Sequence record: NC_048053.1
Direction: 5' to 3' (one strand)
Length of the DNA: 64,000 nt
The translations under genes were made by a program, and so were the position numbers. Under the pieces are notes generated by a model that was not told the origin of the DNA, made no database searches, and saw only the letters and a program-made list of their open reading frames with translations. The first letter of the stretch is position 1. The number at the start of each line of letters is the position of its first letter. Shown here in pieces: positions 1 to 64,000 of the stretch.

Positions 1-1420
1 CGTTAGGATCGAAAAGTCCGGTACGCGCCTGACGGCTTGCAACTTCCAGAATATAACCAACCATACGCTGAATAGGTACTTGCTGGAAAGCGCTGTCAGT
101 ATTCAGGAGCGTAAACGCTTCCCAAATTGCATAACCGCCACCCAACTGTTCCGGAAGTTTGCGCAGGTAGTTAATCTGTTCACGCGCAAGAGCATCGCGA
201 GCAGCCTGATCGTAAAGTTGCTTCGAACCATACACCTGTAAATTTTCAGATGCAGTAATACCAGCAGGAGCAAACCAAGTACCGCGATTGTTGTCCGTAG
301 CGCAATAAGCAGCAGCAACCTGACCAACAAACGGAACCCAAATATAACGCCCGGTATCTTCATCGAACTCTTTGATGTGCGGAGCATACAACGACATATT
401 TTTTGCGTTGATGTTCAGCGTTTGGCGGCGATAACGAATCGCTTTCGCTACAGTTTGTTCTGATTGCGGAATCGAACCGATAACGTGACAGTTGATGTGA
501 TTGTTTGCAGCCAACACCATGCCCCGATGGACGATATGATCATCCAGACCGCCAGACACCAAAAGAGTTACGCGCACTTCTTCCGGATCACCGAAATAAT
601 CCTGATAGGCTTGCGCCATCATATCGGAAGTAATTGCATCGCCATCACTTGCGCCAGCCATAAAAGCAAAATCGCTAGTGAGGAAATCAATATCGTGCGT
701 GAAATATTCGTTGCGAATAAAACGAATGTTTACGCTTTCATCGCGCAGCGCCGTTTCGAAACGATACTGACGACCCATATCATCAGCGTAATCGTTCAGA
801 GTACATTGAATCTGTTCGATAGGCGCACTGCCTTGCTGATAGTTTTGGAAAACTTCCACATAGAAAATTTTCGCGTTGTAGAGTTTGCGGTCACGAACGG
901 CATCCAAACCTTTTGGAACCGCAGGACGAATTTGAACGCTGATTTCATTGTTCCATTCGCCGGGGTTTTCACAAATGATATAACCAATAACGTTATCATT
1001 GAGAACATCATTAGGCAGGAAACCTAGCAGGTTCGGATCGTCAACACCGACAATATTTCCATCAGCATCCACGTAAGGAGTGATACTGATTTTTGGAACT
1101 ACTGCATCAGGATCATCAACAGAAACAACCAGTACCGCATATTTTGCGTTTTTTGTCAGACGCACATAATACAGTTGGTTCGTTTGTTTTGATACTTGAC
1201 GCGCGATGTAAAGACCCAATCCATATTTCGGATCGCGTTTACCGAAAGTATTGCTGAGAACAGAAGGTTCAAGAATCGGAACGCGTTGATTAACGGGGCC
1301 GCGTCTTGCACCACCTACGATCCCAACAATAGACGTTGACAGTGTTACACCTTCACCAGCAGAAAGATCTTTGGTTGCGGTATAAACGCCAGCCGACGTA
1401 TGCGTACTGTTAGTGGGCAT
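1..1420 (-). CDS. Tail sheath protein (runs off the left edge; absent from the ORF track)
   Basis: Hand translation from ATG 1420 (RBS AAGGAG): MPTNSTHTSAGVYTATKDLS...GIVGGARRGPVNQRVPI...FGKRDPKYGLG...WFAPAG...AREQINYL...QVPIQRM. The GxY start, G+VG..RGP and WFAPAG motifs are typical of sheath proteins. No stop codon before position 1. Confidence 0.9.
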   Translation of the reverse strand, partial: MPTNSTHTSAGVYTATKDLSAGEGVTLSTSIVGIVGGARRGPVNQRVPILEPSVLSNTFGKRDPKYGLGLYIARQVSKQTNQLYYVRLTKNAKYAVLVVSVDDPDAVVPKISITPYVDADGNIVGVDDPNLLGFLPNDVLNDNVIGYIICENPGEWNNEISVQIRPAVPKGLDAVRDRKLYNAKIFYVEVFQNYQQGSAPIEQIQCTLNDYADDMGRQYRFETALRDESVNIRFIRNEYFTHDIDFLTSDFAFMAGASDGDAITSDMMAQAYQDYFGDPEEVRVTLLVSGGLDDHIVHRGMVLAANNHINCHVIGSIPQSEQTVAKAIRYRRQTLNINAKNMSLYAPHIKEFDEDTGRYIWVPFVGQVAAAYCATDNNRGTWFAPAGITASENLQVYGSKQLYDQAARDALAREQINYLRKLPEQLGGGYAIWEAFTLLNTDSAFQQVPIQRMVGYILEVASRQARTGLFDPN

Positions 1421-1447
1421 CTTCATTTCTCCTTATTAGGACTAATG

Positions 1448-1456
1448 AAAATTATT
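1448..1456 (-). promoter_or_regulatory. TAATTTT motif, candidate late promoter
   Basis: AATAATTTT on the minus strand, 27 nt upstream of the sheath ATG; similar spacing at 22612, 35764 and 41668. Confidence 0.45.
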
Positions 1457-1471
1457 GAGATCGCAGTAGAA

Positions 1472-1503
1472 ATGAAAAAGGGCAGCATATTTGCCACCCT
1501 TTT
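1472..1503 (-). terminator. Rho-independent terminator, GGGTGGC/GCTGCCC family
   Basis: Minus strand reads GGGTGGC-AAATAT-GCTGCCC-TTTTTCATTT right after the DHH gene stop. Confidence 0.85.
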
Positions 1504-1507
1504 AGGA

Positions 1508-2554
1508 TCATACGTTGATTTGTTTGTAATCCGGATTGATTTCAGGATAAAACGTATCAAAAGTTTTTCGAGACATAACACAACCAGCAGCATTAACGTG
1601 ACCGTCACCGCCAAAGCTGTTTGCCACTGAACGCGCACTGATTGGACTATCTGCATCGCTTCGCACGCTACAGAAAACTTTTTCAGGTTCCGCATTATCT
1701 GGAGCGCAACGAACAATCAACACCAGTTTAACGCCGGGATTGTTATCACGAATCCACTGAGCAGCATCGGAACCAATTGCGCGGGATGTGCTCATAATCG
1801 CGTGACGTTGAGCAATGATATCGTTCGGTTCGTAAATCTTTCCGTTTGCTTTGAAAAGTTTTTCGATGTGCTCATTACGTTCTTTAATGCGCTGTTCGCC
1901 AAGAGAAATAATCTCTTCGACATTTCCATTCATCACAATATTGCGAGCGTTTGCAATAGTGCTAGGAACAGAAGAATGCAGCACGCCAGTTTCTTCTTTG
2001 TCTGCGAACATTTCGCGAGAATATCCGTCATAAAAAGCAAAGGCGCGTTTGTTCTGCAACTGCCACGTATCACGATCACTGACCAACTGAACGATACGCA
2101 TCAGATTACCAATCATCGACATGACACGCGGGGAGCCGTTACTGAACTGAGTAATCACTCCAAAGTAACTGAGCATAGCGCCAGAATGTTGAGAAGAAAA
2201 CACAACGTTAGTGCTAGGCTGAATACCCAACGCTTCACATTCTGTTTTATACTTCTCCATACTGCGCGTATCGTGATGATCAAACACGTACAGATCGTTT
2301 TTGTAAAATGCAGTTAAGTCTGCCAACTGTCTTTCGTTGATAGCGATATCAACAAAATAGATGCGATCATACGAGCGAATTTCCGGCAATAAATGCAGCG
2401 GAACATTATCAGATGTTACAGCATCAGCTTCCTCCGGATGAGCATGATCCAAAGCCAGATAATGAATAACATCCATTGGAAACGCTAACGATACTGTCGC
2501 AGCAGCGAACGATCCGTCAGAGCACGCGTTATGATAAACAATTAAGATTCGCAT
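1508..2554 (-). CDS. DHH/DHHA1 family phosphoesterase
   Basis: Motifs YH..CSDG, FVD, FDHH, SDRDTW, and C-terminal SVRS...FGGDGHVNAAG. Confidence 0.9.
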   Translation of the reverse strand: MRILIVYHNACSDGSFAAATVSLAFPMDVIHYLALDHAHPEEADAVTSDNVPLHLLPEIRSYDRIYFVDIAINERQLADLTAFYKNDLYVFDHHDTRSMEKYKTECEALGIQPSTNVVFSSQHSGAMLSYFGVITQFSNGSPRVMSMIGNLMRIVQLVSDRDTWQLQNKRAFAFYDGYSREMFADKEETGVLHSSVPSTIANARNIVMNGNVEEIISLGEQRIKERNEHIEKLFKANGKIYEPNDIIAQRHAIMSTSRAIGSDAAQWIRDNNPGVKLVLIVRCAPDNAEPEKVFCSVRSDADSPISARSVANSFGGDGHVNAAGCVMSRKTFDTFYPEINPDYKQINV

Positions 2555-3396
2555 TGAGAAAAATCGCCTTTTAATAATGCAAGCAATTGAGAGCGTTTGC
2601 GCCTCAACGCAGCTTCGAACTGTTGAGCCGCTCTTTCACGACCTTCTTCAATTTCAAGAAGATGAAGCACCCAACTTGTCGTCTGTTTAATTTCCAAAAT
2701 CTCTTCTTGCAGTTGACGCTTGCGTAAACGTAATGCCATTACACGCTCAAAAAGATTTTGCTTACCGTATGGTTTTCCGAAAACCTTAATATAGATTTTC
2801 TCCAACCACTCCAAATTAAGACTTTCGACCGCTTGCACTGCCTGACGGAATAAATGAACTCTGCTTGTATTGCCACAACGATCCGGATGAGTGCGAGAGG
2901 CGATTGCGAAATAAATTTTGCGGCATTTTTTGGATACCGACATTTTCTCTTCTGCTTGCTGGCGAAGTTCGTTGTCATGACTATTAAAGCCATCATCGTC
3001 TTCGTCAATATCCGGGCGATCATCGTCGTCGCGAGAAGAGTTGAATTCTAAATCGGCTTTTGCATCAGGATCATCTTCGTCTTCGTTTTCTAAATCAACA
3101 TCATCTTCGTCAACAACTTCGTTTTCCTTTTCGAATTTTTCCTCAACCTGCAAAAGAAGTTCTTCAACTTCATCCACCAGATCTTGAAAACGACTCTCCA
3201 TGTACTTACGGGTAGTTGTTGCGCGAGTTTCTGTCATTTCTTTTTCGAATTCCAGACGCTCGATTTCATGCTCAAGTTCAACGTATTCTGACTGCGCATT
3301 TGCTTCGCGTTCAGCAGTTGTTTCTGAATTGTCTTCTTCGATTTCTTTAATCGGTGCAGGAAGAGAAACAGGAACAAGGCTAAAAGATTTTTGCAT
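2542..3396 (-). CDS. Acidic coiled-coil protein with a J-domain-like (HPD) module
   Basis: CRKIYFAIASRTHPDRCGN...FRQAVQAVE matches J-domain helix II-HPD-helix III; preceded by an Asp/Glu-rich tract. Confidence 0.65.
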   Translation of the reverse strand: MQKSFSLVPVSLPAPIKEIEEDNSETTAEREANAQSEYVELEHEIERLEFEKEMTETRATTTRKYMESRFQDLVDEVEELLLQVEEKFEKENEVVDEDDVDLENEDEDDPDAKADLEFNSSRDDDDRPDIDEDDDGFNSHDNELRQQAEEKMSVSKKCRKIYFAIASRTHPDRCGNTSRVHLFRQAVQAVESLNLEWLEKIYIKVFGKPYGKQNLFERVMALRLRKRQLQEEILEIKQTTSWVLHLLEIEEGRERAAQQFEAALRRKRSQLLALLKGDFSQCES

Positions 3397-3400
3397 GGCA

Positions 3401-3610
3401 TTAACTCGCTTCGGAAGGAGAAGAGATCAACGCCGCCATAGGCATCGCAACAAGTTGTTTGATGCGATCCGGGCAGCTTGGATGACGCTTGAGATTCTTC
3501 TCAAGCCACTGTTTATTCTGACCAGAACGAGAAACGTTGCAGCGGAAAGAAGGCAGATTCAATTCAGAGTTTGCCAACAAAGTATTCAATTCATCCAGCA
3601 GTGTTTTCAA
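3401..3610 (-). CDS. Hypothetical protein (69 aa)
   Basis: Fills the gap in the operon and overlaps the upstream stop codon. Confidence 0.7.
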   Translation of the reverse strand: MKTLLDELNTLLANSELNLPSFRCNVSRSGQNKQWLEKNLKRHPSCPDRIKQLVAMPMAALISSPSEAS

Positions 3611-4251
3611 TTTGCCCCACCTATAATAAGTTCAAGTAAATTTGTCACAACGTTTTCTGGCCCTATGCTTAATGCAGAATCGCATTCCAGAAAAAGTCTA
3701 TTGTTAAACATTTCAGTCGGATCAATCGTGCCGCCAGTTACAACAACACGAGGAATATCACTAAACATTGAAAGCAAATCGCGAAGACGTTCCATCTTGT
3801 ATTGCGTGCTGTCAACTACAACGTTCGTGATAACTAAAAAATTCGGACGATGATTTCTGACACGCTCATAATCAAGTTTGTCGCCATACAATGTAACCCA
3901 ACGAGGCTTACGAGTTACACTGATTGAATCCATGTACGCATTGCGAAATGCGTGAAGCGCAAAGATTTTCGCTCGCGTATCATTCGGAAAACTACTCACA
4001 ACATGAATGCCCTGAGCTTCAAGCGGAGTGTCTAAAAGTTTTGCGGCAAGGTTAAGTTGTTTGCGCTTACTCACCAGTTTGGTTTTGAAATACGGAGAGA
4101 TTGTTTTGAAATCTTGCACCGCTTCCATCAAATCGTATTCACGTTTTTCACCAAACAAAAGCCCGGCATCCACACCGAGCGTTCTCAATTTATTAGATAC
4201 TTCTGTTTTGAAAGAAAAATCCAAAAGTTTTCCAGACATAATCAAATCCAA
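3607..4251 (-). CDS. Hypothetical protein, possibly a degenerate DnaC/IstB-like AAA+ fold
   Basis: NFLVITNV...MERLRDLLSMF.DIPRVVVT resembles the Walker B/sensor region of DnaC-like loaders; no intact GKT. Confidence 0.6.
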   Translation of the reverse strand: MDLIMSGKLLDFSFKTEVSNKLRTLGVDAGLLFGEKREYDLMEAVQDFKTISPYFKTKLVSKRKQLNLAAKLLDTPLEAQGIHVVSSFPNDTRAKIFALHAFRNAYMDSISVTRKPRWVTLYGDKLDYERVRNHRPNFLVITNVVVDSTQYKMERLRDLLSMFSDIPRVVVTGGTIDPTEMFNNRLFLECDSALSIGPENVVTNLLELIIGGAN

Positions 4252-4272
4252 TTTAAAGAGCTTATGCCTATA

Positions 4273-4283
4273 GTTTACAGATT
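4273..4283 (-). promoter_or_regulatory. AATCTGTAAA motif, candidate phage promoter
   Basis: AATCTGTAAAC about 20 nt upstream of ATG 4251. Confidence 0.6.
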
Positions 4284-4556
4284 TGGGAACAAACGCAGTA
4301 CACGCAGAGTAAGTGTGGCGTTTCCAGAAACCTCCATACGCATCATTCCGGGAGCGCTGAATTGGACTGATCCGGTATCGTAGGAAACGTTGATAAGTTG
4401 AAGAACGTTAGGGATTGTAATAATCCCTTCAATTTCTAAAGATGCAGGTTCGTGCTGTTTGTTTGTAACTTGCAACGAAATGTCTTTATAAACTTTTTCG
4501 ACAATTGCGTAAGGAAGTTCGATAACAACATCAGAAGTGCTGATAGTCTGACACAT
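4275..4556 (-). CDS. Hypothetical protein (start 4556 preferred over 4667)
   Basis: ATG 4556 follows the upstream stop at 4573 and avoids a 95-nt overlap. Confidence 0.6.
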   Translation of the reverse strand: MCQTISTSDVVIELPYAIVEKVYKDISLQVTNKQHEPASLEIEGIITIPNVLQLINVSYDTGSVQFSAPGMMRMEVSGNATLTLRVLRLFPNL

Positions 4557-4572
4557 GAAGGGAATCTCTCTG

Positions 4573-4956
4573 TTACCAGTAAGGAAGATCGAATTGGATG
4601 AATGAGTAGCTAAACACCACTCGCCATCCGGAAGTTGAAGTATCAGATGGGAAAATCTGATAGTCATGCAGAATCAATCGGCCTTGCTGCCCGTCCTGTA
4701 ACGCATCGTCGTACTCTGCAAAATAAGAGCCAGCTTTAATCACGTCTGCGATTTCTTGCGGGTTAAGACCTTGAGCACGCGCTTCTTCCGGAATTTCATA
4801 CGTCAGTTTATGGCGTTCTGGAACGTGGGAGAGATATGCGTCAACGTCTTTTGAAATCCAATCGAAATGACTGTAACCCAACGCACGACAAACTGCGTGA
4901 TTGAGATCGGGAAATTCGTTCTTACTGAACAGGTGTAGAACTTGATCCTGCCTCAT
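4573..4956 (-). CDS. Hypothetical protein (MRQDQVLHLF...)
   Basis: GGAGGA RBS upstream of ATG 4956. Confidence 0.7.
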   Translation of the reverse strand: MRQDQVLHLFSKNEFPDLNHAVCRALGYSHFDWISKDVDAYLSHVPERHKLTYEIPEEARAQGLNPQEIADVIKAGSYFAEYDDALQDGQQGRLILHDYQIFPSDTSTSGWRVVFSYSFIQFDLPYW

Positions 4957-5260
4957 CAGTTTCCTCCAAATCTTTGCGAACGGTAATACTGTCCGGATCA
5001 ACGCGGTAATTAAGAAACGCATCGTATGCGTCACTATCATCACGTTTACGAATTTGAATATCACCAAAGATCGTAACCTTATCACCAGCGTCAAACAGTT
5101 CGCTCACAATCGAACGAACTACAGATTGCTTGTGGCAATACTGATTGTAGGTTACGGTCACTTGACGATCCCCATTGAATCCGGGAGTGGATTCAACGGA
5201 AATTCGCATACTTTGATCACGTCCAGTACGAATAATATCTTCGAGGGTAATATCGTACAT
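4922..5260 (-). CDS. Hypothetical protein, possible OB-fold
   Basis: GDKVTIFGDIQIRK resembles the SSB/PriB strand G..V.IEG.L.TRK. Confidence 0.6.
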   Translation of the reverse strand: MYDITLEDIIRTGRDQSMRISVESTPGFNGDRQVTVTYNQYCHKQSVVRSIVSELFDAGDKVTIFGDIQIRKRDDSDAYDAFLNYRVDPDSITVRKDLEETDEAGSSSTPVQ

Positions 5261-5265
5261 GGCAT

Positions 5266-6876
5266 TTATCCAAATAAACTTTTACGCGATTGCTCGTCGT
5301 TCGGAGTAAAATAATCAGGCAAACCATCACCCAACACATCGTTGCGATCAGTTACGCCAAAATACTTCTCCAGTTTCGCCGGAGTACGTTTAGCTTTTTC
5401 ATAACCAAACTTCCAGCACATCTTCAATACAGAGCGTGCGCACTGCATAGATTTTTCCATTCGCGGATCAATAAACATTCGAATGACAGGAGTTTTCTTT
5501 CCTTCCATCGGCGTTAGAATACGACACGATTCCTGTTTCCAGTTCGGTTCGTTATTCATAGGCATAATGTAATAAAGAGTATCCCATTTAGGAATGTTGA
5601 TACCACGCTGCATCAGTTTACGCATACCAACAATGCAACGAATCTTACCTTCACGCGCTGCATCGATTACAGGTTTACGTTTCTTCGCCTCTCGCGCACC
5701 GCCTAAGAACACTGCCGCAACTTCTTCGCAATAATGTTCGTTGATTCGGCGTACAAGTTTATGCGCCTGATCCGTAAAGTTAATCGGAATGGCGAGAGAT
5801 CGGCCTGCATCCAAATCTTTAATAATCCAACGGAAAATCTCTTCATTGCGATCCGGATGCGCTGCGAGGAATTTATTAAAATAAACCCAACCAGCTTTGC
5901 CATTATATTTCTGGCGGTTATAAACTTTGTTCGACGTTTTATGAATAGTGATTTTCGGAACCATTTCTTCAACAAACGCTTCTGCCACAACCGGGCCAAA
6001 TGTAGACGTTACTCGGTAGGAAAGCCCGTCCTTGCGTGCAGGGGTCGCGGTCAGACCATAACGATATTTCATTTTCACGCTTGCAAGAATCTTCGTATAA
6101 GTCGGAGCACCTGCCGCGTGAATTTCATCAACTATGATCGTGCCAAAATGTTTATTGAGAAGTTTGAGTCGCTTCTTCGCAACTTTACTTTTCTCAAGTA
6201 ACGATTGATACGTCACCAAAACAATTTGGAAATTCTCATAGTCTTCGAGTTTCTTTGGAAAACCAAACAGTTTCTTTCCGTGCTTCTCTTCCAGTTCCGG
6301 AAGATTCGTCATGCTTTCGATTGTTTCATAAAAACCATCAAGGAAATCTTTTTGGTCAGCCATGATTACGGTTTTATATCCGTGCGCACACGCAATATAA
6401 GTTCCGCAAACTGTTTTACCTGAACGTGGTGGTGCTTTTAACAGCCCGCACAATTCATCCATTAAATCCGCTACAGGTTTCTTTTGGTACTCGCGCAGAC
6501 TTCCAGTGAATTTCACTTTATAGTCATAAGGCACGCGAGTAGTTTTATTTACGAAGCGCACACGATCTAAAGGCAATCCTGTTAACTTCGGAAAGCGGTG
6601 CATTTCTCCATAAGGAATAGATACAACTTTTTTACCGTCAACCGTATCAAGTTTACCTAATACCGTGACACCAACCAGACCGCCAGTTTCGCAAACATTA
6701 CATTCCGTGCTAGGCCGCTGAGAGCGAAACTCACAATTTTTGCAGATCGAATCTTCAAATTGGTAGCGAGTGAGTTTCTTGATTATCTTCGGCGCATCAA
6801 CAACCTTAACCGGAATATGCAAGCGACTATCGACAACCACATTAATGCGATCATCGTCTTTGATTTTCTTAGCCAC
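5266..6876 (-). CDS. uvsW: SF2 DNA helicase, UvsW/XPB-like, with N-terminal Zn finger
   Basis: APPRSGKT (Walker A), DEIH, GLTATP, RGINIP; CKNC...CNVC near the N-terminus. Confidence 0.85.
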   Translation of the reverse strand: MAKKIKDDDRINVVVDSRLHIPVKVVDAPKIIKKLTRYQFEDSICKNCEFRSQRPSTECNVCETGGLVGVTVLGKLDTVDGKKVVSIPYGEMHRFPKLTGLPLDRVRFVNKTTRVPYDYKVKFTGSLREYQKKPVADLMDELCGLLKAPPRSGKTVCGTYIACAHGYKTVIMADQKDFLDGFYETIESMTNLPELEEKHGKKLFGFPKKLEDYENFQIVLVTYQSLLEKSKVAKKRLKLLNKHFGTIIVDEIHAAGAPTYTKILASVKMKYRYGLTATPARKDGLSYRVTSTFGPVVAEAFVEEMVPKITIHKTSNKVYNRQKYNGKAGWVYFNKFLAAHPDRNEEIFRWIIKDLDAGRSLAIPINFTDQAHKLVRRINEHYCEEVAAVFLGGAREAKKRKPVIDAAREGKIRCIVGMRKLMQRGINIPKWDTLYYIMPMNNEPNWKQESCRILTPMEGKKTPVIRMFIDPRMEKSMQCARSVLKMCWKFGYEKAKRTPAKLEKYFGVTDRNDVLGDGLPDYFTPNDEQSRKSLFG

Positions 6877-6878
6877 GA

Positions 6879-7460
6879 TTATTTCCTATTAGGCAATCCG
6901 TATTCACGTTGATTAATCAGGCCGAGAGTATCGACTAAGGTTTTGAATGCGTAACCTGCTTTATCAATGTCCTTGACGTACAGATCAATCTTCGCAATCA
7001 GTGATCCCAAATTATCGCAATATCGGTAATAGTCAGCCATAATATTCTTTACAGCACGCTCACGCTCTTTGGCTGCACCGATAGCTTTTAAATCGTTGCC
7101 ATATGCCACCGTAACGTAATCCTGAAAGCGACTTAAAAGATCAGTGAGTGTTTTATAACTCTCACTGAGAATAGCTAAAATTTCTGTCATACGACTACGG
7201 TAGCTTTGATCCTGCACAACACTTTCAGCAAGTTTATCAAGCGCCTTCGGTGAGCTTACAGAAAGAGAGCGAACCTTACGCATGGCAAACAGATCATCTA
7301 CCTCCTGCGAATACTGCGCGAGTGGTAGTTGAAAGAGATCTTCTGTTTTAAACAGTGCGCGGATTTTTTTATAACGCTTGTCGTCCTTTACTTTCAAGCG
7401 TATGCGCGAAAGATCATCCATCGGAGTTTTCTTTGGCATGTTAATCCTTATCCGTGACAA
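6879..7460 (-). CDS. Helical protein, candidate UvsY-like recombination mediator
   Basis: Adjacent to the UvsW-like helicase; C-terminal YVKDIDKAGYAFKTLVD resembles the UvsY C-terminal pattern as I recall it. Confidence 0.45.
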   Translation of the reverse strand: MSRIRINMPKKTPMDDLSRIRLKVKDDKRYKKIRALFKTEDLFQLPLAQYSQEVDDLFAMRKVRSLSVSSPKALDKLAESVVQDQSYRSRMTEILAILSESYKTLTDLLSRFQDYVTVAYGNDLKAIGAAKERERAVKNIMADYYRYCDNLGSLIAKIDLYVKDIDKAGYAFKTLVDTLGLINQREYGLPNRK

Positions 7461-7869
7461 GTAGACTGCTTTCCGGAACCTTTGCAGGCATTGCGAAAAA
7501 ACTTCCGCTGTTGTCGTGGAATACTAACAGCCCGCCGGATTGCGCTTCCGTAGGGCAGGTGAATGTATGCAGCACTTCGTTAGGTGGTGTATATGCAACT
7601 GTAAGGCGATTGAACTTACACCATCGCGCAGTGACTTCCAAAAGCGATCCAACAATTGTATCGCTCAATCTTAAATAAGACTGTTTAAAATTATTGCCAT
7701 GCTGCAAAGGAGCGGCGCTATCACAATCAATTGTAGTTCCGTACACAGGCTTTGTGATAATGATAAACCTGCGAATGCCGCGACTGCCTTCAATTTCATA
7801 AAGTATATCGCGGGGAACTTCGGAAATGGAGCCAACAATTTGACCCCGACGAAATGAGATATTACTCAT
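7441..7869 (-). CDS. Hypothetical protein (MSNISFRRG...)
   Basis: ATGA overlap with the clamp gene stop at 7866-7869. Confidence 0.7.
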   Translation of the reverse strand: MSNISFRRGQIVGSISEVPRDILYEIEGSRGIRRFIIITKPVYGTTIDCDSAAPLQHGNNFKQSYLRLSDTIVGSLLEVTARWCKFNRLTVAYTPPNEVLHTFTCPTEAQSGGLLVFHDNSGSFFAMPAKVPESSLLVTDKD

Positions 7870-9041
7870 GCTGGAATGAATCCATAGTAGGTCAACTGGC
7901 AATCTTTCAGTTGATAATACAAACTCATCGCTTTGAATTTTTTAAGCGTCCCGTGGAATCCTAACAGGTGTTCCTTTTCGCGTCCGATATTGCGCAGCAT
8001 TTCTCGTAAGATACGAATATCAAACTGAGATTCAAACGGACGCTCTACCGCAGATTCGAGAAGAAGGCTATCGCGCACGCTGCCGCTATCGTTATCAAAA
8101 CCAATGTGCATCGTTTTCTTTTCGACGCTAACGTTAACACGCGTATTCGCTTTAACGTCAACCAACGTATAGATGTTTTCAAACGGTGCCGACATATCGC
8201 CTTTGATCTTCAAACTCATCAGCGCTTTACCCATCGCGTTTTCCATTACGTCGATGTACTGATAATCCTGATCGGTACTTTGAATCGGAGGTAATGTGAG
8301 AACAAAATCTTCCGACTCTGCCGCGAAGCTGTTCGTGTCTGCGAAGAAACTGATTTTGTTTTTGCCGCAGAACTTCATTACCAGATCGAACATTTCAACC
8401 GACAAACTGAAACGGAAAGAATCAACTTTGTCTTCCAACTTGGTAACGTATTTAGAACTTGCCCAATTCGATACCGAGGCGACACGCATGTTTTTGCCTT
8501 CACACTCGATTCGACAAATGACGCTGGCCTGCGTGATTGTGTCTTTGATTCGGCAAAGACGAACACCTTCAACCATCTTATCGATAACTTCCTGCGACAT
8601 TTCGTTGCCGCCGGATAAGTGGTGACGCAGACCTTCGTTAACCATCGGAATCTGTTCAGGTGAAATAGGACGCACTTTAAATTTACTGGAATAACGCCCT
8701 TTTACTTCCTGCATTTCAACTTCGCGCCCGGTATACATCGCAGTCATAGAACTGCGCTTCGCAATCAGACCGTCAATCTGCGCAGGATCGATGTTGAATA
8801 CTGTATCGCCATCGGCAATCGCATTCGGAACCAGATGAGCAACAAACGTGTCTGGAGTACGACCGATCACAAACACGTTTGACTTGTAACTACAAATCAA
8901 ATGAATATGAGTCAGTTTATCGTTACTCTGAGAAAACTTAGTTACGCTATCGACCTTCTTTAAGATCGCAGAGAGTTCTTTTGCGTCGAACTTAAATCCG
9001 ACGTTGGTAATAGGACGATCCGGTAACTTACACTTTTTCAT
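7866..9041 (-). CDS. dnaN: DNA sliding clamp, DnaN (beta)-like
   Basis: About 390 aa with three-domain clamp periodicity; N-terminal FKFDAKELSAILKKV; located in the replication cluster. Confidence 0.7.
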   Translation of the reverse strand: MKKCKLPDRPITNVGFKFDAKELSAILKKVDSVTKFSQSNDKLTHIHLICSYKSNVFVIGRTPDTFVAHLVPNAIADGDTVFNIDPAQIDGLIAKRSSMTAMYTGREVEMQEVKGRYSSKFKVRPISPEQIPMVNEGLRHHLSGGNEMSQEVIDKMVEGVRLCRIKDTITQASVICRIECEGKNMRVASVSNWASSKYVTKLEDKVDSFRFSLSVEMFDLVMKFCGKNKISFFADTNSFAAESEDFVLTLPPIQSTDQDYQYIDVMENAMGKALMSLKIKGDMSAPFENIYTLVDVKANTRVNVSVEKKTMHIGFDNDSGSVRDSLLLESAVERPFESQFDIRILREMLRNIGREKEHLLGFHGTLKKFKAMSLYYQLKDCQLTYYGFIPA

Positions 9042-9297
9042 TCGACTCCACCACAAATTGAATTTGGTTGTTAACTCGCACCGACGCGATTCTCTTTCCT
9101 GATTTACAGAAAAGACCGTTCAAGATCCCCACAAGATCTGTAACGTGACTACCAGACGTAGCCGCGTAAACTTCAATGTCATCCGGAATGTCATTCGGAT
9201 TTAGGTGCCACAAAGTTCGTAGCACCGCATTGAAAGTTTCTGAACGTTCGACGAGGTTTCTGTTTAAAAACGTGCAAACGTCTTCGATACTAATCAT
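9028..9297 (-). CDS. Hypothetical protein (89 aa)
   Basis: Overlaps both neighbours in operon fashion. Confidence 0.7.
   Translation of the reverse strand: MISIEDVCTFLNRNLVERSETFNAVLRTLWHLNPNDIPDDIEVYAATSGSHVTDLVGILNGLFCKSGKRIASVRVNNQIQFVVESNEKV
9111..9122 (-). promoter_or_regulatory. CTGTAAAT motif upstream of the clamp gene
   Basis: TTTCTGTAAATC about 70 nt upstream of ATG 9041. Confidence 0.4.
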
Positions 9298-12200
9298 TTC
9301 ACCGCAAGCCTCTTCATCGCACGGCCTAACTTTTTAGAACTGATTTTGATTCTCTCTTTGACTGGAACTTCCGCTTTCGCTTGAGCCTTCTTCCACTCTT
9401 CGAGAAGTTTTAGGTTGCTAGGGATTTCTTTTTTCCACTGTTCAATGTTTTTCTTATCCTCATTGGTCAATGGACATTTCTTAGGCTTACTGCGCATTTC
9501 AATATCATTCGCCCAAATTTGTTTCTGCATCCATGTAGACATGAGGTGATATTGATCATTCATGATGCTGTCGAGAGTTTTCTTAACATCAAGATCTTTC
9601 TCGCCGAGTTCATCACGTTTGATTTCCAGACCTTTCTCCAGAATATCAAACAGAGCCTGATAGCTGAAATCCCAACCCTTAACATCTTTTTCAGTTGCAC
9701 CGATTTCAAAATCGATTTCCGGAACAGATGTGAATTCAAAACCTTCATGACGTTTCTGAACTTCTTCAACAACTGCGCTCGTCATCGCACGTTCAATCAT
9801 ATCCAGAGCAAGGAAGATCCAATCGTAATGACAGTCAACGGTTAAGGAGTCATGCACAGAAACGTTGAGCACGAAATCAGGATACACACCATTCGCTTCC
9901 CAATATTCGTATTTCATGCGATCTAGAATTCGAATCGCACTCATCATTAAATCGGAACCAAAACCCTGAACAGGCGAGTTTACTGCGCGACGATCACAAG
10001 AAGCATAAACGTTATCGGCATCGCTATGCTGTTTCGGCAGCATGAATCCCCACAAGTGGCGGCGACGACCGACCGGAGATTCCACGAAAAAGTTTTTATG
10101 CGCGAATCGTTTAATCGAATCAAACCATTTCAGACCGACCGGGAAACGTTTAAGGAACTTACCTTTGATTTCCACAATCTCATCAACTTCGCGCCCGGTA
10201 CTCTTCGCCAGACCTTTATCGCCTTGCTGATAAATCAGACCAAAGATAACAGTCTTAACTGCGTTACGAATTGATTTCGTAACTTCCATGATATCAATAC
10301 CAAAGAAGTATGCAGCGTTGATTTTATGAACGTCACCTTCAACCTCAATTCGGTGCGCAATCCATTTATCAGGAACAGTACGATAGCGACGACGCAAAAT
10401 CGCGCCCTGTTCAAATACATCAGCAACACCCTGATCGCCAGATATAATTGACCAGCCTCGAACTTCGTGTGCAGAGTAGTCCACCTTAATGAGCATACGA
10501 TTTTTACGCGCAATCAAAATACGCTTAATCAGTTTACCCATTTCGGAACGTGACGGAACCTGTTGCAAGTTAGGATCGCGTGCAGAAGTACGACCCGTAA
10601 CAACTCCGAGATAGCCATATGACGGACGAATCGATCTGTCATGTTTAAAGTCATCACTTTCGCCCCACAGTTTCAGCAGACTGTTAACGTAGGCGTTACG
10701 GAGTTTGTATGCTTTATTCAGTTTCGTAAACAGAGCAACCATCGGATTGTCGGCATATGCCGCTTGGAAATCTTTATCCAATTTACCAAATGGTTTTCCG
10801 TTTGGACGGATCTTATCACTCTCCTTCAACGGCTTGAGTTTCATCACGTCAAAGAAAAGAATTTGTTTATGTTCCTGCGAACTCAAATCAAATTTCTGGA
10901 CATGCACTTCACCCATCAAACCAAACTTCGGAATGTTGGAATCCTTCAAGATGATTTTATTTGCTTTCGCTACTTCCGGACTATCTAAGAACTCACGCTC
11001 AACGTTTTTGATTTCTTGGTTAATCGGACTGTTCGGAAGATTCAGTTTAAACAGGTAGTCAATATCAGCACCTGCGCCTGTACTTTCCAGAATACTAAAC
11101 GCATGAATCTGATCGCTAATCTGTTTGCTAACCATCGACTCATATTTGTCGTAGCCGATATCTTTCGCACGTTGAATTTGTTTCTCATGAAGCAAGAACG
11201 GAATGATAACGTCAGCGCCTGCGTATTCCTGAACCTGTTCATCAAGATCCACATCAGCAATTGTCGCACGCTGCGCTTTGCCGAAAGAAAGATCTAAATA
11301 CAACTCACAGCCATACTGCATAGTGAGGTTAGCGAGGTTGTAATAACCTTTGCCTGTTACCAGTTGGAGAGATTTTGCATTCTCATCAAAAGCAAACTCA
11401 CCTGCCTGAACATCCCACACGTCAGATTTAAAACTGCGCACTCCGAAATTGCTTCGAATAACGTTTAAGTCAAACTTCGCGTTAGCGTAAATCTGATATT
11501 TGTTTTCGTTCTTTTCAAAGTAATCACGGAAGTCTCGCGTAATCTTTTTCAATTCCTTTGGACTGAAAGGACTATCACGATGAAACACCGGAACCACATA
11601 CGCTGTCTTGCCGTCCATACAAAACTGAACGGTAAGAACTTTGTTTACGATGCGGTTAAGGTTTTCTGTTTCGGTATCCACTGCAACCTTTTCGGCTACA
11701 GTTAATTCCTGCATCAGCTTTTTGAATTTGCTATACTTCGTGATGTACTTGAGATTCCAGTTACGATCTTTTCCACTCGTAACTTTACGAATCTTGTACG
11801 GCATTTCACAATCGTTGAACCACGGTAACATCCAACGCGCCATGTAGCCTAACGTATAGCTGGTTCCAACAATACTGCGTGGATGAAGAACGCTGTTATA
11901 ACTTACGTTAGGCAGATGTTTAAATTTATGCGAAATGCCATTCACTTTTATTCGTGAAGGAATGATCACGCCGTACCAGTTACTGATATCACCTTTCGCA
12001 TCATACGCACGCTGAATTTTTTCTTTATTCAAACAGTGGAACGGTGCGCTGCCAAAAGTCAAAACGATTTCTGGCTTATACTCAACGATGATTTCTTTGA
12101 TACGTTTACCAAACGCTTCTTCGGCATCAGCTTTATACTGATCGGACTTGTCGTAAGTTTTAAACATGTTGAAACTAACAACAAGGAAATTCCAATCGTC

Positions 12201-12449
12201 AAGTGTAGTTTTTAACGGGAACGTATCTTCCAGATACTGAATCTGATTCAAAAATGTTTGACCAGTTACACCACTAAAGATCTTCCCATTCTCCAGATCT
12301 TCGGACGGCATATGGTCAACAACAATCAGGGCTTTGCGTGAAGACTTTTTATCGGCGACACCTTTAAGGACACGGACGAAATCATACGTCTGTTGATCCT
12401 CAAATTCTTTCGGTGCGTCATAGTCGAGAGTTAAATGTTTTGTTTTCAT
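9294..12449 (-). CDS. polA: Family A DNA polymerase with 3'-5' exonuclease and N-terminal UDG-like domain
   Basis: Exo motifs DTETE, NAKFD, YAGAD; TGRTSARDPNLQQVP; motif A DYSAHEVR, motif B KTVIFGLIY, motif C VHDS; N-terminal DHMPSEDLENGKIFSG and YKPEIVLTFG resemble family-4 UDG. Confidence 0.95.
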   Translation of the reverse strand: MKTKHLTLDYDAPKEFEDQQTYDFVRVLKGVADKKSSRKALIVVDHMPSEDLENGKIFSGVTGQTFLNQIQYLEDTFPLKTTLDDWNFLVVSFNMFKTYDKSDQYKADAEEAFGKRIKEIIVEYKPEIVLTFGSAPFHCLNKEKIQRAYDAKGDISNWYGVIIPSRIKVNGISHKFKHLPNVSYNSVLHPRSIVGTSYTLGYMARWMLPWFNDCEMPYKIRKVTSGKDRNWNLKYITKYSKFKKLMQELTVAEKVAVDTETENLNRIVNKVLTVQFCMDGKTAYVVPVFHRDSPFSPKELKKITRDFRDYFEKNENKYQIYANAKFDLNVIRSNFGVRSFKSDVWDVQAGEFAFDENAKSLQLVTGKGYYNLANLTMQYGCELYLDLSFGKAQRATIADVDLDEQVQEYAGADVIIPFLLHEKQIQRAKDIGYDKYESMVSKQISDQIHAFSILESTGAGADIDYLFKLNLPNSPINQEIKNVEREFLDSPEVAKANKIILKDSNIPKFGLMGEVHVQKFDLSSQEHKQILFFDVMKLKPLKESDKIRPNGKPFGKLDKDFQAAYADNPMVALFTKLNKAYKLRNAYVNSLLKLWGESDDFKHDRSIRPSYGYLGVVTGRTSARDPNLQQVPSRSEMGKLIKRILIARKNRMLIKVDYSAHEVRGWSIISGDQGVADVFEQGAILRRRYRTVPDKWIAHRIEVEGDVHKINAAYFFGIDIMEVTKSIRNAVKTVIFGLIYQQGDKGLAKSTGREVDEIVEIKGKFLKRFPVGLKWFDSIKRFAHKNFFVESPVGRRRHLWGFMLPKQHSDADNVYASCDRRAVNSPVQGFGSDLMMSAIRILDRMKYEYWEANGVYPDFVLNVSVHDSLTVDCHYDWIFLALDMIERAMTSAVVEEVQKRHEGFEFTSVPEIDFEIGATEKDVKGWDFSYQALFDILEKGLEIKRDELGEKDLDVKKTLDSIMNDQYHLMSTWMQKQIWANDIEMRSKPKKCPLTNEDKKNIEQWKKEIPSNLKLLEEWKKAQAKAEVPVKERIKISSKKLGRAMKRLAVK

Positions 12450-12483
12450 ATCGCCCAATGGTCAAATAGACAATCACCCTAGT

Positions 12484-12495
12484 TATTTACAGTTT
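12484..12495 (-). promoter_or_regulatory. CTGTAAATA motif upstream of DNA polymerase
   Basis: AAACTGTAAATA about 35 nt upstream of ATG 12449, just after a terminator. Confidence 0.6.
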
Positions 12496-12510
12496 TCCAG
12501 ACCAACTTAA

Positions 12511-12540
12511 AATGAAAAGGGGCGCAAAATGCACCCCAAT
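12511..12540 (-). terminator. Rho-independent terminator
   Basis: GGGGTGC-ATTTT-GCGCCCC-TTTTCATTT. Confidence 0.8.
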
Positions 12541-12543
12541 TTG

Positions 12544-12861
12544 TTAGGCAAAGCCTTTCGGAATTTTCACTTTTGCGACCACTTCCACAGCCTGCAAAAG
12601 AGTTTTCGCCTTGAGCAAAAGTTTCAGTGTTGCCACATTCTTTTTGCCGCCAGCACTAGCGCCATATTTGGCAGTAGTTTCTTCGCTTTTTAAAACATCC
12701 AGAACGTGCGAAAGTTTCGAGGTATCAAGCTCTTTAGCTTTAACCAAAGTTTCGATACTGGATAGCAGAGACTCACCACGCGCACCAAAAAGAATTTTGG
12801 CATTCGAGGACTGACTCTTTGTTGCCGAAACTGAATCAACCTTTAAGGAAATCGTCGTCAT
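12544..12861 (-). CDS. Small basic protein with ISL...SVSA N-terminus, probable virion protein
   Basis: MTTISLKVDSVSATK; Lys/Ala-rich. Confidence 0.65.
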   Translation of the reverse strand: MTTISLKVDSVSATKSQSSNAKILFGARGESLLSSIETLVKAKELDTSKLSHVLDVLKSEETTAKYGASAGGKKNVATLKLLLKAKTLLQAVEVVAKVKIPKGFA

Positions 12862-12863
12862 AC

Positions 12864-13418
12864 TTATTTCCTCTTCTGTTGAGTCCAGTCACGTTTCTGG
12901 TTTTGATTCTGAACAGGTTTTACTTCTTCAACCGGAGAAGAATTTTCTTCCTCTTCTTCCTGTTCGGTTTCAATTTCCGGTTCAGGTTCCGCAGGTTTCT
13001 CTTCCGGTTTAACGTCAATCGGCGCTTCGATGTGAGAAGAAACCACAGGCGCAGGCGCATCAGCAATTTTAGCCATAGGCTTTGCTTGAACTTCCGGAAC
13101 AGAAAAATGTTCGTCCAGATGTGCGCGAGTAATCAGATTGCCCTTATCAGCCAGAATTTTTTCTTTCTCTTCTGCCGACATTTTCATGCAGGCGATTTCC
13201 AAAGTTTTCCCGCGCATATACGTTAAACCTTTCGGCAAACGATCACGACCAGTAAAGGGCAGACCGTTCGACGGAACAGCAGGTTCGAAACTATCATCGA
13301 ATTCCCACTGGCGTTTTGCCGCAATGCACTTTGGCCCCCACACACCATCACACACGCCGTCATACCAGCCGAGGAATGTCATGATGACTTGAATCTGTTG
13401 ATAGAAATCACTGAGCAT
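12864..13418 (-). CDS. Peptidoglycan-binding-domain-like protein with acidic/Pro-rich tail
   Basis: IQVIMTFLGWYDGVCDGVWGPKCIAAKRQWE fits the PG_binding_1 pattern (L..LGY..G..DG.+GP.T..A++.+Q). Confidence 0.65.
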   Translation of the reverse strand: MLSDFYQQIQVIMTFLGWYDGVCDGVWGPKCIAAKRQWEFDDSFEPAVPSNGLPFTGRDRLPKGLTYMRGKTLEIACMKMSAEEKEKILADKGNLITRAHLDEHFSVPEVQAKPMAKIADAPAPVVSSHIEAPIDVKPEEKPAEPEPEIETEQEEEEENSSPVEEVKPVQNQNQKRDWTQQKRK

Positions 13419-13430
13419 AAATTTCTCCTG

Positions 13431-13457
13431 AAAGAAAAGGAGGCCGAAGCCTCCCTA
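13431..13457 (-). terminator. Rho-independent terminator
   Basis: GGGAGGC-TTCG-GCCTCC-TTTTCTTT. Confidence 0.8.
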
Positions 13458-13461
13458 ACTT

Positions 13462-16400
13462 TTACGCGGATTTAGTTTTGTCTTTCGTCGCCTTGATTTT
13501 ATCAAGAGCAGCAACGCATTTCTTCAAGTTCGTAACAGAGTAACCTGCTTTGATGATCTTGTTGATTTTCGCTTTTGCTTTTGCGACGGACGGTAAGAAT
13601 CCGATCCACATACCATCAGCTTTCTCGAACGTACCAAACTTACGAGTGTTTGGAATTTTCTTGCCAGCAAATTTGGTAGCCATCGGGTTCGTTGCAACGT
13701 CGATCATGATGCGCAGACGATCTTCCATTACCATCGGATAAGCCTTAACGTGTTTCTTATCGGATGCAGCGCGGTGACGTACAAGGAAGAACTGACGAAG
13801 TTCTGATTGCAATTTCACTGCCTGTTTCTGATTGAAACTCATGCGGCCTGTCGAAGCGAATACGTCGAGAACATATTCCAAACGTTTTGCTGTCGCGTTG
13901 TCGAATTCGTATTTCTTCTCGATGTAGTCCAAGAACTTCTCGAAATCTGCGTAGTAATAGAAATCCACGTAGATGTAAGAACCGAATTCCACAAACTCTT
14001 GCTCTTTCAGCATTTTCGTATCCGGATCAGAAACGTCAGCATACAGAGCAATGAATCCGTTGTACACGGTAGGCGTTAAGTTGAAAGCCATATCGGTTTT
14101 CGATTCCTTAACTGCCTCGCGAACAGAAATCGTTGCAGGCTTAACTTTGTTATCCAGCGGTTTCAGCGGTTTCGGTGCAGGACGAACCTTGCCAGCCGCT
14201 TCTTTCACGCCTTCATTGATAGGCTTATCTTCGCGTTTATTTTCCGCACGTTTATTCTGACGAGCAGCTTCACGTTCGATTTTCGGCAGACGCTCACGCG
14301 TAGCTTCTTTATCTTGCGTTTCTTTCTCATCCTGAATCTGATCTTTCGCACGCTTGTTGTTAGACATGCGTTCAACGCGTTTACGATCAGTTTCTGTCGC
14401 CCACGGCTTGTTAGTTTTGAAAAACTCTTCAAGCTGTTTATCCGTTACTTTGGTTGCGACATGAATTTTCGCAGCGGAGATAGTCATCAACTCATCGGTG
14501 CCGTGGATACGAACACGCACGGTACTGATAGGATCGTCAGAACGTAAACGAGTTGTTCCCGGCTCATTACGAACAGAGATACCCACGATCTGACCGTTGC
14601 CGAATTCTGTTACGACTGGCATCAAATACAATGCGCGTTTCAGAATTTCACCGTCGATAAACTCATTCTCTTTCGTCCAATCACGCAGACGAGTTAAACC
14701 GTAGCCGTGACGATCTGGAATCTTCTGGTTGTTCACAATCGGACACTGTTCCATGATACCGAAACCACGGAGCGGTTCAGCCGGAGTAAGCGGAATCATC
14801 TGCGCAACCGTAGTCTTACGCATATCAGCAAACTCTTTTTGTTCGATTGAGTTCAACTCTGCTTTCGCAGCGAAGTAATCTTCGAAATCTTCCATTTCGT
14901 TGTTGGCGATCAGAAGTTCCGCGTTCATACGAATCGGACGCAAATCATATTTGTCCAAAGGCTCGTAAAGTTCGTTGCCTTTTTCGTCGAACTGCGTTTT
15001 CTGCAAAGTCTTCCACATTAAGCGAGCGACTTTACCTACTTCCAAAGTTTTGTTCGTCATGATCCAGTCGATGAACACAACTTCACGCGCCATATCACCC
15101 GGCTTGCCGTTTTCATCCAGAGTTGCAGCACTAACATCCGGACGGAAAATACGTGCAGTGGATTGATCGTAAACACCCGGCGACCACGGAGTATCGCAAC
15201 GAATGATACGGCTACCCATTTGCATGTTGTGGCCTTCGGAGATCGCCTGTTCGTTCGCAATCAGAATCTGAATTGTTGGATCAGTTTTGAATGCGTCGAG
15301 GTTTGCGCCTTTATCCTGACCAAGTTTGCTAACTTCACCGTGATAAAGCACAGCAATCTTTTTGTAGTTAGGAGGCAACGCGTTATAGATTGCGTTTGCG
15401 GAACGTGTGTAACGAGTAAACACGATCAGCTTACCAACTTTCTCTTCTTTCCAGTAATCCGGATCTTGCGGAGGTGGAACCATTGACGGAGGAAGATCCG
15501 CACGCCCATAACCATCGCTATGTTTACGCGCCAGATATTTTTTACCATCGTAAACTGCGATATCCAATTCACGCGGCTCTACGCCCGGTTTCCACTCAAA
15601 GATCTGGTGAGTACGGTTTGCAGGATCACGCTGCGCCTGAACTTCGAAGTGTTGTTTGATGCGATCAATAATCGTCGTTACTTTGACAGACACAAAGTTT
15701 TTCACTCCAGCCTGTTCAAAAGTTTCGCGAGCGATATCATCACCCATCGGATCGGTAAGCATCATTTCCATGCGCTGAAAATATACGTTCAACTCAACGT
15801 TGTTTGCCAGCAAGGAACCTAATACATCACCTTCCTCTTCGTTGTTATCTTCCGGATCGATATCCGGGTTCGAATCGTTTTCGTCAGCGCTACCGCCTTC
15901 GTCATCGTCCGAATTACCGCCTTTCTTCTTCGCGTTTTCCGCAGCTTCGTTCAACATATCGAAAAGTTGCTGATACATTGCATCGTAAACTTGCTTGTGC
16001 AAATCAGAATGCGGAACAGAAGCATCGTCGATGTTTACCGGGAAGAAAGTATCAATCGGCGACGGAAGCATGAAAGCCCAATGCTTACGTTTGTACGCAA
16101 TGAATGCCGTGTGGTTAGACAGACGAGAATGCGCACGACGAATCGCGGCAAGTTCGCCATCACCTTTATCCAGCGTATCGAGATCGCTACCGAAAATTGT
16201 CGGAGACATTAACGCAGCCTGACCAACAACGTCAGTCACGATATCAGTTACCAACGTACCAGTTGCGATACGTGCATAGCGAACAGAAGGAACAGTGAAT
16301 ACTGCTTTCGTATTCAAGTGAACCGCAGAACCGCCAGCCATGTTTTTCGCTTTATGACTTTCATCGAGCAGCACGTAACTAAAGTTGAAACGTTTTACGA

Positions 16401-19296
16401 ATTCAACTGCGCCACGAATACGAACACGCACACCGCCGATATCAACATCCAGCGTACCCGTTGACAGGAAAGAAAGACCAGCAACAAAGATTGTGTTTTT
16501 CGGTGCCTGCATGATTACGTCATAGAGACGTTCTTGCGTCCACACGCCGACTGTATCGGAAGTGATCGGCACTGCGTTCCAACCGTTTGCAATTTTATGC
16601 AGGTCATCACACCAGTTTGCAACGAGGTTTGTCGGACACAGAATCAACGGACGAATTTGTTCTTGTCCGAGATCCTCAAGCTCTTTCATCATACAACCGA
16701 TATCAGTAAGACCGATGATCGTTTTACCGCCGCCCGGTGCAATAAAGATCGTTGCAAAGCGAGGACGACGACGCAGAGTTTGATGTGCGCCCAACTGGTG
16801 AGGCATTAACGCTGTACCCTGTTTCAATCCGGGGAATTGAATATCTTCCGCAGTGATTGAAGTATCAGGTTTTAACTTTTCAACTTCTTCTTCCGCAGCG
16901 CTGAAAATTTCCAGAGCGTTTGGAGCGCAACGAGCATACAGAGTTGCGAACGGCAGCGTCACATGTTGCAGACGGTTACTGTTCGGCGCATCCGGAGATT
17001 CAGCCAGCAACGCATAAAGTTTCTTGCGATCATATTTCAGAATCGCGTCACATGCTTCACGGAAAATTGCGCCGCCGAGATAGTTAACCAGACGACCCAT
17101 ATCCGCAAGTTTCGCTTCGGTTCCGATTTTGAAATAATGCGGATCTTCTTCCATCGCTTCGGCAGCGGCGGCAATCGATCCAGTTTCATTAATCAGAGTT
17201 GCGAGCAAGTTACTTCCGCGCAGACCAGCAGCATCATTCAGAGTACGAATCATAATGCGGAACAACGCACGATCAACCAGAATGTTTTCGTTAACGGAAA
17301 GATCGTTTTCGACAATACCGTTATACAATCCGCGATCATAGTTGGAATCTGCGAGATTGGTTCCTTCGTCATAACCCAAAGAGGCAGCAGCATTTTTAAC
17401 GAGCGCAGACAGTTTCGGCATTTTACCGACGCGTGCCATGTAGCCGTAAGTTGCGCAGATATCCGCAACCAATTTCAAAAGCTGTTCGGTGCCGCTATTG
17501 CTTGCGCCGTTGATAGTGATCGAAGTTGAAGACGAACCGCTAATGATTTTCCCGGATGCAGCTTCGAGAGAACCAGTATCAGAGAACAGAATGTTCGCAG
17601 CGGTATGGCCTTCTGACGCAGACGTTGAAAGCAAACGAACAATTTCCGCAGCGCTACGGAAGTTCGGAGATTCACCCGGTTCAGCAAAATCAAAACCGAG
17701 AATATCAGCAGTATCGAGAGACGTTGGCGCTTTAGCACCGATGATACGTGAACTTGCAATACCAATACTCTGACTTGCAGAGCGAACGATAGTTGCGAAA
17801 TCCGGATCAACGCCTAAACAAATGCCGCGATATTTTGCCAGCGAGTTTGCGCGATCTTGCGTCGTGCGATCAATGTCCAGATCATTTTCTTTTACGGAGA
17901 AAATATCAGAACGTAACGTGTTGTGAGATTCACTGAACGGAATACCTTTTTCATACAGGTCTTCCAGTACGCTGTTAAATTCACTTTCGAATTTTGCAAC
18001 GGTATCCAGATCGATATCATCACGCTTAGGCAGAACAGCAGGCATACCATTCGGCATCATAGTCAGACCGTTTTCGTCCGACTGAGTATCAGTTACCTGA
18101 TAGCCACACTCTTTACGCACGTCCTGCAAACGAGGAATCGAAGTTGCAGAAGTAACGTAGCGAGGAATCTGCGAAATTTTCGTGTAGAGACGAATCGCAC
18201 CAGTTGTACCTTTTTTCTTTTTGGTACGCCCTGCCGTCATGTAGTAACTGGCCCAGCCAGAATACCAACGATAAAGGCAAAGAGTTTTCAGTGCGCTATC
18301 ACCTTGCGAAATGTAATCCACAAATTCTTTACGCAGAGAAAGAATCAAACCGGATTCAACTTCAACGCACAGCGCATGAGCAACCGGGTTAACTTCTACG
18401 TCACCCTGATCCGCACGCATGTTCTGCAACTGACGATAAGTGATCTGACGAGACGGCATAGCACGCAGACCAATCGACATAAAGTTAGAAGCAGCTTTCA
18501 CCAACTTCATATCAACGTCACGGAAAACTTCAACGCCAACTTGTGCCATCAACGGATGAATTGCATCAAAGATCGCATTCAGTTGTGACCATTTAAAATT
18601 CAGCGGAATTGTGTGAAGATCGGTATCGAACATCGCACGACCGACAGGACGTTTCTTTCCGAAAATTGCTTCATGCAATTGTTGTGCAGCGCGCAAAGCA
18701 CCCTGAGCAATTTCAGCAGAATAAATTCGCGTGTTGTTACTCTCAAATGCTTCGTCCTGTTTGCTGTCAATAAGAGCAAGCGGAGGACGGCGCATAAGCA
18801 CAAAATTCCCGCTTTGAGCGAGATCACTGTTACCGGACGGAATACCGGAGTTAACGATATCGCTACCGCCAGCAAAACGCTTCGACGGGCGAATTGTCAG
18901 ACCGGAAGGATACTGTAAGTTTTGCGCCAGTTTTTCCATTGTTGCGGAAGAAGGACTTGCAACAATAGATTCGATTGTTGAAATGCCATCAGCCAACATG
19001 CGGCGAACTTCCGCAACAAACTGATCCGGATCAACATCAATCATATCTTCAAAATCAGCGCCGCGAGCAACCAATACTTGAAGAACGTTGAAAGCCAATT
19101 GCGTGCGAGCACAATATTCCGACGCCAGCAAACCAAGTTGTGCGAAAACTTTTTTGTTTGCAGCGGAAACATATAGCTCTTTATATTTCTCTTCGTCGGA
19201 CGCCGACAATTCGTGAATGCTTAACGTCTTATTGACGGCATCAACGAGTTGCGTAGAGCCTGACGGTTGTGCAGCAGACGTGCTAAAAATTTGCAT
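13462..19296 (-). CDS. 1944-aa SNF2-family helicase/translocase-domain protein
   Basis: MPHQ, APGGGKT, ILCPTNLVANW, LLDESH, ATGT, KLIVFTRY, SEGHNMQ, DTPWSPGVYDQSTARIFRP; about 830 aa unknown N-terminus starting MQIFSTSAA. Confidence 0.85.
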   Translation of the reverse strand: MQIFSTSAAQPSGSTQLVDAVNKTLSIHELSASDEEKYKELYVSAANKKVFAQLGLLASEYCARTQLAFNVLQVLVARGADFEDMIDVDPDQFVAEVRRMLADGISTIESIVASPSSATMEKLAQNLQYPSGLTIRPSKRFAGGSDIVNSGIPSGNSDLAQSGNFVLMRRPPLALIDSKQDEAFESNNTRIYSAEIAQGALRAAQQLHEAIFGKKRPVGRAMFDTDLHTIPLNFKWSQLNAIFDAIHPLMAQVGVEVFRDVDMKLVKAASNFMSIGLRAMPSRQITYRQLQNMRADQGDVEVNPVAHALCVEVESGLILSLRKEFVDYISQGDSALKTLCLYRWYSGWASYYMTAGRTKKKKGTTGAIRLYTKISQIPRYVTSATSIPRLQDVRKECGYQVTDTQSDENGLTMMPNGMPAVLPKRDDIDLDTVAKFESEFNSVLEDLYEKGIPFSESHNTLRSDIFSVKENDLDIDRTTQDRANSLAKYRGICLGVDPDFATIVRSASQSIGIASSRIIGAKAPTSLDTADILGFDFAEPGESPNFRSAAEIVRLLSTSASEGHTAANILFSDTGSLEAASGKIISGSSSTSITINGASNSGTEQLLKLVADICATYGYMARVGKMPKLSALVKNAAASLGYDEGTNLADSNYDRGLYNGIVENDLSVNENILVDRALFRIMIRTLNDAAGLRGSNLLATLINETGSIAAAAEAMEEDPHYFKIGTEAKLADMGRLVNYLGGAIFREACDAILKYDRKKLYALLAESPDAPNSNRLQHVTLPFATLYARCAPNALEIFSAAEEEVEKLKPDTSITAEDIQFPGLKQGTALMPHQLGAHQTLRRRPRFATIFIAPGGGKTIIGLTDIGCMMKELEDLGQEQIRPLILCPTNLVANWCDDLHKIANGWNAVPITSDTVGVWTQERLYDVIMQAPKNTIFVAGLSFLSTGTLDVDIGGVRVRIRGAVEFVKRFNFSYVLLDESHKAKNMAGGSAVHLNTKAVFTVPSVRYARIATGTLVTDIVTDVVGQAALMSPTIFGSDLDTLDKGDGELAAIRRAHSRLSNHTAFIAYKRKHWAFMLPSPIDTFFPVNIDDASVPHSDLHKQVYDAMYQQLFDMLNEAAENAKKKGGNSDDDEGGSADENDSNPDIDPEDNNEEEGDVLGSLLANNVELNVYFQRMEMMLTDPMGDDIARETFEQAGVKNFVSVKVTTIIDRIKQHFEVQAQRDPANRTHQIFEWKPGVEPRELDIAVYDGKKYLARKHSDGYGRADLPPSMVPPPQDPDYWKEEKVGKLIVFTRYTRSANAIYNALPPNYKKIAVLYHGEVSKLGQDKGANLDAFKTDPTIQILIANEQAISEGHNMQMGSRIIRCDTPWSPGVYDQSTARIFRPDVSAATLDENGKPGDMAREVVFIDWIMTNKTLEVGKVARLMWKTLQKTQFDEKGNELYEPLDKYDLRPIRMNAELLIANNEMEDFEDYFAAKAELNSIEQKEFADMRKTTVAQMIPLTPAEPLRGFGIMEQCPIVNNQKIPDRHGYGLTRLRDWTKENEFIDGEILKRALYLMPVVTEFGNGQIVGISVRNEPGTTRLRSDDPISTVRVRIHGTDELMTISAAKIHVATKVTDKQLEEFFKTNKPWATETDRKRVERMSNNKRAKDQIQDEKETQDKEATRERLPKIEREAARQNKRAENKREDKPINEGVKEAAGKVRPAPKPLKPLDNKVKPATISVREAVKESKTDMAFNLTPTVYNGFIALYADVSDPDTKMLKEQEFVEFGSYIYVDFYYYADFEKFLDYIEKKYEFDNATAKRLEYVLDVFASTGRMSFNQKQAVKLQSELRQFFLVRHRAASDKKHVKAYPMVMEDRLRIMIDVATNPMATKFAGKKIPNTRKFGTFEKADGMWIGFLPSVAKAKAKINKIIKAGYSVTNLKKCVAALDKIKATKDKTKSA

Positions 19297-19306
19297 CTTT
19301 TATTCC

Positions 19307-19807
19307 CTACAGTTTCCCGCTATTGTTGAGAATGGTGCGCCAGATATAAGGCTTATTTACAATTTTACGATCCGTTGCCAAATCGTCGAGCACCATCGCT
19401 AAAGCCAAACGTTCTGCATCAGAGCCGCAGGCAACAAACGGATCTTTCAAATCATAGGAAAGCAGATCTGCATTCGTTTTGAGAGAAAGAGTTTCCTGAT
19501 AGTGAGCGATATGATCTGCGAGAGACAAATCAGGATCGCCCTCAACTTCGGAAGCGGATTTAATCGCTACCAAAATTCGCGAAGTGCTGGAGAGAATTGC
19601 CAGCAAATCTTCTTGTGTGAATGCCACCTTGCTATCAATCACACCCATATCCATGAGTTGAATAACAGCATCAGGAAGAACAATCGGAGGAAGATCTGCC
19701 GAAACAGATTCCTGAATGTTCCCGGCAATCCCACTATAACTTCTGTTAGAACGAGCCAACTCGCCTAACAGATTGCGCAGTGTAGATTGAAAGTCTTTAT
19801 GAGACAC
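19307..19807 (-). CDS. Hypothetical protein with internal ESVSA motif
   Basis: ORF in operon; QESVSAD at about residue 32-38. Confidence 0.7.
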   Translation of the reverse strand: MSHKDFQSTLRNLLGELARSNRSYSGIAGNIQESVSADLPPIVLPDAVIQLMDMGVIDSKVAFTQEDLLAILSSTSRILVAIKSASEVEGDPDLSLADHIAHYQETLSLKTNADLLSYDLKDPFVACGSDAERLALAMVLDDLATDRKIVNKPYIWRTILNNSGKL

Positions 19808-19819
19808 AGTGAAATTCTC

Positions 19820-20587
19820 CTAAATGAAGACTTGTTTAATGCTCCGATTTATCAGGCGTTCCATTTCAGACTTTTTATGTTTGCCTAAAAAGAAAATCTG
19901 ACGCTCCAAGCGAATTCTTACGGTGAATGAATTTCCTTTCGTTCGGCAACAATGAATGCCTAGCGATTGGTTCCATTCAGCCATGTATTTGCGTTTGCCA
20001 ATAACTGAAACTAAACTCGGATAAGTATCAGGAACATTTTGCAAAGCCGATTTAGCTAATAACTTTGTTAAATTATCAGTTTTGAATACAGACGGAGGCA
20101 TTTTTCCGGAAAACCACAACTGTTTGTTGAGATTTAGCACTTCTCCTACCTTCTGTTTTGCAGAAATAGGAATAAACGTCATGTAAACTTCGGACTGAAC
20201 AATAATGCAATTGGCAACTTGATTGTAATGCGATTGAATGCGAGTTCGTACATCAGCAACGCGCAGGTATTTCCGGAGAAGCATTCGATTGAAAAATTCG
20301 TTTACTTCTTTATAGCGCGTGCGAAGGAATTTTAAATAGCGATCTCGCGATGAAACAGCAACACCGGGAATACTTCTGATTTGAGGTTTTGCAATAGTCT
20401 TGTTAAGACCGCTTATAAAACCTTGCACCGCGAAAAGCATCCCATCCTTCCCGCTATTGAAAAGATCTTCCGCAGTTTGCGTTTCAACATAAGCAGACCA
20501 TGCTTCAAAATATTCTGGCGCAAGTGCATCAGGAAACGAATTAACGTGTAGCGTATCTCCCGCGCCATAATCACTAGGCTTAATCAT
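19820..20587 (-). CDS. Hypothetical protein (255 aa)
   Basis: Long ORF with TAATG overlap to the upstream gene. Confidence 0.75.
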   Translation of the reverse strand: MIKPSDYGAGDTLHVNSFPDALAPEYFEAWSAYVETQTAEDLFNSGKDGMLFAVQGFISGLNKTIAKPQIRSIPGVAVSSRDRYLKFLRTRYKEVNEFFNRMLLRKYLRVADVRTRIQSHYNQVANCIIVQSEVYMTFIPISAKQKVGEVLNLNKQLWFSGKMPPSVFKTDNLTKLLAKSALQNVPDTYPSLVSVIGKRKYMAEWNQSLGIHCCRTKGNSFTVRIRLERQIFFLGKHKKSEMERLINRSIKQVFI

Positions 20588-20946
20588 TAACGTCTCCCAT
20601 GAAGCAAACGAGAACCGCGACGGTTAGCACTTCCGATTGTATTGTTGTCACAACGTTCGCACAGCAATTTTAAATTGCGCGGATTTATACTACCGCCTTT
20701 TGCATGAGCAATCGTGTGAGCAAGAATTAATGTTGAAGTTTCTTTGCCGCAGTTCTGGCAGAATGATCCGCGTTCTTCAATCAAACGCAGTTTCAACGAA
20801 TACCAATCAGTACGTTCCGGACGGGCATTTGTTCCGGCACGCAGACGATCCAGATTTGAAACGCCTGCAATTCGTTGCGCTGTAGAGCGCTTTCCGAAGC
20901 CACCATTTTGGCGAGCAGCAATACCGCCGCGAGGTTTATATGTCAT
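20587..20946 (-). CDS. HNH-family endonuclease-like protein
   Basis: CQNC...AHTIAHAKGGSINPRNLKLLCERCDN. Confidence 0.8.
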   Translation of the reverse strand: MTYKPRGGIAARQNGGFGKRSTAQRIAGVSNLDRLRAGTNARPERTDWYSLKLRLIEERGSFCQNCGKETSTLILAHTIAHAKGGSINPRNLKLLCERCDNNTIGSANRRGSRLLHGRR

Positions 20947-20952
20947 AAAAGA

Positions 20953-21717
20953 TTACCCGAATACTTCAACAGTTTTATTCAGTGCCGCCTCGTAAGAGAT
21001 TTGGAAATCTTTAGCAGCACGCCGCAAAATTCCATCTATAGCTTCTTTACTGTTTTCGATCAGGGAAAGATCATCACAGTTAGATTTAATCCACGCATTA
21101 ATTTCCTGCGCCATTTTAACCATAGAGTTACCGCCCAACTGAGCAAAAGGAGTAACCACTTCACTGCTAATCACTTCGCCCAATTGACCAACATCACGCA
21201 GCGCACGGAGATCCGCAATCAGTTCTCGCATTTGATTGTAGACCTGCATAAGCGGATACAAATCACGGCCTTGACCGCTTTCAAGATAACGATCCTCTGC
21301 TTTGCGAACAATCAGCCTCAACTGATCGAACATTCGAATGTATTCGTCAATCTGTTCATTTTCCTGACGCACAATATCAGGAATAGCTTCGATAAGAACC
21401 TGCGCCTGATCTTCCATTTCCGCAGTATTGAGAAGCGCCGGAACTTTCTTCTTAGCTTTCTTTTCTTTTTTAGCTTTCTTCTCGTTAGCTTTTTTACCCG
21501 CAGCAGCCGCTTCGGAGTAAAGCACTTCTGGATCAAGCGCTACTTTTAAATCTTCGAGACGATCCTCTTTCTTACCAGTTTTCTTTTTCTTCTTTGTTTT
21601 TACTGCCGAAACAACCTTAGCTTTTTTCGCAGTGGATTTCGCTTTGATTTTTATTCCAGATTTTTTCTTCTTAGCGGTATGCTCCGCGCCGAAATCATCC
21701 AAAGAAATTGCAGGCAT
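20953..21717 (-). CDS. Hypothetical protein, Lys-rich N-terminus and helical C-terminus
   Basis: Poly-Lys tracts in residues 15-90. Confidence 0.75.
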   Translation of the reverse strand: MPAISLDDFGAEHTAKKKKSGIKIKAKSTAKKAKVVSAVKTKKKKKTGKKEDRLEDLKVALDPEVLYSEAAAAGKKANEKKAKKEKKAKKKVPALLNTAEMEDQAQVLIEAIPDIVRQENEQIDEYIRMFDQLRLIVRKAEDRYLESGQGRDLYPLMQVYNQMRELIADLRALRDVGQLGEVISSEVVTPFAQLGGNSMVKMAQEINAWIKSNCDDLSLIENSKEAIDGILRRAAKDFQISYEAALNKTVEVFG

Positions 21718-21731
21718 ATAAATTTACCCCT

Positions 21732-21766
21732 AAATGCAAAAAGGGGAACCATTTGGCTCCCCTATT
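21732..21766 (-). terminator. Rho-independent terminator
   Basis: GGGGAGCC-AAAT-GGTTCCCC-TTTTTGCATTT. Confidence 0.8.
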
Positions 21767-21776
21767 TCGAACAGGC

Positions 21777-22580
21777 TTAGAAGCCGTGATTGCGGATAAT
21801 GTTTTCCAGACGCTGCATATATTCAGGCGAGTAGCTGAATACTTGACGGTAATAGTTCACCAGTTTTTCAACGGTAGCATTACCAGCAGCAGAGACAGAA
21901 TCCATTTCCGGGAAGTGACGATCTTCGATGTTGTCGCCGTCAAACACAGCAACCATAGACATAGAAGAAATAACTTCTGCGTTACCTTCTTTGTCAACCA
22001 CCTGATAGCCGATCTCGTCGTTGTCCTGAATCTGAGCAACAACAAAACCAACGCGCAGATCACCGGATTCAGAAACATAGCTGACCATATCGCCGCCCTG
22101 AGTGCCTGCGATATCCAGATTGAATTTGTCCAGTGCTTTTGCAACATCCGGATTAACGCTACGCAGACCCGCAGCGCTCACGTTAGAAACTGAACGGATC
22201 ATATCCATCAGTTCTTCGGTGTCGTTCATATCGCTAGTGCGAACCAGAATATCCTGACCGCTTTCGCTATGACGAACAGCCCACATGCGTTTGGATTTAT
22301 CCATGTACATGTTTGCAGACAGCGCTTGCATTTCGCGAGCATCTTCCATAGGAAGAATATCTTTCGCACGCTGCATGATAGTGCGAACATAGCTCTGAGT
22401 GCGACCGCCGTGAATTACGACAGAAGATCCCGCAACCGGAATAAATTCACGCTGCGCAGATTCAGAAAGAACAGCACCGTAATTATCAGCAATGTTTTCG
22501 CCGTCTGCATGAACAACATGAGCGAGAACAACACACTGATTCTGATTGATCGAATCAATCTGTTTAATAGAAGTTTGCAT
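21777..22580 (-). CDS. Probable virion/prohead protein with repeated S-x-S-A motifs
   Basis: ATG 22580 (MQTSIKQ) with GGGAGAG RBS; LSESA, ALSAN, SNVSAA, DSVSAA; own TAATTTT motif and terminator. Confidence 0.55.
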   Translation of the reverse strand: MQTSIKQIDSINQNQCVVLAHVVHADGENIADNYGAVLSESAQREFIPVAGSSVVIHGGRTQSYVRTIMQRAKDILPMEDAREMQALSANMYMDKSKRMWAVRHSESGQDILVRTSDMNDTEELMDMIRSVSNVSAAGLRSVNPDVAKALDKFNLDIAGTQGGDMVSYVSESGDLRVGFVVAQIQDNDEIGYQVVDKEGNAEVISSMSMVAVFDGDNIEDRHFPEMDSVSAAGNATVEKLVNYYRQVFSYSPEYMQRLENIIRNHGF

Positions 22581-22611
22581 CTTTAAAACTCTCCCAATTG
22601 GATTCGTATTC

Positions 22612-22620
22612 AAAATTAGT
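22612..22620 (-). promoter_or_regulatory. TAATTTT motif, candidate late promoter
   Basis: ACTAATTTT, 31 nt upstream of ATG 22580. Confidence 0.45.
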
Positions 22621-22632
22621 ATTTGCGTTCGC

Positions 22633-23793
22633 TTAGTTGATACGATAGCGAGTGTTGACCCAAATACTACGGTTCCCAACAGTCGCCCATTTAGTTGTAG
22701 GACTGTTTGTAACACCGAGTTTACCGAGACTGCGAGCACCGTCAATAGCGCTACCGCCTTGAGATCCGTCGCCGTCATTAACACCTGCTTTCGAAAGCAA
22801 ACGTTTTAAGTTTGTAACTGGCCCTTGAATCTGAGTTTCGATTCTTCCCAAAGCAGCTTCAATGCTTGGAGTTCGATCCATATTCAAGTTAACAACTTGA
22901 CCAGTGAAATCGAAAGCCATCTGTCCTTCTGCCTGCAACTGAGCAGATAGCGCATAATAGCACGCGCACGTAACCCAACCATCTAAGATCGTGCCTTGCA
23001 TATTGGTTCCCCAAAAACCTGTAACGCGAGGGCCAATTTGATTGAACAAAGCAAGACCACGAAAAAGATAAGTTAGAATATCTGCCGTTGTGTATTCCAA
23101 TTCAGGAATAACATTCTTTGCGCGAGCTTTATCGATATGATCTTCGACAAGACTTGCAGCAATAAGAATTTGCGGAGTGACAGCCCACAACTTAAACGTA
23201 TACAAACGCTCACGCTTACGTTTATCGTTGTAGTGTTTCGCAATGAACGACATAGGTTCCAGACGATAACTTGCAGCCCACAAAGGAATTCGAAACGCAC
23301 AAGTTTTCGCACGGTTCGCCGTCATCTGAATTCCAGCAGTTTTGTGATTAACGTTATCAACAAGAATTTCGTTATTCACAGAAATCTGAAATTTCAACGT
23401 GTCTTTTTGCACGTTCAAATGAAAAGGCAACGTAACATCAAACATTGTGTCTTCGCCGACAAGACAAATAATATCTGTAGCGCGGTTTTCCTGAGCAGGT
23501 TCAACGATGAGTTCTGATTTAGAGCGTACCGGGCCTTCTTCGGAATCGTATCGCCAGTTGATGATAAGTTTTTTATCATCAACCAATCCGAGATCCGGAA
23601 TCGCCAAATCAGCAGTCCACCCACCGGGCGTTTCGGAAGTAGTAGCAACCACTTCTGCGAGAACGTATCCATCAGACGGATCAACGAGAGTTACAATTGG
23701 CCCCATGCCATCAGCAAGAGGATAAAGCGGTTCGTTGAAATCATCGAGAAAGATTTCATCGACAGAGACAACGTTACCTTCAACTACGCGCAT
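22633..23793 (-). CDS. Probable neck/head-tail adaptor protein
   Basis: C-terminal FDFTGQVVNLNMDRTPSIEAA resembles jumbo-phage neck proteins as I recall them. Confidence 0.45.
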   Translation of the reverse strand: MRVVEGNVVSVDEIFLDDFNEPLYPLADGMGPIVTLVDPSDGYVLAEVVATTSETPGGWTADLAIPDLGLVDDKKLIINWRYDSEEGPVRSKSELIVEPAQENRATDIICLVGEDTMFDVTLPFHLNVQKDTLKFQISVNNEILVDNVNHKTAGIQMTANRAKTCAFRIPLWAASYRLEPMSFIAKHYNDKRKRERLYTFKLWAVTPQILIAASLVEDHIDKARAKNVIPELEYTTADILTYLFRGLALFNQIGPRVTGFWGTNMQGTILDGWVTCACYYALSAQLQAEGQMAFDFTGQVVNLNMDRTPSIEAALGRIETQIQGPVTNLKRLLSKAGVNDGDGSQGGSAIDGARSLGKLGVTNSPTTKWATVGNRSIWVNTRYRIN

Positions 23794-23795
23794 TG

Positions 23796-24893
23796 TTATA
23801 CCTCTGTCAGATTAATATAAGCAATCAAGTTTTTTAATTGCTCGTTGTACGAACCTGTAACGAACGCCTTCGCCATCGCATTATGATTCGAAGAAAGATA
23901 TTGCACGATCTTCGATTGATACTCCGGAAGGTTTTGGAAGTTCTGCATCAGTTTATAAAAGAAACCGCGCGTAAAGTTAACACGGCCTACCTGATTAGAT
24001 TCCATTTCCGAAGCATCTTGCGCTTCACCGACAAGCGCGTACAGCGCGGCATACAGTTCAGCACTATCTTCCGGATATCCAGTTGCGAGAGTTGCGCTCA
24101 TTTTCATGAAGCCTCGCGAAAGGAATTCAACAACTTTCGTTTCCACATATTCAGTTGCAGTCTTGCCAAGATCCGGCATGTACAAACTATTACTCAAATA
24201 CATGAGATAGTAGAGAGGAAAGTTTTTATCCAGAAGATCTGGTGAAAGACAAACAGAGTGGCGTTTCCAAATCTCCAAACTGTATTGCCATTCGTTGTAA
24301 GGAATATTTCGCACAACATGTTGGACAGACTGATCGCGAATCATATCAGCCATCGTGCTAATATCGTGCGCAACGTATGCAGGAGCGAAAGCAGGAGAAG
24401 TAACAGTTTGCACATAGTTGCGTGTCACCATTCCAATTGTGTTATACAACACATTCAGAAATTCAATCCCGTTTCCGTTCAAAGCAAACGCATAAGAACG
24501 AGGAACACAAATAGTTAAATACTCATTTGCGTTTTTCTCGCCCCACAATCTCCAGTACCGAGCCATTCCAATTGACTGTACTGGCGCAGGCAAGATTCTG
24601 TTCTGCCGTGCTTTCAAGCAGAACGTAAACACCAGACCGCTATCAATCATAATGAGTGAAGGATCTGGAATGCCTGAATATCCCATAGACATTTCATTGT
24701 CTGGTGAATAGACGTTCACTAAGCAGAAGTTTTGTTGCAAACGAAAAGGCGCTTTCGCCTCAATCATTTCTTCGATAACTTTTTTCAGAATCGGAGCAAC
24801 AATATAAGGCGACGCGTTTTTCATTTGGTTCGGTCGATACTGACCGATATAAGCACCTTCTTTGAACGTCCGATCTACTTTTTGATAAAGCAT
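23796..24893 (-). CDS. Hypothetical protein (365 aa)
   Basis: Long ORF in operon. Confidence 0.8.
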   Translation of the reverse strand: MLYQKVDRTFKEGAYIGQYRPNQMKNASPYIVAPILKKVIEEMIEAKAPFRLQQNFCLVNVYSPDNEMSMGYSGIPDPSLIMIDSGLVFTFCLKARQNRILPAPVQSIGMARYWRLWGEKNANEYLTICVPRSYAFALNGNGIEFLNVLYNTIGMVTRNYVQTVTSPAFAPAYVAHDISTMADMIRDQSVQHVVRNIPYNEWQYSLEIWKRHSVCLSPDLLDKNFPLYYLMYLSNSLYMPDLGKTATEYVETKVVEFLSRGFMKMSATLATGYPEDSAELYAALYALVGEAQDASEMESNQVGRVNFTRGFFYKLMQNFQNLPEYQSKIVQYLSSNHNAMAKAFVTGSYNEQLKNLIAYINLTEV

Positions 24894-26167
24894 TATTTCA
24901 CGGACTGACGCAGGAGACGTTTCTGATCATTAGAAAGACCGAGAGCTTCTGCGAGTTGATCAATCTTCGCAAGAGTGAGCGTGCCTTTCTGAGCACCACC
25001 GCTTGCGGTCAACGCGATCTCCATAAACTCACGACCGCCACGACCTTTCACAAAGCGATGAATCAAACTGTTTTTACTGGACATTCCAGCACGCAGCGCG
25101 GTACTTGCTTGTGCCAAAATTTCTTCCGCAGCAATCTGACGTTCAGCTTTCGATAATCCCGGAACCAGACGCACATAAAGTTTGTCGTTTTGAACACGAA
25201 TGTTATCGAAGATTTCCATCGGCTTACCTTTCACCATTACAGTGCCGCCGCCTAACATTGTTGTGTTACGCAGAGTTGAGGTGCCTTTGTTAATCGGTTT
25301 ACGTTCGCTGAAATTCAGGAAGCCATCAATCGACAGAAGTGTGTTGATTGCTTTCTTCATTTGCGATGCGGTGTCAACAGAACGGCCTAATGGGAAACTG
25401 CCCGGAACCTTATCATCAACCAGAGTGGTGATGTAGTTAGCAGAAATACCAGAAGCAACTGCAACGCTGGTAGAAAGTACGACCGCGTAATTCTGATAAT
25501 GAATGCCGTCACTGTTAACAAAGTTATCTACAAACACATAGGTTTGAAAGATAATCGGATCAGACGCAGACGCAATAAAAGTACGAATGCGGATATTGCT
25601 GTATTGCTCTTTGCTCAAAATAGTTTTGAGATAGTTAGCAATACTGCCAGCGAGTTTGGTGTGTTCAGGCGGTGCATCTTTCTTAACGTCGATGCTCATC
25701 ACGCGAACGAGATTGGTGCGCAGGTCAGTAGCGTCTTTGACAACCGACAGTAAACTTTTCGCTGCATTGGTTTGATCTTTAAACGCTGAAAATGCTTTGC
25801 TGTTCAGAATAGTGTAAGCAATATTCAGTTCAGCAATTGCCTGAGAAAGCTGATTAACCTGACGATTGTATTTCGCTTTATCTTTAACGTTATTGAGATC
25901 GATTTTAGAAATATCGATAACGTTATTCAGGTCAAGAGTTTTGGTCTGCGCTTTTTTAACACCTGTTTTGATATCCGACAGTTCAATTGCTTTTGCAGAA
26001 AGCGAAAGCAGATTGCGAGGAACTTTAACGGATGAAACAGAATCAACAACATCTTCCAGAATCTTTTTAAACTCCGTTGCAGTACGCGCATTACGGAGTG
26101 CGTTCATATTCTTGGAGTTATAATCTACAGAAGCACTGAGTTGCGCCTCATTGGTAGAAGTTTTCAT
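24893..26167 (-). CDS. Hypothetical, probable virion protein (AQLSAS, LSLSAK)
   Basis: 424 aa; high-expression codon usage; L/S-x-S-A motifs near the N-terminus. Confidence 0.65.
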   Translation of the reverse strand: MKTSTNEAQLSASVDYNSKNMNALRNARTATEFKKILEDVVDSVSSVKVPRNLLSLSAKAIELSDIKTGVKKAQTKTLDLNNVIDISKIDLNNVKDKAKYNRQVNQLSQAIAELNIAYTILNSKAFSAFKDQTNAAKSLLSVVKDATDLRTNLVRVMSIDVKKDAPPEHTKLAGSIANYLKTILSKEQYSNIRIRTFIASASDPIIFQTYVFVDNFVNSDGIHYQNYAVVLSTSVAVASGISANYITTLVDDKVPGSFPLGRSVDTASQMKKAINTLLSIDGFLNFSERKPINKGTSTLRNTTMLGGGTVMVKGKPMEIFDNIRVQNDKLYVRLVPGLSKAERQIAAEEILAQASTALRAGMSSKNSLIHRFVKGRGGREFMEIALTASGGAQKGTLTLAKIDQLAEALGLSNDQKRLLRQSVK

Positions 26168-26226
26168 ATTTTTCCTCTACGAATGGAATACGGTATGTAC
26201 CCAATCAAATTACTGTCCAAATAGAC

Positions 26227-26236
26227 TTTACAGAAA
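26227..26236 (-). promoter_or_regulatory. CTGTAAA motif
   Basis: TTTCTGTAAAG 60 nt upstream of ATG 26167, after a terminator. Confidence 0.4.
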
Positions 26237-26254
26237 ATAAAAAATTCGCAGCAG

Positions 26255-26287
26255 AAATGAAAAAGGGCAGGCCGAAGCCTACCCTTT
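26255..26287 (-). terminator. Rho-independent terminator (variant of the GGGTGGC family)
   Basis: GGGTAGGC-TTCG-GCCTGCCC-TTTTTCATTT. Confidence 0.85.
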
Positions 26288-26307
26288 AGGAGAAGTCACG
26301 TTGAAGA

Positions 26308-26973
26308 TTAAACTTCTACGGTGCCTTTTTTCTTGGTTTTCGCCGCTTTCTTAGAACCGGTTTTCTGAGCAGCGGTGCCTTTCTTGTGCTTCGTTTTGGA
26401 AGTCACAATTTTACCATCTTTCAGATGCGGCAGCGGTTTCAGATTCGGTTTGACCAGTTTAACTTTGGTCGCTTTGGTTTTCGGCGTAACCAGTTTGTTA
26501 CCCTTGATCATCGGCTTACGTGCCAGACGCTGTTCCATACGTGCCTTCTGTTTTGCAGCGAGGTTAGTACGAGCAGCGGCCTGTTTAGCAGCGAGGTTGC
26601 CGCGTGCAACTTTCTGGCGAGCAACCAGCAGTTTGCGAACGGTAGCCTGAGATTTTTTCGCTTTTTTCAGACCAGCAGTATAAACCGACAGACGTTTTTT
26701 CAGACGACTTTCCAGAGAAGAAGTTTTATCTTTCTTCTTCTGATCGCGCAGGTGTTTAGCGCGTTTGTTGTCGAACTCTTTATCCGCTTTGTCTTTTTTA
26801 GGCTTGGCGGTAGTCTTCGGCTTGGTGTTGGTTTTCGGAGCAGAGGCTTTCTTGGTAGAAGTCTTCGGCTTCGTGGTTGCTTTGGTGGTGGCAGTTTTGG
26901 TGCCAGCTTTTTTCTTGCTACCGCCTTTCTTCGGATCTTCCGGAGAAGTCAGTTTACGGTTTACTTTAGCCAT
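26308..26973 (-). CDS. Histone H1-like Lys/Ala/Thr-rich DNA-binding protein
   Basis: Very Lys-rich, almost no aromatic residues; TKPKT and AAKQ repeats. Confidence 0.75.
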   Translation of the reverse strand: MAKVNRKLTSPEDPKKGGSKKKAGTKTATTKATTKPKTSTKKASAPKTNTKPKTTAKPKKDKADKEFDNKRAKHLRDQKKKDKTSSLESRLKKRLSVYTAGLKKAKKSQATVRKLLVARQKVARGNLAAKQAAARTNLAAKQKARMEQRLARKPMIKGNKLVTPKTKATKVKLVKPNLKPLPHLKDGKIVTSKTKHKKGTAAQKTGSKKAAKTKKKGTVEV

Positions 26974-27108
26974 TGTTATATCCTCATTTCAAGTAAAAAC
27001 ATTTTTCTCTATGCACAAAGAAATTATTATTTCAAATTCAAAATTGAAAAATAAATCTCGTACCAATAAATTAGTATTCGAATTAAGATTTCTCTTAGAA
27101 TTTTTTCT

Positions 27109-28239
27109 CTATGCAGTATATCCGATCTCCGACAGTATCGTATCGACTTCATTCATTGCTTCGATACGCAGAGATTTTTTTATCCCCGACGCTTTGAGAA
27201 ACTTCTTCAAACCATCTTTAGGATGTATGTCGGAAAGAACTTTTTCCGAAATATCTACTTCCATTATATTATTGAGATCTGCATTTTTATTTGCAGATAA
27301 TAAAAGAGAAATGTTAGGTACTCGAACACGGATATCAGAGGGAACTTGAACTCCGTCTGCTACAACAACACGATAACGAATCGCAGGATTCACTTCTAAC
27401 TTAGACCAATCTTTTTGATCTTCAATTGCAACAGTCTGTAAACGGAAGCCAGGCTTACTGTCAACGAACTTATGCTTAACAATAAGTTTCTTCCCTTTGT
27501 ATCCTGCTTTGATGTGGACGAATCCTTTCGGTAATGCTTCACCAAAAGTTTTCTGATAAGGAGATCCACAGTACAAGAATCGTTTTGATTCTAAGTCTTG
27601 ATATAAATGAATGTGACCACTGATTGTATAATCGCGTGGATCAACTTTGATATCTTTTTTAGTTTTGAGTGGATGACCATTATCACCCAATGCACCGATT
27701 GCCTCAACGTGGCAGAAATTCAAACAAGGTTTTTTATGTTTGATACTTTCTTCTGCCGGATGTGGAAGGAAGTTAACTACCACGCCGTCGAGGATCATTT
27801 GTTCAGGACGTAAAATGATCTTGAGAGTCTTCAAGAAATTCCATTCACAAAAACTCTTAATCAGATCCATACTGGTCTGAGTCTTATCGCCCCAATCATG
27901 GTTGCCACCACAATAGTACGTCCAGATAATTCCATCGTACTTCATGAAGAATTTCATGAGCAGATATTTTGTATCGTCACTCATGCGATACTTATCCGTA
28001 ATATCGCCCGGAACAATTACAATGCTGATTCCATTTTCAATCGCGTACTGATACACACGATCAAGAGTTTCAAGTTGACGCTCTACGCTATCCGTAGGAA
28101 AGTGTTTATCCAATCCTTCCAGATGCCAGTCAGAACATACAATCGCCTCCAATACTTTCTTATCAGAGTCAACAGGGTTATAAACAGATTCAGTGGAGTA
28201 AGCCGACTCGATAGAATCAGCAATGCGTTTCTTTTTCAT
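27109..28239 (-). CDS. sbcD: Mre11/SbcD/gp47-like nuclease
   Basis: Metallophosphoesterase motifs SDWHL, PGDITD, GGNHD, CHV, SGHIH. Confidence 0.9.
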   Translation of the reverse strand: MKKKRIADSIESAYSTESVYNPVDSDKKVLEAIVCSDWHLEGLDKHFPTDSVERQLETLDRVYQYAIENGISIVIVPGDITDKYRMSDDTKYLLMKFFMKYDGIIWTYYCGGNHDWGDKTQTSMDLIKSFCEWNFLKTLKIILRPEQMILDGVVVNFLPHPAEESIKHKKPCLNFCHVEAIGALGDNGHPLKTKKDIKVDPRDYTISGHIHLYQDLESKRFLYCGSPYQKTFGEALPKGFVHIKAGYKGKKLIVKHKFVDSKPGFRLQTVAIEDQKDWSKLEVNPAIRYRVVVADGVQVPSDIRVRVPNISLLLSANKNADLNNIMEVDISEKVLSDIHPKDGLKKFLKASGIKKSLRIEAMNEVDTILSEIGYTA

Positions 28240-28268
28240 AATGCGTCCGGAAGTTTCTTTTGTTTTTC

Positions 28269-28278
28269 TTTACAGATT
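28269..28278 (-). promoter_or_regulatory. AATCTGTAAA motif
   Basis: 30 nt upstream of ATG 28239. Confidence 0.6.
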
Positions 28279-28320
28279 TACGTGTTCGATTCTTTCGATA
28301 TGTGCAAATTAATTCAGAAA

Positions 28321-28350
28321 TGAAAATGGGCAGCACAAGGCCACCCATTT
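28321..28350 (-). terminator. Terminator, GGGTGGC/GCTGCCC family
   Basis: ATGGGTGGC-CTTGT-GCTGCCCAT-TTTCA. Confidence 0.8.
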
Positions 28351-28352
28351 AT

Positions 28353-28877
28353 TTATTTTCGCTTCTTCGCGAACCTTCCGGTTTCTTTGAATGAAAGCCA
28401 ATCTTGCCACAGATACACAACACTTTTGTTTCGGCTTAAAGCATAATCCACGCAGTTCTGAGTTCCGGACGGCGCACCGCAGGCCAAAGCAAAAAGAGTA
28501 TCAGATTCATCAACTATTTTCTGATTTCGAAAATTAAGTGCGAACGAGACATTATCGATTGTTTCCATCACGTCTTTCGAAATGCACACACGAACTTCGC
28601 TACTACGATTCAAGATGCCATCCAATTCGAAAACACTTTCAACAGGCCAGTTTTTATTGAAACCTAAAAACGGAACCATGCTGATAACCTTGTGTCCTTG
28701 TTCAATCGCAGCGGTCGCTATCGCCTGATCGAATCCAAGAGCGCATCCATGCACTATCGTAACGTCGTCATCTATCCTCAACAAAATCCGGTGCGCAAAA
28801 CGATACAGCTTTTTCTTAGCGCATGGAGAAAACCCTCCAAGTCTGTTTGGTCGGTGTCCAGTAAAACCGAGAATCAT
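28353..28877 (-). CDS. SLOG family protein (YspA/DUF1273-like)
   Basis: GFTGHRP, HGCALGFDQ, FRNQKIVDESD, SGTQNCVDYA. Confidence 0.85.
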   Translation of the reverse strand: MILGFTGHRPNRLGGFSPCAKKKLYRFAHRILLRIDDDVTIVHGCALGFDQAIATAAIEQGHKVISMVPFLGFNKNWPVESVFELDGILNRSSEVRVCISKDVMETIDNVSFALNFRNQKIVDESDTLFALACGAPSGTQNCVDYALSRNKSVVYLWQDWLSFKETGRFAKKRK

Positions 28878-28905
28878 TTTTTAATCCTCTAAATAAGCAC
28901 TAACC

Positions 28906-28916
28906 ATTTACAGATT
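28906..28916 (-). promoter_or_regulatory. AATCTGTAAAT motif
   Basis: About 29 nt upstream of ATG 28877. Confidence 0.6.
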
Positions 28917-28923
28917 TGGAAAA

Positions 28924-30885
28924 TTAAAGCAGGCGCTGCAACGCATTGATTGCGAAATCTACGTCAAACTCGTCGCCAATGAAAGTAGCAATCGGCATAT
29001 TGGTTTTTGGATCTTCTGAAACTACTGCGCGAACATCGTAGTCGCGAGCAAATTCATAAACACTATACCAGTCGCCATTCTCTTCAAATTCAATGTCGTT
29101 ACGTTTAGCATTGAAACGTCCGTTTGGAATTTGAATTACTTTACGTGCATCTTCTGGAGGTTCTGCTTTCTTTTTCAGATACTGAACGAACGAATCCGCA
29201 GAAGTAGTTTTATCAAAGCAAACGTAAACAGGAGTTCTACCGCCAGCCTCAATGGATGAAATCAGAAGCACAGGTTTCGGAGAATACTCATCCAGCCAAT
29301 CGAAAATATCTCCCAACATCGAGCGACGTTCACTATAACCGTCTGCGCCAAGTTCACTGAAAGTAAATTCAGCGATTGTTTTATCCGAAGGCTTAACTAA
29401 GAATTCCCAAATGGAATAGAACATTCGCGGAAGGAATTTCTTCGCCTTTTTAAGAGAAGCCAGAGTTGCGTATTTGCCATGCAGTTTCGAAACTGCATAA
29501 TACGTTTTAAAGTAGTAGACAGTGATTTCATCCTCACTATCAAAAGCATCACTACTTTCTTCTCCACAAACGCGAGCAAGGATCTTCCAGAAAGTTACTT
29601 CTGGATCATCTGAGAAATCAGCCAATCCTGTAGCGATGTTTAAAACCTTCGCTGCATTATTTGCCTTATCCAAAAGTCGATCCATCAGGAAATCTGTCTC
29701 GCCGGATTTCAAAAACTCTTCAACCGGGATCGCTTCGTTCGCTGTCTGGATTGATTTAAAATCCTGACGTGCTGCGAGCGTAGTCATTATATCATGTGCA
29801 AGAGTTTTTTGTTTTGCACTTTTGAATTTGGAAAAAGCATCGCGCAACAGAGATTCTTTTTTCGGATTCTCTTCGATAGCTTTAACCCAAAATTCATACG
29901 CTCTAGGAATGAGTTTCGAGATATTCTTATACGAGATAGCAGCAGGAATCTTTTTAAAGAATTCCATTGCGGATTCATCAGTTGTGTGCATACCTCCCGG
30001 ACGGGAATTGCGTGCCTTAGCCGCTTTCTCTTTTGCCGTATAGAGTTTATCGAGGGCATCATCCAATTTATCCAGACTAAGCGCAACGAGCTTTTCAATT
30101 CCAGTAAGCGTGAAATCGCCGCCACCGTCATTATACAAATCTTTCTTGCGCGAAAGGATTGCAGGGCCAGAAGATTTATCAGTAACAACGTTGATGTTTT
30201 GGTCTACCCATTCCTGAACCTTTTTCACAAACAAAGTATCTTTGGCATCAGGATAGGCAACTTCCGCAATATAACGGAACGATGATCCGTTGGAGTTCAC
30301 AAACTTTTTCAGCAATAAACGCATAATAGGTTTATTGACGTTTTTATCTTCCGGATTGACCATGTAGGCAATCAGAGTATTCGCTTTAACATCACGCTCA
30401 ACGAATTTCTTATTGCTTCCATCAACAAGATTCATACAGCTAGTCCAACCGCGATCAGTGCTCATGCCTGCAATGTCATACGGGTGCATTGACAGACAAA
30501 CAAGTTTATCGCCTTTCGCCGCCGTAACAATCTGACGACGATTCGCATCGTTATCAAAAAGTTTTTTCAGGTCGGGCTGTTTGGATAAAACTTTTCCGAG
30601 ACGTTGTACACGATCATGTCGATCTTTTACTGTACCCGCTGCATAGTCGAGAAGTTCGAAATTGTTTTCACGGAGGAACGCAGCAATAGAAGAAGGCACA
30701 TGCGAATCAGGAATTCGAATGTTACGCTCAACAGCATAATCGAAATAAATACGATAGGCTTTCTTGCCGCGCTTATGGGATTGCTGTTCGAATATTTCCA
30801 GCAATCTCTGATCAGGTTTCCAGCCGCGCATATAGTTTCGGTATTGCGAAGGCTGCAACGCACTAATACTGACTACTGTTTTCAT
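28924..30885 (-). CDS. Probable virion protein, paralog A (MKTVVSISAL...)
   Basis: Shares about 250 N-terminal aa with the neighbour, including SMHPYDIAGMSTDRGWTSCMNL. Confidence 0.75.
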   Translation of the reverse strand: MKTVVSISALQPSQYRNYMRGWKPDQRLLEIFEQQSHKRGKKAYRIYFDYAVERNIRIPDSHVPSSIAAFLRENNFELLDYAAGTVKDRHDRVQRLGKVLSKQPDLKKLFDNDANRRQIVTAAKGDKLVCLSMHPYDIAGMSTDRGWTSCMNLVDGSNKKFVERDVKANTLIAYMVNPEDKNVNKPIMRLLLKKFVNSNGSSFRYIAEVAYPDAKDTLFVKKVQEWVDQNINVVTDKSSGPAILSRKKDLYNDGGGDFTLTGIEKLVALSLDKLDDALDKLYTAKEKAAKARNSRPGGMHTTDESAMEFFKKIPAAISYKNISKLIPRAYEFWVKAIEENPKKESLLRDAFSKFKSAKQKTLAHDIMTTLAARQDFKSIQTANEAIPVEEFLKSGETDFLMDRLLDKANNAAKVLNIATGLADFSDDPEVTFWKILARVCGEESSDAFDSEDEITVYYFKTYYAVSKLHGKYATLASLKKAKKFLPRMFYSIWEFLVKPSDKTIAEFTFSELGADGYSERRSMLGDIFDWLDEYSPKPVLLISSIEAGGRTPVYVCFDKTTSADSFVQYLKKKAEPPEDARKVIQIPNGRFNAKRNDIEFEENGDWYSVYEFARDYDVRAVVSEDPKTNMPIATFIGDEFDVDFAINALQRLL

Positions 30886-32669
30886 TGTTCATCATCCATC
30901 ATAACTAATGCAGCATCGAGAATACTTTCTTCCACTCCGAATCTCAGATCTTTTTCAGACTGAACGGTAGTAGGATAGAAAATCATTTTGCCATGTCCAT
31001 CTTCCGTGTATCCAAAGTTAAATACCTCAGCGCCTTCTTTGAGAAGGGAAGGGAATCGCGGATCATCAGCAACACGACTGCCTGCATTAAATTCATTGTC
31101 TACGCCAAAGTAATCCGCAAGTTTCTTACGAGACGCTTCGGACATTTTGCGCATTATTACAGTGATAACATACGAGCCAATACTAACCTCGTAGTTTGCA
31201 TCGGGCGCTTTAGAATAAAACAGCGCTCTCAGTTGATACTCACTGCGACGGAAACTTACAGCATGATCGATAACGTATGCCATAGGCATAACATCTTCAA
31301 ACTCTTTCATTGCTTCCATGAAAGATTGATCTGTCTTCGCACTGTATCCTTCACCTGCCATATCAGCAATAGCTTCTAAAGCAACTTCGGAATCACGAAC
31401 GAAGTTTTTACGAATAAACAGATCAACAAACATTTTCACAATGCGGTAGCGTTGAGAAAGTTTCTCGCGTGCAAACGGTGCCCATACGCCCAATGAACGA
31501 GACAGGCGGCGAACCATGCTGCCGAAAGATCCATTCATCCCAAATAATTTCGCGCCCGTTTCAGATTGCTGCAAAATAACTTGCTGCAACACGATGGAAG
31601 CAAATACTTCACGCTCACTGCGTATAGCAAATGCTGAAATGCGTGCCATCATCATTTCAAAGTCACGTTCGCTTAAAACAGATTTAAATGCTTCGATGAT
31701 CGTAGCAAGCACTTCTGAATTAAGTTCGTGCGGGCTTTCCAGACGTTCCTGCGTGAATATCATTCCAAACAGTTCGTCTTTGAAACGGCGAGCCAGAACA
31801 GACCACTGCATATCGCTAACAACAGACAGTGGATGCGTTGCGAGAATATTTTTAACCTCTGCCGGATTACTTTCAGCGTAAGTCAACTGAGGGAAAATAC
31901 TTTCGCGAGTATCAGAATAAAGATCTTCATGAATGCGGTAACGGTATTCCAATGATTCACCGCCGAGAAGTTCCTTATTGATTTTTTGATCAACGAAAGT
32001 TTGAACGCTTTCGATGAACGGCATGTTAGGTGCAGGATATACACGCTCAACATGGTAGATGAATTTATCTTTGGATTGTTCTGAATAGAAACGCTTAATC
32101 AGAACGCGACTCAACGGACGTTTAATATCACGGTCAGTTGTATCAACCAGATACGCAATCAGCGTATGCTGTTTAATATCATCACGCACAAATTGTTTGT
32201 TGATGCCGTCATCCAAATTCATGCAGCTTGTCCAGCCGCGCCCGGTACTCATTCCCGCAACATCATATGGGTGCATACTCAAGCAGATAGATTTCTTCCC
32301 GCGAGTAACTTCAACCAGAGCTTTGCGCGACGGATCGGTTTCGAAAATTTTCTTGAGTTCCGGATCTTTTAAAACTTTACCCAAACGCAAAATGCGATTG
32401 TGTTTATCTTTCACGGTGCCTGAGAGATAGTCCTCAAGCACAAAACCCTTCTCAACCAAATAATCTTTGATTTCAGAAGGGCATTCAGGCGCGAAAGTTT
32501 TAATCAATTTGTCAGACTGAAAATCGAAGTACAGTCGCATAGCTTTTCTGCCAGTACGACCGCTGATTTTCTGAAAGAGTTGCAGCATTTTAGGATCAGG
32601 CCGCCACATCTGCATGAACGGTCGATACTGCGAAGGAGTCAATGCACTTAAACTGACTTCGATTTCCAT
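30882..32669 (-). CDS. Probable virion protein, paralog B (MEIEVSLSAL...)
   Basis: SMHPYDVAGMSTGRGWTSCMNL; C-terminal half unlike paralog A. Confidence 0.75.
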   Translation of the reverse strand: MEIEVSLSALTPSQYRPFMQMWRPDPKMLQLFQKISGRTGRKAMRLYFDFQSDKLIKTFAPECPSEIKDYLVEKGFVLEDYLSGTVKDKHNRILRLGKVLKDPELKKIFETDPSRKALVEVTRGKKSICLSMHPYDVAGMSTGRGWTSCMNLDDGINKQFVRDDIKQHTLIAYLVDTTDRDIKRPLSRVLIKRFYSEQSKDKFIYHVERVYPAPNMPFIESVQTFVDQKINKELLGGESLEYRYRIHEDLYSDTRESIFPQLTYAESNPAEVKNILATHPLSVVSDMQWSVLARRFKDELFGMIFTQERLESPHELNSEVLATIIEAFKSVLSERDFEMMMARISAFAIRSEREVFASIVLQQVILQQSETGAKLFGMNGSFGSMVRRLSRSLGVWAPFAREKLSQRYRIVKMFVDLFIRKNFVRDSEVALEAIADMAGEGYSAKTDQSFMEAMKEFEDVMPMAYVIDHAVSFRRSEYQLRALFYSKAPDANYEVSIGSYVITVIMRKMSEASRKKLADYFGVDNEFNAGSRVADDPRFPSLLKEGAEVFNFGYTEDGHGKMIFYPTTVQSEKDLRFGVEESILDAALVMMDDEQ

Positions 32670-32679
32670 GATTAACCTC

Positions 32680-33051
32680 TTACGCTTTCACTTCCAGTTC
32701 GTGATCGCCGCTGTTCCAAATAAGTTCGCGAATATTGCGCGGCATAATAATACAGCCGCTCGATGCAGTGCCGGGATTCTTGACACTATCGCCGTGAATC
32801 TGGAAAGCACTACGACCGAACATTTGATTTTCTTTTGCCGGAGAAAGATCCATCGCATACGGGCCAGTTTTCTGACTTGTGCGCGGAGCGTTAATTGTGT
32901 AACGACCGATAGGAAGTGGCCCTTCACCAACAACAGCAGTATCCGCAACAACATTTTTATGTTTGCCTTTACCGCTGTAGCCAGTTGCAACACGTTTGCC
33001 GTTTTTATCCAGCATTTCACCGGACGTAATATGATAAGTCCACATCAGCAT
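32680..33051 (-). CDS. Tlde1/DUF2778-like L,D-transpeptidase-fold protein
   Basis: GYSG, GPLPIGRY, GRSAFQIHGD, ASSGCII (H...S.GC catalytic pattern). Confidence 0.85.
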   Translation of the reverse strand: MLMWTYHITSGEMLDKNGKRVATGYSGKGKHKNVVADTAVVGEGPLPIGRYTINAPRTSQKTGPYAMDLSPAKENQMFGRSAFQIHGDSVKNPGTASSGCIIMPRNIRELIWNSGDHELEVKA

Positions 33052-33614
33052 TTACCTCTATAGCGTAGATAGTTTTGCAGACAACAAAAGACGATTTCTT
33101 TCATCTTGCCTTCCATCTGCGCATTTTGACGAGCAGGATCATGCAAACAAACCTCAATGGTTTCGCTCGCCCAATCAACGGACACCCAACGCGAATTAAA
33201 CATCCAACTGAATCGCGCTTCCCAATCGCGAAGAATGTCATCCAAATCTGGAGTACGATCAACGCCTAAATCAGAAAGAGGATAAATCAGAGAATAAAGC
33301 GGAGGGGGAGAGGATAGACTGGTGCCTGCGCCGTCGAATTTATCGAAAGCCTTTTGCACATGCCAGAGAGTTTCTTCGGTGGATAGTGGCTCAACTTTTC
33401 GCAGTACATATTTATTTGCAGCCAAACCAGCTTGAGCAAGTGTAGCACGGCAAACAACATTGTCGCCGTCTTCATTCATGTATGCAAAAAGATATTGCGT
33501 GTTGCTGATCTTTCGAGAAGCAACAACACGCACATCCAACTTCCCACGATTCAAAACTTCTTGCAAGGCACGGTTGCTTAATGCAGCCGAGATAGAAACT
33601 AAAATCTCCATCAT
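33045..33614 (-). CDS. Hypothetical protein (MMEILVSISAA...)
   Basis: ORF in operon; carries the shared N-terminal motif. Confidence 0.75.
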   Translation of the reverse strand: MMEILVSISAALSNRALQEVLNRGKLDVRVVASRKISNTQYLFAYMNEDGDNVVCRATLAQAGLAANKYVLRKVEPLSTEETLWHVQKAFDKFDGAGTSLSSPPPLYSLIYPLSDLGVDRTPDLDDILRDWEARFSWMFNSRWVSVDWASETIEVCLHDPARQNAQMEGKMKEIVFCCLQNYLRYRGKC

Positions 33615-33629
33615 TGCCTCGCCGTAGTT

Positions 33630-34691
33630 TTATTTGCCCGCGTTAGGAGAAATACCTTTCGCAGCTTTCAGGTAATTGCCAGTAGAAAGTTTCGAACCCT
33701 TCACGGCTTCGACAGCTTTAACTGCTTTCGCAAGTTTAGCCGCCAGAGCTTTCAGAGTACCGCGAATAGTTCTGCGACCAGCACCAGTGGCGCTATGCGT
33801 CAGTTTATATTCTCCGCCATCGCGTTTGATCGTCGCTTTGAATCCTTTAGATTCAAACTGGATTTTATCGCCCGACGCTTTCAGCGTAGAATTTTTACCA
33901 GTGACGTTTTTGGCAATCGCATTAATTGCTTTCATATGAGATTCCGGAACAGATTTAGAAATCTTCACATTTTTATTTGCAGTAGCAGATTTTTTCGCAC
34001 GGTCTGCGCTCTCTTGAGCACGACCGCGTTTAGACAGTTCTTCTTCAACTTCTTCCAGACTGCCTTTCATGATCCCTTTATCCAGCTTGTTTTTCAGCGT
34101 CTGTTTAGCTGGAGTGTGAGCACCTTTGATTGCTGCGCGTGCTTGCTGGATCGTACCGCCAGTGGAATTTTTAGCTTTGGTTTTGGTCTTGCTTGCAAGC
34201 TGATCGAAAACAGATTGGCTAGGAGCACGTACCAGAGTAACGGGCTTCGCAACGCCTTTAACTTTCAGAGTCGAACCGACAGAAATTTTTGCAAATTTCT
34301 TCGCATCAAAAAGATCCGGAGCGCTGAAACCAAACGTAGCTTTGATGCCGAAAACTTTACGCAGAGCTTTGGATGCAGCAGACATTGCCTGAGTAGCAGC
34401 AGTTTTACAGCGGCGTACTTCTGGCTGCATTGTAGCAATGCGAGTTTTGCGTGCATCGGAAGGTTTCGCTTTCTGAGCTTCACGCAGTTTTTCGAGATTG
34501 GCTTTGGTTTTGTGGTACTTGCTCGCTTCTTTATACGCTGTTTTAGCCAGCTTAAAAGCAGCAGCAATATCAGGGCGCACTTTGGGCAAAAACATAATCT
34601 TTGCGTTAGCGCCTTTGCCGATAACTTGCCATAACGGGGCGGCGGCAGAAGTAGACTGAATTTCAGCAGACAGGTCGAGAGTCACTTTCAT
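33630..34691 (-). CDS. Lys/Ala-rich probable internal virion protein
   Basis: MKVTLDLSAEIQSTSAAA; strongly basic. Confidence 0.7.
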   Translation of the reverse strand: MKVTLDLSAEIQSTSAAAPLWQVIGKGANAKIMFLPKVRPDIAAAFKLAKTAYKEASKYHKTKANLEKLREAQKAKPSDARKTRIATMQPEVRRCKTAATQAMSAASKALRKVFGIKATFGFSAPDLFDAKKFAKISVGSTLKVKGVAKPVTLVRAPSQSVFDQLASKTKTKAKNSTGGTIQQARAAIKGAHTPAKQTLKNKLDKGIMKGSLEEVEEELSKRGRAQESADRAKKSATANKNVKISKSVPESHMKAINAIAKNVTGKNSTLKASGDKIQFESKGFKATIKRDGGEYKLTHSATGAGRRTIRGTLKALAAKLAKAVKAVEAVKGSKLSTGNYLKAAKGISPNAGK

Positions 34692-34694
34692 TTT

Positions 34695-35162
34695 TTATTT
34701 TACCTTAACAGCTTTTGCTGCATCGAATTTTTCCTGAGAGACAAACTTGAACGCAACCAGTTTGCCCAATTTCCCAACGCGTGCCGTAGGTTTACCCGGC
34801 TTATTGAGCACGGTGTAAGTCAGGCCAGCAACTTTACGCGCAGCAGAAACTTCGGATTTCAAATGCGCGAGTTTTTTATTGTCTTCCTGAATTTCAGCTT
34901 TCAGTTTGGCGCGGCGAGCTTTTAAGTTTTTCTTACCGTCAGGAGTTTTCGCAGATTTAATCTGCGCTGCCATGCTCTTATAGCGAGCCTGTTTGGTTTT
35001 CAGCGCATTGAATGCTTTATTGCTTTCGGTGCGAGCTTTCAGGTAAGCGTCAAACATGGTTTTAACGATAGGGCTTACCAGAACGCTTTTGCCGTCGAAT
35101 TTATATTTCGCACTAGCAGAAGTCGATTGCTGTTCAACCGACAGATCAATTTCTACAATCAT
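34695..35162 (-). CDS. Lys/Ala-rich probable internal virion protein
   Basis: MIVEIDLSVEQQSTSASAK; leader related to the neighbour's. Confidence 0.7.
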   Translation of the reverse strand: MIVEIDLSVEQQSTSASAKYKFDGKSVLVSPIVKTMFDAYLKARTESNKAFNALKTKQARYKSMAAQIKSAKTPDGKKNLKARRAKLKAEIQEDNKKLAHLKSEVSAARKVAGLTYTVLNKPGKPTARVGKLGKLVAFKFVSQEKFDAAKAVKVK

Positions 35163-35734
35163 TTTGTTACTCCAACATTAGCAGTGATATTAACAACACG
35201 GTTGAACCAACCATAAACATTAGATTCCTGCGACTCATCTTTAGCAGCGATGTTATACAGGAATGCAAGACGCAATCCGTTATACACACGCGCAAGGATT
35301 TTAACGTCACGCACTTTGCAGTACGCTTCCAGAGCAGCAAGAGTCTTTGGCCCGATATTAGCAGCAGGCGCAAAATCCGGATAGAGTTTCTGACGATCAT
35401 TAAGAACGTTCAGCAAGCCTTGAAGCGGATCAATAGCATTAGCCGGGGATGAGTTTACAGCGAAATCGAAAACCCAAACCGCAAGTTCTTCACTGAATTT
35501 AGCAAGCTGATCGCATTTGCACATATCCCAAAAGTTTTTGCGATAGATTGCCACCGCTGTTTCTTTCGGTAAAGTTTCCATGCTTCCAGTATAGCCAAAA
35601 TCACGCGCTGTTTTCTCGATGATTCCCCAACGAGTTGCTTTGCCGCGATCCGTTGCACGGTTCGTAAACTTACTACCACCTTCACGTTCAATAACTTCTT
35701 CGATTGCCTTTTCAGCAAGATTTGCAGTAGCCAT
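35159..35734 (-). CDS. Glycoside hydrolase family 108 lysozyme with PG_binding_3 domain (endolysin candidate)
   Basis: IEREGG...DRGKATRWGI; FDFAVNS; C-terminal YGWFNRV. Confidence 0.9.
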   Translation of the reverse strand: MATANLAEKAIEEVIEREGGSKFTNRATDRGKATRWGIIEKTARDFGYTGSMETLPKETAVAIYRKNFWDMCKCDQLAKFSEELAVWVFDFAVNSSPANAIDPLQGLLNVLNDRQKLYPDFAPAANIGPKTLAALEAYCKVRDVKILARVYNGLRLAFLYNIAAKDESQESNVYGWFNRVVNITANVGVTK

Positions 35735-35763
35735 AATATTTTTCTCTCCTTGCAGGATAGAAG

Positions 35764-35772
35764 AAAATTAGC
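35764..35772 (-). promoter_or_regulatory. TAATTTT motif, candidate late promoter
   Basis: GCTAATTTT, 29 nt upstream of ATG 35734. Confidence 0.45.
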
Positions 35773-35781
35773 ATTAGAATA

Positions 35782-35810
35782 GAAAAAGGGCAGCATCAAG
35801 CCACCCTTTT
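35782..35810 (-). terminator. Terminator, GGGTGGC/GCTGCCC family
   Basis: GGGTGGC-TTGAT-GCTGCCC-TTTTTC. Confidence 0.85.
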
Positions 35811-35813
35811 AAA

Positions 35814-36137
35814 CTAAACAAACTTATAGATTGCCAATGCCGTAGCGCCCTGAAATAAACCAATATCCAGCACATAAAACTTTTTATAGTGCGAGGGCAT
35901 ATCGTCACACAGATACGCATACATATAGAACAGCAAAATATTCAACAGCACTGACACAAAGTAAAAAGTCATTTGCTGAGTTTCGGTAGTGTATGCCGGA
36001 ACATAGCACAGCGTCAGCAGAAAACTAGTTACAAGTGCCGTAGAGATTTTTGGAGTGGTTCGAAAGTCTGTTAGCTCACAACCGATAACAGAAACAATAA
36101 CCGCCATCCAAATAAAATACTCTGTTTCGAGAGTCAT
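35814..36137 (-). CDS. Small membrane protein (3-4 TM), possible holin
   Basis: Several hydrophobic 18-20 aa segments; next to the endolysin but separated from it by a terminator. Confidence 0.5.
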   Translation of the reverse strand: MTLETEYFIWMAVIVSVIGCELTDFRTTPKISTALVTSFLLTLCYVPAYTTETQQMTFYFVSVLLNILLFYMYAYLCDDMPSHYKKFYVLDIGLFQGATALAIYKFV

Positions 36138-36850
36138 TAGATTCCCTGATTGGCGACCAACTCATCAGTGACGTTAGCAATCTTTTCAACGTTACCTTTG
36201 ATATATCCGAGTTCGAAGATCTGAACACGATGTTTGATAACCGCCTGCCCCATCGTCGAACACGTACCGTTATTCAAATCAATAAAAGCATCGCGCAGAC
36301 GATAGGTAACAGGTTTCTCAAGAATTGAAATTAGCTTTGCCATTGTGCTATTGCTTATTCTCAATTCAAGAGCTTCAATTTCTTCTCGAATGTCAGTAGT
36401 GCAGCCGCTATAGATCCATTTGCAAATCACATTAGTGATAGGCTTTTGGTGCGTTTTGCTTGGCATGGTATAGATGAAAGTCATCAGGCTGTAGAACAAA
36501 CTTCCTTCTATTGCGCGATGTTTTAGATCTTTCAGATACGATCCAACCGGAACAACTTTAGGTCGAGTAGGCTCAATTTCCTGAACAGGCTTATCGACTT
36601 CCAGACCATATTTTTCCAACAGAATGCTATGACCAAACACAAAGAAAATGTGCTGAGGCATTTGACGAATACTCACAGCATTACGGTCAAACTCTTTTGT
36701 GCCAATAACAAAAATATGTTTGCGATATTGCTTATCCGGATCGAGAGCAATTCCTTGAGGGCAATATGTCACACGAACTTTCGGATCTTGTGAACGCAAC
36801 CACGCAAACACCTGTTCGGGACTTTGCTGCGTTACGGCAATCACTGGCAT
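36137..36850 (-). CDS. Hypothetical protein (237 aa)
   Basis: TAATG overlap with the downstream gene. Confidence 0.75.
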   Translation of the reverse strand: MPVIAVTQQSPEQVFAWLRSQDPKVRVTYCPQGIALDPDKQYRKHIFVIGTKEFDRNAVSIRQMPQHIFFVFGHSILLEKYGLEVDKPVQEIEPTRPKVVPVGSYLKDLKHRAIEGSLFYSLMTFIYTMPSKTHQKPITNVICKWIYSGCTTDIREEIEALELRISNSTMAKLISILEKPVTYRLRDAFIDLNNGTCSTMGQAVIKHRVQIFELGYIKGNVEKIANVTDELVANQGI

Positions 36851-37104
36851 TTTTCTTTCTCCAACGCATCCTTGATTTTAATAACCATTTCAGGATGAGC
36901 GATAATAACGTCATGTACCAAGTAAACGCTGTTTGAAGGAACACCAACAACGGTAGAAGTTTTCATCCGGAAAATTTTAGCAACAATTCGCATGAACCAA
37001 TTTTGTTGAATCGGAACAACTTTGCTTTCAGTGAGCAAAGGATCAGAGACAATTCGATAACCACGAAACAGAAGAGGATTATCAATAATGTTTTGAACGC
37101 TCAT
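36841..37104 (-). CDS. Hypothetical protein (87 aa)
   Basis: TGATG overlap with the sbcC stop. Confidence 0.7.
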   Translation of the reverse strand: MSVQNIIDNPLLFRGYRIVSDPLLTESKVVPIQQNWFMRIVAKIFRMKTSTVVGVPSNSVYLVHDVIIAHPEMVIKIKDALEKEKCQ

Positions 37105-39404
37105 CAGACTTCCTTCTTAGTAAGCACTGAAATGCCTTTTGTCTTTTTAACTGTCCACTGCTTATCTGAGAATTCTTCGACAGGCTGCGGAGTAAGCCAA
37201 TAGATATTAGGCACAACACGTTTCAAAATTGGTAAGAAGTTTTCAATCAGGTGATCGCGAACAGCAGGACTACAGTTTGATTCCGGTTCATCCAGCACAA
37301 TAAAATCGGGGCGGCGATTTTCCGGAACGAACGGAAGAATACTTATCGCCCACAGCAAACGGAAACAGTTTGTTTCTGCGCCGCTCATGATACTGAAATC
37401 AGTTGTTGTTCCATTACTCAAACGAGTTACTTCCGCGCCGATCCCTTGAGGGCAAGTGAACAAGCGCCACTGCATAGGCTCCGGATAAACAAGATGGCTG
37501 TTCTCGTTTAGCTTATCGCTAATCAACTGGAGACGACCTTCCATCGCATCAAGTTTCAATGCGGTGCCGCTATATGCTTTGTATAACGTTTCATACAGCA
37601 CACGCTTATCAATCAACGGTTGAAGTTTTGAAAGTTTGGTGCGCAAGTCAACAAGAGTATCTTCATAGTGATCATACTCCTGAACTTTTGAAATAACTTT
37701 CTGCGCACTGCGCTCAAGATCTGCAATCTGAGAAGTGAGTTCCTTGATCTGAGAATCAACGCTTTCATATTCCTTATCGATTTCTTTCGCGCTCTTAGAT
37801 GGCTTCTTAAATGCTTTAAGAGACTGGCTGAGATCGCGGAATTCTTCGAGGCGCTCGATACGCTTCTCAATATTCTTACACGGTCTTTTCGGTTCGTGAA
37901 CCTGTTCCGGTTTTTCCAGAGACTCAAGTTTAACAATAATGGCGTCACGTTTCTTGATAGTCTCAAACTCTTCGGCGATAGCATCAATCTTCGCACTGAC
38001 TTTCTTCAAACGTTTTTTCAATTCATCCTTGTCATGTTCCGGTTTAGAAACTTTATTCTTTTCCAGATCACGCAATTCAGATTTGATTTCGTAATACTCT
38101 TGCTGAGAGCGGATATCCTTGATAAGTTTTTCCGCTTTTTCGGCGGCGCGTTTCATTGCACGAAGATCAACATCTTGTCCACATGTAGGGCAAGTTTTAC
38201 CGTCAACCTTATGGGAAAGTTTTTCGTAAGCACGGACGATACTCTGCGCCTCTGCCAGTTCTTCATCCAGTTCTTCGGATTTTTTCTTTGGCTTTTTCAG
38301 TTTGGAAAGTGATTTGGTAAGACGCTTAACATCATCCTTCCATTCCTGATATGCTTCGAGTTCTTCCTCAATAGTGCCAAGAAGTTCTTCAATTTCTTCT
38401 TCTTCGTCAACCAACTTCGAATGCTTTTTAGAAAGCGCTTTAGGGTCGGCTTCTGATTCAGGAAGTTCTTTCAGTTCCTCTGTCAGCGCTGCATGGCGTT
38501 TGCGATATTTTTTGAGTTCAGATTGATAGTCTTCGAACTTCTCAATCTTACGCAAGATGCCTTCCAGATTTTTCAATTCCTTTTTCGGATTAGCTGATTC
38601 AACACCGAGCTTAGAAATCTCCGAAAGAATTTCATAATAACGACGAGCATCTTTTCGTTCGGCTGTAAGTTCTGCGAAACGTTCGTACAGTTCATTTCGC
38701 TTCTCTTTCAGTTCATCACTTTTCTTCACAAACTTTTTCGCTTTCTTGCGAGTGTCGTCTGTTACTTTCAATGCTTCCTGTTTTCGCGCAGTAACATCAT
38801 AGATATCTGCTACGCCTTTACTTTCTTTTTCTGCATCTTTAGCTGCATCAAGTTTCAGCTTAACGGCAGCACGAATGCGGTCATAAACATCAAGACCAAA
38901 CAACTCTGTCAGATATTTAAGACGTTCGGCAGGCTTCGCACGCTGGAAAGGATGAGGAACTTGAGTTTGAATATAGCAGTAGCTATAGAATTCATCAGGG
39001 GAAAGAGGAAAGTGTTTTTTAATCCACGTCTTCGCCACGTCCTGACGATCAACTTTCTGATCTTCTCCGTTCAGGTATACTTTATATTTGCTCGCCGTCT
39101 GTTCAACACGCACCAAACCACCAAGCGGAGATTGCCACTCAAGCGTAATTGAACTTCCTTTTTTGAGCATGTTTGTTTTGCTACGCTTCGTGAGAGCGAG
39201 CGGATCAGCTTCGTACAATAAATTTGGAAGCGTACCAAACATCAAACTTTTACCGACGCCGTTTTTATTATCTTTTACGTTAGGGCTATCGTTGTTGATT
39301 CCTGAAACAGTTACGAAACCTTGTTGATCCAGATTTTTTAATTCCAGTTCCTGATACACAACAACGTTTTTTAACTCAATGCTCTTTAGCGAGATACCGG
39401 GCAT
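37104..39404 (-). CDS. sbcC: Rad50/SbcC/gp46-like SMC ATPase
   Basis: Walker A NGVGKS, Q-loop, coiled coils, Zn hook CPTCGQ, signature MSGAE, Walker B VLDEPE. Confidence 0.92.
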   Translation of the reverse strand: MPGISLKSIELKNVVVYQELELKNLDQQGFVTVSGINNDSPNVKDNKNGVGKSLMFGTLPNLLYEADPLALTKRSKTNMLKKGSSITLEWQSPLGGLVRVEQTASKYKVYLNGEDQKVDRQDVAKTWIKKHFPLSPDEFYSYCYIQTQVPHPFQRAKPAERLKYLTELFGLDVYDRIRAAVKLKLDAAKDAEKESKGVADIYDVTARKQEALKVTDDTRKKAKKFVKKSDELKEKRNELYERFAELTAERKDARRYYEILSEISKLGVESANPKKELKNLEGILRKIEKFEDYQSELKKYRKRHAALTEELKELPESEADPKALSKKHSKLVDEEEEIEELLGTIEEELEAYQEWKDDVKRLTKSLSKLKKPKKKSEELDEELAEAQSIVRAYEKLSHKVDGKTCPTCGQDVDLRAMKRAAEKAEKLIKDIRSQQEYYEIKSELRDLEKNKVSKPEHDKDELKKRLKKVSAKIDAIAEEFETIKKRDAIIVKLESLEKPEQVHEPKRPCKNIEKRIERLEEFRDLSQSLKAFKKPSKSAKEIDKEYESVDSQIKELTSQIADLERSAQKVISKVQEYDHYEDTLVDLRTKLSKLQPLIDKRVLYETLYKAYSGTALKLDAMEGRLQLISDKLNENSHLVYPEPMQWRLFTCPQGIGAEVTRLSNGTTTDFSIMSGAETNCFRLLWAISILPFVPENRRPDFIVLDEPESNCSPAVRDHLIENFLPILKRVVPNIYWLTPQPVEEFSDKQWTVKKTKGISVLTKKEV

Positions 39405-39406
39405 AA

Positions 39407-39607
39407 TTACATCCAGATGTGAGCAGGTTCGTACCACAGATTATCGTTAGGATAATCTTTCGCAAGTTTTTCCAATTCCTTTTCAGGATCAGCAAACACC
39501 TGACTTACGATTTCTTTTTCGTGTTCAGGTTCGTGCGTGTAAGGATTAATATCAAGCGCATGGCGGCAGATATGAAAACAAGGAATTTGTCGTGCAAGAG
39601 AATACAT
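39407..39607 (-). CDS. Hypothetical protein (66 aa)
   Basis: Preceded by the CTGTAAA motif; abuts sbcC. Confidence 0.65.
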   Translation of the reverse strand: MYSLARQIPCFHICRHALDINPYTHEPEHEKEIVSQVFADPEKELEKLAKDYPNDNLWYEPAHIWM

Positions 39608-39644
39608 AATGAATACCAGAGTTAATTAGACCTATATCCATATT

Positions 39645-39654
39645 TTTACAGTTT
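39645..39654 (-). promoter_or_regulatory. CTGTAAA motif heading the sbcC operon
   Basis: AAACTGTAAAAA directly after a terminator. Confidence 0.5.
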
Positions 39655-39660
39655 TAAACG

Positions 39661-39690
39661 TGAAAAAGGGCAGCAAGTGCCACCCTTTTA
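39661..39690 (-). terminator. Terminator, GGGTGGC/GCTGCCC family
   Basis: GGGTGGC-ACTT-GCTGCCC-TTTTTCA. Confidence 0.85.
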
Positions 39691-39691
39691 G

Positions 39692-39925
39692 TTACGGAAG
39701 TTCCGTGAAGAATTGATCTTTGTCGTAATAACCATCGAAGAGAAATGGCCCCGTCACTGCTTCAAGTCGGAGTTTTTCTTTCAGAAGTTTCATATAGCGC
39801 TCACCGTAAGCGCCCAAATCGGCAGGCCACTTACGCGCTGTTTCATCAACATAGCAAAGGAAAGTATATTCCCAACTTTGTTGCGCTAAATTCGGCGCAT
39901 TGGAAAGAGAAACAAAAATTTGCAT
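39692..39925 (-). CDS. Small protein with MQIFVSLS leader
   Basis: 77 aa; shared N-terminal motif; TAATG overlap. Confidence 0.7.
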   Translation of the reverse strand: MQIFVSLSNAPNLAQQSWEYTFLCYVDETARKWPADLGAYGERYMKLLKEKLRLEAVTGPFLFDGYYDKDQFFTELP

Positions 39926-40359
39926 TAGCGCCTCCGCTTTTTGCGTTTAACTGTAGATTTAGGCAATTTGATTTTCTTCATTGCCTCGCGAGCTTCGGAG
40001 ATTTGTTTACGCAAACTAGCTCGACGTTCTTCGTTAGCCTTTTTGTTTGCGTCTGTATCTTCTGTTTTCTCCAACCGCTCCAATTCATTGATCAAGCGAT
40101 CAACTACTCCAGCACGTCCAACCTTTTGCTGTTGGATGCGAGCTACATCTACAGCACGACGACGAATCTTTCCGCGCTCTGCCAGTTCTTTTCTGGCACC
40201 TTGCACATTGCGCTGATTTTCAGTGGCTTCCTGTAAACTATCACGCGCCAACTTCTCACTGCGCTGCGCCTTCTTCACGTTGTCTTTTGCATTTTCTAAA
40301 ACCACTTTCTGTTCTTCGAGAGGGCTTTTCATTTTGCTGAGACTAATGAGAACTTGCAT
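39925..40359 (-). CDS. Basic coiled-coil protein with MQVLISLSK leader
   Basis: 144 aa, rich in R/K/E/A. Confidence 0.75.
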   Translation of the reverse strand: MQVLISLSKMKSPLEEQKVVLENAKDNVKKAQRSEKLARDSLQEATENQRNVQGARKELAERGKIRRRAVDVARIQQQKVGRAGVVDRLINELERLEKTEDTDANKKANEERRASLRKQISEAREAMKKIKLPKSTVKRKKRRR

Positions 40360-40361
40360 AG

Positions 40362-41039
40362 TTACTCCAGAATATTTTCGGTGCGCGGTTTAAACGTTCC
40401 TTTGTTTCCGATTGCCGATTTGATTTGCGTAGGACTGAACACAACATAGAAAAAATGTTCGCCACGTTTCGCAATGATTCCATCCCTTCCGGTTGCGGCT
40501 GCAAACACTTCCGGAAAGCGCCACGATTCCGGCTCACCTGCGTAGATATCCTGAAACAGATTGTTGCCAGCAGTGATAACATCCATGCCAACAAAGTTAT
40601 CCAGATATTCTTTCTTCGCACTTGCCAGACCTTGATATTCAATATCATAGTTTTGTGCGAGAAACTCATTAAAATGAGGGCGCGTTAAACCGTTAGCAAT
40701 TTTAGTTGCTTGCGTAAGAGTCATACGCGGAGGCTTTTCAAAAATGATAGGCTTAGTGATTTTCAAATAGACGGGCATAGTGCTGCCACTATCTTTTGTG
40801 TAGTAGCGAGCGAATTCGGCAGAATCAGTGAAATAAAATCCAATACCGTATTCGTCGTTACCTCCACCCAAACGTTTTTTATCAAACGAATCAAAACTTC
40901 CCGGAGTTCCGTGGTAAACAACGAGAGGATTGCCTTGCGGATCTTTGACAACTGATTTTCCAAACCACTTGTCGAAGGCTGCTTGATCTTTTGAAGTGAA
41001 AGCCGAAATAGGCTTCGACAAACTTATTAGAAGTTCCAT
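40362..41039 (-). CDS. ADP-ribosyltransferase-fold protein (ART-PolyVal-like) with MELLISLSK leader
   Basis: FDKWFGKSVVKD..G.PLVVYHGT, GIGFYFT...A..Y, MPVYL....P, G.DGII, YVVFSPTQIKSA..N.G.F. Confidence 0.75.
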   Translation of the reverse strand: MELLISLSKPISAFTSKDQAAFDKWFGKSVVKDPQGNPLVVYHGTPGSFDSFDKKRLGGGNDEYGIGFYFTDSAEFARYYTKDSGSTMPVYLKITKPIIFEKPPRMTLTQATKIANGLTRPHFNEFLAQNYDIEYQGLASAKKEYLDNFVGMDVITAGNNLFQDIYAGEPESWRFPEVFAAATGRDGIIAKRGEHFFYVVFSPTQIKSAIGNKGTFKPRTENILE

Positions 41040-41057
41040 CGCTAAATCCTTAAAGAG

Positions 41058-41080
41058 AAAAGCGGGATTGCTCCCGCTTT
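41058..41080 (-). terminator. Terminator-like hairpin
   Basis: AAAGCGGGAG-CAA-TCCCGCTTTTCT. Confidence 0.65.
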
Positions 41081-41158
41081 GGAATAAAGTTTCGGTAGCT
41101 CGTACCTACTGCCTAAGTTTTACTTCTTGGCAGTAAAGAAGAGATAAGGATCACCTCC

Positions 41159-41638
41159 TTACTGACCGTAGATCCTACGGCTTGGATACGACTTCATGCG
41201 CTCAACGCCGGGCGTAACAGCCAGCGTTTCATAATAATCTTCCAACGCATCGACGTTAGGAAAGAACACCAGTTGATCTTTCATTTTGCTCCAAACAAGA
41301 TACGAAAGTTTCCGGTTATCTCCTTCAATCGCCAGATAGAAATCACCTGCGCCAAAAGGCGTCTTAACAGGCATAGGCTTCATGAAGTTTACGAAATCAC
41401 TCGCTTGTTTAAGCACACGATCATTGTAGATACAGATTACCCCATCTTCACCAGACGGAACAAAATGCAACTCACCAGTGCGCGATTTCAGCATTCCAAT
41501 TGGAGATTTTGACGTGTCAACATCTGCACCGAAAATCTTCTTACACATATGCTTGATTTCAAGCGGATTCAGGTGCTCAGAATAACGCGTCCACAATAAG
41601 TCTTCCGAGACTTTTGAAAGGGAAAAGACGATTTGCAT
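41159..41638 (-). CDS. Hypothetical protein with MQIVFSLSK leader
   Basis: 159 aa; first gene of the leader-bearing cassette. Confidence 0.75.
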   Translation of the reverse strand: MQIVFSLSKVSEDLLWTRYSEHLNPLEIKHMCKKIFGADVDTSKSPIGMLKSRTGELHFVPSGEDGVICIYNDRVLKQASDFVNFMKPMPVKTPFGAGDFYLAIEGDNRKLSYLVWSKMKDQLVFFPNVDALEDYYETLAVTPGVERMKSYPSRRIYGQ

Positions 41639-41667
41639 TGCAGATTTCCTATGATTGTCTGTAGTAC

Positions 41668-41676
41668 AAAATTAGC
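41668..41676 (-). promoter_or_regulatory. TAATTTT motif, candidate late promoter
   Basis: GCTAATTTT, 29 nt upstream of ATG 41638. Confidence 0.45.
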
Positions 41677-41681
41677 GTCAA

Positions 41682-41713
41682 AATGAAAAATGGGCAGCAC
41701 AAGGCCACCCATT
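41682..41713 (-). terminator. Terminator, GGGTGGC/GCTGCCC family
   Basis: ATGGGTGGC-CTTGT-GCTGCCCAT-TTTTCATTT; same stem and loop as the 28321 copy. Confidence 0.85.
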
Positions 41714-41717
41714 AAAA

Positions 41718-42938
41718 TTACTTCAACTTGATTGAAAGTTTCCCGGAATAAATGTCAGACATTAATCCAGTGATTGTACTTTCGAACATCACCTCAACCG
41801 GAATACTGGTTGAGTTGATCGCCAGTTCTATATCACACAATGCTTTCTGCAAATAGATAATCGCGATAGGTTCGATATTGAATTTTGCTTTCTTTCGGTT
41901 GTCGTTGAACTTACGCAGTTCCGCAGTTTGGAACTTATTAGTCTTTGCGATATCGCCGAGAATATAATGCAGAAGCCAACGAGATTTATGCAGCAAACCG
42001 CGAATATCAGCGGAACCGCGAACGGTGCGAATGATTTCGATCAGATCCATTTTGAGATAACCAGTAACAAAGTTTACTGCCATATCTCCCAAATTGATTT
42101 CAGGATCGCTTGCCGCCATATCCAGAACAAGATCGGTATTAAACTCTTCACCGCCTTTAACTGACGAATAGACAGTTTGGAATAAACCGATTGCACCACG
42201 CAACTGACCGCCTGAATATTCAGCGATAGTGCGAATCGCAGCGCGAGCTTCTTTCAGTTCTTTTTTATCCTTCGGCAAAATCTTTTCTGCTTTGGCGATA
42301 ACCTCAAGACGTTCTGCAATCACTTCCGGATCAATCGGATTGATTGGCAGCTTAACGCAACGAGAAAGAATCGTGCTCTTAATCTTTTGCGGATCAGTTG
42401 AGATTAAAACCCAAATAGTATGCGGTGCCGGATTCTCAAGCGGGATAAGGAATTTACTTTCCGCTTGAGTTGTCATCAGGTGCGCTTCATCGAGAATATA
42501 AACGCGACGGCGATACATAGGACTTAACGTACTACTTTCGATGATGCGTTGTGCGCCTTCAACTTTACCGCTATCGTTACCCATATCGTAGGTAAGAATA
42601 TCCGGATGGAAACCGCTATCGAATGCTTTACACGATGGACATTCACCGCACGCATTCAACGTATCGCAGTTGACCGTTTTACCGATGATGTTACCGAACG
42701 TTGTTTTGCCGGAACCTAAGTGACCGCTAATCAACATAACGGAAGGGAAAGTTTTTGTTTTCAACCAACCGCGATATTGCTTATGAATGTGTTCCTGTCC
42801 GATAAAGTCTTCAATACCTTTCGGGCGATATTTGTTTGCGAAGTTAATAGTGCTCAATTCAAACGAGTCACTTGTTTTCTTCTTTTTCTTTTTCTTTGTG
42901 TCTTTTTCTTCAATGATACGGCGCTTTGCTTTGGTCAT
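41718..42938 (-). CDS. dnaX: Clamp loader ATPase, DnaX (gamma/tau)-like
   Basis: KYRP..IEDFIGQEH, SGHLGSGKTT, Zn module C...NACGECPSC, ILDEAH, SRC motif. Confidence 0.92.
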   Translation of the reverse strand: MTKAKRRIIEEKDTKKKKKKKTSDSFELSTINFANKYRPKGIEDFIGQEHIHKQYRGWLKTKTFPSVMLISGHLGSGKTTFGNIIGKTVNCDTLNACGECPSCKAFDSGFHPDILTYDMGNDSGKVEGAQRIIESSTLSPMYRRRVYILDEAHLMTTQAESKFLIPLENPAPHTIWVLISTDPQKIKSTILSRCVKLPINPIDPEVIAERLEVIAKAEKILPKDKKELKEARAAIRTIAEYSGGQLRGAIGLFQTVYSSVKGGEEFNTDLVLDMAASDPEINLGDMAVNFVTGYLKMDLIEIIRTVRGSADIRGLLHKSRWLLHYILGDIAKTNKFQTAELRKFNDNRKKAKFNIEPIAIIYLQKALCDIELAINSTSIPVEVMFESTITGLMSDIYSGKLSIKLK

Positions 42939-42973
42939 TTCTGAATTCCAGTTTTAGGGATCGTATACAAGGA

Positions 42974-42984
42974 ATTTACAGATT
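42974..42984 (-). promoter_or_regulatory. AATCTGTAAAT motif
   Basis: About 36 nt upstream of ATG 42938, just after a terminator. Confidence 0.6.
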
Positions 42985-42989
42985 TGATC

Positions 42990-43025
42990 AAAAAAAAAGG
43001 GAACCGCGTCGTCTTCGGTTCCCTC
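42990..43025 (-). terminator. Rho-independent terminator closing the structured element
   Basis: AGGGAACCG-AAGACGACG-CGGTTCCCT followed by a run of about 10 T. Confidence 0.85.
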
Positions 43026-43029
43026 ACAG

Positions 43030-43280
43030 GGTAATAATGAATCGCTCTTTTTAGTTATGGGTAAACTCCAAAGAAACCTTTTCGAGTCGCTTTGGAGTTT
43101 ACCCGCCGGGCTGTCGGAACCCATTAGATAAACTCCCCCGCAGATTAAAGTGCGAAAGCGGGATACGCACCGGGCGAGTCTTACTGTCATTGGCCTGCCC
43201 GTGTCAGTCACTAGGCCAATGCACGCTCGCCGCTCCACAACGAACCTTCCTGCGAAAAGTTCTTGCAGCGTGAGTTTATA
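43030..43280 (-). ncRNA. Candidate structured non-coding RNA (unclassified)
   Basis: GC-rich intergenic stretch with perfect stems: ATAAACTC/GAGTTTAT, GGCGAG/CTCGCC, CATTGGCCT/AGGCCAATG, GTGCG/CGCAC, 15-bp GGGTAAACTCCAAAG/CTTTGGAGTTTACCC; ends in a terminator. Confidence 0.55.
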
Positions 43281-43851
43281 AATTAGAAAAAATTTCCAGT
43301 TTCTTATCCAAAGTCTGAATAAAGTTTTCGTCGAAAGCAAACACACGCTCAAAAGGAAGATTCTTGTTCCACGGTTGATCAAACAGAATAATGTGTTCTG
43401 CATCTTCTTCGCTGCTTTGACAGGTAAAATGAGGACGGTCATCAAAGATGATGAAATCTTCGTTATCAAAAACTTCTTGCAGAAACTCAATCTTGTTAGG
43501 AGAAGAGAAAGGATCAAGGAAGTAGTGATCAGAGAAAAGATTCCACTCTTCTTCGGTGAAGAGTTTGCGAGTAAGGATTGCTCCGAGTTTGTGATAGCCT
43601 CGATGCGAGCACGAATAAATTTCGTGGCCTTCCGCAATCAGACGACGAACCGTAGAAATAAAACCTTTACGAATTTCTACTTTATCCATGAAATACGCAG
43701 ACTCCATCAAACCGAGGAATCCAGAGCCGCCATTATCTTTTGTGAAATACTCATTCAACGGAATATCGTCACCGTGATTTTCTTTCAGATATTTGACGTA
43801 AAAAGGATGAGTGCATAAAGCAGTATCATCCCAATCAAAAACAATCTTCAT
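43276..43851 (-). CDS. HAD-superfamily 5'(3')-deoxyribonucleotidase-like
   Basis: MKIVFDWDDT, IIFDDRP, LFDQPWN. Confidence 0.8.
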   Translation of the reverse strand: MKIVFDWDDTALCTHPFYVKYLKENHGDDIPLNEYFTKDNGGSGFLGLMESAYFMDKVEIRKGFISTVRRLIAEGHEIYSCSHRGYHKLGAILTRKLFTEEEWNLFSDHYFLDPFSSPNKIEFLQEVFDNEDFIIFDDRPHFTCQSSEEDAEHIILFDQPWNKNLPFERVFAFDENFIQTLDKKLEIFSNL

Positions 43852-44183
43852 TAGTGAATCCTTGTTGGAAATGCCAGTGGTACGCCTGAAATAATTCCAG
43901 CATTAAAACCAGCAGAAGGGGCAAATGTTCTCACTTCATCAGAATTTGACAGCTTTCGAATTTCATCGTTAGCTGAAACTTTGAAAGAGATATTCACTGG
44001 AGTATATGAATGATTTTCGAAGCTATACAAATGAGGATCTAAGATCCAAATTCCGTCTCCGTAATCAACCGCAGTACCAATGAACAATAATCCTTCTTGA
44101 AGAAATGAAACGAGAGGCGCTTCTAAAGAAATGGGGAAGAGTAATTCCTCATCCCCTTTCCGATTCAGTTCGTCAATCAACAT
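43851..44183 (-). CDS. Hypothetical protein (MLIDELNRK...)
   Basis: ATG 44183 preceded by GGGG, overlapping the upstream stop. Confidence 0.65.
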   Translation of the reverse strand: MLIDELNRKGDEELLFPISLEAPLVSFLQEGLLFIGTAVDYGDGIWILDPHLYSFENHSYTPVNISFKVSANDEIRKLSNSDEVRTFAPSAGFNAGIISGVPLAFPTRIH

Positions 44184-45150
44184 CCCCGCGAAACTCCTTG
44201 ACTGTAAGGCGCACCGCTTTGTTGAGAGTTTTACCCAAATCAATTCCCTGAGCGAATCGACTGAAACTATACGCGAATAAAGCACGCGCACTTTTCATCG
44301 CCGACTTATCAATATCCGGACGTGCATCACTTACTTCAAGTTCAGCAGGCCAGAATTTTGCAATTGCTTCGCTATCGTTCTGCGCAAGCAATTCCAGTTC
44401 CTTCACGCTCATTACTCGCTGGCGTGCAATGCTTCGCAAAATAATATCGGTGAAAGGAAGAAGATCTTCCGACACCAAATTTTTTACGTCTTTCGCATCG
44501 CCTGCTTTCAGGAAGTCATCGAGAAAACCGATAAGCGTTTCTTGATCCAGTTTCTGAACGTTACGCAGTTTGTTCAGAAGCAGAATCCATTTGATTTTGC
44601 GCTTAGTGGGAACCAAATGTTGATAAATACTTTCACCCAACGCCAGCAACATATTGTTGGTAACGTCTTGCGACAAGCTATCTTTATTCACGCAAATGTT
44701 GAATGAATCATGCCATTCTTCTTTTGCGAATTTGGTTTTGAAGTCGTGGGTTTTGCTACCGCCAGAAACCTGATTGAAATTGATTTCTTTGCAGCGACGC
44801 AGAGCTTCACCGACTCCGTACTTTTCAACGTAAGAAGGAAACTTTTTGCAGGCAATACGAATAGCCTTTCCTACTTGTTCTTCACGTCCGTAAAGATTTA
44901 AAGCAGGCATACCAGAAATTTGTTTCAGACCGACGTAAGGAGTAATACCTACGCCGAAAACTTTTTGCCCCGGTTCCGGATCTTTGCCGAGAATCGCGAG
45001 TATGTCATATTTGGCGCTGAATTTAATTGTTGTCGGTTCCTCAGATGAAAGAGTATTCACCAGATAGCCAACAGTTTTTCCAGTCGCCAGAACAAGAACA
45101 TTTTTGTTGCCACTACGAACAACAAGATATTCACCTGCACGATGTTTCAT
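44173..45150 (-). CDS. Hypothetical protein (325 aa)
   Basis: Long ORF in operon. Confidence 0.8.
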   Translation of the reverse strand: MKHRAGEYLVVRSGNKNVLVLATGKTVGYLVNTLSSEEPTTIKFSAKYDILAILGKDPEPGQKVFGVGITPYVGLKQISGMPALNLYGREEQVGKAIRIACKKFPSYVEKYGVGEALRRCKEINFNQVSGGSKTHDFKTKFAKEEWHDSFNICVNKDSLSQDVTNNMLLALGESIYQHLVPTKRKIKWILLLNKLRNVQKLDQETLIGFLDDFLKAGDAKDVKNLVSEDLLPFTDIILRSIARQRVMSVKELELLAQNDSEAIAKFWPAELEVSDARPDIDKSAMKSARALFAYSFSRFAQGIDLGKTLNKAVRLTVKEFRGDVD

Positions 45151-45194
45151 AACTCAGTCCATTAGAATGCGCGAGTTTCCCCCCGCGCAGAATT

Positions 45195-45671
45195 TTAATC
45201 ACAACCGCCACTGCCGCTATCAGAGCCGTAGTCAGAAGACGGCGAATCGCAACTTGATGGCGCATGATGCGTTACGTGATCATGATGAATGGTATGCGAA
45301 ACATCACCAGCGTAAACTTGCTGATAAGTTTCGTTGCGTGTTTCACTACGCGGAGGCGCAGAGCGATTTAAATTTTGATGGCTAGTGCGTCCGGTTGTTG
45401 CGCCTGCATATTGGAAACGTTTTTGGCGTCGTTGTTTGAAATCGATAACTACCATTTCCAAACATCGAATGGAATCCGGAGACGGAACAACGTAACGAAT
45501 TTTATTTAAAAAGGCGCTGTCTTCTTGAGGCATCAGGTGAACTTTCATTTCCTGAAACAAAGATTCAACTTTGTAACTCACGACATTAAAGCGACTTTTA
45601 CGTTCATCGAAAGACGTTGCTTCAAACACACGATCCAGATCTTCCAAAATCTCTTCGATAGTTGCGCTCAT
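45195..45671 (-). CDS. Hypothetical protein with Ser/Gly/Asp tail ending in CD
   Basis: ...HHAPSSCDSPSSDYGSDSGSGGCD. Confidence 0.75.
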   Translation of the reverse strand: MSATIEEILEDLDRVFEATSFDERKSRFNVVSYKVESLFQEMKVHLMPQEDSAFLNKIRYVVPSPDSIRCLEMVVIDFKQRRQKRFQYAGATTGRTSHQNLNRSAPPRSETRNETYQQVYAGDVSHTIHHDHVTHHAPSSCDSPSSDYGSDSGSGGCD

Positions 45672-45678
45672 GATTTCC

Positions 45679-46173
45679 TCACGTTGACAGGTTGATCAAA
45701 TACTGATCGTCTACGCCAATACGGAACATATCTTCCGAGAGTTTTTCAAAGCGGTTGTCTTGACCGCAAATCCATTCAGACTGATCGACAATAACGAAAG
45801 AATATTTCTTATCGCTTTCGCGAATGCGTTGACGAGCGCGACCGTAATCGGCAGGAGTTTCAACGCGAATAAAATCAATACGCGGTTCGATGGAATCACC
45901 GTAAACGCGTTCTTCTCGACCCAAGCGAATAATGTTCGCTTCCGGGAATTTTTCTAACAGGTACTCTGCCAGAAATTGTGACAGCACGCTAACGCCGCTA
46001 CGTTGAGGAACAGTAACAGCAATGCGGCAGTAGTCACGAATCACACGCCACTCAGTAAAACCTTTTGGCGCAGTGATTTCACGAATTGATTTCGAGTAGC
46101 TCATACTCGTTTCGACAACATTCAGAATAGAACGTTGAACGGGATTTAACTGCTCAATGGTAAGATCAGACAT
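45679..46173 (-). CDS. Small degenerate P-loop-like protein
   Basis: IAVTVPQRSGVSVL at the Walker A position; FVIVDQ at the Walker B position. Confidence 0.6.
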   Translation of the reverse strand: MSDLTIEQLNPVQRSILNVVETSMSYSKSIREITAPKGFTEWRVIRDYCRIAVTVPQRSGVSVLSQFLAEYLLEKFPEANIIRLGREERVYGDSIEPRIDFIRVETPADYGRARQRIRESDKKYSFVIVDQSEWICGQDNRFEKLSEDMFRIGVDDQYLINLST

Positions 46174-46184
46174 TGAATGTCTCC

Positions 46185-46647
46185 TTAGTTTAAAAGCACA
46201 AAGCGAAGCGACTGCAAATACGACTCACCCAAAACGTCACGATACTTAATGAGTCTGTATTGGAGAGATTCAATCCGTCCTCCAAACTGATAAGCATCGT
46301 CAATGACGAACAGGTTAGGACTATTTGCATCTTCGAACTTGTGGTATAACTCACGCAGACGATTATGAGTGAAACAAAATTCACCATCAACCGACTCGTG
46401 ATCCATAGTTAAAAGAAAGGCATTGTGTTTTGCTGCCAATTCTTTTGCGAACGTTGTGTGACCGGTTCCCGTTCCCACGCGTACAGCGAGAGTGCGCTGA
46501 TCATACAACCAGTCAGCATTAACGAAGAAAGGATCATTAAGAATAACGAAGGACTTTTCGAAGGCATTAAATAAATCCCAAAAAAGTTTTATTCATAAGC
46601 GCATAGCGCTCTTGTTGCAACGCTGCCAGACGTTCGTTGCTATTCAT
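46185..46647 (-). pseudogene. Degenerate P-loop protein gene split by an apparent +1 frameshift near 46580-46589
   Basis: 5' ORF 46647-46567 (MNSNERLAALQQERYALMNK...) has an RBS; the next frame is open from WDLFNAFEK...WLYDQRTLAVRVGTGTGHTT with no canonical start before TTG 46508; junction AAAACTTTTTTGGG. Confidence 0.5.
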
Positions 46648-46670
46648 AATTATCTTTCCCGAAAAGTGAA

Positions 46671-46697
46671 GAGAAGAAAAAGCCTCCGAAGAGGCTT
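46671..46697 (-). terminator. Rho-independent terminator
   Basis: AAGCCTC-TTCG-GAGGCTT-TTTCTT directly after the stop at 46696. Confidence 0.85.
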
Positions 46698-47853
46698 AAT
46701 CCGTGCCGAATTTCACATCAAGAAATTCCATCTTGTCGTATTGAACAGTAACACCGTAAACCAACGGAGATATACGAACAAACGAAATTCCTCGAATAGT
46801 CAGATCGTGACGCACACCGCCAATTACTTTCCTTATGGCGATATCTTTGGCTTTACCGACAGTCAATGAATTCTCATGCAGTTTAAAAGAGTCCTTCACA
46901 TAGAACCGACCGAGATCTCTTTTAAAACTTAGATCATTATCGAACTTTAGTTTTTGCGTGTAACCATTCAACGCACTAACAATCAGACTGCGCGGAACAT
47001 CAGAAAAATTCTGGTCTGCGCGAATCTGCGTAGCAAGTTTGCTACTGATCTTATCTATGCGTTTTGGCGCACGATTGCCGAGGGATTTAAGATAGTCGCG
47101 ACATGCGAGTAAGGTTCCGTGAAATGCTGCGCAATATCTTTCCAAGATAATAGCTTGTTCCGCGTTACACTCTATCTCAACGCAAAAATCGCCTTCCTGC
47201 ACGGTTGCAGCATGGCGAGATTTTTCGTTACCCTGTTTTCTGCGTCTTTCGATCATGATCTTGACATACGCCGACCATGCGTAGCAAAGCGTGAGCATGA
47301 CAGGATCATCTTCTTCGATTTTGAAATGTTCAATGAACAGGGGAATACTCATGCCAATGAAAATTTCTTTCTCGATGACTGCGTTTCGAAATTCACGCAA
47401 ATCGTCATATCCATATTTGACGATTTTGTACTTCTTCCTTTCATCCTCAGAAACAGAATCTTTCTTAGGATCGTTATGATACATATCTGCCACTTGAGGC
47501 CACGAATTAATTTCGTCAGCTTTAACCTGCTTAACGATTTCGCGAGCTTCGGCAATTGTGATATCAGGCCAAGTGCGATAACTACTGGTCACGGTGTCGC
47601 GATGAAAAAATTCATACAGCGCCGCAAGTTCATAGATCTCAAGTGGCTTCTCAACTTTATCGGACTTAGGTTGTTTAGCTTTCGGCTTCGGTTTTGGCTT
47701 CTTCGCTTCAAGAACAGGAGAAACTTTATCCGGCTTTGTTTTGACTTTTTTGCTGCGAGTCGAAACGGGCAGGACTTCCAGCAACTCCCTTTCAAGATCC
47801 TCCAACGCTTTCGTCCGTGCTGTTTTCTTCGGCACGATTAAAATCTCCAACAC
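46696..47853 (-). CDS. Protein with C-terminal TnpB N-half-like (WED/REC) domain, no RuvC
   Basis: By-eye match of residues about 220-380 to the IS605 TnpB N-half: IECNAEQAIILER, FSDVPRSLIVSAL, LSFKR, FKLHENSLTVGK, IRGISFVR...YGVTVQY; ends before any RuvC-I GID motif. Confidence 0.55.
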   Translation of the reverse strand: MLEILIVPKKTARTKALEDLERELLEVLPVSTRSKKVKTKPDKVSPVLEAKKPKPKPKAKQPKSDKVEKPLEIYELAALYEFFHRDTVTSSYRTWPDITIAEAREIVKQVKADEINSWPQVADMYHNDPKKDSVSEDERKKYKIVKYGYDDLREFRNAVIEKEIFIGMSIPLFIEHFKIEEDDPVMLTLCYAWSAYVKIMIERRRKQGNEKSRHAATVQEGDFCVEIECNAEQAIILERYCAAFHGTLLACRDYLKSLGNRAPKRIDKISSKLATQIRADQNFSDVPRSLIVSALNGYTQKLKFDNDLSFKRDLGRFYVKDSFKLHENSLTVGKAKDIAIRKVIGGVRHDLTIRGISFVRISPLVYGVTVQYDKMEFLDVKFGTD

Positions 47854-47870
47854 TCTGGTTTACTCTGAAT

Positions 47871-47881
47871 ATTTACAGATT
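47871..47881 (-). promoter_or_regulatory. AATCTGTAAAT motif
   Basis: About 18 nt upstream of TTG 47853. Confidence 0.6.
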
Positions 47882-49510
47882 TGTCACCAATTGTTTGGCA
47901 GAAGAGTCGAAAGGTTTTTTCACAAACTTAATCCTATCGCTCCGCAATCTTGCGCTAGAAAGCAATGCGCCGTCATGCTCGAAGGAATAAACGTGCTTAA
48001 CACGATTTTCTTCGATGGCAGAGAACAGAAGATCAGTTTCGATTCCAGTGATCATGTGGCTTAAAATTCGCTTCCTTATTTCAGAAGTTATTTCGCCAGA
48101 CCAACTATATCGTGCGCCCACTGCGTTTGTGAGAACAAAACCGTCACCACTTTTTCTTGCGCTTTTAATATACGCTTCACACAACGCCTCAAGACTGACA
48201 ACGATTGAATGTGTTTCGCGCTCCCAACGTTCACGAATTCTTTCACACTCCGAGGAAATAAGTTTTTCGGTTAAGCGATCCAGATCTTCGAAACGAACCT
48301 TACCTTCACGACTCAATCGTTTTAACGCTCGCGAACGACACTCCTTTCGAACGCTTGCGCGAATAGATTTCATCGCTTGAGAATCAGCAATAGCAGAACG
48401 ACGCATGGTTCCACCGATACTGAACATCATCCCATAAAAACAAATCTTTGTGATCTCTTTGGGAAGATTAAACTGATTGGCGAAATCTGAAATCGAATTT
48501 GTTTCATTAAGCATTCGGCAGTGAATCTTATGGCGCTGCAACTCCATTTTTAAAATGTTGAGTTGGCTGCTTTGCATATCGACGTTATGACCTACGCAAT
48601 ACGCACGTTGTTTCAAAGCGCGAGGCAAGTTTTGAAACCCGCCTGACTCTTCAAATAAACGACCACCTAAACCACTTGCTCGATATGTTGGATAGTATTT
48701 GATGATCAGACGAGAACGTTCAACCAAAATAAAATCCTGAGACAAAAACGATAGCAAATTGCTTTGCAGTAAAATAACCCGCGCTCGAATTGATTTCCGT
48801 GTATAGTGACTGTACTTTGCAATTTCGTCAACGACTGGTCGCAAAGAAATAGTGTTTGGACTAAGTTTTGAAAGCACATCCCGATATCGCTTTATTGCGT
48901 TACGCGAGGTATTGCGATCAAATGATCTTAAATCGTGCTGAGGTGGAACCAAATTTTCTTTTCCACGTTGAACACAAATTTTCTCAATCGTTTTTCCAAA
49001 CAAATCGCCCTTTGTGAAGTGCGGCGTACAATAACGAATTTTAGTAAGAATATCCTGCGCAGATTTAGGCCGCACTGGATACATCTGTTCAAATATTTCT
49101 TCCTTGAGTTTAAAGCGTCTACACTGACCATCGCTACCGAAAAAATAAGGCGAAGCCGTGAAAACATTCTCAATTAACCAATCCAATGCGCGAGAAAAAC
49201 CTTTCCCTTTTTTAGCATACGTTCCTTTTGCGCTATAATCCCCGCTGGCACCGAAAACATAAGGTAATTCCTTTCTACCTAACGCAGTTGGAACCGGAAT
49301 AAAGGGCATTTCATTGTTATCACGAAACGTAGCGCTATACAACGAACAATGAACGATGTGCCAAAAGAATATTGATATCTGCTTTCGAAACTCTAACTCC
49401 TTATGTTCTGGCCCGTCATACGGACAAGCTAAAATGACATGTTGATTGACCCAAAATACAGTGTCATATTCCTGTAGCATGGGATTTTTGACTAGAAATG
49501 CGGTTTGCAT
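47873..49510 (-). CDS. Minimal family A polymerase-like protein (TV-Pol-like), no exonuclease
   Basis: GGRLF..SGGFQNLP, motif A DMQSSQLNIL, motif B TKICFYGMMF, SHMITGIE, motif C EHDG; ATG 49510 with GGAGAAG RBS. Confidence 0.7.
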   Translation of the reverse strand: MQTAFLVKNPMLQEYDTVFWVNQHVILACPYDGPEHKELEFRKQISIFFWHIVHCSLYSATFRDNNEMPFIPVPTALGRKELPYVFGASGDYSAKGTYAKKGKGFSRALDWLIENVFTASPYFFGSDGQCRRFKLKEEIFEQMYPVRPKSAQDILTKIRYCTPHFTKGDLFGKTIEKICVQRGKENLVPPQHDLRSFDRNTSRNAIKRYRDVLSKLSPNTISLRPVVDEIAKYSHYTRKSIRARVILLQSNLLSFLSQDFILVERSRLIIKYYPTYRASGLGGRLFEESGGFQNLPRALKQRAYCVGHNVDMQSSQLNILKMELQRHKIHCRMLNETNSISDFANQFNLPKEITKICFYGMMFSIGGTMRRSAIADSQAMKSIRASVRKECRSRALKRLSREGKVRFEDLDRLTEKLISSECERIRERWERETHSIVVSLEALCEAYIKSARKSGDGFVLTNAVGARYSWSGEITSEIRKRILSHMITGIETDLLFSAIEENRVKHVYSFEHDGALLSSARLRSDRIKFVKKPFDSSAKQLVTNL

Positions 49511-49545
49511 CCGACTTCTCCAGAAATTCCATCCTCGCCCTTCCA

Positions 49546-49556
49546 ATTTACAGATC
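49546..49556 (-). promoter_or_regulatory. ATCTGTAAAT motif
   Basis: About 36 nt upstream of ATG 49510. Confidence 0.55.
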
Positions 49557-49866
49557 TTTTTCCCCGAACCCCGTCGATCCCCAAATTTTTTCTTCACCTT
49601 GAAACTTACACAACAAACACATACACCCATACAGCATACAGAGCTACCCTAGCGCTAACAACGCAATAGGATATTCAATATAGATAACCGGGGCCCGGAT
49701 ATACATGGTAGGAGCGTTAAGTGATCACTATTATAATATGCAGAAATTCATATACCCCACTCTAGGCACTATCTACTGCCTTAGAATGCGATTCTACTCG
49801 ATCCTGCAAAAAAGTTTCGAAAGTTTCGGAATCGGGAAAGTGTGTAAAATTTTAGGTAGGTGTTCG

Positions 49867-49879
49867 TAAGTCATTGATA
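49867..49879 (-). promoter_or_regulatory. IHF consensus match in the largest intergenic gap
   Basis: TATCAATGACTTA fits WATCAANNNNTTR, with an A/T tract 5' of it on the same strand. Confidence 0.35.
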
Positions 49880-49969
49880 TGTAACAGGAATATTTTTTGC
49901 ATTGAAAAACAGAATGAGTAGATCACCATCAAAACAGCGTATAGATAGCGATCTACTCAGTAAAATGCG

Positions 49970-50521
49970 TCATTTTCTGTTTTTCATGTTTAGGCGTTTC
50001 TGCAATTTCTTGCCGATCTGCGTCATAATGGCTGCTACGGCGTCTCCATCGTTCTTTCCGACCGCTTCTGCCAATTTGTCGCCCTGTTCTCGACTCAGTT
50101 CCGGCATAATCATTTTCAACATTTTACTGCGAGCATTTGCGCTTTTTGATCTTGAAACGCTAACACCGCCATTCAAATTGAATTTGCGATCAACACTTTG
50201 CTGTGTGATAGCTTGAAGATCCCGCGCAAGTCCCGCGAACAATCTCTGAATAGGAGAAATTTCGCTGCCTTCCGGAATCTTATAGAGCGAACGCAGTTCC
50301 TGATCTTCTTTTTCACACGCAACTGCACGCACGCTTGTTTCGCGCACATCAACGGCGTCTGCCTGTTTAACATGCGGAGTTTCGCGCAATACAATTGTTG
50401 AAGATCCTTCATTCGAATCATCTGCAATTGGTGCCTCGTTAGTTGTTTCTTTACGAGCTTCCCAACCGAGCGGAATATCTTGTGAAGGATCTGCGCTTCC
50501 GAAAATGATTTCAGTTTGCAT
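49970..50521 (-). CDS. Hypothetical protein (MQTEIIFGSAD...)
   Basis: GAGG RBS; adjacent to the neck-like gene. Confidence 0.75.
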   Translation of the reverse strand: MQTEIIFGSADPSQDIPLGWEARKETTNEAPIADDSNEGSSTIVLRETPHVKQADAVDVRETSVRAVACEKEDQELRSLYKIPEGSEISPIQRLFAGLARDLQAITQQSVDRKFNLNGGVSVSRSKSANARSKMLKMIMPELSREQGDKLAEAVGKNDGDAVAAIMTQIGKKLQKRLNMKNRK

Positions 50522-50523
50522 GA

Positions 50524-51642
50524 TTACCTCAGTTCATACCCTTTGTTAATATTGTACTGCAATTCCTTTCGCTGTACCGGACGTGTTGTGACAACCCATT
50601 CCCACGACTGATTTTTTGCCGTGCGTTTTTTCGGTGCCTCTGTTACTTTCAAAACATACCGCTTGAACGGAAGAACAAGAATATCTTCCGGCTCAATCAT
50701 TCCACTTCGCGCCGGAAGAACTACAGTGATATTACCAACTGTCAGTTCCTGATCGTAGTTCAAAATGTTTTGTTCTTCGCTGATATTGCCGTTAATGTCA
50801 TCCACGCCCAAATCAAAAATCAAAAGTGCGTGAGTGAACGCGTCAATATTTTTTACGCGAACCGTTATGTGCTGGCCTTTGTATTTGGACAACAAAGCCA
50901 GATTCAATTCTGTTTCCGTTCCGTTGATAACAGCAAAGAGTTTATTTCGCGGTTCTAACACTCGATCATTTACGCGAATGCTATACTTCGCCGTTTTGAA
51001 ATATTTGGGAATAAGCGTATCGAAATCCACATATCCCTTTTTTCTTTCCAGACGGAAAGTTGTCGGCGCAGTTGATTGATCTTTCGTGTACCCTGAAAGT
51101 TTTTGAACGTGGTGATGCGTCATTACGTTGTAGATATAACCCGTTGCTTGAAAGCCCGGTTGAAAACCTTGACGATAACAAATACCACAATTCACTACGT
51201 TGCCTGCATTCCAGCGATCATCCGTATCGCCACCATCGCTCAACATATCCGCTGCATCAATAACAGCGTGGGCATTTCCAACATCAAACATATCATCTAA
51301 TGCGATTGCGCCTTTTCCTTTGCCGCCAAACATTGTGTTCCCGGTAGGCTTGATATCAATTCCATTTCCGCGTGCCTCTCCATCGCTTTCACCCATCACG
51401 CTTTTTAAACCGCCTTCAAGAAAATCATCGGCGTCATTTTCCACTTTGTTGCAACTGCACACCAAACCAAACTTAGCCTTTTTGAAAATGATCACTTTGG
51501 TGCTGTCTACAGACAACGCCTGCTCAACTTTCGATTGGACAATTTCGATTACACTATCCAATCTTTTTTGAACGCGCTCATGCTCATAAGTTTTATGTCG
51601 TTTGTATGTGTTTCGAGTTTTACCTCCGGTCAACCAACTCAT
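50524..51642 (-). CDS. Probable virion neck/head-closure protein with Cys cluster
   Basis: VCSC...CGICY..GF..G and a C-terminal beta-rich segment resemble jumbo-phage head-completion proteins (recall). Confidence 0.4.
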   Translation of the reverse strand: MSWLTGGKTRNTYKRHKTYEHERVQKRLDSVIEIVQSKVEQALSVDSTKVIIFKKAKFGLVCSCNKVENDADDFLEGGLKSVMGESDGEARGNGIDIKPTGNTMFGGKGKGAIALDDMFDVGNAHAVIDAADMLSDGGDTDDRWNAGNVVNCGICYRQGFQPGFQATGYIYNVMTHHHVQKLSGYTKDQSTAPTTFRLERKKGYVDFDTLIPKYFKTAKYSIRVNDRVLEPRNKLFAVINGTETELNLALLSKYKGQHITVRVKNIDAFTHALLIFDLGVDDINGNISEEQNILNYDQELTVGNITVVLPARSGMIEPEDILVLPFKRYVLKVTEAPKKRTAKNQSWEWVVTTRPVQRKELQYNINKGYELR

Positions 51643-51706
51643 AAAATTTCTCCGGTTAGTTTTACTCTAATAGCACGCTATAGACACACTCTATCTCTAA
51701 CATGGC

Positions 51707-51715
51707 AAAATTACT
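51707..51715 (-). promoter_or_regulatory. TAATTTT motif in the divergent promoter region
   Basis: AGTAATTTT about 65 nt upstream of ATG 51642. Confidence 0.3.
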
Positions 51716-51785
51716 GATAATACTTTTATTCTACCTTTAGCAATACGAATGATTATTTATATAGACAAAATAAAAGGAGTTTCAT

Positions 51786-52334
51786 ATGCGCATTTTATCG
51801 GGCGATCCCGGTAAAGTGAACTTTGCGCTTACTGTTCTCGATGTGAAAGGCAAGAGACTTGATATCATGGGAACCAGAATGTTTGGTAGCCCGATTCAGA
51901 ATCTTACTGGTGATCTTGGAAGCGTGACGAAAAAGTTCATTGATGAGATCGCAAAAATTGATAAGCAATATGGCCCGTTCGACGCTATGTGTTTTGAACG
52001 GTTCCAGTCGCGAGGCTTGGGCGGCAACACCATTGAAGCAATCAGTATTATGATTGGTGTCATGGCGTTTTACTGCCACAAGAAAAAAATTCCCTTCTTT
52101 GCAATCACTGCATCGCAATGGAAAAATGCGTTTAACCGCCACGCCGATCTCAAAGGATTGTACAAGGAATTTAATCTTACTTCTAAAAAGAGTAAGAAAG
52201 CGATTCACGAATTCGATTCAATGTTGATTGGCATTTATACGTTCTATAAACTTAATGAACTCACACCCTTTGCCGGAATTCAGAAGATGATCTATCCAAT
52301 AATTGATCGCTTCCTCAATTCCCCCAAACTATAA
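51786..52334 (+). CDS. ruvC: RuvC-like Holliday junction resolvase
   Basis: MRILSGDPG (first Asp), FERFQ (Glu), ASQWK, HEFDS; AAGGAG RBS. Confidence 0.85.
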   Translation: MRILSGDPGKVNFALTVLDVKGKRLDIMGTRMFGSPIQNLTGDLGSVTKKFIDEIAKIDKQYGPFDAMCFERFQSRGLGGNTIEAISIMIGVMAFYCHKKKIPFFAITASQWKNAFNRHADLKGLYKEFNLTSKKSKKAIHEFDSMLIGIYTFYKLNELTPFAGIQKMIYPIIDRFLNSPKL

Positions 52335-52346
52335 GCGAGAGAAAAA

Positions 52347-52988
52347 ATGACCAACGTTCCAGAAATCCAGACTCAAACTGCCATCATTGCATTTCTTGAA
52401 GCAGTCTTTAAAGCGGAGATTAGTTATACTCCGCAAGGACATATTCCGACTAACGCTAAAGGCGAAGTTCTGAGGGAGTTTGAATTTAAATCCGACTGGA
52501 TTACTTTCAATAAACTGCTTAAAGATCTGCACGAACAAATTGGCGCAAAAGTTTACCACAATACTGATCCGAATGGATGCCGTATTTGTATCCGTCCTTT
52601 CGACACGCAAAACTTAGGTGATAGGAATTATACTTCGTTTATTTTTGCAGTTGATCCTCTCGGATATGTACCGTCTGATTGTGACGCAACTCCGATTCGC
52701 AAACACCGTCTTCCAATTTTTTCGGAACACGAAATTTTTGAATCACTTGCGGAATTTCATGGCATCCATGTAAAACGCGGAGCGCTTGAAAAAGAATTGC
52801 TTGTTTCGGAATTCACTGTTCGCTGGTACGGCCTGACAGAATTTTTAACGCAATGCCGTTTGTTTTTGGATGGAACGTTGGTTGGAAAACAAGGCACGAT
52901 CTATTTGATTGAGCATAACACTGTGCTTCATGATCAGCCTGCACGAAACGAAACTTGTTTCAAAATCGCACACGAACTTTCGTACTAA
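52347..52988 (+). CDS. Hypothetical protein (213 aa)
   Basis: GAGAG RBS; follows ruvC. Confidence 0.75.
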   Translation: MTNVPEIQTQTAIIAFLEAVFKAEISYTPQGHIPTNAKGEVLREFEFKSDWITFNKLLKDLHEQIGAKVYHNTDPNGCRICIRPFDTQNLGDRNYTSFIFAVDPLGYVPSDCDATPIRKHRLPIFSEHEIFESLAEFHGIHVKRGALEKELLVSEFTVRWYGLTEFLTQCRLFLDGTLVGKQGTIYLIEHNTVLHDQPARNETCFKIAHELSY

Positions 52989-53000
52989 TTCTCTTTCAAC

Positions 53001-53011
53001 ACTGTAAATAG
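53001..53011 (+). promoter_or_regulatory. CTGTAAATA motif
   Basis: ACTGTAAATAG about 36 nt upstream of ATG 53047. Confidence 0.55.
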
Positions 53012-53046
53012 TTAGAAATGAAATCTGTATGCAGGGTAAGAGAAAA

Positions 53047-53685
53047 ATGGCGAAAGGTACAAGTGCGCAGGTAAAAATGCCTGCAAAGAAACGCAAAAAA
53101 GATCTGCAAATCCAAATCGATACGCGACCAATTAATTTGTGTCCTGAACTTGAAGAGTCTGCTACGCCATTCCGTTTTCGTGGTATGTGTCCAATGACTC
53201 GCTGCCAATATTGCACGACTGCAACTGAAACAGGTTGCCTTGCATTGGACAGAAAGGAAAGTTCGGATCGCCCAATCAGTAGCAAAGAGATTGCTTATTA
53301 TAAGCGCGGTTTATTTCCGGAACTCGGCGAGTTTGATCAGAAGCAACTTGAAGCAACGGTTCGCAGATCAATCACGCGTGTTCGTCTCACGATTTGTTTG
53401 AGCACCTACATTAACGCTTTGGATATTTCCTGCAAAGAAAGAGATTTCTCTTACAACGTTGGGACTGTTCCATCTGTTGATTTCGTCCATGCTTTCTTGG
53501 AACAAACATTTCCTGAGTATCAGATCTGGATGCTCCAACACATGAGCGACGAACAGCGTTTCGCGGAGTTAAGTTCTTCGCTGGCACAAACAGAGTATTC
53601 GCTTGGCGCTGCGTTGGGCTTAACGCCGAAGAAATTTAAAATTTTCTGTTTCGCCTTAAACTCTCTTCTGGAGAAAAATAAATGA
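53047..53685 (+). CDS. Hypothetical protein with Cys cluster
   Basis: CPEL...MCPMTRCQYC...GC; the start could instead be 53029. Confidence 0.75.
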   Translation: MAKGTSAQVKMPAKKRKKDLQIQIDTRPINLCPELEESATPFRFRGMCPMTRCQYCTTATETGCLALDRKESSDRPISSKEIAYYKRGLFPELGEFDQKQLEATVRRSITRVRLTICLSTYINALDISCKERDFSYNVGTVPSVDFVHAFLEQTFPEYQIWMLQHMSDEQRFAELSSSLAQTEYSLGAALGLTPKKFKIFCFALNSLLEKNK

Positions 53686-55667
53686 GTACACTGACACTCG
53701 AACAGTTTGAACAGTTGCTTGCAACCAATGTTCTTACTGATCCGCCGATGTATGTGCGTAACACGTCTTTCCCAAAAGGGCAGGTTTCGTTTAACGTACT
53801 CGGAAGTGATTTTCGTATGCGTAACGTGATTATTCCGGTAAGCGGAAGTGCAATCGATCTTACGCAATACGCGCCGCTGCAAAACCTTCTGGCAAGTGCT
53901 GAACTGCGTGAAGTGTTCGCGTCGCGTCATTTAGTTCTGGTGAATCCGGATGATATGCCGGAACCAAACAATCAAAAATTCCCGGCGTATACCAATGTGA
54001 CAACTCCGGTTACGGAAGGCGATGCAAACATTGCTGGCCTTGCTCCGGCAGGCACTCAAGTGCAAGCCGTTCACTCTGGAAACATTGCCGCCGTGTTTGC
54101 GGAAAGCAATAACACCTTCGAACTGCCTGTGCCTAATATGGTTGCTGGCGATCAGATCGAAGTTTCTTTTATCAAAGATAAATTCGAAACGAAAAAAGTT
54201 TCTGTTGTCGTTGCTGAAAAACCTGCGCAGCCTTACCCGCAGCCTACTCTCAATGACTACACGAATTTCGATTCTGAAATTTCCGGAACCACTATTCAAG
54301 GCGCAACTGTTGTTTTGAAAAATGACGGTGCTGTTGTTGATAGCAAAACTGTTGGTTCCGATGGAACGTTTTCTCTGACCGTTCCTCAACCGCACGGTGT
54401 TTTGGAAGTGACGTTTAGTGCTGATGGTTACACTCCTACGACTGTAACTATTGCGCCGAAAGATCGCGAAGTAAACGTTACTCTGAATACTCCGAAATAT
54501 TTGGATGAAGAGATCACGCTGAACGTTAATCCTGCGCAGCCTGTTCCTGTCCACGTTGAAATTGAAATCGACGGACAGGCACTGATCACTGACACTATTC
54601 CGGAAAACGTTCAATCGTTTGATGTGATTTGTGGCCCGATTAAAGGTGATGTTAAAGTTACCGTTAAATCTACTGGCTACAAAGAAACTACTTTCACTCG
54701 CACGCCAACCAAAAATACTTTTGGTGATGTAACGGTGAATGCTGTTCACGCAGAAGAAACGGTTGTGGCTGGTAACGTTGTGATGCGCAGCGCTGACGAT
54801 GTTAAAGTTGAACTCGTTACGCTGGAGAAAACCTACAACGCTAACGTAAATGCTGATGGCACGTTTAGCGTGAACACTGATGCGTTGAATGCGGGTGATG
54901 CGTCTGTTCACTTTACCAGTAACTACTTCGATCCGAAAACTCAGGATTTCGATATTCTGGCGAAAGAAATTTCTACAGCAACTGTCGATGAAGTTTACGC
55001 TGGCGATACCGTTATTACTGGTACAACTCTCGCAGGCGTTAAAGTTGTTTCTGGTTCGCACCAAACAACTGCTGGCACTGATGGCAAATTCAGTCTTACT
55101 GTTGATGCTCTGGAAGCTGGCAATTCCACTTTGGAATTTAGCAAAACGAACTACACAACCAAAACTGTTCCGTTTACGATTATGCCTCTGCGTATGCAGG
55201 CTACTCCAACGGCGCAAACTGTTTACGTTGGTGAAACCGATATTCACGGTACTGCTGAACCGGGTGCGCAGATCTTTATCGACGGCAACAAAGTTGGCGA
55301 TGTTGAAACAGACGGAAACTTTATTCTGTCTGGCCCTGCGATGAGCGCGGCTGAAACTCTGACGTTTAAGAAACTGCATTACAGCGATGAAACTCTTGTA
55401 GTTACTCCGCAAGCACTTTCTAACTTCACGAAACCTGCGCTGACTGTTACCGAAGGTGACACAACAATTTCTGGAACAACCACGGCTGGAACTCTGGTTA
55501 CTTCCACAAGCGCAACTGCTTCTGTAACTGCTGATGGTTCTGGCGCGTTTACTCTGACGCTGAAATCTGCTGCTGTTGCGAATGCTACAATCGAAATTGG
55601 TCTGGCAAAACGCGGTTATGCTAATGCAAGTTTCGAATACACTGTTGCGGCAAATCCGGCTCCTTAA
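53682..55667 (+). CDS. Virion surface protein with tandem bacterial Ig-like domains
   Basis: Repeats ISGTTIQGATV, ITGTTLAGVKV, IHGTAEPGAQI, ISGTTTAGTLV; Thr/Val-rich; N-terminal 90 aa related to the next gene. Confidence 0.8.
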   Translation: MSTLTLEQFEQLLATNVLTDPPMYVRNTSFPKGQVSFNVLGSDFRMRNVIIPVSGSAIDLTQYAPLQNLLASAELREVFASRHLVLVNPDDMPEPNNQKFPAYTNVTTPVTEGDANIAGLAPAGTQVQAVHSGNIAAVFAESNNTFELPVPNMVAGDQIEVSFIKDKFETKKVSVVVAEKPAQPYPQPTLNDYTNFDSEISGTTIQGATVVLKNDGAVVDSKTVGSDGTFSLTVPQPHGVLEVTFSADGYTPTTVTIAPKDREVNVTLNTPKYLDEEITLNVNPAQPVPVHVEIEIDGQALITDTIPENVQSFDVICGPIKGDVKVTVKSTGYKETTFTRTPTKNTFGDVTVNAVHAEETVVAGNVVMRSADDVKVELVTLEKTYNANVNADGTFSVNTDALNAGDASVHFTSNYFDPKTQDFDILAKEISTATVDEVYAGDTVITGTTLAGVKVVSGSHQTTAGTDGKFSLTVDALEAGNSTLEFSKTNYTTKTVPFTIMPLRMQATPTAQTVYVGETDIHGTAEPGAQIFIDGNKVGDVETDGNFILSGPAMSAAETLTFKKLHYSDETLVVTPQALSNFTKPALTVTEGDTTISGTTTAGTLVTSTSATASVTADGSGAFTLTLKSAAVANATIEIGLAKRGYANASFEYTVAANPAP

Positions 55668-55788
55668 TCCGATCTAATATTTTTTTCAGATCACGTTCTG
55701 AATATACTAATGTTAGCTTGTGTTTAAAACCCTCGGCACACGGACGTGCGCCACTGAAAAATCCTTTGCCTATATTGGAGTAACCCAA

Positions 55789-56469
55789 ATGAAAATCCGT
55801 CCCATCACTTTGACGCAGTTTAATCAGGAATACGGAAAAGATCCCGTTGCTTCCCTGTATGTGTTGAACCGTTCTAATCCTAATGGTCAGATCGCTTTCA
55901 ACTGCATAAACGAACTCAACGTCACTATCCCGGTACTGGTCCCCTCGACATTTATTCCTGTGGATCTTACTACGATGGCACCGCTGGAAAACCTGCTGAA
56001 AAGTTCGGTCTTCCGTCAGATCCTCGCAAAAGGCCAACTGGTTATTGTTCGCAAAGAAGAAGCGGAAAAATATCTGGAATCGCCGCGTGCGAAATCTGAA
56101 TACCAACGTATCAACAAAATCGTTGGCACTGTTGTTGAAAACGAACGCTCCGAAGAGATCGAACTGGATACAGGTAACGGCGGCGTGGAAACTCGTTCTA
56201 CTAAGAACAAGAAAAAAGCTCCGGGTACTTCACTGTCTTCCGCGCATGACGATTTCGTTAGCGCAATGATTGATCGTGCTAACGACAACGAAGAGACTGA
56301 TGATGTTTTGCAGCGTGAATTCCTGACGCACCAAAATAATCTGTCTCTGGCGGATCTGGAACGTATGCGCAAAGAAGTTAAGCGTGCGGCTCTGATTGAT
56401 CTGATTCTCGATGAACTCGAAGAACGTCGTGGGGAAGAAGAGGAAGATGAAGAGGAAGAAGACGAATAA
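55789..56469 (+). CDS. Protein sharing its N-terminal domain with the Ig protein; acidic tail
   Basis: MKIRPITLTQF...YVLNRSNPNGQIAFN...VDLTTMAPLENLLKS; GGAG RBS. Confidence 0.8.
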   Translation: MKIRPITLTQFNQEYGKDPVASLYVLNRSNPNGQIAFNCINELNVTIPVLVPSTFIPVDLTTMAPLENLLKSSVFRQILAKGQLVIVRKEEAEKYLESPRAKSEYQRINKIVGTVVENERSEEIELDTGNGGVETRSTKNKKKAPGTSLSSAHDDFVSAMIDRANDNEETDDVLQREFLTHQNNLSLADLERMRKEVKRAALIDLILDELEERRGEEEEDEEEEDE

Positions 56470-56484
56470 TCTTCCGAAATGATA

Positions 56485-56511
56485 AAGGGGGCTTTCGCCC
56501 CCTTATTTTTT
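56485..56511. terminator. Bidirectional terminator between convergent genes
   Basis: AAGGGGGC-TTTC-GCCCCCTT flanked by A/T runs. Confidence 0.85.
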
Positions 56512-57567
56512 GCCTTTAACTTTTTTCGGTTTTGCTATCTCTCGTTTCCATCCCAACTTCTTAGCTGGAATAAAACATTTATCTCCGTGAGTTTCTTTCA
56601 AAAATCCCTTCACTTCTTTGATTATCTTTAACGGTGCGTTATCCGGATCAAGTTTAATCAACTTCCCTTTCTCATCTTTCTCACGCGGCAATTTAAAATG
56701 CTTGATGCGAATTAAAGATGACTTTCCAAACTCCGCCGCAATTTTTTCTCGCAACAACTTCCCGCCGCCGTCATTGTCCGTCATTGTGTATACGGTACTG
56801 ACTCCCATCATTTCAACGATGCGACGTTTCTCTTTCCCAAATTGTTCTGCACCTAAAACCGCTAACGCAGGAATTCCGTAACTCAGTAGCGCAAGTGCGT
56901 CGCGTGGCCCTTCCACCAATACAACATATTTCAATTTATATTTCTTCAACATGTCCCGCACAAGTTGAATCGGAAATAAACCTTTTGCCTTAGCCCAATC
57001 GCCTTGTGAGTTGACGTAACTTGTTCCGTTGATCTGTTTCGTTAGATATGCAGCAACACCGCCAATATATTTTGTTCCAACTTTACACGGAAAGAAACAA
57101 ACGTTTGTTCCTGTTCGCTGTGCATTCAACAATCCTCCTGCTGCACGCACAAGCGATCCCGGATATGTGCGCCACTCAACATCTTCGGGCCACTCCATAT
57201 AACTATCTCGGCGCAATGCTTTCATTAACATAGCAACCGTTGAATACGTTCCAACTTTATTTGCCATTTTATCGTAAGTCTGACGTAACGCACTTAGAGA
57301 ATTTTCTCCCGCGTCTTTCATACGCCATTCTTTTATTTCCTGTAATCCTGCTTTTCTCGCAAGATCATTCCACGATCCTTTTTCGCCGCATCCGAAACAA
57401 TGGAAATATCCCAAAGGAATCTCCATGCCAACCGAAGTATAAATTCCGCAGCTTGGGGATTTATCATCGTGAAATGGGCAGCATACAATGATAGATTCTG
57501 CCGCAAACTTTTTATCGCCGGGAAGTTTTGCGATTTCTTCCATTACTGTTTGGTGTACGTCTGACAT
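56503..57567 (-). CDS. DnaG-type DNA primase (CHC2 Zn finger + TOPRIM)
   Basis: CCPFHDDKSPSC...FHCFGC; VVLVEGPRDA; TDNDGGG. Confidence 0.92.
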   Translation of the reverse strand: MSDVHQTVMEEIAKLPGDKKFAAESIIVCCPFHDDKSPSCGIYTSVGMEIPLGYFHCFGCGEKGSWNDLARKAGLQEIKEWRMKDAGENSLSALRQTYDKMANKVGTYSTVAMLMKALRRDSYMEWPEDVEWRTYPGSLVRAAGGLLNAQRTGTNVCFFPCKVGTKYIGGVAAYLTKQINGTSYVNSQGDWAKAKGLFPIQLVRDMLKKYKLKYVVLVEGPRDALALLSYGIPALAVLGAEQFGKEKRRIVEMMGVSTVYTMTDNDGGGKLLREKIAAEFGKSSLIRIKHFKLPREKDEKGKLIKLDPDNAPLKIIKEVKGFLKETHGDKCFIPAKKLGWKREIAKPKKVKGKK

Positions 57568-57615
57568 ACAATAACCCTTGTTTGAAATACTAATTTTCAC
57601 TATCGAATAACCTGA

Positions 57616-57626
57616 ATTTACAGATT
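57616..57626 (-). promoter_or_regulatory. AATCTGTAAAT motif
   Basis: About 50 nt upstream of primase ATG 57567. Confidence 0.6.
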
Positions 57627-57632
57627 ACGCTT

Positions 57633-57968
57633 ATGAACACAACGAACTATGCTTCTAATATTGTGCATCGAATTTATCCGGCTTTTTGGGTTCGATTCTG
57701 TAAATTGCTGGATATAGACGTGCGCGATTATGCTGTCTTCAAAGACGGATTATTTATCGGCCTGTCCATCCCAATTCCGGAAGAGAAAACAAAAGAATTC
57801 CATGAGGAATTTGAGAAGAAGTTTTTCAATCTGGAACGCATTAGTATTGAAACAGAACCAGTGCGGCACTATGTTGTTAAACAAGGATCATTCTTTTTCG
57901 ATGTATATTTCTTCGAGAAGAACATTTCAATTGAGGTGAACAGTGCGACAAATCCGAAACTTGTATGA
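57633..57968 (+). CDS. Hypothetical protein (111 aa)
   Basis: ORF divergent from the primase. Confidence 0.7.
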   Translation: MNTTNYASNIVHRIYPAFWVRFCKLLDIDVRDYAVFKDGLFIGLSIPIPEEKTKEFHEEFEKKFFNLERISIETEPVRHYVVKQGSFFFDVYFFEKNISIEVNSATNPKLV

Positions 57969-58005
57969 CTCTCGCCAGCTTTCGCGTGTCGGGCGATTAA
58001 TTGAT

Positions 58006-59022
58006 ATGGCGCTTGATGTTACTGTTCCGGAAAAACGTTACCCGAAGAAACGCGTTAGTCCTAGTATGTTTCCAATTTGCAGTATTCAGGAATATGCTGC
58101 ACGACTCTACGAAAAACATAACAAACATCTTTCGGGTGAGTCTGGAACCATGCTAAACATTTTTGCCAAAGCGGGAACGGGAATGCACGAAAGCATTCAA
58201 AACGCTTTAGGCAATACCGGGCAAATGGTTGGTCATTGGAAATGCAGTAATCCTGATTGCCCGGAACACGCAAAAACAAAAAGCGTGTATGAAAATGGCA
58301 AGCGTATTAAAAAAGGAAAACATACGCGCACACACTCTTGCGACAATATTTGTCCGAAGTGCAAAAAACCAATGGCGTATAGTGAACTAAAAGTTCTCTA
58401 CAAAAGTTTGAAAGGATATGTAGATGGACTGATCGACAACCTTGATGGAACTTACAGTCTTATTGACTTGAAAAGTACCACTGTCACGAAAGCGGCAGAC
58501 GGAACTTTCTTTGTTAAATATCATCGTTATCAGATCGCAACTTACGCATACATTCTCAAAAAACGCTACGGCTACAACATCGTTGATTATACGCTTGTGT
58601 ACGTTCCTCGCGACAACCCGAAAAAATTCGTTGAGAAAAGTTTTAAATTCGACGAAGCAGAATCTAAAATCGCATATAAATTTATGATGAAACAGATTCG
58701 CGCTTGGGATGCCGTGATGAAATCCGTTCGTAAAAAAGATCCTTCATACGCAATCGAAAAGAAACCGTGCAAATCTCCTGAATACTATTGGGATGAGTTT
58801 CATAAATACGACACTTGCCCTTTTGTAGATCACTGTTTCATTACTTCTCGTATGGTTGCGTTTTTGGAGGAAATGGAAAAACGAATTATGGCAAATCCTT
58901 CTCTGTCTTTCGCCGAAGTGGTGAAAACAAATCCATCTGCTGTTAAGAAAATGGAAGGTGGCCTTTTGCCTAAAAAGCAAAAGAAAACAGAGAAGCGCAT
59001 CGTAAAACAATTTGAACTTTGA
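58006..59022 (+). CDS. Cas4-like/RecB-family PD-(D/E)XK exonuclease
   Basis: SPSMFPIC, GTGMHE, GYVDGL, LIDLKS, QIATY, C-terminal C.....W......CPF...C; Zn-finger-like insert WKC..PDC...CDNICPKC. Start uncertain. Confidence 0.85.
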   Translation: MALDVTVPEKRYPKKRVSPSMFPICSIQEYAARLYEKHNKHLSGESGTMLNIFAKAGTGMHESIQNALGNTGQMVGHWKCSNPDCPEHAKTKSVYENGKRIKKGKHTRTHSCDNICPKCKKPMAYSELKVLYKSLKGYVDGLIDNLDGTYSLIDLKSTTVTKAADGTFFVKYHRYQIATYAYILKKRYGYNIVDYTLVYVPRDNPKKFVEKSFKFDEAESKIAYKFMMKQIRAWDAVMKSVRKKDPSYAIEKKPCKSPEYYWDEFHKYDTCPFVDHCFITSRMVAFLEEMEKRIMANPSLSFAEVVKTNPSAVKKMEGGLLPKKQKKTEKRIVKQFEL

Positions 59023-59029
59023 GGTAACT

Positions 59030-59431
59030 ATGCACGTACTTATTTCGTTGAGTGCTAACACTCAAGACAAAGGGCGCACTGCTCTGGACTCTCCTGAATC
59101 CACCACAACCCACGCGGATCTTTCTGAATATTCTTCTCTGGAAAAACGTTTACGCCAGCACGAAGAAGAAAAACAGAAAACCAAAGTTGCAGAAAAAGCC
59201 GCACCTAAGAAAACTGTAAAAAGTAAGAAAGGTGACGGCGAAGAATCTAAAGAAGATGATTCTGAGGGCTTCGGCGATGATACAAATGATTTTGGATCTG
59301 ACGATGGAGACGAAAGCGATGATTCAGGTGGAGGCAAAGGAAAGTCGAAAGATTCAGAAGATGAGGAATCCGGAGATTCGGATGACGAGTCTGGAGATTC
59401 TGACGAAGACTTTGCAGACGACGAAGAGTGA
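59030..59431 (+). CDS. Acidic protein with MHVLISLSA leader
   Basis: GAGG RBS; Asp/Glu/Ser/Gly-rich C-terminus. Confidence 0.8.
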   Translation: MHVLISLSANTQDKGRTALDSPESTTTHADLSEYSSLEKRLRQHEEEKQKTKVAEKAAPKKTVKSKKGDGEESKEDDSEGFGDDTNDFGSDDGDESDDSGGGKGKSKDSEDEESGDSDDESGDSDEDFADDEE

Positions 59432-59453
59432 TCTCAATCCCTTTCATTTAGGA

Positions 59454-59969
59454 ATGGGCGATTACGAAAGTTTAAAATCGTGTTTGGTTGCGATTGATAC
59501 AATCATGAAAAGCTCGCAGGTTTATCCTCGTATTGATTACGGCATGGTACGCAAGAATAACTTTCTTGTTATCAATCGTATTTGGATTCAGGGTAAGCCT
59601 GATGCGCAACATCGCTTGCGTGCGGAAACAGGCGCAGAAATAAATCTCGCTTGGTTACTTCGCGCAGTTGAGGCAGTAGCAATTGAACATGATCTCATTC
59701 CTATTATTGTGGATAGCGGAAACAACTCTGAGTTAATTTCACGCGCCACGAAACGAAACTTAATGCAGGGTACTGGAATATTTGATTACGTTCGTGTACG
59801 GCACCCTGATTCTTTTGATGCGCTGAAATTTCTTTCCGATAAACCTCGAATGAAAATCATTGCGCCGAAGGAGATTATCTTCGAATGGCTAAATATAAAT
59901 CATCAATTGCAAAGGCAGCCAAAAAGAGTCCTGCTGCTAAACAGGCCGAACAGCGTCAGAAAGCATTGA
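59454..59969 (+). CDS. Hypothetical protein (MGDYESLK...)
   Basis: AGGA RBS before ATG 59454; the longer ORF start overlaps the previous gene. Confidence 0.7.
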   Translation: MGDYESLKSCLVAIDTIMKSSQVYPRIDYGMVRKNNFLVINRIWIQGKPDAQHRLRAETGAEINLAWLLRAVEAVAIEHDLIPIIVDSGNNSELISRATKRNLMQGTGIFDYVRVRHPDSFDALKFLSDKPRMKIIAPKEIIFEWLNINHQLQRQPKRVLLLNRPNSVRKH

Positions 59970-60547
59970 AGCAAATTCGCAACGGCAACTACAGCAAAGG
60001 AGTTAAAACTCTTAGCGCTGCAAAAGATAAATCTCGCCGTATGACGAGTGGAGAAAAACGAATTGCCACTGCAACTCCGTTTACTCCGAAAATTGTTCCG
60101 CAACCTCCGCGCACCGCAAAGATGGACAAAGGTGTAAATCTAACAACGTTACTTCGAAACACTCCGCGTTTAATGCGCGAGAACGCCGAAGAATGTTTGG
60201 TTCGCGGCTATAAGAAAACTAAAACCGGGAAAGCACTTCCTGTTGTAATGGCTAAAGTGCGTCACAAAGATCCTTTGCGTCCTTCGAAAGAAGTTCGCGA
60301 TTACGAAGTTATGTTTGTGGGTCTGGATGATCCTAATAAACCGATTTCAAAACAAAAGCGCGTCATGGTTAGCTGTCCTTGTGCGAACTACGTTTTCATG
60401 TGGGAGTATGCTAACGCTGAACACGGCGCTGGTCGAATTATTTACGGTAACGGCGAACCACCTGACTACACAAACCCGGCACACATTCCGGCTCTGTGTA
60501 AGCACGCTGCGGCGCTGGCTACGCGTATCAAAAACAACGGTGATTAA
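59885..60547 (+). CDS. SWIM zinc-finger protein with basic N-terminus
   Basis: VSCPC..Y...W...........NP......LCKH. Confidence 0.75.
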   Translation: MAKYKSSIAKAAKKSPAAKQAEQRQKALKQIRNGNYSKGVKTLSAAKDKSRRMTSGEKRIATATPFTPKIVPQPPRTAKMDKGVNLTTLLRNTPRLMRENAEECLVRGYKKTKTGKALPVVMAKVRHKDPLRPSKEVRDYEVMFVGLDDPNKPISKQKRVMVSCPCANYVFMWEYANAEHGAGRIIYGNGEPPDYTNPAHIPALCKHAAALATRIKNNGD

Positions 60548-60549
60548 AA

Positions 60550-60714
60550 ATGCGTTTTGCTGTCTCTCCAGCATTTGATTTGAACAGGGAAGAAGAGAAG
60601 CAACTTAAAGAAGTTGTGAGTGAAGTTTTTCTCAATAAACCGCGTGGGCGCAGTCGTGGTCAAACACGCAGTCGCGCAACCAAACGGCAAAAGGCAATTA
60701 CCACTTTGTTTTAA
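60550..60714 (+). CDS. Small basic protein (54 aa; absent from the ORF track)
   Basis: MRFAVSPAFDLNREEEKQLKEVVSEVFLNKPRGRSRGQTRSRATKRQKAITTLF*; TAATG overlap with the next gene. Confidence 0.6.
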   Translation: MRFAVSPAFDLNREEEKQLKEVVSEVFLNKPRGRSRGQTRSRATKRQKAITTLF

Positions 60715-60998
60715 TGGGTGAAGCTATGTCCGAAACTCAATTGCATTCCGCTGCTAAACTTCTCGAAATTTGGCAATTTCTGGAACATAAAAATAAATGT
60801 TTTCATTCTGATATTCGCGTTGATGCAGAGGCCGTCGAATTGTTGACTCCGTTCTGCGATAAAATCGGCCAATACAAAGGAATGTATATTTCTGGTTTCA
60901 ATCTCAACGTAACATCTTCTGAGAAGGCTGATGTTACCTTCACTATTAGCTCAATGTCGCGTACTCTAACTCATACGCTAAGGGAAAGTTTATCATGA
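60714..60998 (+). CDS. Hypothetical protein
   Basis: ORF in operon. Confidence 0.7.
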   Translation: MGEAMSETQLHSAAKLLEIWQFLEHKNKCFHSDIRVDAEAVELLTPFCDKIGQYKGMYISGFNLNVTSSEKADVTFTISSMSRTLTHTLRESLS

Positions 60999-61318
60999 AT
61001 TGTTCTCACATTCCGATTCCTCTTTCTGTTTCTCCGTTGGATTCTTTTATGCGTAAGTGCATTATCGACCGCATCACTGAACATCTTGAGGAACTTAAAG
61101 ATCAATCAGTCAATGTTTGGGACGACGTTGCTTCCACTTCTATTCCTATTAAATTCGCTGAGAATGTTTTGATTGATGACGATTTTATTTCCATGATTCC
61201 GTCTGCTGCAATCAAACAACTGACAGCCGAACAGATCGAAAACATTCGCGGTCGCATCGCGAAACGAATTACTGTTTCTCAAAAAGGAAAAGAATTCGAG
61301 ATCTCTATGGAGTTCTAA
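60995..61318 (+). CDS. Hypothetical protein
   Basis: ATGA overlap. Confidence 0.7.
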   Translation: MNCSHIPIPLSVSPLDSFMRKCIIDRITEHLEELKDQSVNVWDDVASTSIPIKFAENVLIDDDFISMIPSAAIKQLTAEQIENIRGRIAKRITVSQKGKEFEISMEF

Positions 61319-61319
61319 A

Positions 61320-61538
61320 ATGGCATGTGCAACGTGCGGGAATCGGCGACGCAGATTGACGATGGGTAAAACAGTCGCATTGCCCGATCCGACTCCTATT
61401 TCAAATACAATGAGCGCTGCCCGACTTACCCCTCATGGTTGGGTTCGCACTTGTACCAAATGCGGAAAAGTTTCTGAACCTTCCGCTTTCGCTGACACTG
61501 TTGTTCAACCGTGTGAATGCGAAAATAATCCGGAATAA
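61320..61538 (+). CDS. Small Cys-rich Zn-ribbon protein
   Basis: MACATCG...CTKCG...PCEC. Confidence 0.7.
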   Translation: MACATCGNRRRRLTMGKTVALPDPTPISNTMSAARLTPHGWVRTCTKCGKVSEPSAFADTVVQPCECENNPE

Positions 61539-61540
61539 AT

Positions 61541-62059
61541 ATGGACACTAATAAACTACACTCACTCGGCATGTATGACTTTGTGGAAAAGTACGCAAGT
61601 AAGCACGGTCGATGGTGGAACTTTGATGAGCGTTCCTCAATTGTGGTGCCATTTGAATTGATGGATGATCAAAAAGTTATCCATTATAAGTGGATGCAAA
61701 ATGTTCCTGAAATTTTCATTAAGCCTGTTGTGGATGTTATTTTTACTTCATTACCAGAACAGAATGCTGAAAATTTTGGAAAAGAAGCCTCTGCTCTTTT
61801 CGAATGGCTCCGCCTCAATATCAAAGATCATGGTTTTCATTTCCGCTCGTTTGTCTTCAATAAAAATGACAAACGTGTTGGCGTTGTTTATCGTATCTTT
61901 GCTAATGAGGATTTTCCTTGTTACATCCATCCCGAATACATCACGCACGCAGAAGGCCGCGCACCGTGTCCGGCTTGTTATACTGCGGTGACTTTCGGAG
62001 AATTTCATCCTCTGGAAATCAAACCTGTTGATTCCCGTCTTATGGAGAAAACAAAGTGA
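61541..62059 (+). CDS. Hypothetical protein
   Basis: 172 aa; CPAC near the C-terminus. Confidence 0.75.
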   Translation: MDTNKLHSLGMYDFVEKYASKHGRWWNFDERSSIVVPFELMDDQKVIHYKWMQNVPEIFIKPVVDVIFTSLPEQNAENFGKEASALFEWLRLNIKDHGFHFRSFVFNKNDKRVGVVYRIFANEDFPCYIHPEYITHAEGRAPCPACYTAVTFGEFHPLEIKPVDSRLMEKTK

Positions 62060-62505
62060 CTCCCGGCTACTGGAAAGTTGTTCCTAACGAACGTTCCACA
62101 ACAATCATTCAGGCAATTTGCAGTGCAATTGTTTCTCCGGAAGATCTGGATGACCTGCACGTAACTCTGGCCTACGATAAAAACAATCCGGATAACGATA
62201 TTCCGTTAAGCAACGCTGATTTCAAAGCAACGATTTCTGGTGTTGAACTGTTTGGCGCGAACAGTGATATTCTGGTTCTTACTTTGGACTCGGAAGATCT
62301 GCAACGCGAACACGCACGCATTCACGAAAATCCTAACGTGAATTTCGATTTCATTCCGTATCGACCGCATATTACTATTGCGAAAAATGCTACGGAAGCA
62401 GAACTTGAATGCCTGCACAATATCATTATGTCTCCGAACATTCCTGTGCTATCGATTGTTCTCGGTGACGAATCGCGAGAAGATATTGATGAAAGTAGAG
62501 ATTGA
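62056..62505 (+). CDS. acb1: 2H phosphoesterase, Acb1 (T4 gp57B)-like
   Basis: Two HxT motifs (LHVTLAY, YRPHITIA); ILVLTLDSEDLQREH...FDF..Y.PHIT matches the Acb1 pattern as I recall it. Confidence 0.8.
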   Translation: MTPGYWKVVPNERSTTIIQAICSAIVSPEDLDDLHVTLAYDKNNPDNDIPLSNADFKATISGVELFGANSDILVLTLDSEDLQREHARIHENPNVNFDFIPYRPHITIAKNATEAELECLHNIIMSPNIPVLSIVLGDESREDIDESRD

Positions 62506-62770
62506 TCTCGACAAAGAAGACCAGTTAACTCCAAATGCGCAGCGTGCCGAAGATCGTGCGAAAGTACGCCGTCGCATCAAAGAGTATGGTGACACTCCTG
62601 ATGATGAAATAGATCAGAAGGAGAAAGAGAAGGAAGATCAGGCGGAAGAAAAACGCAAAACTGATAATCCTCCGCCTCCTGAAAATCTCGGTAAATTCAA
62701 ACCGGAAACTTACGAAAGTCTGGATCAACAACTTTCCCATATGGACAGACAAACTTCAAAAAATCTGTAA
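62489..62770 (+). CDS. Charged small protein (MKVEIDLD...)
   Basis: ATG 62489; leader resembles MIVEIDLS. Confidence 0.65.
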   Translation: MKVEIDLDKEDQLTPNAQRAEDRAKVRRRIKEYGDTPDDEIDQKEKEKEDQAEEKRKTDNPPPPENLGKFKPETYESLDQQLSHMDRQTSKNL

Positions 62771-62774
62771 ATAG
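62762..62774 (+). promoter_or_regulatory. AATCTGTAAATA motif upstream of the sigma gene
   Basis: About 32 nt upstream of ATG 62806. Confidence 0.6.
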
Positions 62775-62805
62775 TGGGTAGGTTCATTTTTCTTTGGGTG
62801 CGATA

Positions 62806-63843
62806 ATGTCGGACAAGTCCAATCTTACGGGCGGTCAGACTGAGGAAGTTTTAGATACTCTGCTTTATGATTCATTACGCGAGATTGTAGAAAATACAGA
62901 CTTGTTTGATGTTCAGCTTGTCTATCTCCTTAGTTTGATCACTTCGAATAAAAAACGTAAGCCGTACAATGCTGAAACTCGCGAGCGTGCTATTAGTCTT
63001 GTGATTAAAACTCTGACTACTCCACGCGAAATGCGAATGCAGTATCTGGTTGAAGTGAAGATGGAGCGCAACTTCATCTACATCTTTTTGGAAAATGTTC
63101 TGAACAAGTATTATCGCACCTATGTTGATTTGTATCGCATGTTCATTTCAACAACGGATAGCGATAAGCGTCAGATATATGCAAAACGTTTGGATGTGAT
63201 TGTTCGTGCTACTGGTGCAAGTTCGCGTTCAAAACTTTTTGTAGCGCTTGTTCGTTTGAATGATATGTTGCCTTTGTTCAAAGACTATTTTCATTCTGTC
63301 GTTGCTGATTTCTATCGCTTGTGTCAAAAACACGCGAAGTTTTATATCGACACGAACAAAGGAAAACAATTTGATAGCAAGGATGTGAATCAAAATTTCC
63401 TCCGCAATGTGTTAATTGCAATAAATAAATACGATAGTGCTAAAGGCGCAATCGTTAGTTATGTTAAGTGGTGGATTCTCAACGCACAAACGTGTAGTAG
63501 TAGCGATCACGAATATGGTATCGCCTACACAATTCCGCAAACGCAGAAGAAACGTTTGGCAACGAAAGAAGACACTACTTCCGTGAATTTTTCTGTCAGT
63601 CTTGATACTCCGACGAATGAAACTTCTGATGAGGGGATGGACGCATCCCTTCACAATAAAATGGGCAGCGAAAACCTTGAAGATTCAGTTAACGGAACGA
63701 GACAGGCAGAGAAACTTGGCCTGTTGGTGAAACGTGTTGATCCATTCGGAATCGCTCGCCTGACTATGGATATTCGGGAAGCATTCGAAAAGGAAGAATT
63801 GGATTTCATGCAAGCCTACATGCGCCGACAAGACTTGTCGTAA
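62806..63843 (+). CDS. Sigma70-family RNA polymerase sigma factor
   Basis: Region 2 NVLIAINKYDSAKGAIVSYVKWWILNA; region 3.2 VSLDTP; no evident region-4 HTH. Confidence 0.8.
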   Translation: MSDKSNLTGGQTEEVLDTLLYDSLREIVENTDLFDVQLVYLLSLITSNKKRKPYNAETRERAISLVIKTLTTPREMRMQYLVEVKMERNFIYIFLENVLNKYYRTYVDLYRMFISTTDSDKRQIYAKRLDVIVRATGASSRSKLFVALVRLNDMLPLFKDYFHSVVADFYRLCQKHAKFYIDTNKGKQFDSKDVNQNFLRNVLIAINKYDSAKGAIVSYVKWWILNAQTCSSSDHEYGIAYTIPQTQKKRLATKEDTTSVNFSVSLDTPTNETSDEGMDASLHNKMGSENLEDSVNGTRQAEKLGLLVKRVDPFGIARLTMDIREAFEKEELDFMQAYMRRQDLS

Positions 63844-63853
63844 AACTAACACG

Positions 63854-63865
63854 AATCTGTAAACG
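63854..63865 (+). promoter_or_regulatory. AATCTGTAAAC motif
   Basis: About 39 nt upstream of ATG 63904. Confidence 0.6.
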
Positions 63866-63903
63866 TTAAGTATACCGATTCAACTCAATATTGAGGATTA
63901 AAC

Positions 63904-64000
63904 ATGGCCCGTGGTTTTGATGCCGTTTCTGATAACTCCAGTCGCGATAACCTGCGTGAAAGCGATCTGTGGGAAATCTACCCGCTCGCGAAGAAAGCGG
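63904..64000 (+). CDS. Partial CDS (MARGFDAVSDNSSRDNLRES...), runs off the right edge
   Basis: GAGG RBS; open to the window end. Confidence 0.7.
   Translation, partial: MARGFDAVSDNSSRDNLRESDLWEIYPLAKKA

Follow-up and report, generated by a model that had tools for sequence, protein, structure and literature searches.

A second polymerase-like gene in phage JA29

The gene JA29_202, of Dickeya jumbo phage vB_DsoM_JA29, raises the question of why a second, error-prone polymerase should be kept beside a full replisome. It also raises the questions of whether such an enzyme can start chains and which sugar it chooses. Our analysis used a window of 64,000 nucleotides from sequence record NC_048053.1, parts of which also occur, among sequencing runs, only in wastewater metagenomes, as contigs that carry no information on transcription. 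The gene occupies positions 47873-49510 of this window, on the minus strand. Its product is identical to an annotated "hypothetical protein" of MH460461, and the literature on these phages (PMC6143709) is silent on it. A first-pass annotation, made from the sequence alone, described a 545 amino acid protein with all four Pol A motifs, distinct from the main Pol A of the phage. The open reading frame is real and every motif quoted was found in it. Briefly, the stop-to-stop frame covers 47873-49630 (minus strand). The start is the Met at codon 41, which is common to all homologues (MQxAYLxKNP) and has a GGAG ribosome site 8-11 nucleotides on its 5' side. Starting here gives 545 codons, plus the stop, at 47873-49510, in exact agreement with GenBank. 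The separate main Pol A, of 1054 amino acids and with an exonuclease domain, was located at 9294-12458 (minus strand). Codon usage in JA29_202 had been judged, by eye, to be less biased. The numbers agree; the genome-referenced adaptation index is 0.667, the ninth lowest among 207 ORFs, compared with a genome mean of 0.745 +/- 0.048.

The C-terminal core is predicted to adopt a family A polymerase fold

An AlphaFold model of full-length JA29_202 (pLDDT 77.7) was compared with known structures using VIA-align and Foldseek. Model residues ~190-537 match family A polymerases, and we assign the thumb, palm and fingers of this fold to a core at about residues 191-545 (47876..48940, minus strand). 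The alignment with Klenow spans residues 188-535 and has a VIA-align Z score of 15.2, with 279 aligned residues and an rmsd of 4.1. Scores for other DNA polymerases are 15.2 (Pol theta), 14.0 (Pol nu) and 12.6 (T7 DNA polymerase). For RNA polymerases they are 9.5 (T7), 9.4 (mitochondrial) and 6.6 (N4 RNAPII). Searching the PDB with Foldseek identified 90 chains at E<=1e-3, and the matches listed were all family A DNA polymerases. E was 8e-6 for both Taq and Klenow, and the probability was 1.0 for Taq, Klenow and Bst. Hence, the Pol A palm on which the motif-based reading of this gene depends is indeed predicted; it is RRM-like and carries two conserved Asp residues.

Searches of solved structures by sequence, using the protein or profiles of 11 and 130 sequences, returned nothing usable, with chance matches to transketolase. 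A motif B segment of Pol gamma was also matched (E 1.3). Profile comparisons of JA29_202 to the main Pol A, and to an E. coli/JA29 Pol A pair, were collinear and not significant. A genome scan intended to supply a diverse Pol A profile was of no help here, as everything it returned was Enterobacterales Pol I with at least 90% identity.

Active-site residues are conserved across the family

The four motifs of JA29_202 are GGRLFEESGGFQNLP (residues 282-296), DMQSSQLNIL (311-320), KICFYGMMF (355-363) and EHDGAL (511-516). Their residues are invariant among 11 close homologues. Across 130 diverse relatives, there is no exception to D311 or K355 (130/130 each), and R284 is found in 129, D513 and G514 in 128, and Q293 in 127. 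Given this invariance, and near-invariance, the motifs are not chance occurrences. Conservation of the catalytic Asp residues, on which the first-pass annotation had staked its interpretation, is therefore clear among the homologues.

Pre-motif A (48626..48667, minus strand), which includes R284 and Q293, is equivalent to TGRLSS..PNLQNIP of Pol I. It falls on residues 665-680 of E. coli Pol I in local HMM and hhalign alignments. Motif A (N309-V-D311-M-Q-S-S-Q316-L-N-I-L; 48551..48586, minus strand) provides catalytic Asp 311. Among the 130 relatives, N309 is found in 128, S315 in 106 and Q316 in 115, with His replacing the latter in 13. The invariant D+5 spacing, and an hhalign alignment of low probability, place Q316 opposite E710, at the 'steric gate' position. 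Because the profile comparisons with Pol A were not significant, we infer this assignment from spacing and a low-probability alignment rather than from coordinates. Motif B (K351-E-I-T-K355-I-C-F-Y359-G-M-M-F363; 48422..48460, minus strand) is the equivalent of the nucleotide-binding O-helix, and K355 aligned with the Lys of the Pol gamma motif B segment in the weak profile match. Other motif B positions vary more. Tyr is found at position 359 in 91/130 relatives, Asp or Glu at 352 in 82/130, and Phe or Met at 363 across the family. At position 351, the jumbo-phage clade has Lys, but the family as a whole has Arg or Lys in only 49/130. Motif C (S-F-E-H512-D513-G514-A-L; 47963..47986, minus strand) contains the second catalytic Asp and aligns to QVHDE of Pol I; H512 is found in 116 relatives.

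Overall, R284, Q293, D311, K355 and D513 correspond to Pol I residues R668, Q677, D705, K758 and D882. The QGxE and NAxG motifs of the family also follow the Pol I pattern. The clade signature is NYD..SSQ, QGxE and EHDG, and N309, N462 and E491 are family-specific invariant residues. Nevertheless, the active site departs from classical Pol I, since motif C reads HDG in place of HDE, and since the wider family does not conserve the Arg that lies four residues N-terminal to the O-helix Lys.

The N-terminal domain is family-specific and there is no exonuclease

The N-terminal domain (about residues 1-190; 48941..49510, minus strand) was modelled separately using AF2. The result is confident (pLDDT 88.4, pTM 0.80) and describes an alpha/beta domain with a hairpin. 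Foldseek found no match to this model at E<=1. With VIA-align, the best Z score was 5.1 and the weak matches were mostly winged-helix DNA-binding domains, including those of the initiators RepE, ORC, Cdc6 and DnaD. The core of the domain is possibly winged-helix-like. The first-pass annotation had reported an N-terminal half of no recognisable identity, and this stands, as the confident model has no clear structural match. The reported lack of an exonuclease domain was likewise confirmed; a Pfam scan of JA29_202 found none, and neither DnaQ nor an RNase H-like fold was matched by the N-terminal model.

Assignment of JA29_202 to the TV-Pol branch is supported

Clustered at 50% identity, the JA29_202 family numbers 352 representatives (E<=1e-3), the majority 450-650 amino acids long. 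All members are in PHROG 30690, of unknown function, and no Pfam, NCBIfam or PADLOC model describes the family. With no PADLOC match, we rejected a link to defence systems. The first-pass annotation had pointed to the TV-Pols, proposed in 2008 to be primase-polymerases and to represent the Pol I / T7 RNAP superfamily reduced to its minimal core, and found in Microcystis phage Ma-LMM01 among others (Iyer, Abhiman & Aravind 2008, Biol Direct 3:39, PMC2579912). Our 130-member family profile matches a Ma-LMM01-type cyanophage protein, over 400 columns, with a probability of 99.8% and E of 1e-29. The alignment includes the N-terminal domain, from residue 3 on. The sequence compared and the Ma-LMM01 orthologue share 97.8% identity. 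Because the text of the 2008 paper has no gene identifier, we infer that this protein is the TV-Pol it refers to. Gene context is also informative. Distant relatives of JA29_202 adjoin a resolvase and an integrase in one setting, and an integrase and ParE in another, and TV-Pol genes beside resolvase/integrase genes were described previously (PMC2579912). Together, the profile match and these settings support membership of JA29_202 in the TV-Pol branch of minimal enzymes related to Pol A and T7 RNAP. This corrects the annotation "hypothetical protein" carried by over 40 phage genomes, together with that of a family comprising at least 352 sequence clusters and lacking a Pfam or NCBIfam model.

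JA29_202 shares much with the TV-Pols of Ma-LMM01 and relatives. All are minimal family A cores of 400-600 amino acids with a thumb, a beta-hairpin Arg, a palm with two Asp residues and fingers with a conserved Lys. All lack a nuclease domain, have an extra N-terminal globular domain, and occur in viruses and resolvase/integrase islands. The profile match, furthermore, is full-length. There are also differences. JA29_202 has a conserved, syntenic place in the core genome of a jumbo-phage clade with a complete replisome, and has no linked D5-like helicase, resolvase or integrase. The TV-Pol N-terminal domain was predicted to be all-helical in 2008, whereas our JA29_202 model is alpha/beta with a hairpin. 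Finally, the RxxxK motif of the 2008 paper is KxxxK in JA29_202, with variation at its first residue across the wider family. In the resolvase/integrase islands, TV-Pol is the only recognisable replication protein. No partner protein is common to the phage and island contexts; TV-Pol alone is shared. A 452 amino acid neighbour in the resolvase islands was discarded as a candidate, being unrelated to the TV-Pol N-terminal domain and without a family match.

JA29_202 differs from characterised polymerases

The only TV-Pol relative with biochemistry is CcPol-MP, the staphylococcal SCCmec primase, which uses dNTPs to synthesise DNA primers that it goes on to elongate (Bebel et al. 2020, eLife 9:e55478, PMC7581432; Rice 2023, PMC10061031). 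The 2020 paper states that no other TV-Pol had been characterised biochemically (PMC7581432), and our full-text literature search found no later biochemistry on TV-Pols. Like JA29_202, CcPol has a family A polymerase domain, lacks proofreading and is grouped with TV-Pols; its gene is carried on a mobile element. As a relative it is atypical, in that it keeps the Pol I sugar gate and requires a partner protein. Alone, it only extends primers, and priming requires the OB-fold partner MP (PMC7581432). CcPol retains the Pol I steric-gate Glu and Phe762 (PMC7581432), unlike JA29_202 with Gln316 and Tyr359. Furthermore, CcPol has no TV-Pol N-terminal domain and is in a helicase operon, while JA29_202 has its own N-terminal domain. 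Sequence comparison found no conserved small partner gene next to JA29_202, and no helicase in the unit. The gene 3' of TV-Pol differs by genus, being JA29_201 (385 amino acids) in JA29 and Alexandra_223 (165 amino acids) in Alexandra; the latter has no similarity to nearby JA29 genes. We thus rejected the PolA-SSB (CcPol-MP-type) class, given Q316 and Y359 at the E710 and F762 positions and no OB-fold partner or helicase seen. Note that, because JA29_202 lacks both the Glu gate and an OB-fold partner, the biochemistry of CcPol may not transfer.

The best structural matches, with Z scores of 14-15 and the same motif order, are DNA polymerase I (Klenow, Taq, Bst), Pol theta and Pol nu. JA29_202 has no significant sequence match to these enzymes and no exonuclease domains, and the gate Glu and HDE are replaced by Gln and HDG. 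Barbaviruses encode divPolA2, a second, diverged and exonuclease-less Pol A beside the regular replicative polymerase (Virol J 2024, 21:200, PMC11348598). JA29_202 is similar in being a second Pol A of phages, without an exonuclease and with an N-terminal domain of no known identity. Even so, we rejected identity with divPolA2, since hhalign to a representative (AUR84708) gave a probability of 12% over 47 columns. T7-like single-subunit RNA polymerases, including N4 RNAPII, have the superfamily fold in common with JA29_202, and their motif A is similarly spaced (D-x-x-S/C-S). Unlike these, JA29_202 has no promoter-specificity elements, and their structural scores are lower. The T7 RNAP residues Gly542 (gate) and Tyr639 (2'-OH-sensing) are Gln316 and Phe363 in JA29_202; position 363 equates to Y766 of Klenow as well as Y639 of T7 RNAP. 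A direct Pfam scan of the protein found no PF00940 (RNA_pol) domain. On the basis of this, Phe363, Gln316 and a Z score of 9.5 for T7 RNAP vs 15.2 for DNA polymerases, JA29_202 does not fit the T7-like class.

A single copy at a conserved locus in a jumbo-phage clade

TV-Pol is present as a single copy in each of 41-48 phage records. It is a syntenic core gene throughout the Erwinia, Dickeya and Yersinia jumbo-phage clade, with synteny preserved in JA11, Alexandra and a distant metagenomic relative. Since these phages grow readily on their hosts, the clade is a tractable system. Genes for a clamp loader, an SbcCD-like protein, a resolvase, DnaG primase and Pol A surround JA29_202; the recombination genes among which it lies are the SbcCD-like gene, a Holliday junction resolvase gene and genes for PD-(D/E)XK exonucleases. 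With a DnaG-type primase encoded by JA29, a second primase is not obviously needed. JA29_201, inserted directly 3' of TV-Pol, is Salmondvirus-specific and absent in Alexandra. TV-Pol diverges faster than its neighbours. Identity with Alexandra is 37%, compared with 50-63% for adjoining genes; for the distant relative it is 23%, compared with 41-49% for flanking genes in the same order. We found no integrase, resolvase or terminal repeats next to JA29_202.

A non-coding gap of conserved length lies upstream

The gene had been said to border the largest non-coding gap, and synteny of this gap in relatives was proposed as a check. The gap 5' of JA29_202 (49511..49969, minus strand) is 459 nucleotides, the largest in the annotated stretch examined, where one other measures 453 nucleotides. 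It is present in 17/17 related genomes, with a length of about 418-497 nucleotides, when measured from the stop of the gp203 orthologue; three smaller values result from chance ORFs (70-87 amino acids) inside the gap. In JA29, the gap matched nothing in Rfam and contains no direct repeat as long as 12 nucleotides. Alignment of 8 related phages revealed no conserved RNA fold (consensus energy -3.6 kcal/mol), and the cumulative GC-skew minimum is ~8 kb away. On this evidence, the gap is not recognisable as an origin or RNA gene. In phage contigs, more distant TV-Pol genes have long upstream gaps with direct repeats of 14-24 nucleotides.

Scans for sigma-70 promoters and terminators gave results at chance level. 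The motif CTGTAAA (49547..49553, minus strand) is located 43 nucleotides before the start codon, and a CTGTAAA- or TGTAAA-type motif is found 5' of the gene in 17/17 aligned gaps. The genome has 82 copies of CTGTAAA, strand-coherent with genes, of which 51 have an ORF start 15-90 nucleotides downstream. Pol A, DnaG primase and the clamp loader are among the genes preceded by it. Judged by position, CTGTAAA would be a phage promoter-like motif. A second copy (47872..47878, minus strand) overlaps the TV-Pol stop codon, 25 nucleotides before the start of JA29_201. The conserved AAAATTTTACAC box (49842..49853, minus strand) is the only block common to all genera in the aligned gaps, and occurs once in the window. 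The core of this box, TTTACA, reverse-complements the TGTAAA core of the promoter-like motif, and in the alifold output the box formally pairs with that core. The two motifs common to JA29 and JA11 are each unique in the window. Three tandem TGTATG units (CTGTATG, CTGTATG and GGTGTATG; 49620..49641, minus strand) place CTGTA at -131 and -124. Related CTGTAGC clusters occur in AD1/Y3-like phages, not JA11-like phages, and the significance of the TGTATG repeats in JA29 is uncertain. At the far end of the gap, a hairpin and T-run (49905..49959, minus strand) consists of an inverted repeat (49915-49935 / 49939-49959) followed by a minus-strand T-run. This is likely the terminator of the upstream gp204-gp203 unit.

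Possible roles of JA29_202

We favour, with a probability of roughly 0.6, the view that JA29_202 is a TV-Pol-branch nucleic acid polymerase, predicted to be catalytically competent, that lacks proofreading and is accessory to the main Pol A. Going by its residues, it probably makes or starts DNA. The gene would be transcribed from its own promoter-like motif, of the same kind as before the main polymerase, primase and clamp loader. In the protein, a family-specific N-terminal domain of ~190 amino acids, followed by the minimal thumb-palm-fingers core, would supply DNA binding. The core would copy a DNA template, most likely by polymerising dNTPs. We consider dNTPs likelier than rNTPs because the putative gate is Gln, isosteric with the Glu of Pol I and not the Gly of T7 RNAP, and because Phe replaces the Tyr of T7 RNAP. 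Bulk replication would be left to the 1054 amino acid Pol A. The accessory role may be chain starting, as a primase-polymerase, or the filling or extending of DNA at special sites. Chain starting was proposed for TV-Pols (PMC2579912) and shown for the distant CcPol-MP (PMC7581432). The first-pass annotation also offered a specialised nucleotidyltransferase. This is not favoured, because all template- and primer-contacting family A residues are kept.

An unlikely alternative is a primer-dependent DNA polymerase for repair, gap filling or lesion bypass, never starting chains de novo; a low-fidelity helper, comparable to Pol theta or Pol nu, for recombination-driven replication of the 253-kb genome. 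Pol theta (Z 15.2) and Pol nu (14.0) are among the best structural matches, there is no proofreading domain, and the SbcCD-like, Holliday junction resolvase and PD-(D/E)XK exonuclease genes provide a recombination setting. Moreover, DnaG is already encoded and CcPol alone does primer extension only (PMC7581432). This explanation accounts for neither the family-specific N-terminal domain nor the recurrent, long, repeat-bearing regions 5' of TV-Pols in other phage contigs. In addition, that TV-Pol is the sole recognisable replication protein in integrase/resolvase islands suggests an ability to start chains. An improbable option is that JA29_202 acts as a minimal RNA polymerase of the single-subunit type, or as an RNA-primer synthase, using rNTPs to make a site-specific transcript or primer, as T7 and mitochondrial RNAP do at origins. 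Motif C of T7 RNAP is HDS, which HDG, without the Glu of HDE, resembles. Similarly, JA29_202 lacks the steric-gate Glu, its fold can also be matched to T7 RNAP, mitochondrial RNAP and N4 RNAPII (Z 9.5, 9.4 and 6.6), and a genome search with two Pfam models, for which controls were equally blank, found no phage RNAP domain. Conversely, Z scores are clearly higher for DNA polymerases, and pre-motif A (GRL...QNLP), QGxE and NAxG are on the Pol I pattern. The gate Gln is as bulky as Glu, and the 2'-OH-sensing Tyr is replaced by Phe or Met. No specificity loop, T7-type N-terminal domain or PF00940 match was found, and the common promoter-like motif suggests that host RNAP is redirected instead.

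Very improbable, in our view, is a semi-autonomous, swap-prone cassette, comprising TV-Pol and its upstream region, derived from a TV-Pol mobile element and kept largely for the sake of its own propagation or copy-up rather than to serve phage replication. Transposon-like islands are the typical setting of TV-Pols (PMC2579912), JA29_202 has atypical codon usage, its identity to the distant relative is 23% against 41-49% for flanking genes, and Salmondvirus-specific JA29_201, absent in Alexandra, is inserted directly 3'. Yet every clade member examined has one copy at the same locus, the frame is intact, catalytic residues are invariant, and integrases, resolvases or terminal repeats do not adjoin the gene. 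Faster divergence and atypical codon usage of JA29_202 also fit such a cassette. Returning to the accessory polymerase, a possible role, raised by the first-pass annotation, is that of an origin-specific primer synthesis or initiator enzyme. The upstream gap length is preserved in 17/17 related genomes, the N-terminal domain shows a weak resemblance to winged-helix DNA binders, RepE, ORC, Cdc6 and DnaD among them, and the gaps ahead of more distant TV-Pols in phage contigs are long and contain direct repeats of 14-24 nucleotides. Against this, the JA29 gap lacks a repeat of at least 12 nucleotides, an Rfam match or a conserved RNA fold, the cumulative GC-skew minimum is ~8 kb off, and the phage already has a DnaG-type primase. 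The most specific version, which we regard as doubtful, is that TV-Pol and the ~450-nucleotide gap form a self-contained module of initiator plus site, with the winged-helix-like N-terminal domain binding gap motifs and the core initiating DNA there de novo with dNTPs. If true, this would be origin priming in jumbo phages by a family A, protein-autonomous module, independent of DnaG or transcription.

The JA29_202 gene and its family

The window is identical to MH460461, the record of Dickeya phage vB_DsoM_JA29. This "hairy" jumbo myovirus of 253 kb belongs to the genus Salmondvirus; window positions are record positions minus 124000. JA29_202 is annotated as a hypothetical protein. From stop to stop, its frame spans 47873-49630 (-). 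In all homologues, translation starts at the Met of codon 41, and a GGAG site lies upstream. Hence, the product is a 545 aa protein encoded by 47873-49510, as the first-pass annotation had it. The four Pol A motifs listed there are all present in the translation. No match was detected in Pfam, NCBIfam or PADLOC, and PHROG 30690 (function unknown) is the sole family match. The window also encodes the main replicative polymerase, a Pol A that has a 3'-5' exonuclease domain (9294-12458, -), and a DnaG-type primase (56503-57600, -).

By tblastn, 41 phage records have one copy each, at 35-100% identity: 32 are from Erwinia phages, 8 from Dickeya phages and 1 from a Yersinia phage. An exhaustive profile search yielded 352 cluster representatives (E<=1e-3), of which 90 passed E<=1e-10; most are 450-650 aa long. 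We aligned 130 of these representatives and used the resulting profile for comparison. Protein 31L of Microcystis phage MaMV-CH02 was matched with 99.8% probability (E 1e-29) over 400 columns, starting at residue 3. This protein shares 97.8% identity with its Ma-LMM01 orthologue. TV-Pol, a family of small polymerases related to Pol A and T7 RNAP, was found in Ma-LMM01, among other viruses, by Iyer et al. (PMC2579912). Their text names no gene identifier; we infer that the 31L orthologue is the protein concerned. The profile match thus supports the proposed TV-Pol grouping. The genomic contexts of distant relatives also fit those described in PMC2579912. The gene for one such protein (P0052) lies behind a resolvase gene and a 452-aa unknown gene, adjoining an integrase. 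A second (P0047) has an integrase gene and one for a ParE-like toxin nearby. Other distant relatives are located in phage contigs. We conclude that assignment of JA29_202 to the TV-Pol family is supported. Note that the family is already known, if barely studied; JA29_202, so far without annotation, is a new member.

The second polymerases described in 2024 as divPolA2 were considered as members of the same family and rejected (profile probability 12%). Separately, in two resolvase-bearing islands (L012:2399-3757 and L013:3302-4660), one of which also has an integrase, the gene directly upstream of TV-Pol encodes a protein of 452 aa that matched no family. This protein shows no relationship to the N-terminal domain of TV-Pol and is a possible partner.

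Fold of the polymerase core and N-terminal half

An AlphaFold model of JA29_202, built with 11 homologues, had a mean pLDDT of 77.7. Residues ~190-537 match family A polymerases, consistent with the Pol A palm expected at first pass. Alignment to Klenow with VIA-align gave a Z score of 15.2 (279 residues, rmsd 4.1). Scores for other polymerases were 15.2 (Pol theta), 14.0 (Pol nu), 12.6 (T7 DNAP), 9.5 (T7 RNAP) and 6.6 (N4 RNAPII). Foldseek retrieved 90 chains at E<=1e-3 and, among the matches listed, all were Pol I-type.

The N-terminal half, modelled alone from 119 sequences, was predicted confidently (pLDDT 88.4, pTM 0.80). Foldseek found nothing for this model, and the best VIA-align Z score, 5.1, is under the trustworthy level. 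At these low scores, almost all domains listed were winged-helix (TFE/TFIIE, ORC2, Cdc6, ScpB, MarR, ArsR, RepE, DnaD and Rpa2); none was exonuclease-like. JA29_202 is a basic protein, with a pI of 9.6 overall and 8.9 for the N-terminal domain. A role for this domain in binding DNA is a reasonable, if weak, suggestion from the model.

The active site and likely substrate

Both catalytic aspartates are conserved among the 130 aligned relatives: D311 of motif A is invariant, as is K355 of motif B, and D513 of motif C occurs in 128. Similarly retained are R284 (129/130), Q293 (127/130), N309 (128/130), N462 (124/130), G489 (128/130), E491 (129/130) and G514 (128/130). In weak local alignments, the family motifs fall on the corresponding Pol I segments in the correct order: GRL...Q aligns with 665-677, NAxG with the TLDGRR segment, QG with Q849-G850 and HD with H881-D882.

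In such family A enzymes as DNA polymerases and T7 RNAP, the steric gate is the fifth residue after the catalytic Asp; this is Glu in the former and Gly in the latter. Motif A of the family reads N-[YWF]-D-[LIM]-x-S-S-Q. The equivalent residue is Gln in 115 of 130 sequences and His in 13. An hhalign alignment, of low probability, sets Q316 opposite E710. Because Gln is isosteric with Glu, it could plausibly exclude a 2'-OH. Position 363, where Klenow has Y766 and T7 RNAP has Y639, is Phe or Met; the ribose-sensing Tyr of RNA polymerases is therefore missing. In addition, Y359 occupies the Klenow F762 position and motif C is EHDG rather than HDE. Taken together, these residues lead us to favour synthesis of DNA rather than RNA. 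CcPol, the only biochemically characterised TV-Pol relative, differs in retaining E710 and F762 of Pol I (PMC7581432). Unlike the JA29_202 family, CcPol is without the TV-Pol N-terminal domain and requires an OB-fold partner.

Genomic neighbourhood and the upstream gap

JA29_202 is in a replication and recombination region. Downstream are clamp loader and SbcC-like genes; upstream are genes for a Holliday junction resolvase, DnaG primase and exonucleases. The first-pass annotation had drawn attention to the adjoining non-coding gap (49511-49969, -). Related phages JA11 and Alexandra share the order gp204, gp203, gap, TV-Pol and, measured from the gp203-orthologue stop, the gap is 418-497 nt long in 17/17 related genomes. 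Three shorter raw values were due to chance ORFs of 70-87 aa within the gap.

Gap contents were read from the JA29 sequence and the 17-genome alignment. They comprise a hairpin, the likely terminator of the upstream unit, a AAAATTTTACAC box (the one such box conserved across genera), a variable stretch, and the motif CTGTAAA, 43 nt ahead of the JA29_202 ATG. The variable stretch has three tandem TGTATG units in JA29 and CTGTAGC clusters in AD1/Y3-like phages. Across the genome there are 82 copies of CTGTAAA, on the strand of local genes and often extended as AAATCTGTAAAT. This is ~2-fold the expectation scaled from shuffles of the window, where examples are at 12492, 28275, 42981, 47878, 49553 and 57623 (-), and at 53002 and 62765 (+). 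For 51 of the 82, the start of an ORF follows at a distance of 15-90 nt; Pol A, primase and clamp loader are among these ORFs. CTGTAAA is probably a common phage promoter element and the main one of this phage.

Between JA29 and Alexandra, identity is 37% for TV-Pol, 50% for the clamp loader and 63% for gp204. L014, a 56-kb contig of a metagenome-assembled genome, is distantly related to this phage group; here, identity is 23% for TV-Pol and 49% for the clamp loader (same order). The visual impression of less biased codon usage was also upheld: the JA29_202 index is 0.667, 9th lowest among 207 ORFs (genome mean 0.745 +/- 0.048). Low identity and codon usage fit either fast evolution or occasional cassette replacement at a fixed locus.

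JA29_204 (gp204; 50524-51642, -), two genes away and much better conserved than TV-Pol, encodes a 372-aa protein with Cys-x-Cys and Cys-x-x-Cys pairs; it belongs to PHROG 21298, of unknown function. JA29_201 (46696-47853, -), directly downstream of TV-Pol, is present in Salmondvirus and has no Pfam or PHROG match. Alexandra does not have it at this position; there, the TV-Pol stop is overlapped by a gene of 165 aa, which is unrelated to those JA29 neighbours with which it was compared.

A possible origin role

The suggestion that JA29_202 acts at an origin, as initiator, is a hypothesis. Beyond the elements described above, the JA29 gap gives no sign of an origin: it contains no repeats of >=12 nt, no Rfam match and no conserved fold. 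The cumulative GC-skew minimum is at record ~182 kb (window ~58000), 8 kb from the gap. It coincides with a divergent CTGTAAA pair (57623, -; 57698, +) next to the gene for DnaG primase. The maximum is at record 41 kb, and both extremes coincide with gene-orientation switches. Distant TV-Pol genes in phage contigs have upstream gaps of 368 to 1072 nt, and 3/4 of these contain exact direct repeats of 14-24 nt, spaced 21-24 nt. Hence, the idea of an enzyme with an adjacent site stays alive. In L014 (6929-8000 and 8001-17719), the 1072-nt gap upstream of TV-Pol contains a 17-nt direct repeat in two exact copies, 21 nt apart; the order of TV-Pol, gp197-like, gp195-like and clamp loader genes is kept. 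Two other distant TV-Pol genes have iteron-like repeats upstream. L010:1-592 combines a 12-nt tandem array with a pair of exact 14-nt copies, 21 nt apart. In L006:1841-2207, a 24-nt sequence is present as two exact tandem copies, ~30-80 nt ahead of the start codon. In L010, two QueC-family genes of the 7-deazaguanine pathway (3902-6141) lie ~1.7 kb downstream of TV-Pol, a hint of DNA modification in this phage.
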